DNA of 64,000 bases, taken from the NCBI GenBank assembly GCA_964534175.1, contig CAZHNS010000009.1, forward strand, positions 460 through 64,459. The letters are read 5' to 3'. Within the stretch, counting starts at the first letter, position 1; every line of letters starts with the position of its first letter. The notes below the pieces were generated by a model, which saw only the letters and a program-made list of their open reading frames with translations, did not search any database and had not been told where the DNA came from. This DNA is from an uncultured bacterium (lineage in GTDB: Bacteria; Hydrothermota; UBA3072). Made by a program: the position numbers and the translations under genes. Below, one piece after another: positions 1 through 64,000 of the stretch.

Positions 1-880
1 CCGCAAGCTCAATGAAACGTGTATTAATGCCGAACTTTCGCGCTTTCCAGGAAAGATAAAAAGGGTCTATTGGAATACAATGTCCTCCAAGACCCGGACC
101 GGGATAAAAGGGAGTAAAACCAAAAGGTTTTGTTTTAGCTGCCTCGATAACTTCCCATACGTTTATTCCCATCTTATCAAATATAATCTTAAGCTCATTT
201 ACCAGAGCAATATTTACTGAACGATATGTGTTTTCCAATATTTTAGTCGCTTCCGCCACCTCTGCAGAAGAAACTTCTACAATTTCATCGAAAACATTCT
301 CATAAATTTCAACAACCTTTCTTCTCGACTGTTCGCTAACTCCTCCAATTACTTTAGGAATGTTTTTTGTCGTAAATTTTTCATTGCCCGGATCTTCTCT
401 TTCAGGTGAAAATGCAAGGTAAAAACCCAAATCCAATTTATTGCCGCCAGTTTCCAGTATTGGGAGCAAAACTTCTTTTGTGGTACCGGGATAAACAGTG
501 GATTCAAGAACAACTATAGCTCCCTGCTTTAAATTCTCAGCTACGACCTTTGCCGAATCTTCAACAAAGGACAAATCGGGCTGACGGTATTTGTCGAGAG
601 GCGTGGGAACACAAATAGAAACCAGATCCACCTCATTCAGCCTGAAAAAATCAGAAGTAGCAGTAAAAAGTCCGGAATTAAAAAAATCTTTGACTCTATC
701 TTCCTGTATGTGTTTCAAATATATTTCTCCGTTGGAAAGCTTGTCGATCTTTTTTACATCAATGTCAAAACCAATCGTTTCGTAGCCGGAACGAACAAAT
801 TCCATCGCCAGAGGTAACCCAACATAACCCAACCCAATCACTCCAAGAACTTTTTCGCGTGTTTCTTTACTATCTTTCAT
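1..880 (-). CDS. Nucleotide-sugar (UDP-N-acetylhexosamine/UDP-glucose) dehydrogenase, WecC/WbpA family, 3' end outside window
   Basis: Not in the ORF track because it runs off the edge. Hand translation from ATG 880 gives MKDSKETREKVLGVIGLGYVGLPLAMEFVRSGYETIGFDID (Rossmann GxGxxG). The catalytic-Cys motif FYPGPGLGGHCIPID lies near nt 65-110. Confidence 0.92.
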   Translation of the reverse strand, partial: MKDSKETREKVLGVIGLGYVGLPLAMEFVRSGYETIGFDIDVKKIDKLSNGEIYLKHIQEDRVKDFFNSGLFTATSDFFRLNEVDLVSICVPTPLDKYRQPDLSFVEDSAKVVAENLKQGAIVVLESTVYPGTTKEVLLPILETGGNKLDLGFYLAFSPEREDPGNEKFTTKNIPKVIGGVSEQSRRKVVEIYENVFDEIVEVSSAEVAEATKILENTYRSVNIALVNELKIIFDKMGINVWEVIEAAKTKPFGFTPFYPGPGLGGHCIPIDPFYLSWKARKFGINTRFIELA

Positions 881-886
881 AGATTC

Positions 887-914
887 AATATATTACTACT
901 TAGGCATGTGTCAA
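887..914 (-). promoter_or_regulatory. Sigma70-type promoter TTGACA-N16-TATATT, 6 nt from the ATG (apparently leaderless)
   Basis: TGTCAA at 909-914, AATATA at 887-892, start codon at 880, no SD. Confidence 0.7.
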
Positions 915-945
915 GACTACCCTCCCCCCACCCACAACATTTTTT

Positions 946-1272
946 ACCACAGAGGTCACAGAGAAAAAAACGAGCACACAGAGAAAACAAAGATTTTTTG
1001 TTGCTAAACCCATCTCACAGCCCCAAATTACTCTCACACAAAGAACACAAAGACACAGAGAAAAAATATGTTGTTGTTTAAAATCCACTCCCCAGCCCCT
1101 AATAGAATACAGATTTAAAAGGATTTCTTATGTTGTCTTTTTAACGCGAAACCCGTAACTCGAAACACGAAACTAAAAAAACCACAAGGATTTTAGACTG
1201 TTTGTCTATTGGGCAATTAGTCCGTTGGCCTGTTTTTCCCTCACCAACACACTAACAGACTAACCCACTAAC
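946..1272. repeat. Cluster of short-period degenerate intergenic repeats (CACAGAG/CACAAAG doublets, CGAAAC ladder, CTAAC ladder)
   Basis: ACCACAGAGGTCACAGAG 946-963, CACACAAAGAACACAAAGACACAGAG 1035-1060, CGCGAAACCCGTAACTCGAAACACGAAAC ~1145-1173, CCAACACACTAACAGACTAACCCACTAACA ~1244-1273. Related copies occur elsewhere in the window. Confidence 0.75.
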
Positions 1273-1289
1273 AAAATACAGTAAAATAC

Positions 1290-1317
1290 TTGATTTTAAA
1301 ATATTTTCTTCTATATT
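1290..1317 (+). promoter_or_regulatory. Sigma70-type promoter TTGATT-N16-TATATT
   Basis: Hexamers at 1290-1295 and 1312-1317; ATG at 1327, no SD. Confidence 0.55.
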
Positions 1318-1326
1318 CGTACAAAT

Positions 1327-2145
1327 ATGTATAAATATTTTAATAATATCAGGAGAATTCTTAATACAATAGATAACCCTTTAAAAAAATCGGAAAACGT
1401 TTTTGAAAAAGATAAGCTTGAAAGAGAATTTTATGATAAAGAAGCAGAAATATATTTGCGAAATTTTGACGAAAATTTATTCAGATTTGACGAAAACGAA
1501 CAAATCCCCCCAAGACATAAATTCTTCTACTCACTATTAGAAGACGTTAAAAGTAAACATATACTTGATTGCTGTTGTGGATACGGTTTTACTTCAGTAA
1601 AACTCGCAAAAAATGGAGCTTTAATAACAGGTATAGATATATCTCCCAGGATGATAGAGCTTGCCAAAAAGAATGCTGAATTCAATAACATCTCTAAATC
1701 TATAAATTTTAAGGTTATGTCAGCACAGGATATGTCATTCGACGAGAATACATTCGACTACGTAGTTAGCCTGGTAGGTTTACATCATCTAAATTTAGAA
1801 CTTGCCGGGAAAGAAATCCGGCGAGTATTGAAAGTAGGCGGAAAAGCAATTTTTCTTGAGCCAAGGATTCCCTTCCGGTGGATTATGGCCTTCAGAAGTT
1901 TAATACCTAAAACCTGTAATGAATCTCCGGGTGGAGGCTCTTTAAGCGATAAAGAAGTCTACGAATTTTCCCGTAATTTTTCAACCTATAGTATATATTA
2001 TTTTCAATTATTAGAAAAAGTTTTTCGCATGCCACTTTCGAATAAACCTTCCTCAAAAATAGACAAACTCGATTTAATGCTTATCAAAAACTTTCCGATT
2101 TTAAGAAAACTTTGTTGGGCTTTTGTACTCGAGTTTACAAAATAA
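1327..2145 (+). CDS. Class I SAM-dependent methyltransferase (Methyltransf_11-like)
   Basis: ILDCCCGYG motif I, GIDIS, FDYVV, and LKVGG post-II motif. Confidence 0.88.
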   Translation: MYKYFNNIRRILNTIDNPLKKSENVFEKDKLEREFYDKEAEIYLRNFDENLFRFDENEQIPPRHKFFYSLLEDVKSKHILDCCCGYGFTSVKLAKNGALITGIDISPRMIELAKKNAEFNNISKSINFKVMSAQDMSFDENTFDYVVSLVGLHHLNLELAGKEIRRVLKVGGKAIFLEPRIPFRWIMAFRSLIPKTCNESPGGGSLSDKEVYEFSRNFSTYSIYYFQLLEKVFRMPLSNKPSSKIDKLDLMLIKNFPILRKLCWAFVLEFTK

Positions 2146-2197
2146 AAGGGGTATGTGTGGTAGTAGAAAGCGGATGGCGGAGAGCGTATTTTCTACC

Positions 2198-2225
2198 TTG
2201 ACAAAGAAGACCAACAATCTAATTT
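2198..2225 (+). promoter_or_regulatory. Sigma70-type promoter TTGACA-N16-TAATTT (apparently leaderless)
   Basis: Hexamers at 2198-2203 and 2220-2225; ATG at 2233. Confidence 0.6.
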
Positions 2226-2232
2226 TTCCCCA

Positions 2233-2736
2233 ATGAAAGAAGAATTTGGAGCCATTCCCTTTTTCGGACCCGGAAAACTGGTAATTGATATAGGATGCTG
2301 GGATAATATCGAACCTTCAATAACCCTGGCATCAAAAGGGACCATCGTTTTCGCGATAGACCGCTATCAAAAAATGACTCAGTTCCAAGAGAAACTTAAC
2401 GATTCCGTAGAAAACAAAAAAGTCAGTAAAGAGCTTTCAGAAAAAATAATTCCCTTAAAAGCAGACGCTATAAACCTGCCTTTTACTGAACAATGTGTCG
2501 ACGGAATACTTTTTCTGTATTCCGTATCCTGGCTTGAACAGTTCGGAACCGAACCTTTGATTGCTTACAGGGAAGCTATGAGGGTGCTAAAAGATGAAGG
2601 ACTGGTAATCATAACGGAATCGAATATCAAACGGGCTATAACTCAGGAGAGATTTTTAAATACTATGATGAAAACGGAAAGAAACGGGAATATTATTATA
2701 GGAAGAAAATTCGCCCCAGAAGAAAAACTTTTTTAA
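2233..2736 (+). CDS. Divergent class I SAM-dependent methyltransferase
   Basis: VIDIGC, FAID, ADAINLPF..VDGI, and RVLKDEG motifs. Confidence 0.7.
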   Translation: MKEEFGAIPFFGPGKLVIDIGCWDNIEPSITLASKGTIVFAIDRYQKMTQFQEKLNDSVENKKVSKELSEKIIPLKADAINLPFTEQCVDGILFLYSVSWLEQFGTEPLIAYREAMRVLKDEGLVIITESNIKRAITQERFLNTMMKTERNGNIIIGRKFAPEEKLF

Positions 2737-2740
2737 TATA

Positions 2741-2856
2741 GCCACAAAGGCACTAAGGCACAAAGAAAAACAATTATTTAACCACGAAACAAACGAAATA
2801 CACTAAAATTTTTGTGATCTTTAAAAACTAACACCTAACACCTAAAACCCAACCTC
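2741..2856. repeat. Short-period intergenic repeats between convergent genes
   Basis: GCCACAAAGGCACTAAGGCACAAAG 2741-2765; ACCACGAAACAAAC 2781-2794 (identical 14-mer at ~33665); CTAACACCTAACACCTAAAACCC ~2828-2850. Confidence 0.7.
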
Positions 2857-4455
2857 TCACCTTCCTACCGAAACGACTTCCTTCTCTATACTCCTCACAC
2901 CAGTGTCCGCATCTTCAATCAATAAAAAAACTACATAAAGACCGGTAGGGACTATCTCATCCCTGCTATCCTTTCCATTCCAGACCCACTCTCCTGCTTC
3001 TCCCCCATAAATCCCTGAACCCTCCCTTAAAAGATGACCTCTTCTATCGAAAATCTTAAGCGTTACTTCATTTCTCAAATACGGAAGGTTAAAGGAAATA
3101 ACACTCATCTCATCTACCCCATCACCATCTGGTGTAAAATGCGCAGGGTTTACAGAAAGGGCAACATCCGTTCTCTTATATTCTGCAAATACGGAATTCT
3201 CGACTCCGGGTGTTCCTCCTTCCAGGACGGACTGCCCCCAATTAGTAGAATTATCGGCTGATATACCCGGACTAATCCTCTCCAGAGAATAATTCCTCTC
3301 GGCATCATCGCCGGAATAAATCATCCCATCCAAAACAAATCCATTCTCATCAAATAAAAAAACGCTGTCTCCATTGTTTAAAAGAGACAAATCCATCTGT
3401 AATACAGATGAAGAAATTCCGCCGTAATAACCCAAAAAAGAAATCGAATCCGAAGATATCACAATATAATCGCCGGAAGGAACTTCTATTCCATCAGCAG
3501 AAACACCATCCAGCGAAAAAGAATCAAGAGAAACGGTATATAGAGATCGATTAAAAAGTTCTATCCATTCAGGTGGTCCGTCCGGAGCATACATAATCTC
3601 ATTTATAATTAAATCCGAAATTCCCTCACCTATTTTAACCCTTCTAAAAACAGTTTTTTCTATTAAATCGAAACCTATCAAATAAAACCCTTCTAAAGAT
3701 AACGAAAAATCGATTCGAAAAGAAGAATCCTGCGCAATTTCAGAAAGAACAAAGCTATCAATCAATTCTCCCTCATCGAGAATTTTATTACGATTCTCAT
3801 CACTGAAAACCTCTATAGCTCCGCTTAGCTCCGAATCATAATGATTTAATAAAAGAACTGATACAGTATTACCCAGAACCCAAAGAGAATCAATCGTGAA
3901 ATCAGGAAAAGAATAGACCGAATTTACTCTTCCGGGTGTAGAACCGGAAACATCTACGCAAGTACTCCAATTTTCAGGGATATCACCACTATAGGGGTAA
4001 ACCCTTTCCACGGAAACCCCATCTCCCGAACTTAAAGGATAATAATACGTAGAAGCAGTATCACCGTCCGAAGAAATAATAGCAATTGGATCCGTAGTTG
4101 AAAGCCCATTTCCTATTGTTGTATTACCAACCGTAAGCAATAAGCACGAAGGGACACCATAGGGCATATAATTTTCACCCGTATCCACGTACTCGGGATC
4201 CATAACAAGAGCAAACTCTCCCGGCATAAGCACAGAATTAGAATCATTAGAGAGAGAATAAAAAGGCACAATTTCATCCACAGCATCGAAATCAGTAATC
4301 CGCCAGTCATTCAAATCGACTGCGCCAGGACCAATATTAAAAATCTCAACAAACTCATTTCTGTCTTCAGGACAACCAACCCCACTGGAACCGAGCGGGT
4401 TTGACATTACCTCGTTGATACAGACAGCAGAAAATAACAAAAATAAACAATACAT
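2857..4455 (-). CDS. Secreted lamin-tail-domain protein (2 LTDs) with C-terminal FlgD-Ig/CHU-type sorting domain
   Basis: Signal peptide; INEVMSNP..NEFVEIFN and IINEIMYAP..EWIELFN; STPGRVNS/GTPGVENS; C-terminal FTPDGDGVDE..IFDRRG..WNGKD..PTGLY. Confidence 0.85.
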   Translation of the reverse strand: MYCLFLLFSAVCINEVMSNPLGSSGVGCPEDRNEFVEIFNIGPGAVDLNDWRITDFDAVDEIVPFYSLSNDSNSVLMPGEFALVMDPEYVDTGENYMPYGVPSCLLLTVGNTTIGNGLSTTDPIAIISSDGDTASTYYYPLSSGDGVSVERVYPYSGDIPENWSTCVDVSGSTPGRVNSVYSFPDFTIDSLWVLGNTVSVLLLNHYDSELSGAIEVFSDENRNKILDEGELIDSFVLSEIAQDSSFRIDFSLSLEGFYLIGFDLIEKTVFRRVKIGEGISDLIINEIMYAPDGPPEWIELFNRSLYTVSLDSFSLDGVSADGIEVPSGDYIVISSDSISFLGYYGGISSSVLQMDLSLLNNGDSVFLFDENGFVLDGMIYSGDDAERNYSLERISPGISADNSTNWGQSVLEGGTPGVENSVFAEYKRTDVALSVNPAHFTPDGDGVDEMSVISFNLPYLRNEVTLKIFDRRGHLLREGSGIYGGEAGEWVWNGKDSRDEIVPTGLYVVFLLIEDADTGVRSIEKEVVSVGR

Positions 4456-4463
4456 CTTGATCC

Positions 4464-4491
4464 ATTATAGAAGAAAATTATTGAATGTCAA
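4464..4491 (-). promoter_or_regulatory. Consensus promoter TTGACA-N16-TATAAT, 8 nt from the ATG (apparently leaderless)
   Basis: TGTCAA at 4486-4491, ATTATA at 4464-4469, ATG at 4455. Confidence 0.8.
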
Positions 4492-4530
4492 GAACTCCAC
4501 CTAATGGCAAAAATGGCAGAAACCTTCTTC

Positions 4531-4893
4531 TCATCCATAGATAAATCACAAAAAAGGCAAAAATAAATTATGTGGAAAAGTTGTTTAAGAATATTTATTT
4601 TGCGTATAAGATATTGAAATACAAAGTCTTATGCTATCCAACTTATCCACAAGGATTTAATATAAGCCCTTAATTATTAGAAACTTAACAAAATCTTAAC
4701 AGTATGCAGAAATTTGTCTTGCCTGTCTTCTTTTTAGTATCGGGTTTTACCCTAATGGAAAACTCATCTTGGGTGAATATGAAATAGAGCAATTGTAAGT
4801 TGAAAAATTCTTAAAAAAAATTCTTAGAATTTTTTTATTGCAGATAACTCTAGAGATTTTTCCGGCGCTTAAAAGTTGATAAATTGTGGAAGA
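4531..4893. promoter_or_regulatory. DnaA-box cluster in a non-coding island
   Basis: Perfect TTATCCACA 4643-4651; near matches TGTGGAAAA 4571-4579, TGTGGAAGA 4885-4893, TCATCCATA 4531-4539; TTAACA-N5-TTAACA 4685-4701; AT palindrome 4814-4836. Confidence 0.5.
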
Positions 4894-4935
4894 TAAATTA
4901 CAGGAATACAAAATTTATAAAAATTTTCTTTTGAT

Positions 4936-4966
4936 AAAAATAAACCCGGAGCGAAAAGCCCCGGGC
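4936..4966 (-). terminator. Rho-independent terminator of the porin gene
   Basis: On the minus strand, GCCCGGGGC-TTTTC-GCTCCGGGT followed by TTATTTTT. Confidence 0.8.
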
Positions 4967-5002
4967 TTAATTAAAGGTTGCGACATTTCTAAAAAAGTAA
5001 GT

Positions 5003-6007
5003 CTATTGGGAAAAAGTATTACTAAAGCCCCATTTCAACTGAACCATTAAAAGGTTAACGTCGGGTATGGCGCTTTCATAAATAGTCTTCTGTCCCTGAA
5101 TTTGAAGAGCAACTTGAGACCTATCGTTCGCATCTCTTAAGATGTTCCAGTTTAAACCTCCAATGATACGAGTATGACCGTCATCAACTATATCTGCATC
5201 CACGTCCCACATATCAAATCTGCCAACAATATCTACATCGACATTCATTAATTCTCTAAGACTGAAAATGGGCATTACCATAAAACCACTGCTTTTAACA
5301 TCTTCCTTATCCTGAAACAGATACTCTCCGCGCAGTTCAAAAGGTCCTTTAGAAAAACGCGCTAACCCTATAGTTGCGAATTTACTTGCATCCGTTACAT
5401 ACAATACTGAACCACCAAAAGTAAAAGATGGAATAAGTGCAAGTCTTATGTTACCCAGAAGCTCAGGATCCAGGTCCAAGTCGCTCCCGGTAACAGTATA
5501 TCCTTCTCCATTGTAAACCGAAACCGCATAAACACCTTTGCTGCCTGCGAAATTACCGCAGAAAGCAATACCATAATCGGCGGATTTCGCAACACCTTCA
5601 ACTTCTTCCAAAACTTTCTCTATTGTAATATATTCCCAATCATAGCCGAAACCAAAATAATGTTGAATTATACCAGCACTAATTTTACTTTCAGGTATAG
5701 GCAAAACATCTTTAAAATTAAGATAGGCATACTTTACTCTTACGCCGCCACCTGTCGTAGAAGTTTCATCCGAAAAGAAGTCGAGATTAAACCTGCCATC
5801 TATCTTATCCGTAATTGTAGGTTCAATCCTAAAGTAACCTCTTTCTAAAGTTAATTTACTCTTGCTTACCTCACCATCTACAATTTCATTCGTATATCTA
5901 TTCCACAACAGCATAGAGACTTTTGTCTCTCCACCAATTAAACTTATGGGGACCATAAAAACAAAAAACAACATGGATGAACAAATAAAAAGTTTAAAGA
6001 CACGCAT
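5003..6007 (-). CDS. Outer-membrane porin-like beta-barrel (phosphate-selective porin O/P-like)
   Basis: Signal peptide, alternating amphipathic strands, VKYAYL..K..AG and DYGIA..G..Y..SVYNGEG segments, strong SD GGAGG. Confidence 0.65.
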   Translation of the reverse strand: MRVFKLFICSSMLFFVFMVPISLIGGETKVSMLLWNRYTNEIVDGEVSKSKLTLERGYFRIEPTITDKIDGRFNLDFFSDETSTTGGGVRVKYAYLNFKDVLPIPESKISAGIIQHYFGFGYDWEYITIEKVLEEVEGVAKSADYGIAFCGNFAGSKGVYAVSVYNGEGYTVTGSDLDLDPELLGNIRLALIPSFTFGGSVLYVTDASKFATIGLARFSKGPFELRGEYLFQDKEDVKSSGFMVMPIFSLRELMNVDVDIVGRFDMWDVDADIVDDGHTRIIGGLNWNILRDANDRSQVALQIQGQKTIYESAIPDVNLLMVQLKWGFSNTFSQ

Positions 6008-6182
6008 AAAAACCTCCTTTTGGTTTCCACGATTACAAGAATATCATTTATTACATTACTTAACAACCAAGATGACAACATCGATTCTCTCGAAAAATAA
6101 CCAATGATTAAAATAAACTATTAACTATTTATCAACCGCTGTCAAGTCTAAAAAATATGCTAAAAGTTATCGTATTTCCGTC

Positions 6183-6210
6183 TTGACATTATATCTATTC
6201 TATTTACAAT
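6183..6210 (+). promoter_or_regulatory. Promoter TTGACA-N16-TACAAT
   Basis: Hexamers at 6183-6188 and 6205-6210. Confidence 0.7.
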
Positions 6211-6360
6211 GAGAAAGTTATTCTTTTTTAAATTAATTTTATTTAGTAAAAAAGAACGATTACTTCAAAGCACCAAAAAATTATATTGATTAGATACGGA
6301 AAAAATCAACAGTTAATATTAATCAGAAGGAGTAATTGTATATTGAAAAATACAGGCAAA

Positions 6361-7056
6361 ATGTCATATTTCGGAAAAGACTTAGAGGATATGGTTTTCG
6401 CCAAGAATTATCATAAATGGATATTGGAAAGATTCGAACCATATCTTGGAGACACTATTGCTGAAATCGGTGCCGGAACCGGAAATTTCACAAACCTTCT
6501 AATTAACAAAGGAATAAAGCATATATTTGCATTCGAACCTTCAGATAACATGTATCCACTGCTTAAAAATAGATTTCAAGAAAAAAAAGAAGTTGTAACT
6601 ATAAACGCTTTTTTGTATGAAAAATATCAAAAGTTTCTGGAATTTTTTGATTCAGTTCTTTATATAGATGTATTAGAACATATAGAATCGGATGAAGAAG
6701 AGTTGCGGTATGTATACAAAATTACTAAAAAAAATGGATTCATTCTGATTTTCGTACCGGCATTGCCATTGTTATATAGTGAATTTGATAAAAAAATTGG
6801 GCATTTCAGGAGATACTCGAAGAAAAGACTTGTAGAAGTTGTTAGAAAAAGTGGATTTTCAATAGAAAGTATTCAATATTTTGATATAGCCGGCGCAATA
6901 CTCTGGTATATTGTTTTTGTTCTTTTAGGAAAAACAACATCGAAAACAAATGTTTCTCTGTACGATAAATTTATTGTACCACCAATGAGATTTTTAGAAA
7001 ATACTATAAAACCTCCAACGGGGAAAAATCTAATACTTGTCGGAAAGAAAATTTAA
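6361..7056 (+). CDS. Class I SAM-dependent methyltransferase (glycosylation-locus type)
   Basis: EIGAGTGN, FEPS, DVLEHI, FVPA..LYSEFDKKIGHFRRY. ATG 6361 is preferred over the ORF-track TTG at 6286. Confidence 0.88.
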   Translation: MSYFGKDLEDMVFAKNYHKWILERFEPYLGDTIAEIGAGTGNFTNLLINKGIKHIFAFEPSDNMYPLLKNRFQEKKEVVTINAFLYEKYQKFLEFFDSVLYIDVLEHIESDEEELRYVYKITKKNGFILIFVPALPLLYSEFDKKIGHFRRYSKKRLVEVVRKSGFSIESIQYFDIAGAILWYIVFVLLGKTTSKTNVSLYDKFIVPPMRFLENTIKPPTGKNLILVGKKI

Positions 7057-7092
7057 AAATAAATTTATTGCTTTATAAAAAACATTTTCTTC

Positions 7093-7120
7093 TTGACTTA
7101 CCTAAAAATATGTTTACATT
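7093..7120 (+). promoter_or_regulatory. Promoter TTGACT-N16-TACATT
   Basis: Hexamers at 7093-7098 and 7115-7120. Confidence 0.6.
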
Positions 7121-7171
7121 AAAATTCGAATAAAGCAAAGTTTTTTATAATGTTTATAGAAAGAGGTGGTT

Positions 7172-7891
7172 TTGAAGTTATCGGTAGTTATACCTGTTTT
7201 TAATGAAAAAGAAACTATAAAGAAAGTCATCGAAAAAGTAAAAAAATCTCCTGTAAAAAAGGAAATAATTATAATCGATGATGGTTCTAATGATGGGACA
7301 AAAAAACTGCTACAGGATATAAAAAGAGAATCGCCCACAAATTATGATATAAAAATACTGCATCTCGACAAAAATCTGGGAAAAGGAAAAGCCATCAAAA
7401 GGGGTTTCTCATTAGTAAATGGAGATTATGTAATAATTCAGGACGCTGATCTTGAGTATGATCCGAATGAATATACAAAGTTACTCAAACCAATTTTAAA
7501 CAAAGAAACTGATGTCGTTTTTGGCTCTAGACTTCTGGGCAAGAATATACATTCAAGGCGTAATCGGCTTTTATATATAGGAAGAATCTCACTTAGCTGG
7601 ATTACTAATATTTTATTCAGCAGTAGACTCACCGATATCTATACTTGCTACAAACTTATTCCAAATGATTTAATAAGCAAATTCGATATAACTTCAAACG
7701 GTTTTGAATTAGAAGCTGAACTTACTGCCAAAATACTTATTGCCGGAAAGAAGATAAAGGAAGTTCCTATAGGTTATAGCCCCCGTTCGAAGAAAGCAGG
7801 AAAAAAAATAACATGGATTGATTGGTTTAGAGGTGTAAAAATGTTATTGTTGCTCCGATTGAAAAATAAACGCTCAAAATGTAAAAAGTAA
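7172..7891 (+). CDS. GT2 glycosyltransferase, DPM1/polyprenol-phosphate glycosyltransferase-like
   Basis: LSVVIPVFNE, IIDDGSNDGT, NLGKG, IIQDADLEYDP, VFGSR, LTDIYTCYK, GFELEAELT. Probable TTG start at 7172 after AAGAGG. Confidence 0.92.
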   Translation: MKLSVVIPVFNEKETIKKVIEKVKKSPVKKEIIIIDDGSNDGTKKLLQDIKRESPTNYDIKILHLDKNLGKGKAIKRGFSLVNGDYVIIQDADLEYDPNEYTKLLKPILNKETDVVFGSRLLGKNIHSRRNRLLYIGRISLSWITNILFSSRLTDIYTCYKLIPNDLISKFDITSNGFELEAELTAKILIAGKKIKEVPIGYSPRSKKAGKKITWIDWFRGVKMLLLLRLKNKRSKCKK

Positions 7892-7993
7892 CAAAGCGAT
7901 TTTTCATAACTAGAAGATATAAACACGCATAACTTTGTCAACATAATTTGGAACAACAAATCACACAAATAAAACGAATAAAAAATTGCAGGG

Positions 7994-8021
7994 TTGACAA
8001 ATAGACAAAAAAGAATATGAT
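7994..8021 (+). promoter_or_regulatory. csp promoter TTGACA-N16-TATGAT
   Basis: Hexamers at 7994-7999 and 8016-8021. Confidence 0.7.
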
Positions 8022-8083
8022 TAACCGATTGTTTATGTATGTATCATTGTATACCCTAAAAAACCAAAGGAGGTTTTTCTAGT

Positions 8084-8287
8084 ATGGCAGAAGGTAAAGT
8101 AAAATGGTTTAGTGACAGAAAAGGATACGGTTTTATTACAGCGAATGACACCTCACAGGATATATTTGTCCACACAACAGCCCTCAGTGAAGGTCTGGTT
8201 ACACTTTCAGAAGGAGACGAAGTTGAGTTTGAACTTATCGAAAGTGATAAAGGACCAAAAGCCGAAAAAGTAAAAAAGATTCGTTAA
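8084..8287 (+). CDS. Cold-shock domain protein (CspA family)
   Basis: GKVKWF, KGYGFI (RNP1), DIFVH (RNP2), KGPKA; SD GGAGG. Confidence 0.97.
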   Translation: MAEGKVKWFSDRKGYGFITANDTSQDIFVHTTALSEGLVTLSEGDEVEFELIESDKGPKAEKVKKIR

Positions 8288-8368
8288 ACTTTAGTTCTCA
8301 ATATAAAGTTTCGATAAAACAAAAGCATAAAAACAAAGACTTATTGGATTTGTTGTATTTTTGCATTA

Positions 8369-8520
8369 ATTAGTTCGTTGTTCCTTGTTCGTAGTTAATT
8401 AAAGTTAAGGGGGCAAGGGATCGAGGGTTCCAGGTTCCGAGTAAAAAAACAATCCAACTAACCAACTATCCCACAAACCAACAGTTTAAAATCTTTGTGC
8501 TCTTTGTGTGATAAATTGGG
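8369..8520. repeat. Short-period intergenic repeats
   Basis: GTTCGTTGTTCCTTGTTCGT, GGGATCGAGGGTTCCAGGTTCCGAG, CCAACTAACCAACTA. 8491-8520 is a reverse-complement copy of ~1022-1053. Confidence 0.7.
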
Positions 8521-8586
8521 TGGAGTTGGGGGTACTTGCTTTATTATAGTAACCCTTTATATTTGTCTCTAAATGGAAAAAAATAA

Positions 8587-11259
8587 ATGTACGACAAAAG
8601 AAAAATAGTAGGCTTCTTATCTGTATTAGTCGTTTTAATTTCTACGTATTTATACACCATCGCTCCCACTGTTTCGCTCTGGGATTGCGGAGAATTTATA
8701 ACCTGTGCGCACATTTTAGGAGTAGCACACCCTCCGGGAACGCCTTTTTTTACTTTAATCGGCAGAATATTTGACATTATTATTCCTTTTAATGAAGTAG
8801 CAAAAAGGATAAACTTCCTTTCTTCTCTCTCATCCGCTGTAGCTGGGGGATTCCTTTACCTTATCATACTATCGGTTTTTCAGCGATTCAGAGAAAACAG
8901 AGGGAAAAAGATACCACTAAAAATTCATCCGATCGCAATATTTTGCTCTATTGGAGCCGGACTCTCTTACAGTGTATGGGATACATCGGTAGAAACGGAA
9001 GTTTATTCCACATCAATCTTAATACTGGTAATTAGTTTATGGCTTGCTCTTCACTGGGACGAAAACCGTAAAATGAGGGGTGACGATAACTATCTTTTAC
9101 TTCTAGTTTACTTGATTTTTTTATCGTTCGGCATCCATCTTATACCCTTACTTCTTATTCCGGGAATTTTGGTCTTTGTGTTAATTACTGACAAAAAAAT
9201 ATTTAACAACCCAAAATTAATTCTTTTTTCAGTAGCTCTTATTTTAATAGGTATTTCAACATATTATTATTTAATGGTAAGAGCACACGCCAACCCAGCA
9301 ATAAACGAAGCAAGTCCGAGCAATTTTTCGGCCTTATGGGATGTTATATCAAGGGAACAATACGGATCAATGAAGATGTTTCCAAGAAAAACTCAAATAG
9401 ATACCAATCTCACTCCTTTTGTCGCGTTATTCGAACAGATAAAAATATTTTTCAAGTATTTCTCATGGCAATATTTCCCTTATCCGAGGGAATCTGATGT
9501 CAACACTCTATTAAAGTATACTTCCATAGCAGGCACATATATATATGTCATATTAGGGCTCTGGGGTATGTTCACTCATTATAAGAAAGATAAAAAATCA
9601 TTTTATTTATTCTTCATTCTGTACCTTCTTGTAAGTTTAGGTCTTGTTTTTTATTTGAATTTAAAATTTTCTCCTTCCGACCCCAACCCTACCCATAAAG
9701 GAAGAGAGGTAAGAGAAAGAGATTATTTCTGGACTCCCGCTTTCTTTCTTTTTATGTTTTACGTGTCAAATGGGCTATACTGGATATATTTAAAATTAAA
9801 AAAGATGGGTAATTCGTATGGGCACGCATGGATAACTCTGTGTTTTCTGATAGGATTTGCACCATTTATCTCAAACATAAAAAGTCACGCCAACAGAAGG
9901 GGAAACTGGATAGCAAGCGACTATGCTCATAACCTATTAACGACTCCAGAAGACTACTCAATTCTATTTACATTCGGAGATAACGATACCTTTCCGGTTT
10001 GGTTCCTGCAGGAAGTTAAAAATTTCAGAAAGTTTGACAAAAAAAACAAAAAAGGAATCCAGGTTGCGAATTTTTCAATAATGAATACAAGCTGGTATAT
10101 AAAACAGTTAAAAGCGGCTGGCATCCCAATGGATTTTGCTTCCCCATTTAAAGGAACCAATGTTGAAAGCAAATACAATAGAATTAAAAAAAGCGGAAAG
10201 ACCAACGAGGATTTCGAGGAATGGATAATCAATAATATACAACCAATGAGATGCGAAGACGGAAAATGGATAAGACCTGCAGATATTGTAGCCAGAAATA
10301 TAATTCTCAGTTCAATCGGAATAAAACCTTCTCTCGAAGATTTAATGATGCCGGGAAAATCTTTCGTCGACAAATATATAAAAAAAGATTTTAATCCTTC
10401 AATTAATATTTATTTCGCTTTCCCCCCTGACAACTATTCAAGAAAACTCTTTGGTCCTCATCTGGAATTGGAAGGCTTTTCTTTCCGCCTGGTAGGGAAA
10501 AAGGGCAAAGACATGATAAATTACAAAAAGATATTCGAAAAACTCAATCATGAATTTAAAACCAGTTACTGTGATAACCCAACCATATATACAGGACCGG
10601 CTCAAAAAAACCCTCTATTCAACCATACATATATATATCTAACCCTCAGTGATACTGCATTAAGAAAATTTATAAATAGAAACAGAAGAACAATACTGGG
10701 ACCGCAAAAAGATACATTAAGAATGTTGGAAAATATACTAAAACGAGCTTTTCTTTTTTATGTAAACTCAAAGTTTTCCTTATCAACACCATTAGAAACA
10801 GCGGAGGGACTGGAAAAAGTATATTCGTTGCTCAAAGAGGAAAAAAGAGCGACCAATTTTTGTGACTCGCTTCTTTCTATAATAAGTACACCACCGCTTC
10901 ATATCCTTAGAGCTGAAATGTTAATTTTTAAAGCAAAATCAAAGAAAGGGAGTAAGGAAGAATTCAGAAAAGCAGAGGAAGAGTTTTTGTCTCTGATTAA
11001 TAATGAAAACTATAAGCCTTTAGCATATAAGGGGCTCATTGAACTTTACTCTCTGACTAATAACGACGATAAAATAAAAGAAATAATAAGAGAGATGAGA
11101 AATGACACTAAAATTGTCGATAAAGTTATAATTCTTTTAATCAGATTTGACCCCGAAGGAGCCATAAAATTACTCACAAACTGGAAAGAACTATATCCCG
11201 GCGAGGCTGCAAGAATCAACCAAATAATAAAAGAGTTGAAAAATAGAAGAATTCAATAA
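8587..11259 (+). CDS. DUF2723 / TMEM260-like GT-C membrane protein (candidate protein O-mannosyltransferase)
   Basis: APTVSLWDCGEF, LGVAHPPGTPFFTL, ETEVY, ERDYF, FTFGDNDTFP motifs; many TM helices, then a soluble helical C-terminus. Confidence 0.9.
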   Translation: MYDKRKIVGFLSVLVVLISTYLYTIAPTVSLWDCGEFITCAHILGVAHPPGTPFFTLIGRIFDIIIPFNEVAKRINFLSSLSSAVAGGFLYLIILSVFQRFRENRGKKIPLKIHPIAIFCSIGAGLSYSVWDTSVETEVYSTSILILVISLWLALHWDENRKMRGDDNYLLLLVYLIFLSFGIHLIPLLLIPGILVFVLITDKKIFNNPKLILFSVALILIGISTYYYLMVRAHANPAINEASPSNFSALWDVISREQYGSMKMFPRKTQIDTNLTPFVALFEQIKIFFKYFSWQYFPYPRESDVNTLLKYTSIAGTYIYVILGLWGMFTHYKKDKKSFYLFFILYLLVSLGLVFYLNLKFSPSDPNPTHKGREVRERDYFWTPAFFLFMFYVSNGLYWIYLKLKKMGNSYGHAWITLCFLIGFAPFISNIKSHANRRGNWIASDYAHNLLTTPEDYSILFTFGDNDTFPVWFLQEVKNFRKFDKKNKKGIQVANFSIMNTSWYIKQLKAAGIPMDFASPFKGTNVESKYNRIKKSGKTNEDFEEWIINNIQPMRCEDGKWIRPADIVARNIILSSIGIKPSLEDLMMPGKSFVDKYIKKDFNPSINIYFAFPPDNYSRKLFGPHLELEGFSFRLVGKKGKDMINYKKIFEKLNHEFKTSYCDNPTIYTGPAQKNPLFNHTYIYLTLSDTALRKFINRNRRTILGPQKDTLRMLENILKRAFLFYVNSKFSLSTPLETAEGLEKVYSLLKEEKRATNFCDSLLSIISTPPLHILRAEMLIFKAKSKKGSKEEFRKAEEEFLSLINNENYKPLAYKGLIELYSLTNNDDKIKEIIREMRNDTKIVDKVIILLIRFDPEGAIKLLTNWKELYPGEAARINQIIKELKNRRIQ

Positions 11260-11474
11260 AAAATGATAAATAAAAATTCAAAAATGAATGTAAAAAACAT
11301 AGAAACAACGAACCATAAATTAAAATCGCTAAGAGTTTACGACTCACAGCTAACTGCTTTACCCCTAGATAGAAAAACATCCTTCTCTGCAACTTCAGAT
11401 GAGGCTAGAAATGGAACAGCGGGATGGCAGATAGCCGATAGCAGAACAACTCTGTACCTTGGATTATTTATTTT

Positions 11475-12368
11475 ATGAACTGGGTAAAAGTTCCCTCCTT
11501 CGCGAAAGTTAATCTCGGCCTTTACATCCGGGGAAAAAGAAAAGATGGATTTCATTCAATTGAATCTATTTTTCAGACTATATCTCTAAACGATTTACTC
11601 TATTTTAAATTACAAGGCGACCAGATAAAACTAACTTCCAATAACCCAACCCTTCCAGATGGCCCAGATAATTTAATATACAAATCGGCAAGTTTCTTCA
11701 AAAACAAGAAAAACAAAAATTTAGGTGTAATAATAAAAACAGAAAAAAATATCCCCATAGGCGCTGGTCTGGGGGGCGGAAGTTCAAATGCAGCTGTAAC
11801 TCTATTAACCTTAAATCGCCTACTTAATTATCCCAAAGGATTCGAAGAATTAATGGAATTTGCAGAAAGTATTGGCTCAGACGTTCCTTTCTTCCTTAAA
11901 GGCGGAACTGCTCTTGTTAAAGGAAGAGGCGAAAAAATAAAATGGGCAAAGGATATTCCAACCCTCAATTTTCTGCTTGCGACTCCGCCGTTTTCAATAT
12001 CAACAAAATATGCCTACGAATTATGGGACAAGAAAGAAAAACAAGACTTGACAAATGAAGACTTAAGCCTTATACTCCAAAGAATGCAAGAGGGGAAAAA
12101 AGAATTTTTATGCAAATTAAGGAATTCCTTTCAAGGGATAATAATGGGGGAATATCCACAATTAGCAGATATTATGAAAAAGCTAAATAAATTAGAACCA
12201 ATAAATGTTATGTTAAGTGGGTCTGGTCCTACTGTATTTGCAATATTCGGATCAGAAAAATACAACTATAGGATGGGAGAGATAAAAGAAGACCAACATA
12301 TACTAAAGCACTGCAAAAGCATCTCCCGAAAAGAGTACTTCAACTTGTTAAAACTAAAGGAGGACTAA
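11475..12368 (+). CDS. ispE: 4-diphosphocytidyl-2-C-methyl-D-erythritol kinase
   Basis: AKVNLGL, KRKDGFHSIES, NLIYK, KNIPIGAGLGGGSSNAA, IGSDVPFF, MLSGSGPTVF. Confidence 0.97.
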   Translation: MNWVKVPSFAKVNLGLYIRGKRKDGFHSIESIFQTISLNDLLYFKLQGDQIKLTSNNPTLPDGPDNLIYKSASFFKNKKNKNLGVIIKTEKNIPIGAGLGGGSSNAAVTLLTLNRLLNYPKGFEELMEFAESIGSDVPFFLKGGTALVKGRGEKIKWAKDIPTLNFLLATPPFSISTKYAYELWDKKEKQDLTNEDLSLILQRMQEGKKEFLCKLRNSFQGIIMGEYPQLADIMKKLNKLEPINVMLSGSGPTVFAIFGSEKYNYRMGEIKEDQHILKHCKSISRKEYFNLLKLKED

Positions 12369-12811
12369 TGGAATTCACAGAAGTACGTGTAACCCTTAGA
12401 GATGAGCCCAGATTAAAAGCATTTGTAAACGTAACCTTTGATGACGACTTTGTTATTCGCGGAATGAAAGTAATCGAAGGGAGAAAAGGGCTCTTTGTAG
12501 CAATGCCTTCACGGAAAGGTAAGGATGGAACTTTTAGAGACATCGCTCATCCGATAAATAACACCATGCGAAAAAGACTTGAGAAAGTTGTCCTTGACGA
12601 ATACTACAACAAATGTGAAGAGGAAGGTAAGAATCCAAAGGGTTCAGACCTTGAGCAGGAAGATTTCGAAGCACCCGATGAGAACGCCGACATAAACGAA
12701 CTTGGAGACGAAGAAAGCGAAGCTACTACAGAAGAAGATATTGAACAAGACATCGAGGATGTTGAGGATATTCAGGATCTAGAAGAAGAAATAGAAGAAG
12801 ATCTTTTATAA
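12368..12811 (+). CDS. spoVG: SpoVG nucleic-acid-binding protein with a long acidic C-terminal tail
   Basis: MEFTEVRV..LKAFVNVTFDD.FVIRGMKVIEG.KGLFVAMPSRK..DGTFRDIAHPIN. Confidence 0.96.
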   Translation: MEFTEVRVTLRDEPRLKAFVNVTFDDDFVIRGMKVIEGRKGLFVAMPSRKGKDGTFRDIAHPINNTMRKRLEKVVLDEYYNKCEEEGKNPKGSDLEQEDFEAPDENADINELGDEESEATTEEDIEQDIEDVEDIQDLEEEIEEDLL

Positions 12812-12834
12812 AAACTTACCCTTATATAATCATT

Positions 12835-12906
12835 TGGGGCGTCGCCAAGCGGCAAGGCACGAGATTTTGGGTCTCGCATACGTAGGTTCGAATCCTACCG
12901 CCCCAG
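12835..12906 (+). tRNA. tRNA-Gln(TTG), CCA not encoded
   Basis: Acceptor stem TGGGGCG/CGCCCCA, D arm GCCAAGCGGCAAGGC, anticodon stem CGAGA-TTTTGGG-TCTCG, T arm GTAGGTTCGAATCCTAC; usual position before prs. Confidence 0.95.
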
Positions 12907-12919
12907 GAGAGAAGAAAAA

Positions 12920-13858
12920 ATGGAATTAAAGATTTTCTCAGGTTCCGAAAGTTTAAGTCTTGCAAAAGGTATTAGCAAATGTTTAAATAAGCCTTTATCT
13001 TCTCTTGTAAAGAAGAAATTTTCGGACGGTGAGATTTTCATTCAAATAAAAGAAAATGTTCGAGGAAGGGATGTGTTTGTTGTTCAATCAACAAACCCCC
13101 CGGCTGAGAATATTATAGAGCTTCTACTTATTATAGACGCACTAAACCGTTCTTCAACCGGAAGAGTAACCGCCGTTATACCTTACTTCGGTTACGGAAG
13201 ACAAGAAAAAAAGGATAGACCAAGAGTCCCTATTTCTGCAAAGCTGTTTGCTAATTTATTCGAGAAAGCAGGCGCCGATAGAATCGTAACTATAGACTTA
13301 CACGCACCCCAGATAACAGGTTTTTTTGATATTTCAGTGGATCATCTTTTTGCAACGCCAGTGATGGTTAAACACATAAAAAAACTAAATCTAAATTACA
13401 AAAAAACCGTCATAGTTTCCCCTGATGTTGGAAGAGTTGAGGCAGCCAGAGCAATAGCAAAGAAAATTAATAGGGAAATTCCCATAGCTATCGTCGATAA
13501 AAGGAGACCCGAGCCGAATCATTGCGAAGTTGTTAATATAATTGGTAAAGTAAAGGATAAAACAGTTATAATAATCGATGATATTGTAGACACCGCTGGA
13601 ACCTTAACAGAAGCAGCGAATGAATTAAAAAAGCAGGGAGCCAAAGCAATTTACGCGTATATAACACATCCGGTACTATCAGGCGAAGCTGTAAAAAAGA
13701 TAACATCTTCAGCGTTAGATAAGCTTATTGTAACAGACACAATCCCAATGGGAAACAAGAAAAGTAAAAAAATAGAAGTGGTTTCTGTAGCTAAACTTTT
13801 AAGTGAAGCTATAACAAGAATCCACGAGAATAAATCTGTTTCATCACTTTTTATATAA
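12920..13858 (+). CDS. prs: Ribose-phosphate pyrophosphokinase
   Basis: KFSDGEIFIQIKENVRG, IPYFGYGRQEKK, DLHAPQITGFF, VSPDVG, IIDDIVDTAGTL. Confidence 0.98.
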   Translation: MELKIFSGSESLSLAKGISKCLNKPLSSLVKKKFSDGEIFIQIKENVRGRDVFVVQSTNPPAENIIELLLIIDALNRSSTGRVTAVIPYFGYGRQEKKDRPRVPISAKLFANLFEKAGADRIVTIDLHAPQITGFFDISVDHLFATPVMVKHIKKLNLNYKKTVIVSPDVGRVEAARAIAKKINREIPIAIVDKRRPEPNHCEVVNIIGKVKDKTVIIIDDIVDTAGTLTEAANELKKQGAKAIYAYITHPVLSGEAVKKITSSALDKLIVTDTIPMGNKKSKKIEVVSVAKLLSEAITRIHENKSVSSLFI

Positions 13859-13883
13859 GAAAATGCAATCCTAGGAGGAAAAG

Positions 13884-14555
13884 TTGAAAGTAAAAGAACG
13901 AAAAGAATTTGGGACCAGGAAAGTTAATCATCTCAGAAAAGAAGGATGGATTCCTGGCATAATCTATGGCCACGGAGAAAAAAGTAAGCCAATAATGATT
14001 AAGGAAGAAGAATTAACTGATGTCTTACATAACATGCATTCCGAAGCGACATTGTTAGACCTTGATTATGAAGGCAAAAAGTTACAGGTTTTAATGCGTG
14101 ATATCAGTCGAAACCCCCTAACCGAAAAACTACTTCATGTAGATTTTCAACATATACATGAAAACGAAGAAATTAATGTTCATGTTATACTCGAGTACCA
14201 GGGTAAACCTAAAGGTGTAGAAGAAGGCGGAATATTAAACATAGAACACAGAGATCTAATAGCCAGATGTTTACCTAAAGATATACCCGAAAAGATAACG
14301 GTTGATGTAAGCAGTCTTGAAATAGGCCAATCTATTCATATCAAAGACCTTGATATACCTGAGGGAGTCAAAGTTGAAGAAGACCCATCTGCAACTATTG
14401 TAAACATCTTATCGCCGAGAAAGATAGTCGAAGTCAAACCGGTTGAAGAGGAACTTCCTATTGGTGAAGAAGCAGAAGAACCGGAAGTCATCACTAAAGA
14501 GGAAGAAACAGAGGGAGAAACAGAGGAAAAGAAAGAAAAGGAGAGTAGCGAATAG
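13884..14555 (+). CDS. rplY: 50S ribosomal protein L25/Ctc (long form), TTG start
   Basis: LRKEGWIPGIIYG, RNPLT..LLHVDF, GKPKGVEEGGIL, LPKDIPEKI.VDVSSL.IGQSIHIKDL; SD GGAGG 13874-13878. Confidence 0.95.
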   Translation: MKVKERKEFGTRKVNHLRKEGWIPGIIYGHGEKSKPIMIKEEELTDVLHNMHSEATLLDLDYEGKKLQVLMRDISRNPLTEKLLHVDFQHIHENEEINVHVILEYQGKPKGVEEGGILNIEHRDLIARCLPKDIPEKITVDVSSLEIGQSIHIKDLDIPEGVKVEEDPSATIVNILSPRKIVEVKPVEEELPIGEEAEEPEVITKEEETEGETEEKKEKESSE

Positions 14556-15121
14556 AATATCGTGCAGCAATCGGGCTTTGCAATCCCTCGTTAGATTACA
14601 TCGGAACCAGGCACAACCTTGGAGGAAGACTAATAAAATTTATTTGTTCTAAGAGAAATTTGAGCTTTAAACCGGGTAAAGGGCATTACTACTACTCCAC
14701 AGACGAAAATCTTATCTTAGCTTATGCGACGACCTTTATGAATAACAGTGGAATAGCTGTACTGGAACTATATGAAAATTTTTCACTTCCCCTTGAGAAT
14801 ATTCTTATTGTGCTTGATGATATAAATTTACCTTTTGGTAAATTAAGATTAAGAAGCGAAGGCAGCGACGGCGGACATAAAGGTCTCAACTCAATAATAT
14901 ATCATCTTGATAGCGAAAATATACCCCGCCTCAGAATCGGAATAGGGAATCATGAAGATAAAGAAACGTCAGATTGGGTCCTATCTAAATTTAGTGAAGA
15001 GGAAGAAAAAGCTATACCTGAAATATTGAAAAAAGCTAAAGAAGCTGTTTTTATTTGGAAAAATGAAAGTATTGATGTGGCTATGTCAAAAATTAACGGG
15101 AATCAAAAGGAGGTTAAATGA
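14552..15121 (+). CDS. pth: Peptidyl-tRNA hydrolase, predicted non-canonical ATA start
   Basis: An in-frame extension upstream of the ORF-track start reads (M)EYRAAIGLCNPSLDYIGTRHNLG. Also TFMNNSG, LDDINL..GKLRLR..GSDGGHKGL, PRLRIGIG. In-frame TAG at 14546-14548; SD AAGGAG 8 nt before ATA; 189 aa. Confidence 0.9.
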   Translation: MEYRAAIGLCNPSLDYIGTRHNLGGRLIKFICSKRNLSFKPGKGHYYYSTDENLILAYATTFMNNSGIAVLELYENFSLPLENILIVLDDINLPFGKLRLRSEGSDGGHKGLNSIIYHLDSENIPRLRIGIGNHEDKETSDWVLSKFSEEEEKAIPEILKKAKEAVFIWKNESIDVAMSKINGNQKEVK

Positions 15122-15402
15122 GAAAATACGAATGCACATTCATCATCAATCCAGAAAAAGAAGAAGAGGCAAAAGAAATTATAGAAGAAATAAAGTCTTA
15201 CTTTGAAGAGAACAAAGCAAAAATAAAAAAAATAGACGAATGGGGAATTAAAGAACTCGCATATGAAATTAACGGACATAACAATGGATTCTATACTGTC
15301 ATTAAGTTTGAAGCAGACCCTGAAAAAGTCGATCTTTTAAAAGAATCTATGCGTAAAAACAATAATATACTAAGGTATATTCTCGTGGTAAAGGAGAAAT
15401 AA
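15118..15402 (+). CDS. rpsF: 30S ribosomal protein S6
   Basis: MRKYEC.FII.P, DEWG.KELAYEI, GFY, ILRY. Confidence 0.97.
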   Translation: MRKYECTFIINPEKEEEAKEIIEEIKSYFEENKAKIKKIDEWGIKELAYEINGHNNGFYTVIKFEADPEKVDLLKESMRKNNNILRYILVVKEK

Positions 15403-15405
15403 AAC

Positions 15406-15858
15406 ATGGCTGAATACAGAATTCCAAATTTAAACTATGTATTGATCTCCGGAAGAGCAACTGCTGATTCTATCCTTAGTTATACCGAATCCGGCACAGC
15501 ATATCTGCGGTTCCGCATTGCCTCAAATCGTAATTACCGGGACAAAAGCGGAGAATGGAAAGAAGATACGACATTTACCGGTGTAACTTTATGGGGTAAT
15601 CAGGCAGAAAGATTAAGTGAACGCATAAAAAAAGGCTCCCCGGTAGTTGTAGAAGGTAGACTATCCAGTTACACGAGAGAAACAGACGGTTTAAAAAGAA
15701 CCGAAGTAAGCGTAAACGCCTTCAGGGTACAGGAACTTACTAAGTCCACAACTCCCTACCCTGAAAATCAAACAGGAGAAACAACAGAAGAAGAAATGAC
15801 AGAAGAAACGGCAGACATGGAAGCACCTCCCGGAGACGAAGAAGAACTTCCTTTTTAG
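15406..15858 (+). CDS. ssb: Single-stranded DNA-binding protein
   Basis: LNYVLISGR, YTESG, FRIASNRNY, WG..AE, KG..V.VEGRL, acidic tail ending EEELPF. Confidence 0.96.
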   Translation: MAEYRIPNLNYVLISGRATADSILSYTESGTAYLRFRIASNRNYRDKSGEWKEDTTFTGVTLWGNQAERLSERIKKGSPVVVEGRLSSYTRETDGLKRTEVSVNAFRVQELTKSTTPYPENQTGETTEEEMTEETADMEAPPGDEEELPF

Positions 15859-16048
15859 AAAACTTAAAAAGCATCAAACACGGATTAACACCTATGAATA
15901 ATGATAACTTTAGGGTAAAATGGGATAATCTCATATTTAATCTAACATATATTATTCCAACAACCTAAACACTATTTATTTTATTATATTTTTGTTTCTT
16001 AGATTTTTCATCTTTCAGGAAAAAAATAAAGGATAATTGTCCCGGTAA

Positions 16049-18157
16049 TTACCTCGGGGTTGCATCCGGGAGTCCACCATCAACAGGAATAGTAGAACCC
16101 GTTGTTGGAGTCTGACGGGTCGCGAAGAATAGAACTACCTTTGCAACATGTTCAGCAGTTACTTTCACCTTAAGGAGGTTTCGCTTTCTATAATATTCCG
16201 GAAGCTTCTTCTCGGAGAGACCCCTTGCTCGCATGCGGTCCGGCCCAACTTCAGCCCATAATCCGGATTTCCGCTTACCGTGAGAAAATACTGCATCGGG
16301 AGAAATCATATTTACTCTCACATCCATCTCCGCAAACTCAAGGCTTGCAATTCGAGCTAGTTGATGTGATGCTGACTTTGTTGCACTGTAAGCTCCGAAT
16401 TTGGCACCCGGTGCAAAAACGTTCTTAGTGGATATTACAATTATATCTCCTCCCGTTCCCTGGACTTTGAAATGCTTTCCCGATTCAGATAGGATATTAA
16501 GCGTACCTTCAATATTTACCTGTTCCAGTTTACGAAAAGCTTCTGTATTCATATCCATGAGAGATGAAACGTGAGCAACACCAGCATTCACAACCACCAG
16601 ATCAATTCCACCCCAATTTTGAACAACTTTTTCGAAACCATTTTTAACTGATTTTGGATTTGTTACATCAAGACCAACACCAATGACTCTTTCTTCATAC
16701 TTTTCCTTAAATTCATTTACCAATGAATCCAGATTATCCCCAGGTAAATCTGAAACAGCAACGTGACATCCTTCTTTAAGAAGTTCCTCGCAAATTCCAC
16801 TTCCGATCGCTCCTGCAGCCCCGGTTATTATTGCAACAGAGCTCTTAAGAGGAAGTTTATCTTTCCTGTTGAGCTTCGCATGTTGAAGGCTTCGATATTC
16901 CATATCAAAGAGATACGCTTCATTCAACCCCTCGTATTTTCCAATTGAAGAAATCTTCATCTTAGCAGATAAAGTCGAAACAGTGATATCTCTTACTATA
17001 TCAGCTGCTACTACATCCTTACCAGCGCATATTGCTCCTAAACCGGGTATTAGAATCACTCGAGGCATTGAATCAAAACGATTGAGTTTTCCTTTTATTT
17101 TTTTTGAATAACGCTCGAAATATTCATCATATTTTTTGGCATAATCTGCTATTGAATTCCTGATTTGTTCTCTTAATTTTTTATCATCATCATATTTAAG
17201 TTCGTTAATCCATAGTGGATAAGCTTTGGTTCTTATGAGATGGTCGGTAGTCAGGGGAGGTGTGAGTGCGATTTCTTTACCCTTATATGAATCAACAAGG
17301 TTTAGAATTTCTTTTTTTATTAGAGGTCTAAGTATAAAACGCGAGTATGGCCAGTCAGTATTTCCCGTCGGGACAGCAAGAAGACCCTTAAGGATAGGAG
17401 CAACCTTCAGATACCTTTTACTGGCAATCGATAAAGGTGTAGTTGTTTTTACTTTTAAAGTTTTCACGCCTTTCTTCGATAAATAACGTTCCGCTTTTGT
17501 TACAAGTTCAATTGTCCTCTGGTATGATTCTCGGGCGGTCTCTCCCCAGGTAAGCAGTCCATGTTTCATTAGGACCATACCTTTACAATCCGGATTTTCG
17601 TAAAATGCACTAGCAGCAGCTTTCGCCAGCTCAAACCCCGGCTTTTTGTATTCCAGTATGATTACATCGCTACCCAAAGCATCCCGGATAATTTTTTCTC
17701 CATCAATTTGATTAGTTAAAGCTAGAATAGCGTTTGAGTGAGTGTGGTCGATGTATTTCACGGGTATAAAAGCATGCATCAGAGTTTCAATTGAGGGAGT
17801 TCTGTCGGTAGCATTGAGCCGATGTGTTAATATTTCATTAACCATATCTTCATCGGAAAGTTTTTTTAGTTTTTGTAGTCGATTAAGATAATCAAGGTCA
17901 ATTCCTGTGTATCCATCCGGTTCAATATTCGAAAGATCCTGACCGGATGCCTTAACATAAACAACAGGAATTTTGTTCCCGAGAACACTTATGCATGTTC
18001 CTTTAACAGATGTATTCCCCCCGCCGTGAAGTACAAGTCCACTTTCCTCTCCAATAAGTCTACTTGTATAGATTCGGAGAGCTAGATCTTTTCCGAATTT
18101 TTTACCGTATTTAGCGAGAAACTTAGATGCCTCTTTCCCGCACCATCTATTTTTCAT
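16049..18157 (-). CDS. Bifunctional class II aldolase / short-chain dehydrogenase (RhaD/RhaEW-like fusion)
   Basis: SRLIG..LVLHGGGNTSVK, PSIETLMHAF..IDHTH (Zn site); SDR TGAAGAIG, VNAG, YSATK, VNMISPD, G..IPVDGG. Confidence 0.92.
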   Translation of the reverse strand: MKNRWCGKEASKFLAKYGKKFGKDLALRIYTSRLIGEESGLVLHGGGNTSVKGTCISVLGNKIPVVYVKASGQDLSNIEPDGYTGIDLDYLNRLQKLKKLSDEDMVNEILTHRLNATDRTPSIETLMHAFIPVKYIDHTHSNAILALTNQIDGEKIIRDALGSDVIILEYKKPGFELAKAAASAFYENPDCKGMVLMKHGLLTWGETARESYQRTIELVTKAERYLSKKGVKTLKVKTTTPLSIASKRYLKVAPILKGLLAVPTGNTDWPYSRFILRPLIKKEILNLVDSYKGKEIALTPPLTTDHLIRTKAYPLWINELKYDDDKKLREQIRNSIADYAKKYDEYFERYSKKIKGKLNRFDSMPRVILIPGLGAICAGKDVVAADIVRDITVSTLSAKMKISSIGKYEGLNEAYLFDMEYRSLQHAKLNRKDKLPLKSSVAIITGAAGAIGSGICEELLKEGCHVAVSDLPGDNLDSLVNEFKEKYEERVIGVGLDVTNPKSVKNGFEKVVQNWGGIDLVVVNAGVAHVSSLMDMNTEAFRKLEQVNIEGTLNILSESGKHFKVQGTGGDIIVISTKNVFAPGAKFGAYSATKSASHQLARIASLEFAEMDVRVNMISPDAVFSHGKRKSGLWAEVGPDRMRARGLSEKKLPEYYRKRNLLKVKVTAEHVAKVVLFFATRQTPTTGSTIPVDGGLPDATPR

Positions 18158-18864
18158 TTAATTTCCTTTAACATAAACTGGATGTTCCCTACTGGATCCT
18201 TTCCATCAAATATCGCGCTTCCGCTAACCAGGATATCAGCCCCTACTTTAGCAAACTCGGAAATATTACTTTTTTTAATACCTCCATCAAGACATAGTAG
18301 GATTTCCTTGTCAGAAGTAGAAATCAATTCCTTGACTTCCATAAATTTATCCGCATAAGAATCAAAGAAAGGGAATCCTTTTAAATGAATATCTACAGCA
18401 AGGACAACAATCATTTCAATATTATCAAGCAACCCTTTAATATGCTCAACAGGCGTATCGGGATCAACGGCAATGCCTCTTATTAATCCCCTCTCCGGGT
18501 CGTTTTTATTCTCCATTTTACCAAGATTCTTGAAAATCAAATTGACATCCTCCGGAGACTCCATATGAATAGTAATCATGTCAGCACCAGCATCTACATA
18601 TTCCCGGATTTTTTCTTCCGGACTCCTAATCATTAAATGAACATCTTTTAACAATTTAGTTTTTACAGCTTTTATAAATACTGGACCCACCGTTAATCTT
18701 TCTACAAAGCATCCATCCATAATATCAAAATGCATTAACTTTATATCTGTACCTTCGAGTAATTCAACTTCTCTACCAATTTCTAAAAAGTCGGCCGATG
18801 TTATCCCCACACTGAGCGTGGGCGAACTTCTGAGAAGAAGATTAAAGGCTTTATTGGCCGACAT
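18154..18864 (-). CDS. Ribulose-phosphate 3-epimerase family protein (LsrE/Rpe-like)
   Basis: HFDIMDG.F, DVHLMI, ITIHME, LDGGI, GAD.LVSGSAIF; the usual VNPGFGGQ loop is replaced by VDIHLKGFP. Confidence 0.88.
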   Translation of the reverse strand: MSANKAFNLLLRSSPTLSVGITSADFLEIGREVELLEGTDIKLMHFDIMDGCFVERLTVGPVFIKAVKTKLLKDVHLMIRSPEEKIREYVDAGADMITIHMESPEDVNLIFKNLGKMENKNDPERGLIRGIAVDPDTPVEHIKGLLDNIEMIVVLAVDIHLKGFPFFDSYADKFMEVKELISTSDKEILLCLDGGIKKSNISEFAKVGADILVSGSAIFDGKDPVGNIQFMLKEIK

Positions 18865-18873
18865 GAACTATCT

Positions 18874-19758
18874 TTACTTCTTTCCTTTCTTTAAAGTTTT
18901 ATATAACTCATACGCTTCTTTAGGAGACATATTTTCATGGACAACTTTTCTTACTGCCTGAATCATCGCAATTGGAGCTTCAGTTTGAAATATGTTACGT
19001 CCCATATCGACTCCACAGGCGCCCTGCTGGATTGCGTTGTATGCCATCTTGAGTGCATCAAGTTCCGGAACCTTTTTCCCGCCAGCTATAACTATAGGAA
19101 CAGGACAAGCTGCCGTTACGGTTTCAAAATCTTCAGGGACATAATATGTCTTGACATAAGACGCTCCCAGTTCAGCACATATTCTCGTTGCCAGGCGCAT
19201 ATATTTAGCGTCCCGTTTCATCTTTTTACCTACCGCAGTAACACCAAGAACAGGAATGCCATATTTGTGACCCATGTCCACAAGTCGTGTCAGGTTATGT
19301 ATCGATTTGGTTTCAAACTCACCTCCAATAAAAACCTGAACTGCAAGTGCTGCAACATTAAGACGTATTGCATCTTCTATATCAACGGCAATCTCCTCAT
19401 TTGAGAGCTCTTTAAGTATGCTCGGACCGCCGCTTGCTCTAAGAACGACCCCTTTTGTAAAAGTTGGAGGAATAGTCGAGCGTAGTATTCCTCGTGTACA
19501 CATCAAGGTATCAGCATATGGAAGCAGTGGCACAATACTTACATCGATTCTTTCCAAACCTGTGGTCGGACCGAGAAAATATCCGTGATCAACGGCAAGC
19601 ATCACAGTTCGATTGGTATTGGGATTGAAAATATTTGAAAATCTATTTTTCATACCCCATGCAATTGAGTTTGAGCCGCGAAGTGTAAAAGGCTCGTTCT
19701 TCATGGGGATATCCAGGTGATAATTGTGAGTTTTTTGAATTCCTTCTTTGTCTGCCAT
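18874..19758 (-). CDS. lsrF: 3-hydroxy-5-phosphonooxypentane-2,4-dione thiolase (LsrF family)
   Basis: PFTLRG..AWGMKNR..IFNP...[56 protein letters not shown]. Start at ATG 19758 after GGAGG. Confidence 0.93.
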
Positions 19759-19801
19759 GGCTTGTCCTCCTTTTATTTTATAGCCCTTTCTTATATCTGG
19801 C

Positions 19802-19830
19802 ATTATAAATATAGATTCTCCCTCTGTCAA
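19802..19830 (-). promoter_or_regulatory. lsrF operon promoter TTGACA-N17-TATAAT
   Basis: TGTCAA at 19825-19830, ATTATA at 19802-19807. Confidence 0.8.
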
Positions 19831-19867
19831 GGTGAAGAAAACCTGTAGATCCTTCGGATCAGTTAAT

Positions 19868-19990
19868 TGGGCAATTAGTAAATTTGTTAATTAGTAAAAA
19901 AGCTACAAGTCCTACATGTGTGATTTTTTTTATTATTTCTGCGGTTAGCGGATAGCCGCCAGCGGAAAATCTCTGTGTGCTCTGTGGTTT
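19868..19990. repeat. Short-period intergenic repeats
   Basis: GGCAATTAGTAAATTTGTTAATTAGTAAA; GCGGTTAGCGGATAGCCGCCAGCGG; CTCTGTGTGCTCTGTGGTT (reverse complement AACCACAGAGCACACAGAG, compare 946-983). Confidence 0.7.
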
Positions 19991-20010
19991 ATTTTTTCAG
20001 GGGCAGGGGT

Positions 20011-20637
20011 TTACAAATTCGCGAAATCACCAATCCCGATACTAAACTTCACATACCACTGGTGAAGAGGCATCTCTGGAGCGTTCTGTATCTCTATCTC
20101 CTCCATTCCCTCTAAAACCAATTGCGGTGTACGTAAGCTATATACATAACCGGTAGAAACACCACCAGCCAGATAATCCGATATAGCTAAAATCACACCC
20201 GTACTTGCCGAGAGAACGAAAGAGGAACCTTTGTAGTTAACGCTTCCTTCGGGATTCGAAAGTGACCCGGTGAAATCGATTATTTCATCCTCTTTAACTG
20301 ATTTCAAGTTTACCGAAGAATATCCACCCCCACCGCTCAAGAAAAAGATAAGACGGGAAAAGCTAACTGCGTAACCTAATTCAATCAATTTAGAATCAAA
20401 AGAAAGGTCCATCAACAGTGAATCTAAATCTGCTGTTTCACTTCCTTTCAATGATTTCATACCCAGAGCAAGGTTGTTTTCAATTAGAAGTAAACTCCAA
20501 CTCCACCCCCATTCCTTTTCCTTGAATCCTTGAGTAGACTCAATTCTTTCATTTAATTTATCGATTGTATAATGGGCAGTGTAATCCTTATCCACAGATA
20601 TGATTCCGGTAGAAAGCCCTAGTATTAGCAGCAACAT
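20011..20637 (-). CDS. Hypothetical outer-membrane beta-barrel protein
   Basis: Short signal peptide, Gly/aromatic amphipathic strands, abuts the upstream gene. Confidence 0.6.
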   Translation of the reverse strand: MLLLILGLSTGIISVDKDYTAHYTIDKLNERIESTQGFKEKEWGWSWSLLLIENNLALGMKSLKGSETADLDSLLMDLSFDSKLIELGYAVSFSRLIFFLSGGGGYSSVNLKSVKEDEIIDFTGSLSNPEGSVNYKGSSFVLSASTGVILAISDYLAGGVSTGYVYSLRTPQLVLEGMEEIEIQNAPEMPLHQWYVKFSIGIGDFANL

Positions 20638-21240
20638 TCAAAAATTTCTCCCCAATCTAAATACATACTCTACAATCCATTCATTATCATCACCGTTTCC
20701 AAAACCCTCTATCCAATCTTTGTTCTCGGAAAAAATAAAATCTGAAAAGGCTTCTGCCGATATAACAAAGCCGGCTAATTCACCCCTCAGGCCAGCTCCT
20801 CCACCAAGAGACAGGCTAAAACCCTCAAACTCATTACCGTTAAGACTTGTAACCACCTCACCTCCACTTACAAATCTCCAGCTACTAAAACCCAATCGCC
20901 CTGATAGATATGGGGAAAGCACAATCCTGAATGGAATCCAGTTAACGGAAAAACTCCCACTTAAATTCTCAAAATCTTCACCGACTACTTCCGAAAAGAA
21001 CTGCCGCTCTCCGAGAGAATCATACATAAAAGCCATAGTTCGAGTTGAAGCAGTAGCTGTCCCTTTCTGAATGGAAAAACTGTAATTCAGATTCGGGTTT
21101 ATATAAAAATCACAAAAAACCCCAAAAGAAGGTCCAAATTCCGGAGAAACAATATCGTTACCCTTCAATTCAAACATCCCGCCTTCAAGTCCGACCGTAA
21201 ATGAGAACAAAATATAAAATATCATAAATAACCTCCGCAC
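20638..21240 (-). CDS. Outer-membrane beta-barrel protein (OmpA/OmpW-like 8-strand type)
   Basis: Signal peptide, SPYLSGRLG, LGGGAGLR, C-terminal VEYVFRLGRNF. Confidence 0.7.
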   Translation of the reverse strand: MRRLFMIFYILFSFTVGLEGGMFELKGNDIVSPEFGPSFGVFCDFYINPNLNYSFSIQKGTATASTRTMAFMYDSLGERQFFSEVVGEDFENLSGSFSVNWIPFRIVLSPYLSGRLGFSSWRFVSGGEVVTSLNGNEFEGFSLSLGGGAGLRGELAGFVISAEAFSDFIFSENKDWIEGFGNGDDNEWIVEYVFRLGRNF

Positions 21241-21524
21241 CTTTCTTCAATTTCCTTTACCGTAAGCAAGAAACCTTCCTTAATCCATTCATCTTTTTTT
21301 TCTTCAATTTTCTTTCGAAAACTTTCAAAACCCTTATCATCAAGGCAAAACTTATACTGCGCAAAGTACCCCGGCCATATATGTGTATCAAGCTTGGGAT
21401 CAGTACCCTTCAATTTTCCAATAACTTTAGGAATCATAAAATACTCATCAACTTTTTCTTCTTCTAGTACTTCTTGGAACTGATCCTCTAACCCCATAAA
21501 TATGACAACTTCAATCTGTTTCAT
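21222..21524 (-). CDS. PII-like transporter-associated protein (PG0541 family)
   Basis: ~100 aa, IPKVIGK..GTDPKLDTHIWPG, directly after the RND permease. Confidence 0.8.
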   Translation of the reverse strand: MKQIEVVIFMGLEDQFQEVLEEEKVDEYFMIPKVIGKLKGTDPKLDTHIWPGYFAQYKFCLDDKGFESFRKKIEEKKDEWIKEGFLLTVKEIEERCGGYL

Positions 21525-24500
21525 TCTGACAATCTCCTTTTTAACTTTGATTCAAAAATCATATATAAAGTCGGAATTAAAAGCAGCGTTATGAAGGACG
21601 AAACAATCATACCCCCAACAACAGAAATACCGAGGGATTTCCATAAAACTGAACCGCTACCGGTAGAAAAGGCAAGAGGCAAAAGTCCAAAAACTGTAGT
21701 ACCTGTAGTCATAAGTATAGGTCTTAATCTTCTTTTAGCGCCGGTTTTAACAGCTTCCATCAAATCCATACCCCTTTTACGCAGGATATTGAAGTAATCT
21801 ATCATAACGATAGCATTGTTAACAACGATACCAACAAGCATCGCTATGCCAACCATACCCATAAGACTCATAGATTGAAAACTCACCCAGTAAGCAAGAG
21901 AGACTCCTACGAAAGCAAAAGGTACAGAAAACATTATTATGAAAGGATCAAAGAAAGACTCAAACTGCGCAGCCATAACAAGATATACAAGAATGATACC
22001 GAGCAATATAGCAAAAATCAGACTGCCAAAAGTTTCTCCCTGCTGCTCAACCTGACCCGCATAATTAATATTCAATCCCTTGGGTATGACAAAAGAATCT
22101 ACAACTTTCTTAACATCTCTCATAACATTTCCAAGCGCTCCAGAAACGCTTATCTTTAATACCACCATTCGTTCTTTATTCTTTCTTTCGACCGAAAGCG
22201 AAGCTCTCTTCTCTACGGGTTCTAGAAAATTGGATATATGAACAGGCATTCCCACTTGACTAACAAGCTGTAAATTATCTATGGTTTCAAAGGAATTTCT
22301 GCTCTCATCATCAAGCCTAACAATTATAGGATATTCTATACCTTCTTCACTGAATTTGCCAATCTCCGTACCGTAAAATGCGGTCCTGAGCTCCGAACCA
22401 GCCGTATAAGCAGAAAACCCGTATGAATACATCTCTGAAAGTCGGGGATCCAGCCATAATTCCCTTCCGCCTTTTTTTCTGGAAACCTCAATAGAGGAAA
22501 TACCTCTCACAGATACAAGTGCTTCTCTTAAAACCTCTGCTAGAGAATCGGCTTTTTCTAGATCGTCTCCGATTATTTCAACTTCAATAGGTGCACCTCC
22601 AAAAACGCCCTCATCGTCTCCACCGAACATTCCGCCTATAACGGAAAACTTGACTCTCTTTATCCCAGGAATATCAGCAACTTTTTCATTAAGTTCATCG
22701 GCGATTTGGAATTTAGATTTTTCTGTTTTTCCCATTGTGCTATATAAAGTAATCCAGTGAGACCCCTTTGCTCCTCCAAAAATATCTCCAGTACCACCTG
22801 CCTGTACCGTGACACTTTTCGTTTCAGGAACTTCTTTCCACATAAGTTCTTCTATTTTCTTAGCCATCTCGTTTGTCTTTTCTACTCTTGTTCCTATAGG
22901 AAGTTCGATGTTTGCCTGCAACTGGTCGCTACCAGGATTTGGAAAGAAATCCATTGGAACGAACCTAAATAGGAACATACCAATGATAAAGATAACAATA
23001 AATATACCTAATAGCTTTCCTCTACGCGTAAGAGCCCAATCTAACATTCCGGAATAACCAGATTCAAGCTTACCGAAAAATCTGTCAGCAAAACCTTCTT
23101 CCTTCTTCATTTTTAGGAATCTGGACGAAAGCATTGGTGCAAGTGTAATAGCAGTCAGAAAAGATACTGAAAGCATTAAAGGCATCGTTATTGCAAGTTC
23201 CTTAAACATAACAGCTACAAGTCCTCTTGTAAGCATTAAGGGTAAAAATATAACAATTGTCGTTACAGTCGATGCAAGTATTGCCTGGGAGACTTCCTGC
23301 GCGCCAAATATAGAAGCTTCTTTACGCGTCTCCCCGGATTCCCTATGACGGAAAACGTTTTCCAGAACAACAACGGCATTATCAACCACCATACCCACAG
23401 CGATAGCAATTGCAGAAAGGGATATAATATTTAGACTGCTGTCCGATAAATACAGATATATAAAAGAAATAATCAAAGAAACCGGAATAGCCACAGCAAT
23501 AATTATACTTGCTCTTATATTCCCAAGGAGCAGAAAAGAAACAACAAGGACAAGAAGAATTGCTATAGATATAGTATTTACAAGATTACTTATAGAATCT
23601 TCAACCATTTCCGAGAGATCAAAAATAACCTCAAAGTTAAGCCCGGGATATCTCTCCCCAAGTTCTTCCACCCTTTTCTTAACCAATTTCGCAACCTCTA
23701 CAGTATTTCCTCCGGATTTCTTAAATATACCGAACATAGCCGCATCCTTTCCATTTCTTCTAAAATATCCGTCTTTTTCTCCTACACCCCAGCTAACAGT
23801 CGCGATATCTCTTAACTCCACCAACTTACCATTATTATACCCAACTACAACTTTTTCGATATCTTCAAGGTTTTCAAATTTTCCTGGAAGCCTTAGACTG
23901 TACTCTATTCCTCCCTGTTCTAACTTACCAACAGGAAAATTTAGATTATTGGCTTGCAGAACCTGCGTAACCTGCATCAGAGAAACTCCAAGCTGCTCAA
24001 GCCTTACCTGTGAAATATCGATGTTAATTTGTTTCGATTCACCTCCACCCCAATAATCTGCGGAACCGACTCCGGGTACTCTCGAAAGTTCATCCAAAAC
24101 TCTGTCTTCAACTATACTCTTAATATCAACACCCGGATTCTCTGTCGACACGGTAAAACCAATGACCGGAGCCATCGAACCGGATATCTTAAACAACATA
24201 GGGTCTCCCGCATCATCAGGCAATATAGCGAACCCCAAGGCATCTCTCAAATCATTTGCAGCTTCATCAAGGTTGGTACCGTATTCAAACTCAAGGGAAA
24301 TAATGGACATGTTTTCCCTTGAATCGGATTTAATTGTTTTAAGATTTGCTACATTACCAAGCGCATCTTCCAATTCCTTCGAAACTTCTTCTTCAACATC
24401 TAACGCTGATGCTCCTCTGTATTCGGTCATTACCATTAAAGTAGGAAGCGTAACATCAGGATACAAAGAAACAGGGAGATTAGACCATCCGAATAATCCC

Positions 24501-24565
24501 AAAAGAACCAGAACAATAAAACCGACAGCAGTTAAAACAGGACGATTTACTGCTCCTTGTATCAT
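21521..24565 (-). CDS. RND efflux permease (AcrB/AcrD/AcrF family)
   Basis: 1014 aa; PVSLYPDV, GMVVDNAVVVLENVFRH, ILASTVTTIVIFLP, GIVVNNAIV, RLRPILMTT. Confidence 0.97.
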   Translation of the reverse strand: MIQGAVNRPVLTAVGFIVLVLLGLFGWSNLPVSLYPDVTLPTLMVMTEYRGASALDVEEEVSKELEDALGNVANLKTIKSDSRENMSIISLEFEYGTNLDEAANDLRDALGFAILPDDAGDPMLFKISGSMAPVIGFTVSTENPGVDIKSIVEDRVLDELSRVPGVGSADYWGGGESKQINIDISQVRLEQLGVSLMQVTQVLQANNLNFPVGKLEQGGIEYSLRLPGKFENLEDIEKVVVGYNNGKLVELRDIATVSWGVGEKDGYFRRNGKDAAMFGIFKKSGGNTVEVAKLVKKRVEELGERYPGLNFEVIFDLSEMVEDSISNLVNTISIAILLVLVVSFLLLGNIRASIIIAVAIPVSLIISFIYLYLSDSSLNIISLSAIAIAVGMVVDNAVVVLENVFRHRESGETRKEASIFGAQEVSQAILASTVTTIVIFLPLMLTRGLVAVMFKELAITMPLMLSVSFLTAITLAPMLSSRFLKMKKEEGFADRFFGKLESGYSGMLDWALTRRGKLLGIFIVIFIIGMFLFRFVPMDFFPNPGSDQLQANIELPIGTRVEKTNEMAKKIEELMWKEVPETKSVTVQAGGTGDIFGGAKGSHWITLYSTMGKTEKSKFQIADELNEKVADIPGIKRVKFSVIGGMFGGDDEGVFGGAPIEVEIIGDDLEKADSLAEVLREALVSVRGISSIEVSRKKGGRELWLDPRLSEMYSYGFSAYTAGSELRTAFYGTEIGKFSEEGIEYPIIVRLDDESRNSFETIDNLQLVSQVGMPVHISNFLEPVEKRASLSVERKNKERMVVLKISVSGALGNVMRDVKKVVDSFVIPKGLNINYAGQVEQQGETFGSLIFAILLGIILVYLVMAAQFESFFDPFIIMFSVPFAFVGVSLAYWVSFQSMSLMGMVGIAMLVGIVVNNAIVMIDYFNILRKRGMDLMEAVKTGAKRRLRPILMTTGTTVFGLLPLAFSTGSGSVLWKSLGISVVGGMIVSSFITLLLIPTLYMIFESKLKRRLSE

Positions 24566-25455
24566 CTTATCTCCTTTATATCTATTTTTGCACTATCTTT
24601 GACAATATTCTGCCCTACAACAATAACAGTATCACCGGCAGAAACACCTTCCCTTATAATCAAACTATTACCGTTAGTAAAACCAACACTAACTGGCGAA
24701 AGTAAAGCTATGCCTTTTTTAGCTTTGAAAACATATTTGTCAACCAACCCGATTACCGCGTCTATCGGAAGGGAAATGGCATTATTTTCACGCGCGACTT
24801 CTACCCAGACCTTGGCAAACATTCCTGGAAGAATTTCTTTTTTGGTATTTGGCACGACTCCCACGACATGCTGCGTCCTGCTGCTCGAATTGTAAAAAAC
24901 AGAAGCTTCTTCAACTTTACCTTCAAACATTTTAGAAAGAGAAGAAATCTCAACTTTTAACGGCAATCCCTCCTTGATATAAAATTTCTCCGGAACATCA
25001 AATTCAACTTTTATTCGGTCGATTCTCGCAACTTCAGCCAGAGGAGGTTCAGGAAACATGGGATCCTGCTGACGAATAAGCTGTCCTTTGTCAACAGAAC
25101 GTAAAGAAATAATACCAGGTATAGTACTTTTAACGGCAATCGGCTCTCTCTCAACCCCGGGTACATCCTGCTCCAGATAAGCTATAATCTGGTCTTTTTT
25201 CACCCACTGACCGTTTCCAACTGCATACTTTAGAAATCTTCCGGGTATATCGGGAAAAATTTGAGCCTGTTCTATGCCTTCTACCTGGGACGAAAAACTC
25301 ATAATCTTAACAGCATCTTTAACTTTGGCAGTAGTAACAACTACAGGAACATCTTTAACTTCTTCTTCAACTTTCGCTGCAGACATTTTCATTCTTATTA
25401 ATCCGGGTATACCTAAAAGCAAAACAATAACAATAATAAAAATCCACTTTTTCAT
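24562..25455 (-). CDS. RND periplasmic adaptor (MFP)
   Basis: N-terminal anchor, lipoyl-like VGNGQWVKKDQ, ILPGMFAKV, G+S.GD.VIVVGQ. Confidence 0.93.
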   Translation of the reverse strand: MKKWIFIIVIVLLLGIPGLIRMKMSAAKVEEEVKDVPVVVTTAKVKDAVKIMSFSSQVEGIEQAQIFPDIPGRFLKYAVGNGQWVKKDQIIAYLEQDVPGVEREPIAVKSTIPGIISLRSVDKGQLIRQQDPMFPEPPLAEVARIDRIKVEFDVPEKFYIKEGLPLKVEISSLSKMFEGKVEEASVFYNSSSRTQHVVGVVPNTKKEILPGMFAKVWVEVARENNAISLPIDAVIGLVDKYVFKAKKGIALLSPVSVGFTNGNSLIIREGVSAGDTVIVVGQNIVKDSAKIDIKEIR

Positions 25456-26750
25456 AATTCCTCCTTATCTATCATTGAGGCAATTTTAATTTGTTCTTTC
25501 GAAACAATAAGATTGTACTGAGCATTAAGATGGGAAAATTCTGCGCTTTTGAATCCCAATTCTATATCCTTATACTGAAGCGCAGATATATAACCGGCTC
25601 TGTACTGCTTATCCGCCATTTCGTACGCTTCTTTAGCCCTTTTTAACTGTTCCGCGGAAAGCATTAATTTTTGTTTGTTTAAGCTATATGTAAGAAGCTG
25701 ATTTTTTATATCCATCTTTATACCTTCTTCAATTATTTTCTCTCTAATAACAGATTGCTCGACCGATAGCCTGTATTTATCTATCGCATTTGTTCTTGAA
25801 AAGCCCTGAAAAATGGGAAGCGAAATGGCAATTGTTGCAGTCATATCATTATCCCATTCATTTAAAAACCCAATTGGCTTACCATACGAAAAACTTCCGG
25901 CAAATATTATATCAGGCAAGAAAGTAAGATACTGCAAAGATTTACCGAGTTTTGCCACTTCATTCAATTTTTTCATACTTTTAATCTCAGGTCTCCTACT
26001 AAGGGCAAAATTAGTCAATGAGTCAATATTAAAAGTATCGATATCTACTTCGATTTCTCCCGAAACATCCAAAACTGTATCCAAAGGAAGTCCCAACATT
26101 ATATTCAAACCCGCCCTGGCTTGCTCGACTCCGTTTCGGGCGTTTAACAATTCTGTTTTACGGCTATTAAACTCCGTCTCCGCTGATAGCAAATCGAGCT
26201 TTGTTATTCTACCCTGATTATACTGTATGCGGGCAGTTCTTAGGTGATCTTCGGACCGCTCAAGGGCACCTTCCGCTATTTTCGTACCCTCTTCCGCTAC
26301 AACAACACCGTAGAAAACAGTAACAAGATCTTTTATTAAATTAATTTTATTGGTTTCATGCTGTAAATTTTGAATATCTTTTCCTCTCGCTCCCATTTCT
26401 TTGGCTACAAACCTTTTCCCAAAAGTAAAAATCGGAAAATTCACCTGAAGAGAATTGCTATAATTATCAGCGTAACCGAGAGAAATATACTCCGTACTAC
26501 CATCAGCCATAGGCATCTCGAACTGAGGAACACTTAAAAGCCTTGTATAACTTGATTGCAGACTTATTGTCGGATAAAAAGACGCCCATGATTCCCTCAT
26601 TGCAATTTCAGCTTTTTTTACTTCAATCTCTGATATTTCCATATCTCTATTTCTATCCAGCGCTATTTTCTTCGCTTCCTCAAAAGTTAAAGAAAACAGA
26701 GACAAAGAAAACATCAAAAGAAGTATAGACACAAATCTAAACCTCAACAT
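25452..26750 (-). CDS. TolC family outer-membrane efflux protein
   Basis: Signal peptide, helical repeats, QYNQGRITKLDLLSAE, YRAG.IS. Confidence 0.93.
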   Translation of the reverse strand: MLRFRFVSILLLMFSLSLFSLTFEEAKKIALDRNRDMEISEIEVKKAEIAMRESWASFYPTISLQSSYTRLLSVPQFEMPMADGSTEYISLGYADNYSNSLQVNFPIFTFGKRFVAKEMGARGKDIQNLQHETNKINLIKDLVTVFYGVVVAEEGTKIAEGALERSEDHLRTARIQYNQGRITKLDLLSAETEFNSRKTELLNARNGVEQARAGLNIMLGLPLDTVLDVSGEIEVDIDTFNIDSLTNFALSRRPEIKSMKKLNEVAKLGKSLQYLTFLPDIIFAGSFSYGKPIGFLNEWDNDMTATIAISLPIFQGFSRTNAIDKYRLSVEQSVIREKIIEEGIKMDIKNQLLTYSLNKQKLMLSAEQLKRAKEAYEMADKQYRAGYISALQYKDIELGFKSAEFSHLNAQYNLIVSKEQIKIASMIDKEEL

Positions 26751-27325
26751 TTAACCTCCTTTCTAACTCCATCCAAAAGAATAGAAAGAGCAGTTTTTTT
26801 TATTGTTTCGGACTCAGATTCTTCGACAGCCATTATCAAAGAAACAATTATTTCATAAACATCATTAAAATTTAATTTACTATGCGGCAAATATCCCTTT
26901 AAAACACTCACCGCTTCTTCCTCCAAGTCTCCAATAATTTCAGCAATAGACGCATTAATTTTTTGCAAACATTCGAGCGGGATATTAGACCCTCTCATTC
27001 CTTTCTGAACTTTCCCAAACCTGGAAAAAAATCCATCTCCTCTTATAAATTTCTCAAAATAATCAAAAATCTCCGAAAAAACTTCTTCGAAACCTTTTCC
27101 AGAATCAATAATTTTCCTTACATTTTCTATAATTTCCCTGTGCGCCTCCACAAAGATTTCGATAAAAAGGTCAGCCTTGGAATGAAAATATAGATACAAC
27201 GTACCCTTTGCTACACCACAGGCATCCGCAACCTCCTCTACAGTAACAGGATGGTACCCCTTTTTGGCAAAGAGCTTCTTTCCTTTTTCCATTATTTGCT
27301 TCCTTCTTACTGACTGGTCAGTCAT
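26744..27325 (-). CDS. TetR/AcrR family transcriptional regulator
   Basis: LFAKKGYHPVTVEEVADACGVAKGTLYLYFHSKADL helix-turn-helix. Confidence 0.96.
   Translation of the reverse strand: MTDQSVRRKQIMEKGKKLFAKKGYHPVTVEEVADACGVAKGTLYLYFHSKADLFIEIFVEAHREIIENVRKIIDSGKGFEEVFSEIFDYFEKFIRGDGFFSRFGKVQKGMRGSNIPLECLQKINASIAEIIGDLEEEAVSVLKGYLPHSKLNFNDVYEIIVSLIMAVEESESETIKKTALSILLDGVRKEVKC
27311..27324. promoter_or_regulatory. Candidate TetR operator TGACTG-N2-CAGTCA overlapping the first codons of tetR
   Basis: 6-2-6 palindrome immediately downstream of the promoter. Confidence 0.75.
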
Positions 27326-27335
27326 AACGTCGTTT

Positions 27336-27363
27336 AATATATGCAGGTTTATTTATTTGTCAA
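27336..27363 (-). promoter_or_regulatory. tetR-RND operon promoter TTGACA-N16-TATATT
   Basis: TGTCAA at 27358-27363, AATATA at 27336-27341; ATG at 27325, no SD. Confidence 0.7.
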
Positions 27364-27425
27364 GGGGTAGTTTAAAAAAATTAGCAAAAAAATCATATTC
27401 TTAACTCCATCTTAATATATTTACC

Positions 27426-28004
27426 TCACGCTTCAAAATTCCACCAAAGTAGACTACTTGAAAAAGAACCTTTTCTGAGCTCCGAATCTCCTATCACCTT
27501 TTTTGCCTGTTCCAAGTTAAAAGCATTATTTATCTCTTTTTCAAACACTCTTAACCAAGAATACCTTAGATCCTTTATAAAGAGCCACCCCTCGGGCATT
27601 AAAATCCGTTCAATTTCATTCAACATAGAAATCGGGTCATTAACCCAATGAACCATATTGACGTTAAACACCACATCAAACGAATCGTCTTCAAAATTCA
27701 TTTTTTCCACATTTCCGATTTCGAATTTTACCCTATTTCTAATCGTTTCTCCCGAAATGCTATCCCTCGCATAATCCAATAAAGGCACAGATAAATCAAC
27801 ACCCACAATCTCACAATCCGGAAACTCACGAGCTAATATCAGACACATCTCGCCAAAACCACAACCAACATCCATTATTTTCCCATCACAAAAATCGCTG
27901 TTCTCCAACTTTTTGGAGTAATAATAACCCAAATTCTGCAAAATCTTCTTATGCTTTCTAATATATAATTCCGCGAAGCTTTTATCATTAAAATCTCTTT
28001 TCAT
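27426..28004 (-). CDS. Class I SAM-dependent methyltransferase
   Basis: IMDVGCGFG, GVDLS, GNVEKMNFEDDSFDVV, RILMPEG. Confidence 0.92.
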   Translation of the reverse strand: MKRDFNDKSFAELYIRKHKKILQNLGYYYSKKLENSDFCDGKIMDVGCGFGEMCLILAREFPDCEIVGVDLSVPLLDYARDSISGETIRNRVKFEIGNVEKMNFEDDSFDVVFNVNMVHWVNDPISMLNEIERILMPEGWLFIKDLRYSWLRVFEKEINNAFNLEQAKKVIGDSELRKGSFSSSLLWWNFEA

Positions 28005-28033
28005 TCTTAGCTTTTACCTCACTTCGAAAAATG

Positions 28034-30463
28034 TTAAAGATCTATTTCTAAACCACCGTATATTATTCTTCCATACAAGGGAGCATACATGAAAGCGGCA
28101 TCATCTGTATGCTTTTCGGGTTGAATATAATTTGTGAGGTTCTTCGCTCCCATGAAGAAGTTAAATTTATCAAATAAACTTCTCGAAACTTTAACGTTGA
28201 GTATTAAGTAAGGTTTTGTTTCCTTAATCTTTGTCGGTTCTTCCTCATCTTTGAAATAATCAATATACATTGGACCCTGGTAGTCTCCTTCGAGTACGAA
28301 ATTCCAATCTGTGGGAGCAAATCTTAATTTTGCTCCTGCCGAGTAACGGGGAAATCGGGAGATGTATTTGCTTTCATCTCGGAAAGAAGTCCCTATCCAG
28401 TCTTCTCTTTCATGCTCATACTGACCATCATTAAAAACAATATCTAAATCAAAGACAAGACTCTCTGCTATGAGAAAATTTCCTCCAAGTTCTATTCCTT
28501 GAACATAAGCATTATCTATATTCTTCCATTCGTAGGTATAACCTAAGCTCCTAGCTGCTTCGCTTGCCTCGGTAAAGCCTATCTTGTTTTTAAGGTTTGT
28601 GCGGAAAAAATTAGCATTTAAAAAGACTTTCTCGCCTATCTCATAATCCAAGGAGATATTAAAGCTTATAGATTTCTCGGCTTCTAAATCTTCTCCTTTC
28701 CAAACTCTTGGTGAACCACTGCATAAGTGCAAATCTTCAGAAAACCCATAGGGAACCCTAAACCCTGTTCCCACACTACTCCTTAAAACGAAAGATTGAA
28801 TTGGTTCATATTTTATCGCAAAACGCGGATTCAAGGCAGTTTCATCATATTTAACGGGAGGTACACCCTCAGGAGCAACTTTACCGGATCCTCGGAAGTT
28901 ATCCTCAGATTGATGAACATCACCTCTTATCCCCGCTACTATTTCAAAGACGTCGCTTATTGCGAACTCATCCTGGAGATACGCTCCGACTTCATCCGCA
29001 TGCTTTTCACTTATAGAGGTATAAGGTTCGCCATAATCGGGACTATATTCATCTACAACTACATACTTTCCCGTTTCTTCGAGTTTGTTGTAGGAACATT
29101 GAATTCCCATTAAAAGGCGGTGTTTCCCAAAAAGAGGTTGCAGATAATCAAAATTCACCACATAAACATCTTCCGTGGCAAGATATGGACGCATATCATC
29201 CAGCGGAGGCAACGTATCACCATGAACAGCCATATAATCACCAAGATAGGTATCATTTGTGGCATTACGATGGTGTCTCACATAAGCAAAGGAGACGTTT
29301 ATTTGATTCCCCCAAAAAAATTCTTTTCTGTATTTAGACATTACCTCATGTCTATTGGTGATGATACGTTCTGTTCCCTCTGTAAAGGGATTCTCATAAG
29401 CATTGTCATCAAGAACACCTCCGTGCCTTAATTCATATAGAACCTTTCCTGTGAACGTAAGCTCGTCAGCGTCAAAGATGTTATCGACAATAACACTAAA
29501 ACTTGCATCCGTGGCATCGGTATTGACCCTGTCAGAAATCCCGTCGGCTTGCTTAACTTCTTCGGAAGTCACCCCATCGCTGGTCTGATCAATAGCATCG
29601 CCTATATGTTTTTGAGCAGAAAGTATAAGCCCAATATTGTCTCTTTTCATAGAAGTAACGAAATTGTATTTATTCGTATTATAGCTACCTAACTCTATTC
29701 CTACCCTTGAATCCGGTTTTTGAGTAGGTTTTTGAGTAATAATATTAATTCCTCCAGCGACCGCACCCGGACCGTAAAGGGCAGAGCCTGCTCCCTTAAC
29801 AACCTCTATTCTATCTATATTGGCAACCCCTAATTGCTGTAATCCATAAACGCTAGCCAAGCCGGAATAAACAGGCTGACCGTCGATTAGAACCTGTGTA
29901 TGGTCAGGACCCAACCCTTGAAGTCTTACCATGCTAAAGTTACAGTACTGACACTGCTGCTCCACTCTTATCCCTCGCACCCCTTCTAAAGCTTCGTACA
30001 AATTGGCAGCCCCTTTTTCTTCAATAGCCTTCCGTGTGAGCACTTCCGTTCTTACCGGAATATCTTTGATATATCTTGAAGTTCTTGTCCCAGTAACTAC
30101 AACACCACCCATTCCTATAGGGCTTTGCACGAGCTCAAATTCAAGATAAAAGGTTTCACCTTTCTTGATAATCACTTCTTTGATTACCGCATTGTAACCC
30201 ATCATAGAAGCTATAGCTTTATATTTCCCAGCAGATAGTTGATGGATCAAAAACCTACCTCTCCCATCCGCACTAGCCCCTCTTAAAGATCCCTTAATCA
30301 TAACATGCGCCAAATAAAGCGGTTTTCCGGTCTCCTTATCTACAACTCTCCCCTCAAGACCTCCAAGCTCGCTCGAAAAAATCTGCACAGGAATCACAAA
30401 AAACAAGAATGCTGACAATAAAATAATCCTTAATATTATTTTATACATTAAACCTTCCTCCAT
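28034..30463 (-). CDS. TonB-dependent receptor with N-terminal carboxypeptidase-regulatory-like domain
   Basis: GRVVDKETGKPL, TonB box VVVTGTRT, plug QILIDG-type motif, IDRIEVVKGAGSALYG, CQYC in the plug, C-terminal GRIIYGGLEIDL. Confidence 0.95.
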   Translation of the reverse strand: MEEGLMYKIILRIILLSAFLFFVIPVQIFSSELGGLEGRVVDKETGKPLYLAHVMIKGSLRGASADGRGRFLIHQLSAGKYKAIASMMGYNAVIKEVIIKKGETFYLEFELVQSPIGMGGVVVTGTRTSRYIKDIPVRTEVLTRKAIEEKGAANLYEALEGVRGIRVEQQCQYCNFSMVRLQGLGPDHTQVLIDGQPVYSGLASVYGLQQLGVANIDRIEVVKGAGSALYGPGAVAGGINIITQKPTQKPDSRVGIELGSYNTNKYNFVTSMKRDNIGLILSAQKHIGDAIDQTSDGVTSEEVKQADGISDRVNTDATDASFSVIVDNIFDADELTFTGKVLYELRHGGVLDDNAYENPFTEGTERIITNRHEVMSKYRKEFFWGNQINVSFAYVRHHRNATNDTYLGDYMAVHGDTLPPLDDMRPYLATEDVYVVNFDYLQPLFGKHRLLMGIQCSYNKLEETGKYVVVDEYSPDYGEPYTSISEKHADEVGAYLQDEFAISDVFEIVAGIRGDVHQSEDNFRGSGKVAPEGVPPVKYDETALNPRFAIKYEPIQSFVLRSSVGTGFRVPYGFSEDLHLCSGSPRVWKGEDLEAEKSISFNISLDYEIGEKVFLNANFFRTNLKNKIGFTEASEAARSLGYTYEWKNIDNAYVQGIELGGNFLIAESLVFDLDIVFNDGQYEHEREDWIGTSFRDESKYISRFPRYSAGAKLRFAPTDWNFVLEGDYQGPMYIDYFKDEEEPTKIKETKPYLILNVKVSRSLFDKFNFFMGAKNLTNYIQPEKHTDDAAFMYAPLYGRIIYGGLEIDL

Positions 30464-30474
30464 GTTTTACTGTT

Positions 30475-30493
30475 ATTGAATCTCATTCTCAAT
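30475..30493. promoter_or_regulatory. Fur box upstream of the TBDR
   Basis: ATTGAATCTCATTCTCAAT, 17/19 identical to the site upstream of fur. Confidence 0.75.
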
Positions 30494-30509
30494 TAAACAA
30501 CAAAAAAAG

Positions 30510-30935
30510 TTAACTGCAGTCCTTGCAATAACCTTTAATTCCAAATCTAAACTCCGTAGGCTTAAAATCATATTTACCGCACACCTTTTTCTTTATTTTC
30601 TCCAACTCGTCATTTTCGAACTCTATTATCTTGCCGCAATTCACACAAACTAAATGTCCATGAGACCGGTGCCCATAAATATGCTCATAACAAATCCTCT
30701 CTCCACACCTCATAGCCTCCTGAACAAGCCCACTCTCTACCATCAAAGGTAAAGTCCTGTAAATAGTGGCCCTTGAGATATTCTCTCCCCTATCATGAAA
30801 AGACTGAAAGAGATCCTCCACATCAAAATGGTCATGCCTAGAGAAAACCTCCTCTAAAATTCTAACTCTTTCTGGAGTAAACTTTAAACCTTTATCAACC
30901 AAATACTTTTTAAATATCTCTTTTTCTTTTTCCAT
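30510..30935 (-). CDS. fur: Fur family metal-responsive regulator
   Basis: TPERVRILE, HFDVEDL, SRATIYRTL, HGHLVCVNCGKIIEF, GYCKDC. Confidence 0.93.
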   Translation of the reverse strand: MEKEKEIFKKYLVDKGLKFTPERVRILEEVFSRHDHFDVEDLFQSFHDRGENISRATIYRTLPLMVESGLVQEAMRCGERICYEHIYGHRSHGHLVCVNCGKIIEFENDELEKIKKKVCGKYDFKPTEFRFGIKGYCKDCS

Positions 30936-30942
30936 AATTGAA

Positions 30943-30961
30943 ATTGATTCTCATTATCAAT
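30943..30961. promoter_or_regulatory. Fur box upstream of fur (autoregulation)
   Basis: Reverse complement ATTGATAATGAGAATCAAT contains GATAATGAGAATCA, one mismatch from the classical GATAATGATAATCA. It overlaps the -10 TATAAT (30960-30965) of a TTGACA-N16 promoter (30982-30987). Confidence 0.8.
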
Positions 30962-31001
30962 TATACATAAAAATCCAATTTTGTCAAGGGGCAAAAAAAT
31001 A

Positions 31002-31029
31002 TTGACATATAAATAAGAAAACTTATACT
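31002..31029 (+). promoter_or_regulatory. Promoter TTGACA-N16-TATACT, 6 nt from the ATG (apparently leaderless)
   Basis: Hexamers at 31002-31007 and 31024-31029; ATG at 31036. Confidence 0.75.
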
Positions 31030-31035
31030 TTCCTT

Positions 31036-31290
31036 ATGCCCCAATTAAGAATAAAAGTAAAGCCCTCCGCAAATAAAAACAAAATAGTAAAGATGGAAAA
31101 CGGTGTTTTTAAAGTATGGCTCAAGAGCGCACCCGAAAAGGGGAAAGCGAATAAAGAACTGAAAAAATACTTAAAAAAAATCACCAGTATACCTATAAAA
31201 ATAGTTTCAGGGTTGGCATCAGAAAACAAAACAATCGAATTTGATATAAAAGAGGAAGAATTTATCGCAAAACTGGAAGAACAAATATAA
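31036..31290 (+). CDS. DUF167 (YggU/UPF0235) family protein
   Basis: IKVKP.A.KNKI, KVWLKSAPEKGKANKEL, IVSG..SENK. Confidence 0.92.
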   Translation: MPQLRIKVKPSANKNKIVKMENGVFKVWLKSAPEKGKANKELKKYLKKITSIPIKIVSGLASENKTIEFDIKEEEFIAKLEEQI

Positions 31291-31385
31291 ACCAAATTTT
31301 GAACCACAGATCAGGCTTCCAAGCTCCAAACCTTGACAAGCCTATAGTTTTCCTTAATCTTTAATATACAATTAAGGAAATATTT

Positions 31386-33653
31386 ATGGAAAGATTTTAT
31401 AGATTTTTCGTTATTATTTTAATAATTTCTTTCTCGGCACCTAACTGTCAAAAAAATAGCTGGCCACGAACACCTTCTCCTCCAATAGGTCCGTCACTCG
31501 GTACTATCAACGATACACTAAACTTCAAAGCCACCACAACAGATCCAGAAGGTGATGATATTGCTTACCAATTCAACTGGGGAACGGAGGACAGTTCAAA
31601 CTGGAGCGATTTCACCAATTCGGGAGATTCAATTACAGTAACACATTCCTGGCAAGATACCGGTAATTATAATATACGTGTCAGAGCTATCGATATAAAA
31701 GAGAAAACATCAAGATGGTCAAACCCACTTTTATTGACTATCGTAATAAGTATTGCTCCGAATATTCCTTCCATCTTTTCAGGACCTAACAGCGGATATG
31801 TTAATTATTCTTATACTTTCAGTGCAACAGCGACTGACCCGGATGGAGATAGTATATCTTATCAGTTTGAGTGGGGAGACGGAAGTCTCTCGGATTGGAG
31901 TTCTTATATTTCAAGTGGTGCTTCAGTTCAAATGGAGCATTCCTGGTTATCCGAAGGTACATATAACCTGAAAGCAAAGGCGAAAGACAAATATGGATTG
32001 GAATCAGGCTGGTCAACCGGATATACAATAAACATATCAATCGTACCTAACTTACCGCCCGATACACCTGAAATTCCTTCCGGACAATCGAGCGGATATG
32101 AAGATAGCACATACACCTTCTCCGCAACTACAACCGACCCAGATGGAGATAGCATAGCCTATCAGTTCGACTGGGGAGATGGGAATTTCTCCGTATGGAG
32201 CAATTATGTACCAAGCGGACAATCTGTTTCCATAGGTCACGCCTATACATCCCAAGGGATATATTATGTCACAGCAAAGGCAAAAGATTCAGAAGACGCG
32301 GAATCAGATTGGTCTGACGGACATCAAATTACAATACTGGGTCCTCCCAATACACCACCAGCACCAACCGGCCCTGATGTTGGATATGTAGACAACTCTA
32401 ATACTTTCTCCACATCAACTACAGATCCAGAGGGGGACAGTGTTTCTTATCAGTTTTCCTGGGGAGATGGAGATACAACGGATTGGAGTAACTATGTGCC
32501 AAACGGGCAATCGATTTCAATGACTCATTTATATTCATCCGACGGTACATATGATGTTCAAGTTAGGGCAAAAGATAAAGTGGGCTTGGAGTCCGGTTGG
32601 TCAGCCGAGCGTCAAATAGAAATTAAAAAATTAGAAGAATGGTCAACCCCATTTGGAGGTTCTTCCTCCCCTGCCTTAAGCGGTGTCTCAACCGTATATG
32701 TAGTAGTCGGTGGTGAACTTACATTGTATTGGCAAGGAAGAGAAATGGCTTCATACCCAATTGATTTTAACATGTCTTCATCTCCTGCCATAGGCAGTGG
32801 AAGTACTATTTATGTGGGATCCATATATAGCAAGCTCTACGCAATAAATTCTAACATGACCGAAAAATGGATATTCCCAACCAGAAGCTGGATAGAATCA
32901 TCTCCTGCCATAGGCAGTGATGGCACTATCTATGTAGGATGTTATGATAGCACCCTTTATGCTATAGATACTTCCGGAACCGAAAAATGGTCGTTCTCAA
33001 CTGGAGGCTCTATACACTCATCTCCTGCCGTAGGCACTGATGGCACCATTTACGTTGGGTCTTATCCGAGTAACCTCTATGCGGTAGATTCTGCCGGAAC
33101 CGAAAAATGGTCGTTCCCAACTGGAGGCTGGGTGCGTTCATCCCCAGCCATAGCCAGTGATGGAACCATATATGTTGGGTCCGATGATAACAATCTTTAT
33201 GCAATAAACCCCACCGGAACCGAAAAATGGAGATTCGCAACTGGAGGGGTTGTGTACTCCTCTCCTGCCATAGGCAGTGATGGCACTATCTATGTAGGCT
33301 CTAATGATAATAATCTCTACGCGATAAATCCCGACGGAACCGAAAAGTGGAGATTTGCAACTGGAGGTGATGTGGAGTCCTCTCCTGCCATAAGCAGTGA
33401 TGGTACTATATTCGTTGGATCCAAGGATGACAACCTCTACGCGATAAACCCAGATGGAACCGAAAAGTGGAGATTTGCAACTGGAGGTGATGTGTGCTCT
33501 TCCCCTTCAATAGGCGGCGGTGATAATATTGTCTATATATCATCCAATGGTGGCTTCTATGCAATTAACGGCTACTCAGGACGTACCGCAGATACCCCAT
33601 GGCCAATGTTCCATCACGATTTAAGACATTCGGGAAGAGCAAGAGCACCCTGA
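31386..33653 (+). CDS. Secreted protein (possible lipoprotein) with 4 PKD-like domains and a PQQ-like beta-propeller
   Basis: Four TTDP(E/D)GD.I.YQF.WG repeats, then seven SSPAIG.DGTIYVGS...LYAI..GTEKW repeats; promoter TTGACA-N16-TAATCT 31333-31360. Confidence 0.9.
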   Translation: MERFYRFFVIILIISFSAPNCQKNSWPRTPSPPIGPSLGTINDTLNFKATTTDPEGDDIAYQFNWGTEDSSNWSDFTNSGDSITVTHSWQDTGNYNIRVRAIDIKEKTSRWSNPLLLTIVISIAPNIPSIFSGPNSGYVNYSYTFSATATDPDGDSISYQFEWGDGSLSDWSSYISSGASVQMEHSWLSEGTYNLKAKAKDKYGLESGWSTGYTINISIVPNLPPDTPEIPSGQSSGYEDSTYTFSATTTDPDGDSIAYQFDWGDGNFSVWSNYVPSGQSVSIGHAYTSQGIYYVTAKAKDSEDAESDWSDGHQITILGPPNTPPAPTGPDVGYVDNSNTFSTSTTDPEGDSVSYQFSWGDGDTTDWSNYVPNGQSISMTHLYSSDGTYDVQVRAKDKVGLESGWSAERQIEIKKLEEWSTPFGGSSSPALSGVSTVYVVVGGELTLYWQGREMASYPIDFNMSSSPAIGSGSTIYVGSIYSKLYAINSNMTEKWIFPTRSWIESSPAIGSDGTIYVGCYDSTLYAIDTSGTEKWSFSTGGSIHSSPAVGTDGTIYVGSYPSNLYAVDSAGTEKWSFPTGGWVRSSPAIASDGTIYVGSDDNNLYAINPTGTEKWRFATGGVVYSSPAIGSDGTIYVGSNDNNLYAINPDGTEKWRFATGGDVESSPAISSDGTIFVGSKDDNLYAINPDGTEKWRFATGGDVCSSPSIGGGDNIVYISSNGGFYAINGYSGRTADTPWPMFHHDLRHSGRARAP
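32781..33560 (+). repeat. 120-bp tandem coding repeats (PQQ-like blades)
   Basis: TC(T/C)CC(T/A)GCCATAG-like units recur at 32781, 32901, 33021, 33141, 33261, 33381 and 33501. Confidence 0.9.
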
Positions 33654-33707
33654 GGGTAATAAAAACCACGAAACAAACTAAAAACACGAAAGAATATTAT
33701 TCTTTTA

Positions 33708-34397
33708 CTAATTAACTGTATAAACCGTCGGATCTTCTACCCCAGCATCCTCAAATCCCTTTTTCCTTAAAAGACAGCTATCACATTTACCACAAGCTCT
33801 TCCCTTCTCATCCGGGTCATAACAACTATGAGTTAAGCTGTAATCAACATCTAACTTTATACCTTTTCTTATTATTTCTGCCTTTGAAAGTGATATAAGC
33901 GGAGTATGAATTTTTATTTTCTTACCCTCTACCCCATTTTTTGTGCCAAGATTTGCCGCTTTTTCAAAAGCTTCAATAAATTCGGACCTGCAATCGGGAT
34001 AGCCGGAATAATCAACCACATTAACACCAATAAATATATCGGACGCCCCCAGAACCTCAGCCCATCCCAAAGCAAGACTTAAAAAAATAATATTACGAGC
34101 AGGAACATAAGTAACGGGAATTTCTTTTCCAATATCTTCAACTCCTCCCTTCTTCGGAACCGGAATATCATCGGTTAACGCAGAACCGCCGAAAGAAGTT
34201 AAGTCGATATCCGTGATAAAGTGCCTTTTTACACCCATATCAATGGAAATTTTCTTGGCAGCCTCAATTTCAAAATGATGCCTCTGACCGTAACGAAAAC
34301 TAATTGCGTATACTTCATATCCTGAATTTTTAGCAGTCGCGAGAGTAGTCGCGGAATCGATACCGCCGCTTAACAAAACTACTGCTTTCTTTCCCAA
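33708..34397 (-). CDS. queC: 7-cyano-7-deazaguanine synthase
   Basis: [40 protein letters not shown]; TTG start. Confidence 0.98.
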
Positions 34398-34398
34398 C

Positions 34399-35037
34399 TT
34401 ACCTCCCCCTTTTTTCTTCAGGCCACAGAATTTTATGTAATTGAATTTGAAGACGGACTTTTAGGGCATCTTTTAAAATCCACTCGGCAAGTAAATCCGG
34501 ACTCAATTTTTCTTTAACAGAAGATAATAAAACCTTAGCCTTATCAGTCAGGTTTCTTTCGGCTATTATTTCTTTCGCCCAATCATAATCTGCCCTTTCG
34601 GCAATTACAAACTTAACTTCATCCTTTCTATCTAATCGCTTTATATTTTCCCAATCGATTTCATTCACTTCTCCGCTCGAAGGGCATTTTATGTCCATAA
34701 TTATTACAGCTTTATCGGAAACAACACTAATATCTTTAGTTCCGTTAGTTTCAATGAGCACTGTAAAACCTTTATCTATTAAATAATCCACCAGCATGGG
34801 AGTTTCGTCCTGCAGGAGAGGTTCTCCCCCGGTAATTTCAACATAACGGCATTTAAATTTTTTTACTTCCTTTAAAATCTGCTTAGTAGTGAACTCCTTT
34901 CCATCTTCATAGGCATATTTTGTATCACAATAAGAACATCTTAGATTACAGCCTGCAAGCCTTATAAAGACAAAAGGAATTCCCGAAAAAGAAGATTCAC
35001 CCTGAATAGAATAAAAGATTTCGTTAACTTTAAGCAA
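34399..35037 (-). CDS. queE: 7-carboxy-7-deazaguanine synthase (radical SAM)
   Basis: [37 protein letters not shown]; TTG start. Confidence 0.96.
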
Positions 35038-35038
35038 T

Positions 35039-35425
35039 TCATTTCTCCGAATATCTTATACCATAATTTTCGGATTCCCAAACTATAACTTCAGAAACAT
35101 TAATACTATCAGGCAAATTTTCTTTCATCTCAATATAAACATATCTGGCGATATTCTCCGCAGTTGGATTTTCTTTGTCAAAAGGTTCTACTTGATTAAG
35201 ACAGCAATGATCAAACTTTTTAATAACGGAATCTACCCTCATCTTCAAATCCTTAAAATCGATAGTCATCCCTATCTTATCGAGCTTCTCAGTTTCGACT
35301 TCGACTCTAACTTTCCAGGTATGTCCATGCAGATCTCCGCATGAACCTCTATACCCTTTCAACTGATGGGCAGCTGAGAAACTCGTCTCTACAAATGCTT
35401 TATACACTGGCTTTTCTTTTCCCAT
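35039..35425 (-). CDS. queD: 6-carboxytetrahydropterin synthase
   Basis: FSAAH.L, C..LHGHTW, DFKDLK, NPTAENIA, WES. Confidence 0.96.
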   Translation of the reverse strand: MGKEKPVYKAFVETSFSAAHQLKGYRGSCGDLHGHTWKVRVEVETEKLDKIGMTIDFKDLKMRVDSVIKKFDHCCLNQVEPFDKENPTAENIARYVYIEMKENLPDSINVSEVIVWESENYGIRYSEK

Positions 35426-35441
35426 TTTTAAACCTCAAATT

Positions 35442-35470
35442 AGTATAAAAACCGCCCTTAAATTTGTCAA
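35442..35470 (-). promoter_or_regulatory. queDEC promoter TTGACA-N17-TATACT
   Basis: TGTCAA at 35465-35470, AGTATA at 35442-35447. Confidence 0.8.
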
Positions 35471-35551
35471 GCTCTACATTTGTTAGTGGGTTAGTGTGTT
35501 GGTCTGTTAGTCTGTTTTTTTTGAAAAGATCAAGACAACAAATAAAAACGC

Positions 35552-35580
35552 TTGACAAAACAAAAAAATTTTCTTAATAT
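35552..35580 (+). promoter_or_regulatory. Protease promoter TTGACA-N17-TAATAT
   Basis: Hexamers at 35552-35557 and 35575-35580. Confidence 0.65.
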
Positions 35581-35662
35581 TGTTCTTCAGTTAGAAAGAA
35601 TTATTTTATTTCAGTTATTTAAAAGTTAAATTATTATCTAATATTAGATAAGGAGGAAAAAA

Positions 35663-38600
35663 CTGAACAAAAGATTATTTGTATCGCTACTTTTTACCAT
35701 TTTCATAACTACCAATTCGGTTTTTGCCAGAGGTAATGAAAAAATCAAATTAACGGGTTTTCGAATCGAATCATCTAAAAAAAACGAGCCATCTAATAAT
35801 ATCGACCGTAAATCTAACCGAACAAAAATCCTATCTTCTCGTTTAGACAGACTTCACAAACTTTACACCGATAAGGGAGAATATATTCAGTTTGCCAAAC
35901 AATCCGACCTGCAACTTATCGAAGATAGAGTAGTTGTAACTGTTTTACCCCAACCCGGTATTACAACGGCAGATATAGATGAAAACAATCTAAAAGCTTT
36001 CGGCTCAAAGATTCAAGCAAAAGCAAAACACTCCATGAGAGTCGAAATACCAATAAGCGAGCTTGAGAATGTAGCAAACTCAATTAAAGAGCTCGCAGAA
36101 ATCATACCCCCTATGAAACCAAAAGAACACGCAGTAACCAGTGAAGGTGTTGCACTTATGAATGCCGACCATTGGCACTCAGTAGGTGATTCGGGAACAG
36201 GTGTTAAAGTAGCTGTTATCGATGGTGGCTTTATGTCCTTAACTGATGCGCAAACCGAAGATGACATACCATCATCTTATGTAAGTCATGACTTTTCCGG
36301 AACCGGGCTCGAGGCAGGTACGCCCCATGGTACAGCCGTAGCTGAAGCAATTTTTGATCTGGTTCCTAACGCAGAATTTTATTTATACAAGATAGCAGAT
36401 GGAACCGATCTTGAAAACGCAAAAGATTCCTGCATCAGTAATGGTGTCGACATCGTCAACCATTCAATGGGATGGTACAATGCCAGTTACTACGACGGCA
36501 CGGGGCTTATTTGTAATATTATCGATGATGCCATCTCCAACGGTATTTGCTGGGTCAATTCAGCAGGTAATGACGCAGAAATGCATTATCGTTCTGTTTT
36601 TGATGATACCAATAGAACACATAATTTCAGCGGCAGCGGTGGAAACATTAACTATTTTGGTCCCGGAGACGGATCCGCCTATGTCATCGATGCAGGGTCT
36701 AGAATCGATGTTTTTCTAAACTGGGACGCTTATCCAACTACCACGGAAGATTATGATCTGGCGTTATATTACTGGAGGGAAGCACCACCACCATCGCAAT
36801 GGATATTAGTTGACGCTTCCACCAATGATCAAACCAGCGGAAGCTGGCCATATCCTACCGAACAAATATCTTATGTAGCCGAACATACGACTCCATACGG
36901 TGTAGTTGTCTGGGAGGACTCGACCACCATGAATCATGACTTTACGCTTTTCAACTGGATAGCTCCTTTTAATTACCAGACCGCGTCGAGCAGCATCACA
37001 GATCCTGCAAGTGCAACAGACGTCATTTCTGTCGGTGCTATAGATAGAAATGACTATACAAGTGGTCCCCAGGAAGACTTCAGCTCTCAGGGACCTACAA
37101 CAGACGGAAGAACCAAACCGGATGTCGCAGCACCTGACAATTGTAATAGTTACGCTTACGGATATTGGTACGGCACTTCCCTATCATCCCCGCATACAGC
37201 CGGGGTCTGCGCTTTACTTAAATCACGATTCCCCGGATATAGTAATACTGAAATCCGAGATTATCTATATACGAATTGTACAGTTGATTTGGGAACCTTA
37301 GGAAAAGATAATATCTATGGCTGGGGAAAAGTCGAAATGCCGGACATTTCCTTAACGGTAACTTCTCCCAATGGCGGAGAAGATTTTCAGGTAGACAGTG
37401 TTCATAATGTTACCTGGACTTCAAGCGGTACAAGCGGAGGTGTCAAAATTGAATATTCTACCAACAATGGAACGAGCTGGGCGGACGTGATTGCGAGCAT
37501 TCCCGATACGGGGGTTTATCCCTGGACTATACCTGATACGCCTTCAGATAGTTGTCTTCTTCGGATAACCGACACAATTGGGAGCCCTTCGGATACAAGT
37601 GATGCTTTATTTACGATTTCCCCGATTCCGTTCATAACAGTTGCTACTCCCAACGGTGGAGAGGACTGGCAGGTAGCAAGCAGCCAAGACATTACATGGA
37701 CTTCGAGCGGTACAAGTGGGGGCGTCCGGGTACAATATTCGACCGACAGTGGCTCGAGCTGGTCGGACGTGATTGCGAGCATTCCCGACACCGGAGCTTA
37801 CTCCTGGACTATACCTGATACACCTTCAGACAGTTGTCTTGTGAGAGTTGCGGATACAAATGAAAGTCTCGCGGATACAAGTGATGCCATATTTACGATT
37901 TCCCCGATTCCGTTCATAACAGTTGCCACTCCCAACGGTGGAGAAAACTGGCAGGTAGCAAGCAGCCAAGACATTATCTGGACTTCAAGTGGTACAAGTG
38001 GAGGCGTCCGGGTACAATATTCGACCGACAGTGGCTCGAGCTGGTCGGACGTAATTGCAAGCATTCCCGACACCGGGGCTTATCCCTGGACTATACCTGA
38101 TACACCTTCAGACAGTTGTCTTGTGAGAATTGCCGATACAAATGGAAGCCTCGCGGATACAAGTGATGCCATATTTACGATTTCCCCTATCCCATACATA
38201 ACGATTACGGCACCAAACGGCAGAGAAGACTGGGGAAGAGGTTATAGTTATGATATTACATGGACTTCGGCTGGTACCAGTGGCGACGTCAGAGTCGAAT
38301 ATTCTATCAACAATGGGACAAACTGGTCAGACGTAATTGCCAGTATGCCCGATACGGGGGCATATCCCTGGACAATCCCCACTGATACAATTTCGGATAG
38401 TTGTCTTGTTAGAATATCCGATACGGATGGAAGTCCAGTGGACACAAGCGATTCCATATTTGCAATCGTATCTGTTACATCTATCCCTATACCTAAATTA
38501 CCCGAAGTTTATTCTTTTAATACAAAAGGAATCACCGCAGGAAATCTGTTTGAAATAAAATACGCTCTTCCCGAAAAAGCTAAGTTCAAACTTGAGGTAT

Positions 38601-38767
38601 ATGATATAAAAGGAACAAAAATAGAAGAGATTTCAGAAGAAAATCGAGCGGGCTTCTATTCAATGAAGATAAACATGAGTGGTAAACCTGCAGGTGTGTA
38701 CTTTATCAGAATGGAAGCAAATGGGAAAAAATTTACCAAAACAAATAAGGTTGTATTAGTAAGATAG
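35663..38767 (+). CDS. Secreted S8 (subtilisin-like) serine protease with four Ser/Thr-rich Ig-like repeats and a FlgD/T9SS-like C-terminal domain; predicted CTG start
   Basis: Catalytic triad VAVIDGG, PHGTAVA, YGTSLSSP. The frame is open for 124 codons upstream of ATG 36035 and encodes signal peptide (M)NKRLFVSLLFTIFITTNSVFA. SD AGGAGG 35651-35656; in-frame TAG 35645-35647; 1034 aa. Confidence 0.9.
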   Translation: MNKRLFVSLLFTIFITTNSVFARGNEKIKLTGFRIESSKKNEPSNNIDRKSNRTKILSSRLDRLHKLYTDKGEYIQFAKQSDLQLIEDRVVVTVLPQPGITTADIDENNLKAFGSKIQAKAKHSMRVEIPISELENVANSIKELAEIIPPMKPKEHAVTSEGVALMNADHWHSVGDSGTGVKVAVIDGGFMSLTDAQTEDDIPSSYVSHDFSGTGLEAGTPHGTAVAEAIFDLVPNAEFYLYKIADGTDLENAKDSCISNGVDIVNHSMGWYNASYYDGTGLICNIIDDAISNGICWVNSAGNDAEMHYRSVFDDTNRTHNFSGSGGNINYFGPGDGSAYVIDAGSRIDVFLNWDAYPTTTEDYDLALYYWREAPPPSQWILVDASTNDQTSGSWPYPTEQISYVAEHTTPYGVVVWEDSTTMNHDFTLFNWIAPFNYQTASSSITDPASATDVISVGAIDRNDYTSGPQEDFSSQGPTTDGRTKPDVAAPDNCNSYAYGYWYGTSLSSPHTAGVCALLKSRFPGYSNTEIRDYLYTNCTVDLGTLGKDNIYGWGKVEMPDISLTVTSPNGGEDFQVDSVHNVTWTSSGTSGGVKIEYSTNNGTSWADVIASIPDTGVYPWTIPDTPSDSCLLRITDTIGSPSDTSDALFTISPIPFITVATPNGGEDWQVASSQDITWTSSGTSGGVRVQYSTDSGSSWSDVIASIPDTGAYSWTIPDTPSDSCLVRVADTNESLADTSDAIFTISPIPFITVATPNGGENWQVASSQDIIWTSSGTSGGVRVQYSTDSGSSWSDVIASIPDTGAYPWTIPDTPSDSCLVRIADTNGSLADTSDAIFTISPIPYITITAPNGREDWGRGYSYDITWTSAGTSGDVRVEYSINNGTNWSDVIASMPDTGAYPWTIPTDTISDSCLVRISDTDGSPVDTSDSIFAIVSVTSIPIPKLPEVYSFNTKGITAGNLFEIKYALPEKAKFKLEVYDIKGTKIEEISEENRAGFYSMKINMSGKPAGVYFIRMEANGKKFTKTNKVVLVR
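37349..38475 (+). repeat. Four 282-bp tandem coding repeats (94 aa)
   Basis: PNG codons at 37367, 37649, 37931 and 38213 (exact 282-nt period); copies 2 and 3 are nearly identical. Confidence 0.92.
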
Positions 38768-38876
38768 TCAATTTAGAGATTATTTAAATCTCAGTCAAAT
38801 TATCAAGTTGTTCTTATACTTATAAATACAACAAAACAATTTGTTTCTCGCAGGTAGGAACTTGTTTTATGAATTT

Positions 38877-39083
38877 TTACGGTTTCTTTAAATAAAACAC
38901 ATATATGGGTTTTATAAGGCAGAGTATACACAATCCAACAAACCACCAGATATTAATATTCAATATTCTTGGAAATATTTTGGCTATAATTAATGTTATA
39001 AATAATGTAGCCCATTGGGTTAACTTCAGATCAAAGACGCTCATATTCTCCACTCGCTTATTCATCTTATTTATAAAATCCAT
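38877..39083 (-). CDS. Small membrane protein (68 aa, 2 TM), function unknown
   Basis: SD-like GGGAAG, two hydrophobic helices, follows the channel gene by 17 nt. Confidence 0.6.
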   Translation of the reverse strand: MDFINKMNKRVENMSVFDLKLTQWATLFITLIIAKIFPRILNINIWWFVGLCILCLIKPIYVFYLKKP

Positions 39084-39100
39084 CTTCCCCTCCTTACATA

Positions 39101-40225
39101 TTATAATTTAATTGGCTCAGACTCTGCAATTATAAAAAGGGCATCTCCCTGTTGAATCTTGTAAGAACTCTGCGGGTTAACAACAATGAGTCTGTTCTTC
39201 TCTTCTACCTTATGAAGTACATCCATAGATAATTTTCTTCTTATCTCCGGCGAATCATCAATTTCCACTCCCAACAATATCATCTTACGTTTTGCCAGAA
39301 TACTAAGAACTTCCGAAAACTCCTTCCCTATAATCTCATCAGAGAATTCTCTATCATAACGGTAAAATTCACTACCCGAGTTAAATGTCAATAATTCTGT
39401 TATTATATTTGATACTCCCGGATTTAGAGAAGAAGCAACGCTAAGACTCCCGCCTAACTGGTCAAGACAGATTATTTCATCAGCATGAGCTCGCTCAAGA
39501 TGAATTCGATTAGCCGAATTAAGTAACTGAACACTTGTATGAACCTCTCGATGCAGAGATTCTACTGCCAGGACGATCATTAACGCTTCAGCATCTGCTT
39601 CATTTGCTTCTTTTCTAAGATCACTGAGTACAATAACGCTGCTTGCTTTTTTAACGCCAGCGTTTAATAAATCCTCATCTTGCGTAGGATCTCCTTTTAC
39701 GAATTCAACCCTTTCATCCTGCACAGGCCGAGTATCAAGATTTGCTAAAATAACTATATTTTTCTTTACCTTTAAGTCCGTGTTCTGCAATTTTTCTACA
39801 ATTCTCTTTCCCTGGAAATTCCAACCACAAATTATAATATGTTTTGAAAAGTTTACTTTCTTCACAATACTTCCTCCTCTTGCGACAAACTCTACAAATA
39901 CGGTAGTAATTTTAGCAGTAACAACAGCAACAAATAGTAAACTCACTAAAAGTGAAGTCAACATCCCAATTTTGGTCAAAAAACATTTTACCTCTAAAAC
40001 CCCTAATTCTCCCAAAAAAGCGGGTAAAAGCATTACACTAGCTTCTGCGAAACTGAGACCTTCGAGAATTGTTATAAGTATGGTTATACCAACATAAATA
40101 ATTACAAAAAGACCAAGAACAAATATTAAGGGTCGTCTTACAAATTGTTTCTGCAAAAAACGAATAGATTGATGTACTTTAAATCTCTTTATTCTTGAGA
40201 AAAAAATAAAGATTCCCTTTTTCAA
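39101..40225 (-). CDS. 2-TM ion channel with RCK (TrkA-N/TrkA-C) gating domain and non-canonical filter
   Basis: TM1-pore-TM2, then HIIICGWN, FVKGDPT..LLNAGVKKA, ADEII. Probable TTG start at 40225 after GGAG; the ORF track extends to ATG 40288. Confidence 0.85.
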   Translation of the reverse strand: MKKGIFIFFSRIKRFKVHQSIRFLQKQFVRRPLIFVLGLFVIIYVGITILITILEGLSFAEASVMLLPAFLGELGVLEVKCFLTKIGMLTSLLVSLLFVAVVTAKITTVFVEFVARGGSIVKKVNFSKHIIICGWNFQGKRIVEKLQNTDLKVKKNIVILANLDTRPVQDERVEFVKGDPTQDEDLLNAGVKKASSVIVLSDLRKEANEADAEALMIVLAVESLHREVHTSVQLLNSANRIHLERAHADEIICLDQLGGSLSVASSLNPGVSNIITELLTFNSGSEFYRYDREFSDEIIGKEFSEVLSILAKRKMILLGVEIDDSPEIRRKLSMDVLHKVEEKNRLIVVNPQSSYKIQQGDALFIIAESEPIKL

Positions 40226-40452
40226 ATATTCAATCTCCTTTGTTATAAATATTAAATAAAAAAGTGATATAGTCAAGGGAAAACCCATGCCTGCAACTAA
40301 AAATAGAGCTAAATAGTTCCAGTTCTACCTATAGATATAACGGAACTTTTTTTAAGGCGAATTCATATCTTTTCATAGTTAATTTTAGCTCAAGGAAAGA
40401 TTTAAAAAAATTTAGAGTTGACAAAAACTAAAACATAATAAAATTTATACAA

Positions 40453-41244
40453 ATGGACGCGGAAACAATATACTATAAAATCATAGAAAAAATCAAGAAA
40501 TACTTCAATGAAAACAATATCAACCGAGCAGTTATAGGATTAAGCGGCGGCCTGGACTCAAGCATTACCGCTTTACTCACAACCGACGCAATCGGAAAAG
40601 AAAATATCGATTGTCTACTTTTGCCTACCGAATTCACACAAGAGGACAGCAAAAAAGACGCGTATGAACTATGTGAAAATCTGCAGGTTCCACTAACTGA
40701 ATTTGATATAACCAATATATTCGATATATATATCGAAGCACTAGCCAAAAAATTTATAATTAAAGGAATTAATATACCCGAAGAGAATCTCCAGGCACGA
40801 ATCAGAGCAAATCTTCTGATGTATGTTGCGAACAAAAAAAACGCGATTGTAATTGCAACGGGAAATCGCTCGGAAATATTAACGGGTTATTGCAGCCTTT
40901 ACGGCGACACTGTGGGCGCAATTGCTCCTATAGGCAGTCTATACAAAACAGAAGTGAATGAACTGGCAAATTGGATTAACAAGAATAAAGGAAATCCAAT
41001 TCCAGAATCGATTATAAAAAAAGCTCCTTCTGCGGAATTAAATATAGACCAAAAAGACGAGGAAGAACTCCTGCCCTATAAAATACTCGACCCCATTTTG
41101 GGGCTCTATGTCGATGAGGGTAAAAGTAAAGAGGAAATTATAGCCGCGGGTTTTAAAAAAGAAGACGTAGAAAAAACCATTAATCTTGTCGAATCGAGCC
41201 GTTTTAAACGTATAAAACTCCCGGTTATTATTGAAATAAAGTAA
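40453..41244 (+). CDS. nadE: NH3-dependent NAD+ synthetase
   Basis: IGLSGGLDS, ENLQARIR, ATGNRSE, GYCSLYGD, PIGSLYKTEV, KAPSAEL; no glutaminase domain. Confidence 0.96.
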   Translation: MDAETIYYKIIEKIKKYFNENNINRAVIGLSGGLDSSITALLTTDAIGKENIDCLLLPTEFTQEDSKKDAYELCENLQVPLTEFDITNIFDIYIEALAKKFIIKGINIPEENLQARIRANLLMYVANKKNAIVIATGNRSEILTGYCSLYGDTVGAIAPIGSLYKTEVNELANWINKNKGNPIPESIIKKAPSAELNIDQKDEEELLPYKILDPILGLYVDEGKSKEEIIAAGFKKEDVEKTINLVESSRFKRIKLPVIIEIK

Positions 41245-41249
41245 GAAAA

Positions 41250-41450
41250 AGTAGAATTCAGAAGCTACAAATCAGAATCCCACTCCAAGAAAAAAATAAC
41301 TTTACCATAGAGGGCACATAGCAAGAAATATCTAAGTTTGCTTAAAACTCAACACACTCAGCAAAAGAATTTGCCACTGGCTGACACGGATTTCCACAAA
41401 AAAAAGGAAGTTTTATTTTGTTTTTAAAACCTATCTCACCCCCAATCTTC
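41250..41450. repeat. Short-period intergenic repeats
   Basis: AGAATTCAGAAGCTACAAATCAGAATCC; ACCATAGAGGGCACATAG; CCACTGGCTGACACGGATTTCCAC; AAAACCTATCTCACCCCCAATC resembles ~1005-1030. Confidence 0.6.
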
Positions 41451-41593
41451 GACATCCAGATACTTGTATTTTTTTTGAGCAGCAAACACACTCTCAAAAT
41501 CATAAACCGCACTCCAACAATTCGCCTTCTTCTAAATATAGTGTTTTTATCTAATAATAATTGTTATTATTAGATAAAATATAATTTTTCCTC

Positions 41594-41622
41594 TTGACAT
41601 CATCTTCGATTTTAATTATACT
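41594..41622 (+). promoter_or_regulatory. Promoter TTGACA-N17-TATACT
   Basis: Hexamers at 41594-41599 and 41617-41622. Confidence 0.7.
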
Positions 41623-41776
41623 AGAAAAGTATATTATAATTATACATAATAAAGCTAAGTTTTTTATGTGTGAAATTGCATTGTTTTATTGGAGGACAAT
41701 TGAAGTTAAATTCTAAAGATATTGTTATTTTTTTAGTTAACACAAATTCATACTCAAACCAAAAAGGAGGTGAAGT

Positions 41777-42592
41777 ATGAAAAAAGCAATTTTTGTAGTT
41801 GTTGTATTATTGTTAGTCAGTATGGTTACCTATGGAGAGGATCTATGGAGGAGAGTTGGTGCCGGAAGCGAAATAGCTCCTATACAATACATAGATTACG
41901 TAGGTATTGGAACAACATCACCGAATTACACATTAGATGTCGTAGGAACAACAAGATTGACTGGATTGCTAAGACAAAACAACGGAAATGTTTGGCTTGC
42001 ATCAGGAAGTAATTATAAAGTCGGTATTGGAACGACGAGTCCTATAAACAAATTCCATGTGCAATGCAATTCAAGTGCACCAAGTCAGCCAGAGTATAAA
42101 TGGGCTGCTATTTATGGTTATAACAGTGCCACCTCGTATGGTCCAATTGGTGTATATGGAAGAGTAAATGCAAGTGGTGGCAAAGCTGTTTATGGACATA
42201 ATGAAAATGCTAATGGATATGGTGGTTATTTCGTTGGAAAAGGTTATTTTTCTGGCAATGTCGGCATCGGGACGACAGATCCAGGTAGTTACGAACTTGC
42301 TGTTAACGGAGAAATACTGGCAAAGGAAATAAAAGTTGAAACAGGCTGGTCCGATTTTGTCTTCGCAGACAATTACCAGTTAATGCCTCTCGATAAACTT
42401 GAGCAACACATCAAGGTTAATAAAAGTCTACCCGGAATTCCCACGGAAAAAGAAGTACTCGAAAATGGTGTAAGTCTCGGAGAAATGCAGTCAAAACTCT
42501 TAGAAAAGGTCGAAGAATTGACTCTTTATGTAATTGAATTGAAGAAAGAGAATGAAGAACTAAAAACACGCATTTCCACATTAGAGAAGTAG
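41777..42592 (+). CDS. Secreted fibre-like protein with VGIGTTxP repeats and a C-terminal chaperone-like/coiled-coil domain
   Basis: Signal peptide; three VGIGTT(S/D)P units; WSDFVFADNY.LMPL...LPGIP...GVSLGEM..KLLEKVEELTLY, then a coiled coil. Confidence 0.8.
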   Translation: MKKAIFVVVVLLLVSMVTYGEDLWRRVGAGSEIAPIQYIDYVGIGTTSPNYTLDVVGTTRLTGLLRQNNGNVWLASGSNYKVGIGTTSPINKFHVQCNSSAPSQPEYKWAAIYGYNSATSYGPIGVYGRVNASGGKAVYGHNENANGYGGYFVGKGYFSGNVGIGTTDPGSYELAVNGEILAKEIKVETGWSDFVFADNYQLMPLDKLEQHIKVNKSLPGIPTEKEVLENGVSLGEMQSKLLEKVEELTLYVIELKKENEELKTRISTLEK

Positions 42593-42673
42593 TGTCTTGA
42601 AGTTAAATCGATTGAACATAAAAATGTTAAAGAAATATCTTATCCAAGAACAGATAAAAAGTAGGAGGCTTAA

Positions 42674-44419
42674 ATGGTAAATTTTAAATTCAAGACTCTT
42701 CTAATCCTATTACTCTTCTTAATAGCTACTTCGTTATCTGCGGAAGAACGACCGGTAATACAATGGTCAAATACCTACGGTGAAGGAGTTGCTCGTTCGA
42801 TTCAGCAGACTTCCGATGGAGGGTTCATTGTCTGTGGCGATACCGCAAGCGGCTCATTTGATGATGCAAGAATACAAACGATTAAACTCAATTCATCCGG
42901 AGGAACAACATGGCGAAAAACTCTTTCTTGGGAAGGTGCATATGACTTTGGAAATGGGTTTTCCGTCCAAGAGACCTCTGATGGTAATTATATAGTCTGT
43001 GGACACTTAGGATTAAGGCACTTCCTGGCTAAACTGGATTCGGATGGAGACAGCGTTTGGACTGCCTTTCCAGAGGATTATAATGGATACAGTGCCACAG
43101 GGCATACAGTCCGTCAAACTTCGGATGGAGGATATATAAGCGTAGGAACAACTTGGTTAATGAGCGGCTTAGGCGGCGGGGTAATAACTAAGATATTTGT
43201 TGCAAAAACAAGCTCTCAAGGCGACACTTTATGGCAACGAAATTATTATCTTGCAGAAACAGGAATAAACGAAGGCTATTCAATTTTACAATCAGGAGAT
43301 AGTGATTATATTATCGCCGGTTATGCAACCAATCCTGATGACACAACAATTGACCGTGCTGTACTTTTCAAAATAGATAGTTTATCAATCTACGGTTGGG
43401 CCCCACCGGTATGGTATCAATGTTACGGATCAAGCGAAGCAAAGATTTTTTCAGTAATAAAAACATCTGATGGTGGATTTATAACGACAGCGGGAAAAAA
43501 CGGCGGAGATATTATAATCACAAAAACTAACTCAAGCGGGGACTCCTTATGGGCAAAGACATTTGATGGTTCTCAAGGACCTTTCTATGCCAGTGAAGAG
43601 AAAGCAGACGCCGGCGATCATTTGATTCAACAAACCACCGACGGCGGATTCGTCATAACTGGACAAAAAGATGGAGATGTCTATCTGTTTAAGATAGACT
43701 CAGATGGAGACACTCTATGGACAGGAAAATATGGAGATGGCTATGGACGTTCAGTTTATTGTACTTCAGACGGTGGATACGTTATTGCCGGAGAACAAAA
43801 TGGAGACTTTCTTGTTACAAAAGTAATTCCTTCATACTTATTGCTTCAGAACGACACAGTAGGAATAGGAGATACAAATAATTACGTCGCCAGAGATTCA
43901 ATTAAAGCAGCCGGAAATTCTACTTACTTTGTGATAGAAGGCAACGGTTCAACCGGCGGTTATTGCACAATGGAAGCCGGAATCCTGATTACACTAAAAC
44001 CGGGGTTCCAGGCACAAACAGGTAGTATCTTTAGCGCAATTATCAACACCTCATTAGGCTTATCATCGTATAAGAGTCTTCCAGGACTATCCTTCCCTGA
44101 GAATACTGAATCAGAGAAAGAGACTAAAGAGACTATTCCCAAAGTCTTCAGCTGCGCGCAGAACAAACCCAATCCCTTCACGCGTAATACAACCATTAAC
44201 TACGGATTGCCGAAGGATTCCGATGTTATTCTCACTGTCTACAACCTGGCAGGTCAGGCAGTTCGAACCTTGGTTAACGCAAACCAAACTGCAGGATTTA
44301 AATCGGTCATGTGGGATGGAAAAAACAGCATGGGTGCACATGTACCTAAAGGCGTATACTTCTACGTTTTCAAGGCGGGCGACTTTGAAAAACACCATAA
44401 GATGATATTACTTAAGTGA
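42674..44419 (+). CDS. Secreted beta-propeller repeat protein with 3-coathanger-stack-like domain and FlgD/T9SS-like C-terminal domain
   Basis: Repeated (Q/E)TSDGG(F/Y)I..G and GD(T/S)LW motifs; ARDSIKA...ITLKPGFQAQTGS; QNKPNPF..TTINYGL..YNLAGQ..WDGKN..GVYFY. Confidence 0.85.
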   Translation: MVNFKFKTLLILLLFLIATSLSAEERPVIQWSNTYGEGVARSIQQTSDGGFIVCGDTASGSFDDARIQTIKLNSSGGTTWRKTLSWEGAYDFGNGFSVQETSDGNYIVCGHLGLRHFLAKLDSDGDSVWTAFPEDYNGYSATGHTVRQTSDGGYISVGTTWLMSGLGGGVITKIFVAKTSSQGDTLWQRNYYLAETGINEGYSILQSGDSDYIIAGYATNPDDTTIDRAVLFKIDSLSIYGWAPPVWYQCYGSSEAKIFSVIKTSDGGFITTAGKNGGDIIITKTNSSGDSLWAKTFDGSQGPFYASEEKADAGDHLIQQTTDGGFVITGQKDGDVYLFKIDSDGDTLWTGKYGDGYGRSVYCTSDGGYVIAGEQNGDFLVTKVIPSYLLLQNDTVGIGDTNNYVARDSIKAAGNSTYFVIEGNGSTGGYCTMEAGILITLKPGFQAQTGSIFSAIINTSLGLSSYKSLPGLSFPENTESEKETKETIPKVFSCAQNKPNPFTRNTTINYGLPKDSDVILTVYNLAGQAVRTLVNANQTAGFKSVMWDGKNSMGAHVPKGVYFYVFKAGDFEKHHKMILLK

Positions 44420-44487
44420 CAAATGTTAGGAGGTTAGAGAGTTAGAAAGTTAGGAAGTTAGATAAAAAAACGGGACAAGGAGTAGTT

Positions 44488-44535
44488 AAAAAATCGGCTC
44501 AGGATTTCAATTGAGGAGTCCTGAGTCGATTCTCA
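44488..44535. terminator. 12-bp hairpin between convergent operons (terminator)
   Basis: ATCGGCTCAGGA (44493-44504) pairs with TCCTGAGTCGAT (44519-44530); the A-run on its left gives a U-tract on the minus strand. Confidence 0.75.
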
Positions 44536-44578
44536 TTTAGAAAAACTGTTTGTTTTTTCTGCCGTCAGCTGTCGGCGG

Positions 44579-45331
44579 TCAGCTGCCAGCCTTCTTTCCA
44601 ATGGCCTTAATTATACCCGTTGCGTTTGAGACCCAGTTTATACCCTTACACTTAAGTCTCTCCAAACTTGCGAATTTATTCAAACCTGTTTTCGCCGAAA
44701 GATTAAAAAGAGTATCAATCGTGTATACTCCCCAACGCCCAATAAGGTAAGGATTTTTTGTCTTAGACGGAGTAGAAACAAATGCCTTTTCGTAACCGAC
44801 TTCCCCGGCTAATTCACTTTCATCCCTTCTTATTCTACCAAAAGGATAGGAAAGATATTTGACTCTCTCCCCTGTTTTATCAGATATAGTTTTAAGCGAT
44901 ATCTCCATATCTTTTCTAACTAAATCCACTGGACTTCGTGAATAATCAGGATGAAGATGGGAATGAGAACCAATTGTTATACCGTATCTATGCATCTCTT
45001 TAATTTTGTTCCATGAAAGATGTGTAAAAGATTTCCCCAGTGTAACCTCCCAATCATTTCTCTTCCCCGCATATCCGGAAACCACAAATATTAAAGCAGG
45101 CACATTCTCATCTTTAAGCACAGGAAAAGCAAACTCATATAGATCGACAAAACCATCATCGAAAGTAATTAAAACTCCTGAATCTTCTTTGAAAAATTCA
45201 TGAGGCTTAAGAAATTTAAGACCTTTTCTTTTTAAAAATCTTATATGTTTTGCGAAAACATCCGGAAATACAATTGAACCGTATGGGGAAAAAGTCCTAG
45301 CTATATTATGGTAGAGAAGGATCGACTTCAT
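44579..45331 (-). CDS. Polysaccharide deacetylase (CE4/NodB, IcaB/PgaB-like)
   Basis: ILLYH, LITFDDG, GSHSHLH, YLSYPFG; start MKSILLYH at 45331. Confidence 0.9.
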   Translation of the reverse strand: MKSILLYHNIARTFSPYGSIVFPDVFAKHIRFLKRKGLKFLKPHEFFKEDSGVLITFDDGFVDLYEFAFPVLKDENVPALIFVVSGYAGKRNDWEVTLGKSFTHLSWNKIKEMHRYGITIGSHSHLHPDYSRSPVDLVRKDMEISLKTISDKTGERVKYLSYPFGRIRRDESELAGEVGYEKAFVSTPSKTKNPYLIGRWGVYTIDTLFNLSAKTGLNKFASLERLKCKGINWVSNATGIIKAIGKKAGS

Positions 45332-46394
45332 AATAGAAATCCATAATATCTTTTGCAACCACATCCCAGGAGTACTTGGCTGCTGTTCTAAGACCTCCCT
45401 TAATCAAACTTTTACTGAGGTTTTTATCTTTCAAAAGAGTTATAACTTTATCGGCTATATCTTTTGAACTCGCTGGGGTTACCAGTAATCCGTTCTTCCC
45501 GTCATCGATAACACACCTGTAACCTGGTATGCTTGAAGCGATTACCGGGGTTTCTGTAGCCATTGCCTCCAACAATACAATTCCAAAACTTTCTCCGCAA
45601 ATAGCCGGGGATACAAAAACCGAAGCGTGGCTAAATATTCCGGGTAAATCCGCAGGAGAAACAAACCCTAAAAACTTAATAGAATTCTTTACCTCAGAAG
45701 GTATATCCAGCTTCATATCTTTATAACCCCCGCCGACTACTGTAAGCTTCGCTTTTGGGAATTCCTTTTTTATACGAGGCAGAGCATCGATTAAAAACTG
45801 CAACCCTTTCCTCGGTTCTATTCTTCCGACAAACAAAATCTCAAAAGGATTTCTCTTTTTATCAACTGCTCTAAACCTTTGCCTGTCTACCCCGTTAGGA
45901 ATTATACGGTAATCTCCCGGGAAATACCTGGCAATGGAATCCTTCGCAGTAACAGAAACGGCAATCCTGCCGTCGATCTTATCGAAATAGTGTTTCAAAT
46001 AACCTTTGGAAATTTTATATAAATTAGAAGATTTAAAAGTTGGGTGAAATGTAAATATATTTGTTTTTCTCGAAACTTTAAGAGAAAGAAGGGGCAAAGT
46101 GGGAGCAATGATACCATGTATATGAATAACGTCATAATCATTAACAACACTGGAAAGCTTAGATAGATTAACCCAGCCGGTCATTCTCGCATTTGACTGG
46201 TTCATGGGAATAACGACAGAATTACCCAAACGTATAACTCTTCTTTCATCCGGTTTTAAATCCCCCTCGATATCAGCTGTAAGTATTGAAACCCCATGAC
46301 CCATATTTTCAAATTCGTTCGCGAGATGGTATATGTGCTCAGTAACCCCCCCGATATGAGGATAATAAAAATCTGAGACGAAAAGAATCTTCAT
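45306..46394 (-). CDS. GT4 glycosyltransferase, PimA-like (N-terminus resembles PIG-A)
   Basis: SDFYYPHIGGVTEHIYHL, HIHG..APTL, TFH, KIDGRIAVS, IPNGVD, EPRKG, GESFGIVLLEAMA; ATGA overlap with the upstream gene at 46391-46394. Confidence 0.88.
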   Translation of the reverse strand: MKILFVSDFYYPHIGGVTEHIYHLANEFENMGHGVSILTADIEGDLKPDERRVIRLGNSVVIPMNQSNARMTGWVNLSKLSSVVNDYDVIHIHGIIAPTLPLLSLKVSRKTNIFTFHPTFKSSNLYKISKGYLKHYFDKIDGRIAVSVTAKDSIARYFPGDYRIIPNGVDRQRFRAVDKKRNPFEILFVGRIEPRKGLQFLIDALPRIKKEFPKAKLTVVGGGYKDMKLDIPSEVKNSIKFLGFVSPADLPGIFSHASVFVSPAICGESFGIVLLEAMATETPVIASSIPGYRCVIDDGKNGLLVTPASSKDIADKVITLLKDKNLSKSLIKGGLRTAAKYSWDVVAKDIMDFYYEVDPSLP

Positions 46395-47230
46395 TTCCAG
46401 ATTCTCTGGAAAACAAACCATTGAAAAGGATACATTCTTATACTCCTCTCCAAAAGGTGTATAACTTCCTTTAATAATTCTTCAGACGAATCAAAATCCT
46501 CCGGATAAAGAGGCTTAAAAACTTTACCTAAATAACGCGGTGAATCAGGGTCGAGGGCAAGTACGCCCACAAGAACAGGCGCTCCCGTTTTCTTAGATAG
46601 AAAAGCTATACCCTTTGGTATCGATGCTTCGCGGTTAAAGAATTCAACGGTACTCCCCGAATTTAATATATCCCTATCCCCAATTAAAACAGCAATTTTG
46701 TTTTTCTTTAAAATTCTAATTAATCTAAATGGTAATCTTTTATCTTCAAGAGGCAGCAATTTGTTTCCGGAATGCGCCCTGTAACGGTTATAAAATCTGA
46801 AGAAATTCAGCCCCGGACCTTCAGTTTCCGCAACAGAATAAAGAGGAAGACCTAAAGTGGTAAGACAGATACCCGCCAATTCCATACCCCCTATATGACA
46901 TGAAACAAGAATTATCCCCTTCCCTTTACTCAATTCTTCAGTAAAATGATTGAATCCCTCTATTCTAGCCATCGACTTTATATATGATTTACTCATGTTA
47001 GGTATATTAAGAATATCACTATAGACTCTCAAATAATTGATAAAAACTTTTTTGATGTCTTTTTTTTCAGCCTTTCCCAGAACCGTAATTAGATTTTCTT
47101 TTATAATCGCTTTTCTTTCTCCTGCAAAATAAAACCAGAGAGTTCCGAAAATTTTTGCCAAAAACTCCCGAAACCAGGTGGGAGTAAAGCGCAAAAACTG
47201 AGTCATAAATAGCATAAAGATTTTTTTCAT
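46391..47230 (-). CDS. Lysophospholipid acyltransferase family, PatA/LpxL-like
   Basis: GIILVSCHIGGME (Hx4E), LIGDRD, VEFF..ASIPKG, YPFQWF. Confidence 0.88.
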   Translation of the reverse strand: MKKIFMLFMTQFLRFTPTWFREFLAKIFGTLWFYFAGERKAIIKENLITVLGKAEKKDIKKVFINYLRVYSDILNIPNMSKSYIKSMARIEGFNHFTEELSKGKGIILVSCHIGGMELAGICLTTLGLPLYSVAETEGPGLNFFRFYNRYRAHSGNKLLPLEDKRLPFRLIRILKKNKIAVLIGDRDILNSGSTVEFFNREASIPKGIAFLSKKTGAPVLVGVLALDPDSPRYLGKVFKPLYPEDFDSSEELLKEVIHLLERSIRMYPFQWFVFQRIWK

Positions 47231-47232
47231 AA

Positions 47233-47667
47233 TTAATAATCTGTAGAGCCAAATCCTCCATTTTCTCTCTTAGTCGAATTAAGCTCTTCTGTTTCTACCA
47301 AATTCACTTTCTCGACTTTAGTAATAATTAACTGTGCTATTCTATTCCCTTTTTTAATTTCAAAATCTTTTTTGCCAATATTAAAAAGAATAACTTTTAT
47401 TTCTCCACGGTAATCAGAATCTATTGTTCCCGGTGAATTTAATACTCCTATCCCGAATTTTGAAGCGAGACCACTTCTAGCTCTAACCTCACCTTCATAA
47501 CCACCAGGAATCTCAAGAGCAACGCCCGTAGAAATCATTTCAAAACCGCCTGAAGCTAATACACAATCCCGAGAAGCATACAAATCTAACCCTGAACTGC
47601 CTTCTGTTTGATAAACAGGAAGGGGCAAACTTTTATCCAATCTTCTTATTTTTATTTCTAAAGACAC
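47233..47667 (-). CDS. dut: dUTP diphosphatase
   Basis: GSSGLDL, ARSGLA, LNSPGTIDSDYRGE, RIAQL, RENGGFGST; GTG start. Confidence 0.97.
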   Translation of the reverse strand: MSLEIKIRRLDKSLPLPVYQTEGSSGLDLYASRDCVLASGGFEMISTGVALEIPGGYEGEVRARSGLASKFGIGVLNSPGTIDSDYRGEIKVILFNIGKKDFEIKKGNRIAQLIITKVEKVNLVETEELNSTKRENGGFGSTDY

Positions 47668-47726
47668 GAAAACCTTCTTTTATTTTTTCGCTAGAAATAT
47701 CCGGCTATCTTTGCCCTTCTCCGATA

Positions 47727-48896
47727 TCATTCTTCGTTAACCTGAGCTCCATGTAATCCCAAGTATTTATCAAGCGCATCTTGCAATATATCAAGACCTT
47801 CCTCCAGAATTTCGGGATTGAGATAACGATAATCAATTAAAATTTCTCCTTCATCTTCATATTGTTCGGAATGAAAGAAAACCGATGGGGCAACAAACAC
47901 TGTTCTCTTATCCCTATTATATTCGCAAAGTAACCACTCCACAAATGTATCGGCATTAGGTACAGGCAGTTTCAAAAACACAGAAGAAATACTGTTAGCA
48001 TAAGCTACAGAAACATCTTCTCTGCTCTCTATAAAATTCTGAATAATAGTCCTATTTTGTTCTATCTGTTCCAATCTATCGTGTAATATTTTAGAAGAGT
48101 CATTAAGAAAATTATCGATCAAACTAAGTTCATAAGGCGTCATCGGAAATAAATCGCTGGCAACTAACTCAATCTTCGGAGATAGGGTTTCGTGGAACAC
48201 AATTATAGTCAAATCTCCCATAGAAAAATCTCTTAAGAGACTGTTCACTCTGATTACCCTCTCATTATTAACAGAAATATCCTTCAAAAAAACCAGATTT
48301 TTAGTATCCTTCACCAGATGGCTGAGCGATTCATCAACAGCTAAAAATAACTGATAATTCCTAGAAATAAAAAGCATTCTTTCAAGGCTTTCTCTTGGAT
48401 AAAGAATGCTTCCCGAAAATCCGGGTTCAGAAAAATATAACAACTTTGTTCGTGGAGTCAAAGAATCTTCGATATCTCTTCGCAGGGGAATATCAAAATC
48501 TTCCGCAGAATTTGTCTCGATAATTTTTGCATTTAAAGAAAGAATATCAGTATATTGCTTAATAAAATAAGGGACCGGAGCAGGAATCAATATTTCATCT
48601 CCCACATCCGTAGTAGTAAAAAAAAGTAGGTAATACGCCGAAAACCTGTTGGGAAGAATCAGCAATTTATAATCATTTGAAATCCCCAAATACAATTTAA
48701 GCCTTCTTATGACCTCATCATTTGTGAGAGGCATAATATCACTCAAATGATGAGTGTTGATAGGATCCACAGAAAATAAATTTATAATTTGCACATCACG
48801 ATTTATAAAATAGGAAAATCTCTCTTTATAAAAATTAAATACGAAAGAATCGTATAAGGAAAATCTTCTCGAATTATAAATCTCACCAATTGACAT
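47727..48896 (-). CDS. Class I/II aminotransferase-fold protein with a degenerate active site (probable pseudoenzyme)
   Basis: GDEILIPAP, IEDSLTPRTK, AVDE and LPVPNADTFVEWLL..TVFVAP align with AspC-type enzymes, but the SxSK lysine, NPxNP and C-terminal R motifs are not recognisable. Confidence 0.7.
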   Translation of the reverse strand: MSIGEIYNSRRFSLYDSFVFNFYKERFSYFINRDVQIINLFSVDPINTHHLSDIMPLTNDEVIRRLKLYLGISNDYKLLILPNRFSAYYLLFFTTTDVGDEILIPAPVPYFIKQYTDILSLNAKIIETNSAEDFDIPLRRDIEDSLTPRTKLLYFSEPGFSGSILYPRESLERMLFISRNYQLFLAVDESLSHLVKDTKNLVFLKDISVNNERVIRVNSLLRDFSMGDLTIIVFHETLSPKIELVASDLFPMTPYELSLIDNFLNDSSKILHDRLEQIEQNRTIIQNFIESREDVSVAYANSISSVFLKLPVPNADTFVEWLLCEYNRDKRTVFVAPSVFFHSEQYEDEGEILIDYRYLNPEILEEGLDILQDALDKYLGLHGAQVNEE

Positions 48897-50118
48897 TATC
48901 CTCTTCTCCCAAAACAGTTAAAACAAACTTATCCGGCTTTAAGTAGTTTTGCGCTATAACATTTATCTCTTCGATGGATACATCTTCAATCTTCTTTAAA
49001 AGATCAGATATAGTAGACCGCTTTCCCTTACATATTTCTTCTTTTACATTTCTTTCCATTCTGTTTCCACTACCTTCCAAAGATATTACAATATTACCCC
49101 TCAATCTTTCCTTAGCGGTTGCGACCTCTTCTTCCGTAAATTCAAGAGAGGATAACAAATCTTTCGTTGTATTTAAAGCATCCTGTAACTTAGTTTCATC
49201 AGTAGAAAAATATATGCCAAAAATCCCGGCATCGCTGAAAAATTCGTTAAAAGTCGACACTTCGTAAACATAACTTAAATCTTGACGCAATTTTTGAAAC
49301 AAAAGGGAACTCATACCTGAACCGAGGATAGTCCCGGCAACCAGAAGTGCGAATCTCAATTCATGATTATAGGAAAAAGAAGGGAACGAAAGTGCAACAT
49401 ATTTATGGTTTAAATCGGGCTTAGCAATGGCATTTATTCTTTTGCTTCTAACCGAAGGAAACTCCCTTGTAAAAATGTCGCCTCTTTTCTTGTTAATTTT
49501 CTTGTTAATTAAATCACATAAATTATCATGATTGATTTTTCCAACAGCAGAGACGAACATACGCTCCGCAGTCCATCTCTTGTCCCAGAATTCAATTATA
49601 TCTTTAGGTTTTATATTGTTGACTGATTCAACGCTACCCATTATTAACCTTGCAAGAGGATGATTATCTCCAAAAGTACTTTTAAAAGTATAATCGAAAA
49701 GTAAACTTTCGGGAGAATCGTTAAACATTTTAATTTCCTGCAGAATTACCTCTCTTTCAGCTTCTAATGCTTTTTCTGAAAACTTTGGATTACCTATTAA
49801 ATCCGCAAGAATATCTAAAGCAAGATTAACCTCTTCCGGAAGAACATGGACATAAAGAGAAGTCCACTCCCTTGCAGTCGAAGCATTTAAATATCCTCCT
49901 CTAGATTCTATAGCGAGAGAAATTTCCCTTTCGGTGCGGTTTTTAGTACCTTTAAATACTGAATGTTCAGTAAAATGAGATATACCTGCTTTCTTCTCAT
50001 CTTCATCTCTTGAACCAACAGTTATATAAAGACCAATAATAACAGAGTATGCTGAAGGTATGAACTCAGAGCATACTGTAACCCCGGAAGGTAAAACGCT
50101 TTTTCTATAATTATCCAT
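48883..50118 (-). CDS. M16 family (pitrilysin/MPP-like, YmxG-type) zinc peptidase
   Basis: GSRDE..GISHFTEHSVFKGT (HxxEH), GG.LNAST, EREVILQEI, ILGSGMSSLLFQ.LR. Confidence 0.95.
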   Translation of the reverse strand: MDNYRKSVLPSGVTVCSEFIPSAYSVIIGLYITVGSRDEDEKKAGISHFTEHSVFKGTKNRTEREISLAIESRGGYLNASTAREWTSLYVHVLPEEVNLALDILADLIGNPKFSEKALEAEREVILQEIKMFNDSPESLLFDYTFKSTFGDNHPLARLIMGSVESVNNIKPKDIIEFWDKRWTAERMFVSAVGKINHDNLCDLINKKINKKRGDIFTREFPSVRSKRINAIAKPDLNHKYVALSFPSFSYNHELRFALLVAGTILGSGMSSLLFQKLRQDLSYVYEVSTFNEFFSDAGIFGIYFSTDETKLQDALNTTKDLLSSLEFTEEEVATAKERLRGNIVISLEGSGNRMERNVKEEICKGKRSTISDLLKKIEDVSIEEINVIAQNYLKPDKFVLTVLGEEDNVNW

Positions 50119-50269
50119 TAAATATAACCTATTTTAAAACAATGTGATTCAGAGGTTTCCCATAAAAAAGAACACCTAAAACCATTAATTTACTCAAGTA
50201 TAATAATGTCCTTAACAATATATGTCAATGGTAGAATGTAACATCTAAGAGTGTATAATCCTTTTTATA

Positions 50270-52678
50270 TCATTGCCTTTTTTTTAAAAGAAAAACCGCT
50301 GAAGTAAGAAAAATTATAACCCCTAGTAAACTTAATAAGGAGGCAATATTAAATACCCTGGACTCATAGACAAAACGCAACTCATGTTCTCCTTCCGGAA
50401 CAAAAACCCCGTAGAAAATGTAATTAGCTTTATATATTTTTTCTTTTTTACCGTCTATATAACACTTCCAATCCGGATGATAATTCTCTCGAATAATAAG
50501 AAAAGCCGTTTTACTGGTTTTAACCTCTAAAACCTTTTCATTTGCAATCATCCTAACAACATCAACATCTCCCTCGCCTTCTGAAAGGGTAATATCCGGC
50601 TTTTTCTCTAAAATAGCAATACTTCCCGGAATAAATTCCGGAGATAAAATCTCATTTAACACATCTTGAGCACTGTCAACCACCTTATACTCGTACATAA
50701 GAGAAGCTCTCGGCAAGAAGCTTTCATTTTTTAGAACTTGATACTCCCTTCCTGCAAAAGCAACATCAAAATTTGAATAGAAATCTCTCAACTCTTTTAT
50801 AACCTGCTTAACTCTTTCCGTGTAAGGAGTCAAATCTTCAGGAAGGCGAGGAACTATTAGGTATTTAACATTCAACATAGAGAGCGCATGAGGAAATTCA
50901 AAGAAATTGGGGGCACTAAACATTACACTTCCTTCGGCTCCAATAAATTTTTGATATCTACCGGGAGGATTTGGGCCATACCCGGCCACACTATACATAT
51001 CATGGTAGTGAAAATAACCACTTTTCGCCCATTTATAATTCTCGAATGGAAATATCCTATATAAACTTTTATCCTGTGAAATATATCTGGTGACATCATC
51101 CATAGAATAGTAATTCCGAGGATGAGGAGCCACATTGAGATATTTCTTATCCACAGACCACTGATCTGCAATAAGGACAAGGATTAACAGAGATATAGCT
51201 GCCTTGAATTCTATTTTTTTTATTATTACAGAATAGATTATGCCACCATTAATAATAAAAAGTAGCGTTGCCAACCACAGGCTTTTTTTCAGATTCACGA
51301 AATTCTTAGACATTACAGCAATTTTTTGCTGAAGGTTTTGCCTTCCAATCTCCGCCCAAGCCACAGAGAAATGATGCTTCATAAAATTCAAGACACCCCT
51401 ATCTCCTATATTTACAATAAGGGTCACAAACAATATTAAGCCCATCGAAACTAAAACATATAAGATTACTTTCTTCTTTTCCTCCTCGTTTCTATTCTTT
51501 AATTCGTATAAAGCCTCCGCTCCAAATCCGGCTAGCACTGCAATACCAAAACTGGTAAGAAAGAAAAACATCGATGGAGCCCTGAATTTCTTGGCCATGG
51601 GAACCAGATAATAATAGATTCTAAAAATCGGGGTATTTTTCCCCAGGGCAAGAATTAAAGTAATACCAGTGAACCAGGCGAAATATTTTATAAGACATCT
51701 TTTTTTTCTGTAAAAGAAGGCTAATCCAACCATCATTATTGGTAATATACCGAGATACCTGGAATCCAGTTTAAAGAAATTCTCTCCCCAGTAATTATCA
51801 AGTATACCAGAAAAATGGGGTGTTATCAGATTAAATAATTCCGCGGTCGGCATCGACCATGAAGTCGAGTATGCGTAACCTCTAGTCGCCCCCCTTGCCC
51901 CATAACTTAAGGACAAAGCAGGAGGAATCAACTTTATAGCAACAACCATAAAAAGAATAACTATACCGGTAAAGAAAAAACAGGATAATATACTCATTTT
52001 TTTTAATCCCATCTCTCCTCTTCTTCTAAAGATCTCATAGAGAAAGAACATGACTACCCCAATCATACTCCAGTAAGTAATTTGAATATGTCCAGCCAGT
52101 ATAAAAATCCCGGAAATCCCGCCAAAAATCAAAAAATCAGATAATCTCTTTCTTCGCATAGCTCTGGCAACGAAAAGAAAAGCAAAAGGTAAGAGCACCC
52201 CTCCAATCGTCCTACCTAAATGCCCTCCCTGAGTAGTTGTTATTATTTGACCAGCAAACATATAAGAAACTGCTCCAACCAGGGAAGAAAATTGGGATAG
52301 ATCAAATTCCCGCAATAATAGCCATATCCCCAATCCCGCCAGAAAGACATGAATTATAAACATAAAAGTCAATCCTAAATGAATCGGAAAAATCAGATAA
52401 ACCAAATTAAAAGGATATACTAAACCGCCGGCACCGCCAGTTGCGACTCTCGGCTGTCCGGAAAAATTGTAAGAATCCCACATGGGAAAAACGTGATGCT
52501 CTTTCAAATAACTTACCCATCCGTTAGTTCCCGTATATCCGGAAAGCAGATAATCTGAACCATATATCATTTTGGAAGGAGTCAAGAATCCAATAAAGTA
52601 TATTATCGATATTAAAAACAAAAAGATTATTATAAATAATTTTAATTTACTTTTATCTTTTAAAATTTTTCTATTCAT
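50270..52678 (-). CDS. YfhO family GT-C membrane protein
   Basis: PMWDSYNFSGQP, multi-TM core, KFRAP, SMLNVKY, FLPRA, ENYHPDWKCYIDGK..IYKANY.F.GVFVPEGEH. Confidence 0.9.
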   Translation of the reverse strand: MNRKILKDKSKLKLFIIIFLFLISIIYFIGFLTPSKMIYGSDYLLSGYTGTNGWVSYLKEHHVFPMWDSYNFSGQPRVATGGAGGLVYPFNLVYLIFPIHLGLTFMFIIHVFLAGLGIWLLLREFDLSQFSSLVGAVSYMFAGQIITTTQGGHLGRTIGGVLLPFAFLFVARAMRRKRLSDFLIFGGISGIFILAGHIQITYWSMIGVVMFFLYEIFRRRGEMGLKKMSILSCFFFTGIVILFMVVAIKLIPPALSLSYGARGATRGYAYSTSWSMPTAELFNLITPHFSGILDNYWGENFFKLDSRYLGILPIMMVGLAFFYRKKRCLIKYFAWFTGITLILALGKNTPIFRIYYYLVPMAKKFRAPSMFFFLTSFGIAVLAGFGAEALYELKNRNEEEKKKVILYVLVSMGLILFVTLIVNIGDRGVLNFMKHHFSVAWAEIGRQNLQQKIAVMSKNFVNLKKSLWLATLLFIINGGIIYSVIIKKIEFKAAISLLILVLIADQWSVDKKYLNVAPHPRNYYSMDDVTRYISQDKSLYRIFPFENYKWAKSGYFHYHDMYSVAGYGPNPPGRYQKFIGAEGSVMFSAPNFFEFPHALSMLNVKYLIVPRLPEDLTPYTERVKQVIKELRDFYSNFDVAFAGREYQVLKNESFLPRASLMYEYKVVDSAQDVLNEILSPEFIPGSIAILEKKPDITLSEGEGDVDVVRMIANEKVLEVKTSKTAFLIIRENYHPDWKCYIDGKKEKIYKANYIFYGVFVPEGEHELRFVYESRVFNIASLLSLLGVIIFLTSAVFLLKKRQ

Positions 52679-52919
52679 TTTACCCCCTTAAGATAACACT
52701 ACCGTATCCAGAAATCCGCAGCCATTTTCCGTTTTTAACCAATCAAAATCTTAAAAACCGCTTCATACTCTCTGTAATAAGTAAAATAACCGTCCTCTGT
52801 TGAATGTCAAGTAAAGATTTTGCTTGTCTTCATTACAATACTTCAAGAAAAAAGCCATCTAAATTATTGCAATTTAATGATTTTTAATTATAATTAGGCA
52901 ACTAAAAAAGGGTTAAATA

Positions 52920-54239
52920 GTGCTTAAAGAGAATAAAAAAGACAGAGATATCAAAGGCGAAGGTGTAATAAGAGGTTCCATTTATATAATTATAGGGCAA
53001 GTAATAGCTGGGATATTCCTATTTTTATTTCAGATTTTAACGGGCAGGTGGTTGGGGGTGAAATACTATGGTATTCTTAACATACTCTACTCCTATATAT
53101 TAGTTTTTAACGTTTTTATGACCAATGGGGTAACACACGGGCTTACAAGATATATTTCTTTTTTCCAGGCAAAAGATTTAAAAAATAAGATAAAAGATAC
53201 AATTCAGATATCATCCTTAATATACTTGATTTTTATTCTATTTTTTTTATTGATAGCAATCATCTTTAGAAAAAAAATACTCAATAATTTCTTTAATAAT
53301 ATGGAAACACTATATTTCCAATTCATTCTGGGAGTTTTATCTCTTTCGTTATACAGCTTTTACGATGGGTTACTGAGAGGGAATAGAAGATTCTATATTT
53401 CTTCAATAGGTTTTGTAATAAAAGCCCTTTCAATGCTAATTATAGTTTTCTTAATAATACCATGTTTAAAACTTTTAAAAATTCATGCTGGATGGAGTTT
53501 TGTTATAGCCCCTATTATACCGATTTTTTATTTTAAAATGGTATTAAAAAATACAATTATTTCTCCGGATTTTAAAAACCCAAATGAATTTGATACTAAA
53601 ATTGTTAAGTTTATAATTATGAGCTGTATTATAGCTGTATTAAATACATGGATAGTAAGATCGGGTCCAATCCTTTTAAAAGTAGTAGGAAAAGCTAATT
53701 CGGATTCACTCGCCGGTTTATTCAGCGCCACTATGATGCCATTAAATTTTGTAAGAACTTTAGTTCTTGCATTTTTAGGAGCTCTTTTCCCAAATCTAAC
53801 AAGAGCATACTCTCTTAAGAATGAGAATTTAATAAAAAGATATACTTATAAAAGTTTAGGTGTAGTAATAATGTTAGTTGTATCTGTAACACTTTTTTAT
53901 TATTTCTTAGGCCCTCAAACAATTAAACTACTCTACGGAAAAGATTTTTCTATCTCTAGATCTACCGCGTTTATACTATCCCTTGCAATATCTTTACTAC
54001 TACTCGGAATGTTACTCTCCAGAATACTAATGGCAAGAAACACCCCACATGTCTCAGTAATTTCATTAATATTGGGAGTAACCGGGATGTTTACATTTCT
54101 ACATCTAAGAAACATGGAACCAATGGAACTGGTTTGCTTCTCTATACTTATTTGTAATACAATATACTTCGGAATCCAATCATTATATTTAACAATAATA
54201 AAAATAAGACATCTTAAACTAACAGCTCAACAAGAATGA
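52920..54239 (+). CDS. Oligosaccharide flippase (Wzx/MOP family)
   Basis: ~12-14 hydrophobic helices, LTGRWLG..YYG, LFPNL, LLYGKDF; GTG start. Confidence 0.85.
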   Translation: MLKENKKDRDIKGEGVIRGSIYIIIGQVIAGIFLFLFQILTGRWLGVKYYGILNILYSYILVFNVFMTNGVTHGLTRYISFFQAKDLKNKIKDTIQISSLIYLIFILFFLLIAIIFRKKILNNFFNNMETLYFQFILGVLSLSLYSFYDGLLRGNRRFYISSIGFVIKALSMLIIVFLIIPCLKLLKIHAGWSFVIAPIIPIFYFKMVLKNTIISPDFKNPNEFDTKIVKFIIMSCIIAVLNTWIVRSGPILLKVVGKANSDSLAGLFSATMMPLNFVRTLVLAFLGALFPNLTRAYSLKNENLIKRYTYKSLGVVIMLVVSVTLFYYFLGPQTIKLLYGKDFSISRSTAFILSLAISLLLLGMLLSRILMARNTPHVSVISLILGVTGMFTFLHLRNMEPMELVCFSILICNTIYFGIQSLYLTIIKIRHLKLTAQQE

Positions 54240-55447
54240 GAATTCTTTATATAACCACCGCTTTTCCAAGAAACTCCAACGATCCCATTACACCATGGTT
54301 AGTTAAAACAGTCACAATGCTAAACGAAAAGGGAATTAAAATAAATGTCTTTACATCTTCATATAAGGGCCTAATTTTCAACCGAATAAAGAACATCGAC
54401 GTTTTCCGATTTCGTTATTTTATAAAGTCTTTCGAGAGGTTAACACATGAAGAAATGGCTCTCGATAGAGTAAGAAAGGGCGGAATATATAAAATATTAC
54501 CTCTATTCTATATATTGTTTGGGATAATTGGAATAATTAAACATTGCAAAAAAGAAAAATATGATATAATACACGTTCACTGGCCATTTCCACATTTCAT
54601 TTTTGGGTATATTGCCTCAAGAATGCTTAGAGTTCCTCTTGTTTGCACATTTCACGGAGTCGGTATTCGTTTTATCAAGAAATCATCTATAAATCTGGAT
54701 TTTTTTCTTAACTGGATTATTAAAAAAAGTGATCTAATTACAGTAAACTCAACTCATACTGCTAAAGAACTCATCCCTTTCAACCCTAAAAATATATCTA
54801 TAATACCTTTCGGGGCTGCCGTGGAGCCTGAAGACATTTCAAAAAAAGAAAACATCTCGAAAGAAAATAACCACGATACAACGAAACTTCTATTTGTGGG
54901 AAGATTGGTTGAAAGAAAAGGCGTGGAATATCTCCTCCAGGCTGTAAAAAACTTAAAAATGAAAAAGAAAGTCAAATTAATAATAGTAGGCGAAGGTGGA
55001 CTAAAAGAAAGTTTATTAAAAAAGAGAAATCAATTGAAACTATCAGATAAAGATGTTAAATTTGCAGGAAAAATATCGGGGGGGAAATTAAACGAATATT
55101 ATAAAAACTGTGATATCTTTGTACTTCCGGCTATTATAGATTCAAAAGGGGATACTGAAGGTTTGGGAGTCGTTCTTCTTGAGGCATTGAGTTTTAAAAA
55201 GGCAGTCATTGCTTCAAGAGTTGGGGGCATCGTTGATATTATCAAAGATAAAAAAACCGGTTTATTAGTGAAAGAAAAATCTGCCGAAGAATTAGCCTCT
55301 GCCATTGAATTTCTCATAAACAATCCAAAAGAAAAAGAAAAACTAGCTAGAAAAGGGTATGAATTTCAAAAAAAGAATTTCAGTTGGGATAAAATTTTAT
55401 CCTCAATAATCTCACAGTATAAAAATATAACTTCTAAGACCGTTTAG
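54236..55447 (+). CDS. GT4 glycosyltransferase
   Basis: DIIHVHW, FVGRLVERKG, IVGEG, DIFVLP..TEGLGVVLLEA, IASRVGGI.DII. Confidence 0.95.
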   Translation: MRILYITTAFPRNSNDPITPWLVKTVTMLNEKGIKINVFTSSYKGLIFNRIKNIDVFRFRYFIKSFERLTHEEMALDRVRKGGIYKILPLFYILFGIIGIIKHCKKEKYDIIHVHWPFPHFIFGYIASRMLRVPLVCTFHGVGIRFIKKSSINLDFFLNWIIKKSDLITVNSTHTAKELIPFNPKNISIIPFGAAVEPEDISKKENISKENNHDTTKLLFVGRLVERKGVEYLLQAVKNLKMKKKVKLIIVGEGGLKESLLKKRNQLKLSDKDVKFAGKISGGKLNEYYKNCDIFVLPAIIDSKGDTEGLGVVLLEALSFKKAVIASRVGGIVDIIKDKKTGLLVKEKSAEELASAIEFLINNPKEKEKLARKGYEFQKKNFSWDKILSSIISQYKNITSKTV

Positions 55448-55458
55448 AATAAGACTTA

Positions 55459-56079
55459 TCAGTATTTAACAATATTTCCTCTACGCATAAAAAAATTCTT
55501 TAACCGTCTCAGAATCTTCCTTCCAGGTTTAGTGGGTTCCAGGTGATAATAATTCACCTTCGGGAAATCGGTATCAGGCACAGCTTTTCCAAGGAAAGGA
55601 CACAATTTTTCCCATCCGTCACCATTACAAATATCCATAATTAATAGATTCCCTCTATTTTTAAAAAAGTCTTTAACTTTTTGGTTATGCTCTTTGTAAC
55701 ATTTAAGAAATGTTTCTTCGGAGAAATGAGTAAGGCCTGAAAATATCTTGGTCATAATATATTTATTAGCTTTTTTCCAGGGAACCACAAATTTAAAATG
55801 TCTTCTGGCTGAATCTAACCACTTATTCTCTTCTCTCACTGTAAGGATAAATTTTGCATCAGGATATAATTCGTATAACTCTTTATATAAAAAAGCGATA
55901 GAACCTATAAATGCATCTCCTCTCTTCAGGAATTGAGAATTTTTAAGAATTTTATTCCTGTATTCCTGCGCTATCTCAACAGGATCATGAAATACCTTAA
56001 AATTAAGTATTTCCAATGCCAGAGCCAAACTGGAGGTAGCAGTCTTAGGATAACCTATTCCAAATGTTTTTTCACTCAT
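55459..56079 (-). CDS. Sulfotransferase (Sulfotransfer_4-like family)
   Basis: 5'-PSB loop GIGYPKTATSSL, PDAKFILTVR..W..S, DGWEKLCPFLGKAVP..FPKVN. Start ATG 56079 after GGAG (alternative 56091). Confidence 0.9.
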   Translation of the reverse strand: MSEKTFGIGYPKTATSSLALALEILNFKVFHDPVEIAQEYRNKILKNSQFLKRGDAFIGSIAFLYKELYELYPDAKFILTVREENKWLDSARRHFKFVVPWKKANKYIMTKIFSGLTHFSEETFLKCYKEHNQKVKDFFKNRGNLLIMDICNGDGWEKLCPFLGKAVPDTDFPKVNYYHLEPTKPGRKILRRLKNFFMRRGNIVKY

Positions 56080-56080
56080 T

Positions 56081-57193
56081 TTATCTCCCATTTATACATT
56101 GATAATAAAACTTTTCCTGCTGTCTTGATATCCAATCCCAATTATACTTCCTTGCCCATTTCCTACCTTCTTCTCCAAGCCTCTTCCTCATTTTATTATT
56201 ATGTATAATCTCATACATAGAACTGCCCAAGCCTTTCACATCCTCGGGGCTAACTAAGATTCCTGTCTTGCTGTCTATTATAACTTCTTGAAGAGAGGAA
56301 GTTCTGGTACCTATTATTGCCTTACCAGATGCCGAAGCTTCCATAGCTACAATCCCCCAAGATTCAAATCTAGACGGCATACATACAAAAAGGGCGCTGG
56401 ATAATAATTGCCTCTTTTTCTCCCTTTCAAAAATCTTTCCAATAAATTTAATCCTGCTCTTCATTGTTGATTTACTTATCAGATGTTTTAACTTTTCCTC
56501 GTCTTTACCTCCCCCAGCTATCACTAATTCTATCCCTTTTACCCTCACAGCAACTTTCTCAAAAGCCTTTATTAGAATATCAATTCCTTTCTGGTAAATA
56601 TCTATTCTACCCAGAAATAGGATATAGGCCTTCTCGGAAACCACAGCATCAAACAAATACTCATCTACCCCGTTGGGAATAACTACATTTTTTGTACTCT
56701 TATTAATCAAAAATTTGTTTTCCAATTTCTTTTTTATATAAGTAGATACCGAAATAAAATTATCATAAAGTTTTAATCCGAGCTTTTCAAACACAATAAA
56801 AAATATACCGATTAAACCATGAGTTTTTATTGCATGTTCACTGTAAAGATTCTGAATTGATGCTATAACTGGTCTTTTAGTGAAAAGAGGGATAAAACAG
56901 GGAGAGTGCGCCGAAAATTCATCTATAATTAAATCATATTCCAGCTGTTTTATATATTTCCAAGCCATTAAACCAAAAGAAAGTCTGCTCAGAAAGTAAC
57001 TTTTTTTAGATCCTATCCTAATATATTTTATACCATCTTTTATTTGGTCCCTGGCTCCCGGATAATTACCGGTAATTATAGTTATATCATGTTTTTCCGA
57101 TAGCCTTCTTGAGATTTCATAGACCCTTAAAGCTCCACCACCTCCTACCCAAGGATTTCCTAAATCATCATAGATTAAATGAATTATCTTCAC
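56081..57193 (-). CDS. GT4 glycosyltransferase
   Basis: P..GGGA.R, IPNGVD, FLGRI..QKG, PSRFESWGIVAMEA; GTG start. Confidence 0.95.
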   Translation of the reverse strand: MKIIHLIYDDLGNPWVGGGGALRVYEISRRLSEKHDITIITGNYPGARDQIKDGIKYIRIGSKKSYFLSRLSFGLMAWKYIKQLEYDLIIDEFSAHSPCFIPLFTKRPVIASIQNLYSEHAIKTHGLIGIFFIVFEKLGLKLYDNFISVSTYIKKKLENKFLINKSTKNVVIPNGVDEYLFDAVVSEKAYILFLGRIDIYQKGIDILIKAFEKVAVRVKGIELVIAGGGKDEEKLKHLISKSTMKSRIKFIGKIFEREKKRQLLSSALFVCMPSRFESWGIVAMEASASGKAIIGTRTSSLQEVIIDSKTGILVSPEDVKGLGSSMYEIIHNNKMRKRLGEEGRKWARKYNWDWISRQQEKFYYQCINGR

Positions 57194-57197
57194 GAAA

Positions 57198-58757
57198 TTA
57201 AATATATCCTAAATCTTTCAGGTGATCCTTCACTGATGCGTCTTCCTTCTCCGAAAGAAAGAAAGTCTTCTTTTGCTCATAAGGGAGATTCTTGAAAACT
57301 TCTTTAACAGAACCTGCTTCAATATAATCCTTCAGAATATTACCATCAACGTCTTCCGGAATTGGTAACTCGCCCAAGGCACAGGCAGTAGGGAATACAT
57401 CTCTGACAGAAGCTCTTTCTATTTCCTTGCCTTCTATTATACCTTGACCATGCATAAGAATAATCCCATCCATCGCACAAACATGATGCCCTTCCAGAGC
57501 AGGTCGGTCCAATTTCTTATCGAATAATCTTCCCGGCAAATTTGTATTTAGCCGGTAATTTCTTGTAGTTGTATATGTTAAATCTGGCATTTCCTCAAAA
57601 AATTCTCCTTTATATAATTCCCACTTAGTTTTTGCATCAAGAAAAATACTCTCTCCATTTGCCGGATCTTTTGCCTCTAAAAGCAATTTTTTCAAATCTT
57701 CTGCTGTTTTTTTTCTACTACCAGTATCCGGATAATATTCCGGGTTTAAATAGATTCCTGCATACCAATTTGCATATGCTTTTGTTTTACTCCAATCTAC
57801 TTTTGAACTCATAGTTTCTCTGACAATTTGTTTTTTAAAGTTATCGGGCAATAAATACTGTACAAAATTAAATTTTTTTACCACCGCTATTCCAAATTTA
57901 TAAATCAAGTTAGAAAACTTTCCTTTAATATGTTTCGCTCGTTTTAAATAACCATTGTCTTCTAAGTACTGATTTATATAAAAATATTTCTGTGGGGCAT
58001 CAGTAAAACCGTGGTCTGAAACAAAAATTATTCGGTCTGGTTTTTCCTGTTCGTATATCTTTTCTACATTCTTTTCCAACCTTTTTAAATATTCTAATAC
58101 CTTGCTTTTATCCTTCCAGAAATAATGCATAAAATCATCAAATTCCTTAAAATTTATCATAAATAGATTCATCTCGTTTTTAGCAAGAAGTTTTAATACC
58201 CACTCGGTCCTTTCTTCCATAATTTGAATAAGAGCCTTTTCCACCCCTGGTTTGTCAATATTGCTATCACGAAACCACTTTTTTTCTATATTTATTCTGT
58301 ACCCCTCAATTTCATCAATAAGTTCAGGTGGGTAAGTAAAATCCAAAGAACCTCTTGGCGTCATAAAACCTGCTATAAGAAATCCATTAACTTCTGTGGG
58401 AGGATAACTTACTGGTATATTTACAATACCAACTTTACTCCCAAATTCAGAAGCCCACTCCCAAAGAGACCAGGTTTTTATATCAGTAAAATTAATAAAT
58501 TGAGCTGAAGAGAAATGTTCAGGATCAAATCCTTTTTTATCACTTTTATATAAGAAAGGCCCAATTTTTGCAGGATTTTTGCCTGTAAATATCACAGGCC
58601 AGGCCAGCATCGAATATGACGGAAGCGTACTTTTTAACTTGCCAAAGGCACCCTGCTTTGCAAGTTTAGAAAAAAAAGGTAAATCACCATTTTCAATCCA
58701 TTCTTTTACTTCCTTGTAGGGGGCTCCATCAAGCCCAATAATAAAGAGTTTTTTCAT
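57198..58757 (-). CDS. Alkaline phosphatase superfamily protein (type I phosphodiesterase/NPP-like), paralogue 2
   Basis: IIGLDGA, STLPSYSMLAW..FTGKNP, NIPVSYPP, FDDFMH, VSDHGF, EGHH, C-terminal HLKDLGYI. Confidence 0.9.
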   Translation of the reverse strand: MKKLFIIGLDGAPYKEVKEWIENGDLPFFSKLAKQGAFGKLKSTLPSYSMLAWPVIFTGKNPAKIGPFLYKSDKKGFDPEHFSSAQFINFTDIKTWSLWEWASEFGSKVGIVNIPVSYPPTEVNGFLIAGFMTPRGSLDFTYPPELIDEIEGYRINIEKKWFRDSNIDKPGVEKALIQIMEERTEWVLKLLAKNEMNLFMINFKEFDDFMHYFWKDKSKVLEYLKRLEKNVEKIYEQEKPDRIIFVSDHGFTDAPQKYFYINQYLEDNGYLKRAKHIKGKFSNLIYKFGIAVVKKFNFVQYLLPDNFKKQIVRETMSSKVDWSKTKAYANWYAGIYLNPEYYPDTGSRKKTAEDLKKLLLEAKDPANGESIFLDAKTKWELYKGEFFEEMPDLTYTTTRNYRLNTNLPGRLFDKKLDRPALEGHHVCAMDGIILMHGQGIIEGKEIERASVRDVFPTACALGELPIPEDVDGNILKDYIEAGSVKEVFKNLPYEQKKTFFLSEKEDASVKDHLKDLGYI

Positions 58758-58763
58758 GGAAGG

Positions 58764-58791
58764 AATATAAAATTAACGATTGAAATGTCAA
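58764..58791 (-). promoter_or_regulatory. Promoter TTGACA-N16-TATATT, 6 nt from the ATG (apparently leaderless)
   Basis: TGTCAA at 58786-58791, AATATA at 58764-58769; ATG at 58757. Confidence 0.75.
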
Positions 58792-58865
58792 GGGTAGTAC
58801 AAAATGATATAATGCCTATCGTTTAAAACAAAGTAAGAATCTTAGATACAGAAATAATTTTGGAT

Positions 58866-60155
58866 TTAACTTCCGAGATTAAGTGTTATCCGGAGAGGAT
58901 CTTGAATAGAATCCACTTTATCTAAATCGATTCCTCTTCCAAAGATAACCGCATCTTCATAAGTATGCATACCATCAATCGCACCGGGCTTCTGGCAAAC
59001 CTCACCAGTATTTACATTTCCTTTTAAATCGAAACCCCATTTCGGATGAACTATTACGTCCGCCGCGTTCTCAATATAATCTCCAGAATATATCTCTTCA
59101 CGCAGGAAAGCTTTTTCTATTATCTGTTCACCCTCAGGGGATTTTAAATTCAGTAATTTTTCTTTTAGCTCTTCTCGTAATTTACCATAATCGTCAGTTG
59201 AAACAGAACCCTTTGCTTCTCTCTCCTTCAGATTTATAAAAATCCTTCCCGGAATAAGTGAATAAGCTTTCGAGTTAGGACTGAGTTCTGTAACATTTCT
59301 AGGATTATCAACATCCCAAAGAAGATAGCCTTCATCCTCTAAAAACTGATTTAACTGAACATTATATTTTACTCTGCAGAAACCATGGTCGGATAAAACA
59401 ATAAATATATCTTCATCACCCAGTAATTCATACGTTTTCCCTATCCATTCATCCAATTTAGTATAGAATCTGTCAAAGTCGCCCCTGAACTCACCGCCAT
59501 CCTCATAATCTCCCCAGAAAAAATGGTTAATTCTGTCTGTTTCCATTATATGACATTGAGCAAGAAAATAATCATCCTTTGCCAATAAATCAAAGAATAC
59601 TTCCATCCTTATATCGAGCGCTTTATGTAACTCATCCATAAATTTTCTTCTATTAGTATGTCCAAATCTTGGGTCGACATCGATAATATATCCCTTTTCC
59701 TTTAAATACCCAACGTAAGAAGAAGGCTTCACCACTTTTTCGATACTTGGTGTAAGGAAACCGGATATTAAAATACCGTTAACTTCCTCAGGTGGATAAG
59801 TGACGGGAACATTCAGGACAAGAACTTTCTTTCCCTCTTCGGAAAGTTTCTTCCAGAGAGTTTTGGCTGTTCTGTCCGATGCAAGAGGAATTTTTAAAGT
59901 AAAAGGTTCGTTATTTCTATCTACAAAACCAAAAATAGAATGTTCCGCGGGATTTTTTCCGGTCAGATATGAAGTCCATGCTACCGAAGAAACAGTTGGA
60001 TAAACCGAATTATACTTTTTTAAATTTTCATTTTCACTTGTTATCTTTCTTATATTCTTAAACCTTCCCTCATCTAACTCGGCTTTTAAAAAGCTGTACG
60101 GAACGCCATCTATACCTAAAACAACTATTTTTTTCTTTTTTTTCCTAAAGAGCAT
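58866..60155 (-). CDS. Alkaline phosphatase superfamily protein (type I phosphodiesterase/NPP-like), paralogue 1
   Basis: VLGIDGV, SVYPTVSSVAW..YLTGKNP, NVPVTYPP, TDRINH, LSDHGF, DGMH. Confidence 0.9.
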   Translation of the reverse strand: MLFRKKKKKIVVLGIDGVPYSFLKAELDEGRFKNIRKITSENENLKKYNSVYPTVSSVAWTSYLTGKNPAEHSIFGFVDRNNEPFTLKIPLASDRTAKTLWKKLSEEGKKVLVLNVPVTYPPEEVNGILISGFLTPSIEKVVKPSSYVGYLKEKGYIIDVDPRFGHTNRRKFMDELHKALDIRMEVFFDLLAKDDYFLAQCHIMETDRINHFFWGDYEDGGEFRGDFDRFYTKLDEWIGKTYELLGDEDIFIVLSDHGFCRVKYNVQLNQFLEDEGYLLWDVDNPRNVTELSPNSKAYSLIPGRIFINLKEREAKGSVSTDDYGKLREELKEKLLNLKSPEGEQIIEKAFLREEIYSGDYIENAADVIVHPKWGFDLKGNVNTGEVCQKPGAIDGMHTYEDAVIFGRGIDLDKVDSIQDPLRITLNLGS

Positions 60156-60170
60156 TAAAATCTCCCTTAT

Positions 60171-60932
60171 TTATAGGACTTTAATCAGAGTAGCCAACCC
60201 AAGACAAACAGTTATCACTCCAATCGCAATAACGTGCTTTTTTACATCACTATTTTTTACTACACGAACCGCAAAAGGTATAGCAATAATACTTCCAAAT
60301 AACAATGGCAAAACGGGCATAAAGTTGATAATTCTTACTTTCAAAAGATAAACTAAAAGAGCTACCAGACAGGTTATTGCTTCGGTAAATGAACTTATAC
60401 TAACCGAACTTTTTGAATCTAAACCGGATAAAATCTGCCCGCTTGTAATAATCGGACCATAACCTCCTCCGCTTATTCCCTTGTTAAACGAAGCAAAAAA
60501 ACCAAGAAAATTTATTTTCACCCAGCTAAAACCAATCTTTCTTTCCCTAAATACAAGTACCAGCACACCCATCAAAAAAGCTATTAAACCAACATATATT
60601 TTCACAAAGAATTGTGAAAGATTTACAGCAAGAAATGCAGCGCTTCCGCCGCCTATTATACTAAAAAAGGTCAAGACCATCGCAATTTTAAATGATTTAC
60701 TGTCAACGGAAAAATCTACATTTCCAGAACGGTGATGAAATATAGCAGAAAGTATTCCCGTAAAAACTTGAACGAAAAGAAGAGAAGGTACAATTTGAAT
60801 GGGATCGAACCCAAGTAAAATAAAAGAAGGCACAACAATAGTACCAAAACCTTCGCCGAGCGCAGTATTCAAAAACTGCGCGATAAAAGATACAGCTATT
60901 ATTAGAATTATAACAGAAACACTAAATTCCAC
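60171..60932 (-). CDS. TauE/SafE family sulfite/sulfate transporter
   Basis: TALGEGFGTIVVP, GISGGGYGP, 8 TM; GTG start. Confidence 0.9.
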   Translation of the reverse strand: MEFSVSVIILIIAVSFIAQFLNTALGEGFGTIVVPSFILLGFDPIQIVPSLLFVQVFTGILSAIFHHRSGNVDFSVDSKSFKIAMVLTFFSIIGGGSAAFLAVNLSQFFVKIYVGLIAFLMGVLVLVFRERKIGFSWVKINFLGFFASFNKGISGGGYGPIITSGQILSGLDSKSSVSISSFTEAITCLVALLVYLLKVRIINFMPVLPLLFGSIIAIPFAVRVVKNSDVKKHVIAIGVITVCLGLATLIKVL

Positions 60933-60941
60933 GAAACTTTC

Positions 60942-62174
60942 TCAAAGAATAATACCACCGGCAACTACGTCATTGCCTCTTATTAGAACAAATCTTCCCA
61001 TTTCCTTTACGTCTCCAAATTTTGTAAAAGCAAGCGGTTTTTTTGTTTTTATCTCTACTTCCCCTATCTCGAGATTATTAATCGAAGAAGCTTTTTCCTC
61101 TAGAACCTCTAGCGAGGAAGAATCTACTCTCTCTTTAATTTCTGCAATATTTGCCTTGGTCTCCTGCGTTGCCAAACGGAGACCTATTTTTTCGTCCTTG
61201 CTGAAAGGTTCTTTTGACAACCATATAAGACTGGACTGGATCTTATCCCCTATAGTAAGATCCTTTTCTTCTACACAAAGAACAATCCCTCTCTCCAGGA
61301 AAACAGGGTCAGCAGTTGTAATACCAATCGATTCTCCTGCCACAGCTTCATTCACCGATTCTCTAAACTTTTCTATGGATTTTACAGTGGTCTTACCTCC
61401 ACCGGGGAGTATTTTTACTTCCATTCCGGACGAAAGAGTTCCCGCTTCGATTCTGCCCACCGCAATCCTCTTACCGGATATTTTATAAACATCCTGAACT
61501 GGAAAAATAAGACTCTTATTTTCCGGAGGAACTTCGTTCTTTAGAGAATCGAGTGATTCAAGTACGGTTTTACCTTTATACCATTTCATATTCTTGGAAT
61601 GCTTTGCAACATTATCTCCCTTTAAAGCCGAAATAGGTATGTAATAATCAGGTTTTAAATTTACCGAATTTAAAAATTGATGAACTTCCTCTTTAAGACG
61701 ATTGAAATGAGCTTCTTCATAATTTACTATGTCCATTTTATTTATTACTACAATTATTTGCTCCATTCCCAACATTGAAACCAGATTAGCATGTCTCTTT
61801 GTTTGCTCTCCGACTCCTTCCTTTGCATCCACAATCAACAAAGCAGCTTCTGCCTGGGAAGCTCCTGTCAGCATATTTTTAACAAATTCGACATGTCCCG
61901 GTGCATCTATAATTACATATTCTCTTTTTTTAGTGTGGAAAAAAGTATGAGCAGTATCTATTGTTATACCCTGCTCTCTCTCTTCTCTTAAGTGATCCAT
62001 TATAAAGGCGAATTCCATCTCTCCATCCATCCTTTCTTCTGAGGCTTTTTTAAGTTCGGCTATCTTGTCAGGGGGGAGAGAATTCGTATCATAAAAAAGA
62101 CGCCCTATTAAAGTGGACTTTCCATGGTCAATATGTCCGACCATGACAAACTTTAGAGGATTTTTACCAGACAT
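60942..62174 (-). CDS. cysN: Sulfate adenylyltransferase subunit 1 (GTPase), no fused APS kinase
   Basis: GHIDHGKSTLIGRL, EREQGITID, DAPGH, TGASQA, NKMD, SALKGDNV, FPVQDV, GRFVL; 410 aa. Confidence 0.93.
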   Translation of the reverse strand: MSGKNPLKFVMVGHIDHGKSTLIGRLFYDTNSLPPDKIAELKKASEERMDGEMEFAFIMDHLREEREQGITIDTAHTFFHTKKREYVIIDAPGHVEFVKNMLTGASQAEAALLIVDAKEGVGEQTKRHANLVSMLGMEQIIVVINKMDIVNYEEAHFNRLKEEVHQFLNSVNLKPDYYIPISALKGDNVAKHSKNMKWYKGKTVLESLDSLKNEVPPENKSLIFPVQDVYKISGKRIAVGRIEAGTLSSGMEVKILPGGGKTTVKSIEKFRESVNEAVAGESIGITTADPVFLERGIVLCVEEKDLTIGDKIQSSLIWLSKEPFSKDEKIGLRLATQETKANIAEIKERVDSSSLEVLEEKASSINNLEIGEVEIKTKKPLAFTKFGDVKEMGRFVLIRGNDVVAGGIIL

Positions 62175-62180
62175 AAAGAA

Positions 62181-62981
62181 CTACATATATCCGAGAGCAC
62201 GCAGTTTCTGCATCATATAATCTGACTCTTTATCCTGGGCTCTACCACTTCTCTCGGAAATATCTGTTTCCTTAAGCTCTTTAATTATTTTATCAAGAGT
62301 ATCAGCATTTGAATCGACCGGGGCAACACAGGGCTCGCAACCAATACTCCTGAAACGTTTGCCTTTTTTCGCGAAATAAAGACTCACCACCGGAATTTCT
62401 TCTTTTTTAATATATTTCCAAATATCTAATTCCGTCCAACCAAGAAGAGGATGTACCCGTAGATGTTCTTCTTCTTTAGCCTTTGATTTATACTGGTCCC
62501 ATAGCTCCGGAGGCTGATTTTTGTAATCCCATTCGAAATCTTCATCACGCGGAGAAAAAACTCTTTCTTTAGCTCTTATCCCATGCTCATCTCTTCTTAT
62601 ACCAAGGTAGAGAGCTCTAAACCCGTATTTATTGATAGCATCCCTTAAGGCATTGGTTTTCAACTGGGTACAACACTCCAATTTAGCCTTCCCCGGTCCC
62701 ATACCTCCGGCAATAGCTTTCTCATTACGATGTACAATAAGTTTTAGATTCCATTTTTTCGCGTATTCATCTCTAAACTCATAAATTTCTTTAAACTTAT
62801 AACCGGTATCTATATGCACCACCGGAAACGGCACTTCTCCCAAAAAAGCTTTCCTTATAAGATGAATAAGCGTTGTAGAATCCTTTCCAATTGACCATAA
62901 AGCAGCTACCTTCTGGAACTGATTATATGCTTCTCTTATAATATAAATACTGTTATTTTCTAATTTTTTTAAATGATCCAT
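62181..62981 (-). CDS. cysD: Sulfate adenylyltransferase subunit 2 with CC...CxxC motif
   Basis: LE..SIYIIRE, WSIGKDS, HIDTG.KF, GIRRDE..RAKER.FS.RD..WD..NQPPELW, RVHPL..WTE.DIW.Y. Start ATG 62981 after GGAGG; adjacent to cysN. Confidence 0.92.
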   Translation of the reverse strand: MDHLKKLENNSIYIIREAYNQFQKVAALWSIGKDSTTLIHLIRKAFLGEVPFPVVHIDTGYKFKEIYEFRDEYAKKWNLKLIVHRNEKAIAGGMGPGKAKLECCTQLKTNALRDAINKYGFRALYLGIRRDEHGIRAKERVFSPRDEDFEWDYKNQPPELWDQYKSKAKEEEHLRVHPLLGWTELDIWKYIKKEEIPVVSLYFAKKGKRFRSIGCEPCVAPVDSNADTLDKIIKELKETDISERSGRAQDKESDYMMQKLRALGYM

Positions 62982-63010
62982 TATTCCTCCCGAAGAAGAA
63001 TTTCCGCAAT

Positions 63011-63038
63011 AAATTAATATTTTAACCATTAATGTCAA
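63011..63038 (-). promoter_or_regulatory. cysD operon promoter TTGACA-N16-TAATTT
   Basis: TGTCAA at 63033-63038, AAATTA at 63011-63016. Confidence 0.6.
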
Positions 63039-63117
63039 GGCTATACCTCTATATTTTTACAGCATAGAACATAGAAAAAACAAAAAACTCACAGAGAGCG
63101 CATAGTTATAAGGCAAC

Positions 63118-63286
63118 TAAAATGTAAAAATTAAATATAAAAATGGAAAAAGACAAATTAAAGTTCAAAAATAGATTAAAAAAACATATATAGAAATCCT
63201 TTTATATCTATATGAATATGCGACCTACTTTTTAGTTTTTAAATTTTCATTTGTAATTTTGCTTTTTAATTTTTGATATTTGATTT
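63118..63286. repeat. A-rich ladder / hairpin / T-rich ladder, an imperfect long inverted repeat
   Basis: AAATGTAAAAATTAAATATAAAAATGG... (63118-63171), CATATATAGA..TCTATATG core, ...TTTTAAATTTTCATTTGTAATTTTGCTTTTTAATTTTTG (63228-63286). Confidence 0.6.
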
Positions 63287-63295
63287 ATTAGAAGC

Positions 63296-63323
63296 TTGAC
63301 TTTATAAAATCTCTTTCTATACT
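63296..63323 (+). promoter_or_regulatory. Promoter TTGACT-N16-TATACT
   Basis: Hexamers at 63296-63301 and 63318-63323. Confidence 0.7.
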
Positions 63324-63345
63324 AAAATCAGAGGGTAAAGAACTG

Positions 63346-64000
63346 ATGCTTTTAATAATATTTTCACTTTTTCCTCCCTTAAGAGCTGCGGAGGAATTTG
63401 GTTTTGGTAATATACCTAATGAGCCTGAAAATTCTTTTTCGGTTACCTACCAGAATCTATACGCCGTACCAGAACTCCAGACAGTCAGAATCGATTGGTT
63501 GAATGATTCCTATGGACTTGGTATTTCGCATTTCGGTACTTCTTTCTACAGGGAATTAATATTAGCAGGTATTTTTATCAAACAAATAGACCAAACTTTC
63601 TTTATGTTCGAACCTTCTCTTTTAAATTTATCTCAGGAAGATGAAAACAATTTCGGATTCACTGCAAATTTCTTAATCGGCCTTTCCCTGCCAAACCACG
63701 GAGTCTACCTCAGAGCCTATCATCCTGTTTCGTGGATAAGAAACAGCACGATTCCTTCTGAATTAGAATTATGCGGTGTTTACCGGGATGAGTGGAACAA
63801 AATCGGAGTTAAGATTAACTTTACAGAAAACTGGGGCATAGGATTAGGCTTCGGATACGAAATAAGGTTCCCGACCTTTAATGCCTCTCTTGGCCTGTTA
63901 ACCAATCCTTTAATTCCTACTGCAGGATTTTCATTTGAATTCTCAAAAATGGGATTCGTAGTAGGCATTCAAAATCATCCGTATCTCGGCCTATCGGAAA
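63346..64000 (+). CDS. Putative outer-membrane beta-barrel protein, 3' end outside window
   Basis: Hand translation MLLIIFSLFPPLRAAEEFGFG... stays open to the window end; signal peptide, amphipathic strands, HPYLGLS near the edge. Confidence 0.7.
   Translation, partial: MLLIIFSLFPPLRAAEEFGFGNIPNEPENSFSVTYQNLYAVPELQTVRIDWLNDSYGLGISHFGTSFYRELILAGIFIKQIDQTFFMFEPSLLNLSQEDENNFGFTANFLIGLSLPNHGVYLRAYHPVSWIRNSTIPSELELCGVYRDEWNKIGVKINFTENWGIGLGFGYEIRFPTFNASLGLLTNPLIPTAGFSFEFSKMGFVVGIQNHPYLGLSE

Follow-up and report, generated by a model that had tools for sequence, protein, structure and literature searches.

AlkA, an alkaline-phosphatase-fold enzyme encoded by a WOR-3-type bacterium, is a conserved core protein and a constant partner of sulfate-activating enzymes across phyla. 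In the window analysed here (the whole stretch of DNA, 64,000 nucleotides in length), it is encoded next to its paralogue AlkB, and their genomic context suggests that both proteins probably take part in glycan sulfation. The AlkA family, so far unstudied, adjoins both kinds of sulfate-activating enzyme in many phyla. The genes cysDN or sat/cysC occurred ≤ 5 kb from AlkA in 64 of 80 loci, or in 64 of 71 informative loci when nine of the remaining 16, with < 3 kb of upstream sequence, were set aside. AlkA was located immediately 3′ of cysN in 23 loci and immediately 3′ of the APS kinase gene in 31 loci; the seven loci without nearby activation genes were glycan loci all the same. A phylum survey of 151 genomes identified CysD or APS kinase in 37/37 AlkA carriers compared with 46/151 genomes overall, and AlkA was present in 37 of the 46 genomes of the phylum having sulfate-activation genes. 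In the family to which the window belongs, AlkA and CysD occurred in exactly the same 13 genomes. The neighbourhood and phyletic counts were drawn from related genomes and are hence non-independent. Where AlkA lay apart from activation genes, APS kinase was encoded elsewhere in the genome in all 10 genomes, which is weak evidence given its presence in 11/14 controls. Orthologues of these enzymes also occur in the cultured species Halothermothrix orenii and Calderihabitans maritimus.

AlkA evolves slowly (41%–54% identity between phyla), occurs as one copy per locus, and shows a conservation similar to that of CysN (50% vs. 60% identity between distant loci). In addition, six loci encoded a fusion of ATP sulfurylase to AlkC, a sister paralogue; group-2 loci carry both AlkC and AlkA, and the bacterial gene order is Sat-AlkC-CysC-AlkA. 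These Sat-AlkC fusions surfaced via the loci; a dedicated search for longer, fused AlkA relatives found none. The 540-residue N-terminal extension of one reading frame (L075) contained no Pfam domain and is probably an over-called start. The original prediction suggested that AlkA and AlkB may act in the sulfate pathway rather than as generic phosphodiesterases, and named a lack of association with cysDN as counter-evidence. The association is clear (64/80 loci), and the pathway membership is strongly supported by this synteny, the AlkC fusion, the nesting of AlkA in sulfate-activating genomes and a shared C-terminal tail. A literature search found nothing on the AlkA family or on the tail of CysD.

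The minus-strand operon has the order cysD-cysN-tauE-AlkA-AlkB-GT4-Sulfotransfer_4 and is set in a glycan locus. The sulfate adenylyltransferase small subunit is encoded by cysD (62181..63038; PF01507, E = 7e-45; NF003587, 364 bits), whose probable real start is the ATG at 62981, giving 266 aa, the same length as its orthologues. The GTPase subunit gene, cysN (60942..62174; TIGR02034, 365 bits vs. a cut-off of 336), lacks a fusion to an APS-kinase domain. It is followed by tauE (60171..60932; PF01925, E = 6e-28), a TauE/SafE-family anion permease gene that separates cysN from AlkA in 11 loci; its product probably imports sulfate for the module proposed below. AlkA (58866..60155; 429 aa) and AlkB (57198..58757; 519 aa) come next, followed 4 nt past AlkB by a GT4 glycosyltransferase gene (56081..57193; PF00534, E = 3e-37) and then by a classical sulfotransferase gene, Sulfotransfer_4 (55459..56091; PF17784, E = 4.5e-36), which overlaps the GT4 gene by 11 nt. 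Intergenic distances in the operon were 4–15 nt or the genes overlapped, with the sole exception of the 108-nt AlkA/AlkB spacer (58758..58865, minus strand). The strongest promoter-like match in the region, TTGACA-16-TATATT (58791–58764; 11/12 consensus positions), falls in this spacer but is only a hint of a promoter, as such sites were no more numerous in the region than in shuffled controls. The glycan locus further includes a YfhO-like membrane protein (50270–52678, minus strand), a Wzx-type flippase (52920–54239, plus strand) and a second GT4 (54236–55447, plus strand).

The sole Pfam match of either protein was PF01663 (AlkA: 118.2 bits, AlkB: 101.6 bits; curated cut-off: 23 bits), and neither matched the PF00884 sulfatase domain or the classical sulfotransferase families PF00685, PF13469 and PF17784. 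A direct comparison identified them as paralogues (28% identity, E = 5e-34), in agreement with the predicted tandem inside a sulfate operon. The claimed metal-ligand and nucleophile motifs were confirmed, namely GIDG at 14, PTVSS at 53, DRINH at 207, SDHG at 255 and MH at 396–397 in AlkA and GLDG at 8, PSYSM at 46, DDFMH at 207, SDHG at 247 and HH at 424–425 in AlkB. The nucleophile codons lie at 59988–59990 (AlkA Ser56) and 58611–58613 (AlkB Ser49). Six metal ligands and a hydroxyl nucleophile were present in every paralogue compared; D16, S56, D207, H211, D256, H257 and H397 of AlkA were invariant, with equivalents kept in AlkB, and H72, R183, R208, R304, R312 and K378 were further invariant basic residues of AlkA. 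The predicted lack of a CxPxR sulfatase motif also held, the broader formylglycine-sulfatase motif [CS]x[PA]xR being found in neither protein. Likewise, both lacked a signal peptide or membrane segment, as the catalytic core (first β-strand and GxDG) begins at residues 8–16 and the hydropathy maximum (Kyte–Doolittle, 19-residue window) was < 1.0.

A sequence search of solved structures yielded no significant match. The AlphaFold2 model of AlkA (pLDDT 96.6) was structurally closest to phosphonoacetate hydrolase (Z 27.9), with whose nucleophile Thr64 Ser56 aligned, and to NPP (Z 26.6), and that of AlkB (pLDDT 91.3) had ENPP1 and Xac NPP as its top fold matches. AlkA did not match the PhnA equivalog model TIGR02335 (17.6 bits vs. 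a cut-off of 407.55). From the retained ligands and these models, both AlkA and AlkB are predicted to be cytoplasmic enzymes with an intact two-metal catalytic site, falling in the NPP/phosphonoacetate-hydrolase branch of the alkaline-phosphatase superfamily.

The original prediction treated the two paralogues as alike, and this view was not sustained. The predicted Ser nucleophile was present in both proteins and invariant across 70 AlkA orthologues, but it is not fixed in AlkB, a fast-evolving protein whose orthologues carry either Ser or Thr (Thr in L006 and L007) and, at ≥ 44% identity, were confined to WOR-3-type lineages. Because the paralogues differ in conservation, active-site surroundings and tails, they probably have separate roles. 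The C-terminal extension of AlkB terminates in HLKDLGYI (57201–57224), an LxxLGY tail, and CysD of the window terminates in KLRALGYM; AlkA, the cysN product and Sulfotransfer_4 of the window lack an LGY tail. The LxxLGY tail was found in 22/23 CysD, 35/38 APS kinases, 4/8 sulfatase-like proteins and 2/3 Sulfotransfer_3 proteins, as well as in AlkB-type paralogues and a small RHH-like protein. The sulfatase-like (PF00884-like) proteins were separate genes in eight related loci, with none in the window. Among the genomes sampled, APS kinases carried the tail in all 11 AlkA-positive genomes and in none of the five AlkA-negative ones. Such co-occurrence suggests that the tail may serve as a docking element.

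The genome also encodes a Sat-CysC fusion at another locus, which can be a PAPS source. No sulfite reductase matched in the genome, and the only clear match to the PAPS-reductase family was CysD itself, a second match being weak (23 bits, a 505-aa frame). Since sulfate-reduction genes were not found in this 91%-complete genome, activated sulfate is most likely used for sulfation. Classical sulfotransferases were scarce near AlkA (three among the 150 closest unlabelled ORFs, and a further three loci). In six loci, PAP phosphatases of the CysQ or PHP type lie directly behind AlkA, so something in these loci uses up PAPS.

We tentatively propose, at somewhat less than even confidence and from gene context, an alkaline-phosphatase-fold glycan-sulfation module in which AlkA would be the core partner and AlkB a variable transferase. 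In this module, CysDN produces APS from sulfate likely imported by TauE, and Sat-CysC can supply PAPS. With APS or PAPS as donor, AlkA and AlkB would first take up the sulfuryl group at the active-site Ser, a Ser-O-sulfate ester being resistant to hydrolysis. They would then pass it to a hydroxyl on a lipid- or nucleotide-linked glycan, the product of the adjacent GT4 enzymes, which Wzx would afterwards flip over the membrane. CysD, APS kinase and AlkB might each dock through its tail on one common partner, for which the tail-less AlkA is the best candidate, so that the donor would be passed on inside a complex. AlkB itself counts among the variable LGY-tailed proteins, alongside sulfatase-like proteins and true sulfotransferases.

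Several observations run counter to this module. The classical sulfotransferase of the window could alone explain sulfation, and the 41%–54% identity of AlkA is more what one would expect of an enzyme acting on a universal small substrate (pyrophosphate, APS or PAPS) than of one acting on a range of glycan acceptors. The AlkC–ATP sulfurylase fusion is equally compatible with pyrophosphate removal. Moreover, the sulfotransferase precedents belong to the PF00884 sulfatase family, outside PF01663, and Halanaerobiales have an AlkA/AlkB-like pair next to plsY with sulfate genes not nearby. The idea of a sulfo- or phosphotransferase acting through a covalent Ser may be apt, but the evidence fits pyrophosphate hydrolysis alike.

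The main rival to the sulfation module is pyrophosphate hydrolysis by AlkA, which we regard as rather unlikely. AlkA would be an accessory hydrolase clearing pyrophosphate or another by-product, the classical sulfotransferase would perform sulfation, and AlkB would have a separate role. Pyrophosphate removal would pull the unfavourable ATP-sulfurylase step forward, although GTP hydrolysis already drives CysDN. The single-copy position of AlkA by the activating enzymes and its CysN-like conservation are what a universal small substrate would lead one to expect, and the fusion of the sister AlkC to ATP sulfurylase points the same way; however, group-2 loci would then hold two pyrophosphatases, AlkC and AlkA, and AlkA also occurs in glycan loci without activation genes. 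In the host genome, neither a family I pyrophosphatase nor a DHHA2 domain (the family II marker) was found, and a membrane H+-pyrophosphatase fragment was the only pyrophosphatase match. The window does encode its own sulfotransferase, yet most loci would be left without any sulfate-transferring enzyme. Pyrophosphate degradation has also been speculated for an archaeal Sat-pApase-NPP-APS kinase cluster (PMC8268124). The tail common to APS kinase, sulfotransferases and AlkB-type enzymes, which co-varies with AlkA, is not explained by a hydrolase. A related idea of the original prediction, APS/PAP processing, was weakened in its PAP-phosphatase part by the CysQ-type and PHP-type neighbours, and this role of AlkA was marked down. 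A role as a substitute for APS kinase was ruled out, as a true APS kinase precedes AlkA in 31 loci.

A more elaborate form of the sulfation module, which we consider quite unlikely, would make AlkA the docking hub and covalent sulfuryl relay (Ser56-O-sulfate) of a tail-addressed multi-enzyme sulfation complex. Its tail-addressed clients would be CysD or APS kinase, AlkB-type enzymes, sulfatase-like proteins, some classical sulfotransferases and small RHH-like/DUF2061 proteins, and activated sulfate would be channelled through AlkA to acceptor-specific enzymes.

Alternatively, AlkA and AlkB might add or trim phosphodiester decorations of glycans (phosphoglycerol, phosphoethanolamine, phosphocholine or sugar-1-phosphate) using nucleotide-activated donors, the link to sulfate genes being mere co-location of glycan-tailoring genes. 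Such activity is the usual chemistry of NPP, EptA and LtaS relatives and would agree with the PF01663 membership and NPP-like folds, with the occurrence of every locus in a glycan setting and with the Halanaerobiales pair near plsY, where sulfate genes are absent. This explanation is nevertheless very unlikely, as it accounts for neither the direct cysN/cysC adjacency in 54 loci nor the ATP sulfurylase fusion, the 37/37 nesting in sulfate-activating genomes against a base rate of 30%, or the tail common with CysD and APS kinase. It is scarcely credible that both proteins are housekeeping or scavenging enzymes (generic nucleotide phosphodiesterases or pyrophosphatases of the cytoplasm) that ended up in the operon by chance: all that favours it is the name of the Pfam family and an automatic label, 'AlkP superfamily phosphohydrolase/phosphomutase', against a synteny maintained across many phyla, a patchy, island-like distribution tracking cysD exactly within the genus and a tail in common with sulfate-activation enzymes.

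Sulfated surface glycans are widespread, and many gene clusters for activated sulfate contain no recognisable sulfotransferase. If the AlkA family transfers sulfate, a large class of sulfotransferases, metal-dependent and covalent in mechanism, would have gone unrecognised, and glycan loci would contain many proteins whose 'phosphodiesterase' annotation needs revisiting. If AlkA is a pyrophosphatase, it would be a new dedicated helper for sulfate activation. Under either reading, the common tail points to a physical complex. The hub and relay outlined above would mean a sulfation system organised differently from all those described.

Compared with known enzymes, AlkA and AlkB resemble Xanthomonas NPP, ENPP1–7 and PhnA in fold, the six-ligand two-metal site and the position of the hydroxyl nucleophile, although identity was only 12%–17%. 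Whereas NPPs have a Thr nucleophile and are secreted, AlkA has an invariant Ser and both paralogues are predicted to be cytoplasmic. NodPQ plus NodH, and other glycan clusters with their own cysDN(C), are similar to the window in combining dedicated cysDN, a glycoconjugate locus and a sulfotransferase (Sulfotransfer_4 in the window). These glycan clusters use a PAPS-dependent sulfotransferase and are not known to need an alkaline-phosphatase-fold partner; in contrast, AlkA is the constant partner in AlkA loci and the classical transferase is mostly missing.

A parallel to the position beside sulfate-activating enzymes, as expected of a partner of ATP sulfurylase and found here for AlkA (54 loci) and, as a fusion, for AlkC-Sat (six loci), is the Pyrococcus yayanosii cluster PYCH_17530–17560, which encodes ATP sulfurylase, a DHH pApase, a type I phosphodiesterase/NPP and APS kinase (PMC8268124). 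Its PF01663-type protein lies between those of ATP sulfurylase and APS kinase, and CopG-like and TauE genes are located nearby (PMC8268124). The bacterial order Sat-AlkC-CysC-AlkA, together with its small RHH-like tailed protein, resembles this arrangement. However, this cluster was termed assimilatory and was not presented as part of a glycan locus, unlike the AlkA operon, and pyrophosphate degradation by its NPP was speculated but never assayed (PMC8268124).

A functional precedent is that of Agl30 (VNG1056C) and Agl31 (VNG1057C) of Halobacterium salinarum, identified genetically as N-glycan sulfotransferases that sulfate sugars of lipid-linked glycans, as shown by deletion and heterologous expression (PMC11980604). 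Agl31, which is soluble and cytosolic, was assigned to the arylsulfatases, and glycan sulfatases were the nearest structural matches of both proteins (PMC11980604). Like AlkA and AlkB, they belong to the alkaline-phosphatase superfamily and are encoded in a glycan cluster, but they are sulfatase-like by that account (PMC11980604), while AlkA and AlkB are PF01663 proteins nearest to phosphonoacetate hydrolase and NPPs. A glycan-cluster setting (GT4 genes, Wzx flippase and YfhO-like protein) and predicted solubility, as in the Agl30/Agl31 type, were both found for AlkA and AlkB. The genetics of Agl30 and Agl31 show that the alkaline-phosphatase fold can serve sulfation (PMC11980604).

The operon consists of seven closely packed genes on the minus strand (63038 to 55459): cysD (62181-63038), cysN (60942-62174; lacking an APS-kinase domain), a TauE/SafE permease gene (60171-60932), the two PF01663 paralogues AlkA (58866-60155, 429 aa) and AlkB (57198-58757, 519 aa), a GT4 glycosyltransferase gene (56081-57193) and a gene for a Sulfotransfer_4 protein (55459-56091). 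The listed cysD frame, which starts at a TTG 19 codons 5' of the ATG fitting the 266-aa orthologues, is probably an over-call (extra stretch 62982-63038; likely start 62981). Genes overlapped or were 4-15 nt apart, with the sole exception of AlkA and AlkB, whose 108-nt spacer contained the top promoter-like site of the region (TTGACA-16-TATATT, 58764-58791, minus strand, near consensus); AlkB, the glycosyltransferase and the sulfotransferase may have a separate start at this putative promoter. Convergent with the operon were genes for a flippase of the Wzx type and another GT4 enzyme, and beyond them lay one for a YfhO-like membrane protein. The whole is a locus for a surface glycan, and the best-named homologues were from candidate division WOR-3.

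The original prediction of two cytoplasmic alkaline-phosphatase-fold proteins was borne out: AlkA and AlkB (28% identical) both scored far over the PF01663 cut-off and lacked a signal peptide, a membrane segment and the CxPxR motif. Both active sites are intact, with six metal ligands and the predicted Ser nucleophile in each window protein, but the nucleophile is not fixed among AlkB orthologues, which carry either Ser or Thr. In the confident AlphaFold2 models (pLDDT 96.6 for AlkA and 91.3 for AlkB), the nearest structural neighbours of AlkA were phosphonoacetate hydrolase (Z 27.9) and nucleotide pyrophosphatases/phosphodiesterases (NPPs; Z ~26), with lower scores for PafA-type phosphatases (Z 22) and for sulfatases (Z ~18), and AlkB best matched ENPP1 and a Xanthomonas NPP; sequence identity to these matches was 12-18%.

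Scanning a single genome from each species yielded 433 AlkA relatives, and the 80 best loci were studied. Several clades were resolved by a phylogeny of every PF01663 protein encoded there, together with tabulated active-site residues. The AlkA clade was present in each of the 80 loci (425-455 aa, cross-phylum identity 41-54%), with invariant Ser56, H72, N115, R183, R208, R304, R312 and K378 and near-invariant R80 and C260. A sister clade, AlkC (~462 aa, Thr nucleophile), has ATP sulfurylase on one side and APS kinase on the other; six loci had it joined to the ATP sulfurylase C-terminus (PUA_2, ATP-sulfurylase and Phosphodiest domains, 864-907 aa; L036:6608-9241, also L040, L053, L058, L060 and L071), again with Thr. 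The remaining clades were several and fast-evolving (515-700 aa). AlkB belongs to one of these and lacks most of the AlkA-invariant basic residues; its orthologues with at least 44% identity were confined to WOR-3-type lineages, outside which identity was ~30%. In distant cysDN loci, median identity to the window proteins was 74% for CysD, 60% for CysN and 50% for AlkA, but the closest AlkB-like protein reached just 24-28%.

AlkA is tied to sulfate activation by position and phyletic distribution. It directly followed cysN, sometimes with tauE between, in 23 loci (WOR-3, Stahlbacteria, Omnitrophota, Spirochaetia, Planctomycetia, Auribacterota, Nitrospirota and Bacillota) and APS kinase in 31 (KSB1, Calditrichia, Cytophagia, Chloroflexota, Zixibacteria, Syntrophobacterales and Latescibacterota). 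Sulfate-activation genes lay within 5 kb of AlkA in 64 of the 80 loci; nine more had < 3 kb of upstream sequence, and the seven with none nearby were glycan loci too (GT-C, Wzy-type and WecA-type enzymes). An APS kinase was encoded elsewhere in 10/10 tested genomes whose AlkA sits away from activation genes, which is weak evidence because 11/14 control genomes also have one. Recurrent neighbours included a sodium/sulfate symporter, Usp, DUF2061, CysQ-type and PHP-type phosphatases, flippases, Wzz proteins, glycosyltransferases and sugar-nucleotide enzymes. Classical sulfotransferases were rare (Sulfotransfer_3 in 3 of the 150 nearest unlabelled ORFs; Sulfotransfer_1 or Sulfotransfer_4 in three further loci). 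In an Anaerolineae glycan locus, a 220-aa PAPS_reduct-domain protein (L039:5109-5768), which may be a CysH or a short CysD-like protein, replaces cysDN or cysC directly upstream of AlkA. In two Halanaerobiales loci (L049 and L074), plsY is flanked by AlkA and a tailed 546-aa paralogue, after a metallo-beta-lactamase-fold gene; these loci contained no sulfate genes, and the position does not fit a sulfate link.

Among 151 genomes of the window's phylum, an AlkA orthologue was found in 37 with CysD or APS kinase and in none with neither; it was not found in nine with CysD or APS kinase and in 105 with neither, counts that are not independent because the genomes are related. All 10 taxonomic families with AlkA fell inside the 13 of 35 with activation genes, and in the window's own family the same 13 genomes had AlkA and CysD, the other seven having neither. 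The window's own genome (91% complete) encoded no PF01663 proteins besides AlkA and AlkB. Its second activation route, a 577-aa Sat-CysC fusion adjoining gyrA (C5:57984-59714; L083:9482-11215, minus strand), was the only APS kinase found. Searches of this genome found no sulfite reductase, and CysD was the sole clear PAPS-reductase-family match (a weak second, 23 bits, lay on contig C3 within a 505-aa frame); therefore, the most likely purpose of activation is sulfation rather than assimilation.

A common C-terminal tail, defined as LxxLG[YF] with no more than three residues after it, was found in 103 of the 3307 complete ORFs of the 80 loci, nearly all in a few protein groups: APS kinase (35/38), CysD (22/23), AlkB-type variable paralogues (18 proteins), a small RHH/CopG-like protein (11/11), DUF2061 (6/7), PF00884 sulfatase-like proteins (4/8), AlkC (3/57) and Sulfotransfer_3 proteins (2/3). 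It was absent from CysN, TauE and GT4 and almost never present in AlkA. The window examples are KLRALGYM in CysD (62181-62204) and HLKDLGYI in AlkB (57201-57224). CysD of Escherichia coli terminates in KKRQGYF, so a GY[FM] ending is the ancestral state for this subunit; CysC of E. coli lacks a tail. Presence of the tail tracks that of AlkA: stand-alone APS kinases carried RLExLGY[IL] in 11/11 AlkA-positive genomes of the phylum sample, and the tail was missing from APS kinases of 5/5 AlkA-negative cysDNC-cysQ genomes and from Sat-CysC fusions, including that of the own genome. Among the AlkA-positive genomes it was kept even in the eight (families f21 and f30) that had no AlkA match on the kinase's contig or within 2 kb of that gene. 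By its position and this tail, AlkB is tied to sulfate activation, and the tail places it with donor-making enzymes and real or candidate sulfotransferases. The tail probably marks a docking system, for which AlkA is the most economical candidate partner because it is the only constant protein without a tail. Outside the window but in the own genome, a 70-aa ORF ending in KQRLEKLGYL (contig C1:14654-14863, minus strand) adjoins a second TauE paralogue (C1:13614-14411) and may be a further small tailed protein of the module.

We tentatively favour sulfuryl transfer as a possible reading. The sulfuryl group of APS or PAPS would form a Ser-O-sulfate intermediate at the two-metal site and then pass to a glycan, with AlkA as the core member and AlkB as a lineage-specific transferase. 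This is supported because most loci lack other sulfotransferases, PAP phosphatases adjoin AlkA, one locus can hold several variable paralogues, real sulfotransferases share the tail, and AlkA occurs in glycan loci without activation genes. Pyrophosphate removal by AlkA, a role speculated for the NPP of an archaeal cluster (PMC8268124), is the main rival and would suit its high conservation and the Sat-AlkC fusion, but redundancy with AlkC, the already GTP-driven CysDN reaction and the tail pattern speak against it, and it is the less likely of the two. In the own genome, searches for a soluble pyrophosphatase (family I, or family II by its DHHA2 domain) gave no match, and a membrane H+-pyrophosphatase was present as one fragment. 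Phosphodiester decoration of the glycan accounts poorly for the sulfate link and appears improbable; a generic phosphodiesterase, with the same shortcoming, is very improbable. The literature found contained no assay of any member of the PF01663 family of AlkA and AlkB. Sulfuryl transfer does have a genetic precedent in Agl30 and Agl31 (PMC11980604), the sole tested sulfotransferases with an alkaline-phosphatase fold, although these belong to the sulfatase family, whereas AlkA and AlkB belong to PF01663.

Follow-up and report, generated by a model that had tools for sequence, protein, structure and literature searches.

Is the product of the gene that precedes cysN in this window (by which we mean the whole stretch of 64,000 nucleotides analysed here, with a G+C content of 36.9%) an ATP sulfurylase subunit, an APS reductase or something in between, and what is the role of the four cysteines that it shares with iron-sulfur reductases? 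A sequence-only reading had described it as a CysD that retains the [4Fe-4S] motif of APS reductases and, from there, as an iron-sulfur ATP sulfurylase subunit and a possible evolutionary intermediate. The view to which the follow-up leads, and which we hold to be probable, is that it belongs to a CysDN enzyme whose CC...CxxC motif binds a non-redox [4Fe-4S]2+ cluster, that this state is ancestral and has been repeatedly lost, and that the APS produced at this locus serves glycan sulfation.

Identity of the gene product

The cysD gene (62,181–62,981, reverse strand, stop codon included) encodes a short, four-Cys sulfate adenylyltransferase subunit 2 of 266 aa, recognized by NF003587, Pfam, phmmer and Foldseek. 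Sequence inspection places a Shine-Dalgarno sequence, GGGAGG (62,986–62,991, reverse strand), 4 nt 5' of its ATG, and the last base of its TAG stop codon is at 62,181. A longer ORF of 285 aa, starting from a TTG at 63,038, was rejected on the lengths of the homologues and the position of the Shine-Dalgarno sequence; the TTG start is unsupported because the homologues are 266 aa long and begin with MDHL or MDNL. No riboswitch or leader was detected 5' of cysD, the sole match of an Rfam scan of the whole window at gathering thresholds being a tRNA (12,835–12,906), and scans for promoters and terminators gave counts not above those of shuffled controls.

Retranslation of the reverse strand from 62,981 to 62,181 gives exactly four cysteines: KLECCTQLK contains C103 and C104, and SIGCEPC contains C215 and C218. 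The residue numbers and the coordinates of the gene are precisely those first proposed. The tandem pair (codons TGT TGT, 62,670–62,675, reverse strand) is carried by helix 100–119, and the CxxC motif C215-E-P-C218 is encoded by TGC GAG CCC TGT (62,328–62,339, reverse strand). A C-terminal ECGLH and a fifth cysteine were both sought in the 266-aa protein and are absent; the protein ends with ...QKLRALGYM, and the lack of the redox motif had been correctly noticed from the sequence.

Several lines of evidence identify this protein as a CysD. It reaches 363.9 bits with the NCBIfam model of the CysD subfamily, NF003587 (cut-off 195), and is matched by the Pfam PAPS_reduct model at 5.6e-45. The cut-offs of two stricter, equivalog-level NCBIfam models, TIGR02039 (292.3 vs 396.6) and NF009214 (301.4 vs 413), are unreached because the E. 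coli-type insert is missing, and the scores with the reductase models TIGR02055 (69.6 vs 235.3 bits) and NF002537 (84.4 vs 154) are far under the cut-offs. A phmmer search against PDB sequences retrieved the P. syringae CysD (1zun_A, 8.7e-70, ~48% identity). The aligned region includes the PP-loop, the insert RAKER...WD..NQ(R/P)PELW and the tail SER.GR...GY at the C terminus, and RAKERVFSPRDEDFEWDYKNQPPELW aligns with the equivalent segment of 1ZUN; a stretch of ~30 residues of 1ZUN (233–261), missing from the query, splits the alignment in two. Overall, the query shares 43–48% identity with the CysD of E. coli (b2752) and P. syringae (1ZUN chain A), both of which also have the SIGKDS, HxDTG, RRDE and RAKER motifs, the WD..NQ(R/P)PELW insert, the SER.GR...GY[FM] tail and an adjacent cysN.

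The active-site motifs are intact and nearly invariant across the homologue alignment. They include S30-IGKD-S35, VHIDTG and GIRRDEHGIRAKER; the first is an ATP pyrophosphatase PP-loop of the CysD type (62,877–62,894, reverse strand) that aligns with SIGKDS of the E. coli CysD. The CysD-specific insert (..W[DN]..NQ[RP]PELW..) and the SER.GR...GY[FM] tail are both present and align with those of 1ZUN and of the E. coli CysD, as the sequence-only reading had noticed for the insert, and both are missing from the reductases. An AlphaFold2 model (mean pLDDT 89.5; ~90 around both cysteine pairs) was compared with known structures using Foldseek. The best structural match was again 1zun_A (3.7e-21), a structure with just 204 ordered residues and a disordered C-terminal subdomain; the Fe-S APS reductase 2goy_A (1.9e-12) came second and other reductases next, with TtuA-type PP-loop proteins among the distant matches.

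The possibility of an APS reductase in disguise was rejected, given that the protein has no ECGLH, keeps its PP-loop intact, scores far under the reductase cut-offs and has a cysN partner. The adjacency to cysN, also claimed at the outset, is real: cysN starts 7 nt downstream of cysD. Judged from its sequence, the gene product is thus a genuine CysD, the catalytic subunit of the sulfate-activating enzyme.

The cluster-ligand positions

In assimilatory APS reductases, the [4Fe-4S] cluster is ligated by a CC-X~80-CXXC motif (PMC1175818), and in the structure of the M. tuberculosis (Mtb) enzyme it is bound by C-C-X81-C-X2-C and sits above the active-site cavity (PMC8173546); the motif had been correctly stated in the sequence-only reading. 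The HMMER alignment of the query to the Mtb APS reductase 7LHR superimposes ECC on ECC and SIGCEPC on SIGCAPC. A MAFFT L-INS-i alignment was built with the E. coli CysD and CysH (from NC_000913.3) and three Fe-S APS reductases (Mtb, Pa and Bs), of which only the Mtb sequence was in part verified, by the phmmer/HMMER alignment to 7LHR. All four cysteines of the query fall in the CC...CxxC ligand columns of these three reductases, and every sequence of the alignment has a lysine at CC+4. In the query, this nearly invariant residue is K108 (codon 62,658–62,660, reverse strand), equivalent to K144 of the P. aeruginosa APS reductase, and a simulation study ties the cluster of APS reductase to the conformation of Lys144 (bioRxiv 10.64898/2026.09.04.749436). 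The two cysteine pairs of the query are 110 residues apart, rather than ~80 as in APS reductases, because the CysD insert intervenes.

The comparison with known systems shows how the query combines features of both groups. Like the [4Fe-4S] APS reductases (P. aeruginosa CysH, 2GOY; M. tuberculosis, 7LHR), it has the PAPS_reduct fold, CC...CxxC in the same columns and a lysine four residues after CC; unlike them, it has no ECGLH, an intact rather than degenerate PP-loop, the CysD insert and a GTPase partner. In the CysDs of E. coli and P. syringae, H-T stands where the query has C103-C104 and a leucine where it has C218, and an insert of ~30 residues (1ZUN 233–261), lacking in the query, directly precedes the former CxxC. 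The E. coli sequence (NC_000913.3), which has H-T, C and L at the four positions (the second site reading FRTLGCWPLTG), confirms the earlier statement that E. coli-type CysD lacks the CC pair and the second cysteine of CxxC. The PAPS reductase CysH of E. coli and the moss APR-B are cluster-less relatives of APS reductase that carry out the same chemistry within one fold family; in contrast to the query, they are reductases and not adenylyltransferases.

Other PP-loop proteins, i.e. the tRNA thiolases TtuA/NcsA and DndC, a [4Fe-4S] PP-loop ATP pyrophosphatase (PMC10853773), share the fold with the query and have their Fe-S cluster beside the adenylation site. Their clusters are held by three cysteines at other positions, which leaves a free iron site for sulfur chemistry, whereas the query has four cysteines at the positions of APS reductase. 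Sulfur-insertion chemistry is not expected from it. Chance was rejected as an origin of the four cysteines, because all of them lie on ligand columns and the motif is kept in 120/120 database homologues and in 80/80 loci from GTDB genomes.

Instead of a cluster, the four cysteines might coordinate one metal ion, structural Zn2+ or another, in a site that would pin the CC helix and the C-terminal loop together. The four-Cys sites of other PP-loop enzymes can hold zinc, as in QueC and in the zinc fingers of TtuA, and TtuA-type proteins are found among the distant Foldseek matches of the query; moreover, sequence alone does not separate Zn from Fe-S. However, the characterised homologues with cysteines in the same CC...CxxC columns all bind a [4Fe-4S] cluster there (PMC1175818, PMC8173546), two adjacent cysteines, which are established for the APS reductase cluster, would be geometrically unusual for tetrahedral zinc, and the family is found mostly in lineages of anoxic habitats, which better fits an O2-labile cofactor. 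A zinc site is therefore considered unlikely, and a [4Fe-4S] cluster remains the preferred assignment.

Gene context and the fate of APS

The cysD gene belongs to a co-directional run on the reverse strand. It is followed by cysN (60,942–62,174), which encodes a GTPase subunit of 410 aa (TIGR02034, 365.2 vs cut-off 336.1; Pfam GTP_EFTU, GTP_EFTU_D2 and GTP-eEF1A_C) without any fused APS kinase domain, and by the gene of a TauE/SafE (DUF81) permease (60,171–60,932; PF01925, 6.1e-28). The latter is a probable sulfate importer; the DUF81 protein CysZ of C. glutamicum is a sulfate transporter/importer (PMC1266029). Next come two genes of AlkP-superfamily proteins (PF01663), here called PDE1 (58,866–60,155; 7.6e-34), the third conserved member of the module, and PDE2 (57,198–58,757; 519 aa; 8.8e-29). 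The run then continues with a GT4 glycosyltransferase gene (56,081–57,193; Pfam Glycos_transf_1, 3.1e-37) and ends with a sulfotransferase gene (55,459–56,091; PF17784, 4.5e-36). PDB relatives of this sulfotransferase (4mua and others) are titled sulfotransferases, and the solved enzymes of the PF17784 type presumably use PAPS. Further glycosyltransferase genes and a flippase gene lie near the operon. No cysC, cysH or cysI was detected in the 64-kb window, even at E <= 10.

A scan of GTDB species representatives retrieved 80 loci encoding related CysDs (67–94% identity). Among these loci, cysN is found in 78, always downstream of cysD where tblastn finds it, and a PDE1-type gene in 61, usually straight after cysN; other conserved neighbours encode an epimerase (20 loci), TauE (16) and DUF2061 (14). 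E. coli-like CysC, CysH and CysI were found within 8 kb of cysD in none of the 80. The same arrangement lies within polysaccharide clusters of Calderihabitans maritimus and of a Methanosarcinales MAG, and it adjoins carbamoyltransferase, radical SAM and AMP-binding genes in Anaerosporobacter mobilis; orthologous PDE1/PDE2 pairs are also present in Calderihabitans and Anaerosporobacter. The context of cysD, here and in relatives, is that of polysaccharide/sulfation clusters with AlkP-like genes and not that of a cysteine-assimilation operon. Taking into account the nearby glycosyltransferase, sulfotransferase and AlkP-like genes and the polysaccharide clusters of the relatives, the activated sulfate made by the CysDN of the window is most likely used for glycan sulfation.

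The PDE1-type proteins keep the AlkP bimetal core and an invariant serine. The AlphaFold2 model of PDE1 resembles phosphonoacetate hydrolase and NPP with only 13–15% identity, no PDB relative was found by sequence, and the sources call it only "alkaline phosphatase family protein". In another view of the locus, CysD would be no conventional ATP sulfurylase subunit, and CysD-CysN and the AlkP-like partner would run a different or extended reaction, for example by activating a different oxyanion or by passing APS on to a sulfuryl transfer that depends on it. The recurrence of the cysD-cysN-PF01663 triad across phyla (61/80 loci), the want of E. coli-like CysC, CysH and CysI within ±8 kb, including in the cultured Calderihabitans and Anaerosporobacter, and the bimetal core and invariant serine of a PDE1 with no characterised close relative would all agree with it. 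By contrast, the active-site motifs of CysD and the GTPase signature of CysN are all intact, and genes missing from a neighbourhood of 16 kb may still lie elsewhere in the genome. Furthermore, the operon includes a sulfotransferase of a family whose solved members presumably use PAPS, which points to the ordinary APS-to-PAPS route with a cysC elsewhere in the genome. We thus regard a different reaction as quite improbable.

A bolder version, which we also consider improbable and put forward as speculation, would see here an undescribed module for sulfate activation and sulfation, present mainly in lineages of anoxic habitats and made up of CysD with its four cysteines, a short CysN and one or more conserved, cytoplasmic AlkP-like proteins. 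Its [4Fe-4S] cluster would gate or tune APS synthesis, for instance as a sensor of O2, redox state or iron, and its AlkP-like enzymes would take the sulfuryl group for glycans straight from APS, so that neither APS kinase nor PAPS would be needed. No description of an APS-linked AlkP-like enzyme was located in the full-text literature searched. The preferred reading remains that of an ordinary CysDN reaction, with APS directed to glycan sulfation.

Distribution, evolution and role of the four cysteines

The CC and CxxC motifs are present in 120/120 of the nearest database homologues (73–89% identity), which were picked by overall similarity; many of these proteins have an extra cysteine (CxxCC). 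They come from WOR-3, Omnitrophota, Phycisphaerae and the cultured Calderihabitans maritimus, the nearest relatives being from MAGs labelled candidate division WOR-3 or Stahlbacteria, and the names given to them, where there are any, are plain CysD or sulfate adenylyltransferase subunit 2. Likewise, CCxxxK and GCxxC are found in 80/80 of the GTDB loci, with an offset between motif starts that is always 111 residues. These loci belong to more than 10 phyla, archaea included, among which Planctomycetota, Omnitrophota, Sumerlaeota, Nitrospirota, Actinomycetota, Patescibacteria, Clostridia (Anaerosporobacter mobilis DSM 15930 and Blautia), Methanosarcinales and Altiarchaeota. DNA nearly identical to that of the window was found in sediment and soil metagenomes; transcription evidence was sought among the runs, and the matches were all in DNA metagenomes. 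The names of the lineages and the types of samples suggest an anaerobic lifestyle, and the four-Cys CysD would mainly belong to lineages from sediment or other low-oxygen samples.

The four-Cys form outnumbers every other CysD state among 150 representatives of clusters at 50% identity, which also include the E. coli type (H/Y-T-C-L), the S-R-D-x type, which we take to be actinobacterial, and several short Cys-less types. The claim of an iron-sulfur subunit and evolutionary intermediate stands only in part. The protein is indeed a CysD with strictly conserved cysteines in columns homologous to those of the cluster ligands, but a form that is the commonest among cluster representatives and is spread over many bacterial and archaeal phyla is no rare intermediate. 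Retention of the cysteines at the four columns is bimodal, with 30 sequences that keep all four, 25 that keep none or one and nine that keep two or three, a pattern that fits residues working together. Pairwise identity within the four-Cys group of cluster representatives goes down to ~28%. A table of conservation within this CCCC group is circular for the four cysteines and was left out as evidence.

These data bear on the proposal, raised in the earlier reading as redox regulation, that the vicinal CC and/or the CxxC form redox-active disulfides and act as a metal-free thiol switch on sulfate activation. CxxC is a classic thiol-disulfide motif, and many members of the family have the additional cysteine of CxxCC. 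Nevertheless, the mostly all-or-none co-retention of both pairs would be unexpected for two independent switches, as would be, for disulfides, their positional identity with cluster ligands, and vicinal CC disulfides are strained and rare; such a switch is very unlikely. Even though Cys-less CysDs work and the E. coli type still has an orphan cysteine at the third position, it is barely conceivable that the four cysteines are a functionless vestige, since neutral cysteines would not outlast a divergence down to 67% identity with the motif strict in 120/120 and 80/80 sequences, and down to ~28% pairwise identity among the cluster representatives that keep the quartet.

A bootstrapped neighbour-joining tree was computed after removal of the cysteine columns. 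CysD is monophyletic in 100% of the bootstraps and splits into a long clade (75% support), comprising the E. coli and S-R-D-x types, and a short clade (50% support), mostly of four-Cys proteins with Cys-less subclades nested within it; the support of this deep split is modest. The insert of ~30 residues just before the former CxxC is present in most Cys-less long forms and in 1/30 of the four-Cys sequences. One long form of 306 aa (P0215) has both the insert and all four cysteines, and 85% of the bootstraps place it with the long forms; another protein (P0237), with three of the four cysteines, belongs to the long clade beside the actinobacterial type. The phylogeny scored for the four cysteines, as suggested from the sequence, thus finds the quartet in the short clade and rarely in the long one, and leaves the root state of CysD ambiguous under Fitch parsimony ({0,1}). 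The quartet occurs in both clades, and its loss is assumed to be far more likely than its reappearance at identical sites; on this assumption, CysD probably had the four cysteines ancestrally and lost them several times, and "retained ancestral state" would describe the four-Cys form better than "intermediate". This scenario may parallel the origin proposed for cluster-less PAPS reductase, which would have arisen from APS reductase by loss (PMC11350084).

Taken as a whole, the preferred model for the four-Cys CysD can be drawn as follows. CysD would be the catalytic ATP-pyrophosphatase subunit of CysDN, the GTP-coupled heterodimeric ATP sulfurylase that makes APS and PPi from sulfate and ATP. 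C103 and C104 would lie on the helix that also bears the invariant active-site Lys108, C215 and C218 on the C-terminal loop. As their positional homology and conservation suggest, the four would together hold a [4Fe-4S]2+ cluster that is not redox-active and acts structurally or electrostatically. By analogy with what has been proposed for APS reductase, whose quartet holds its cluster directly above the phosphosulfate pocket, the cluster may tie the Lys108 helix to the C-terminal loop and position Lys108 and the sulfate/APS site. The APS made by the products of the operon would go to glycan sulfation and not to cysteine synthesis, as its gene context suggests. The quartet would have been kept mainly in lineages of anoxic habitats and lost in others, e.g. 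in the E. coli and actinobacterial types. The cluster is presumably O2-labile, which would explain the loss of the quartet in the E. coli and S-R-D-x lineages. Cys-less CysDs are fully active, and the cluster must accordingly be dispensable for the chemistry of CysD.

To our knowledge, characterised CysDs come only from E. coli, P. syringae and M. tuberculosis, and all three are of Cys-less types. No description of a four-Cys or Fe-S CysD was located in the full-text literature searched: CysD appears only as an ordinary subunit in PMC6286981, PMC10322725, PMC10853773, PMC11350084 and PMC7356697, and neither a 2024 review of sulfur assimilation (PMC11350084) nor a phylogeny of ANME CysD (PMC6286981) mentions an iron-sulfur CysD. 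Four-Cys CysD sequences are abundant and routinely annotated as CysD, and their cluster-ligand feature is undescribed in the literature searched.

If the cluster is real, CysD joins the non-redox Fe-S enzymes, and its four-Cys form provides a natural experiment on the role of the [4Fe-4S] cluster in assimilatory APS reductase: if a homologue that transfers adenylyl groups without any redox change has the same cluster, this would speak for a function at the phosphosulfate site that is structural or electrostatic, and against electron transfer. The data also suggest parallel losses of Fe-S in CysD and in CysH (from APS to PAPS reductase), which is relevant to the adaptation of sulfur assimilation to oxygen and iron limitation. 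Finally, many uncultured lineages of sediments may activate sulfate in an O2-sensitive manner, in which case heterologous four-Cys CysDN would need Fe-S assembly and anaerobic handling, and the linked AlkP-like genes hint at an unexplored step in the synthesis of sulfated glycans.

AlkP-like proteins encoded next to cysD and cysN

The four-cysteine cysD and its cysN partner are genetically linked to genes encoding cytoplasmic AlkP-superfamily proteins (PF01663) in 61 of the 80 loci from bacteria and archaea, frequently with two or three paralogues per locus. The window has two such genes (58866-60155 and 57198-58757, both on the minus strand). The AlkP-like proteins possess an invariant catalytic AlkP core that includes a Ser nucleophile; neither a characterised close relative nor any literature on these cysD-linked proteins was found. 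The wider contexts checked were those of Calderihabitans and a Methanosarcinales MAG, where the AlkP-like genes and cysD-cysN lie inside clusters for polysaccharide or capsule, and that of Anaerosporobacter, where the cluster is mixed. Genes for APS kinase or reductase were not found close to these loci. APS could be a substrate of the AlkP-like proteins.

Probable sulfate import, sulfotransfer and other functions encoded by the window

A TauE/SafE (DUF81) permease gene (60171-60932, minus strand) lies between cysN and an AlkP-like gene; in loci from other phyla (e.g. L014, L041, L059 and L079), it is located between cysD and cysN. By analogy with CysZ of C. glutamicum, the permease of the window is probably a sulfate importer. 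The final gene of the operon (55459-56091, minus strand) encodes a PF17784 sulfotransferase, related among PDB entries to the oxamniquine sulfotransferases of schistosomes. As the whole 64 kb window lacks any APS kinase gene, its PAPS would come from elsewhere or from an unconventional source.

Elsewhere in the window, several large secreted proteins (2857-4455, minus strand; 36035-38767 and 42674-44419, plus strand) carry T9SS-type C-terminal sorting domains (CHU_C, Por_Secre_tail), which indicates a type IX secretion system in the WOR-3-like host. An 890-aa protein (8587-11259, plus strand) harbours a protein O-mannosyltransferase domain of the TMEM260-like type (PF11028, 6.6e-45).

Variation and conservation of the module

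In 14 loci, such as L028, L021 (8816-9136) and the Calderihabitans locus L082 (9668-9973), the four-cysteine cysD is adjoined by a gene for a DUF2061 protein, a small membrane protein of about 100 aa. In L021, from a complete Omnitrophota MAG chromosome (CP070807.1), cysD and the DUF2061 gene are followed by a mere 182-aa GTP_EFTU fragment (9114-9662), suggesting that cysN is truncated or frameshifted. Eight cluster representatives (P0122, P0124, P0125, P0131, P0135, P0167, P0180 and P0189) include the four-cysteine CysD domain within far longer predicted proteins (430-737 aa); their length may reflect either fusion to additional domains or errors in gene calling.

Between the window and loci L010-L080, from WOR-3 to archaea and Clostridia, the four-cysteine CysD shares 67-78% identity, an unusually high cross-phylum conservation, whereas CysN shares 48-62% and the AlkP-like protein about 33%. 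This pattern implies that CysD is under very strong constraint, that the module has been transferred laterally, or both.
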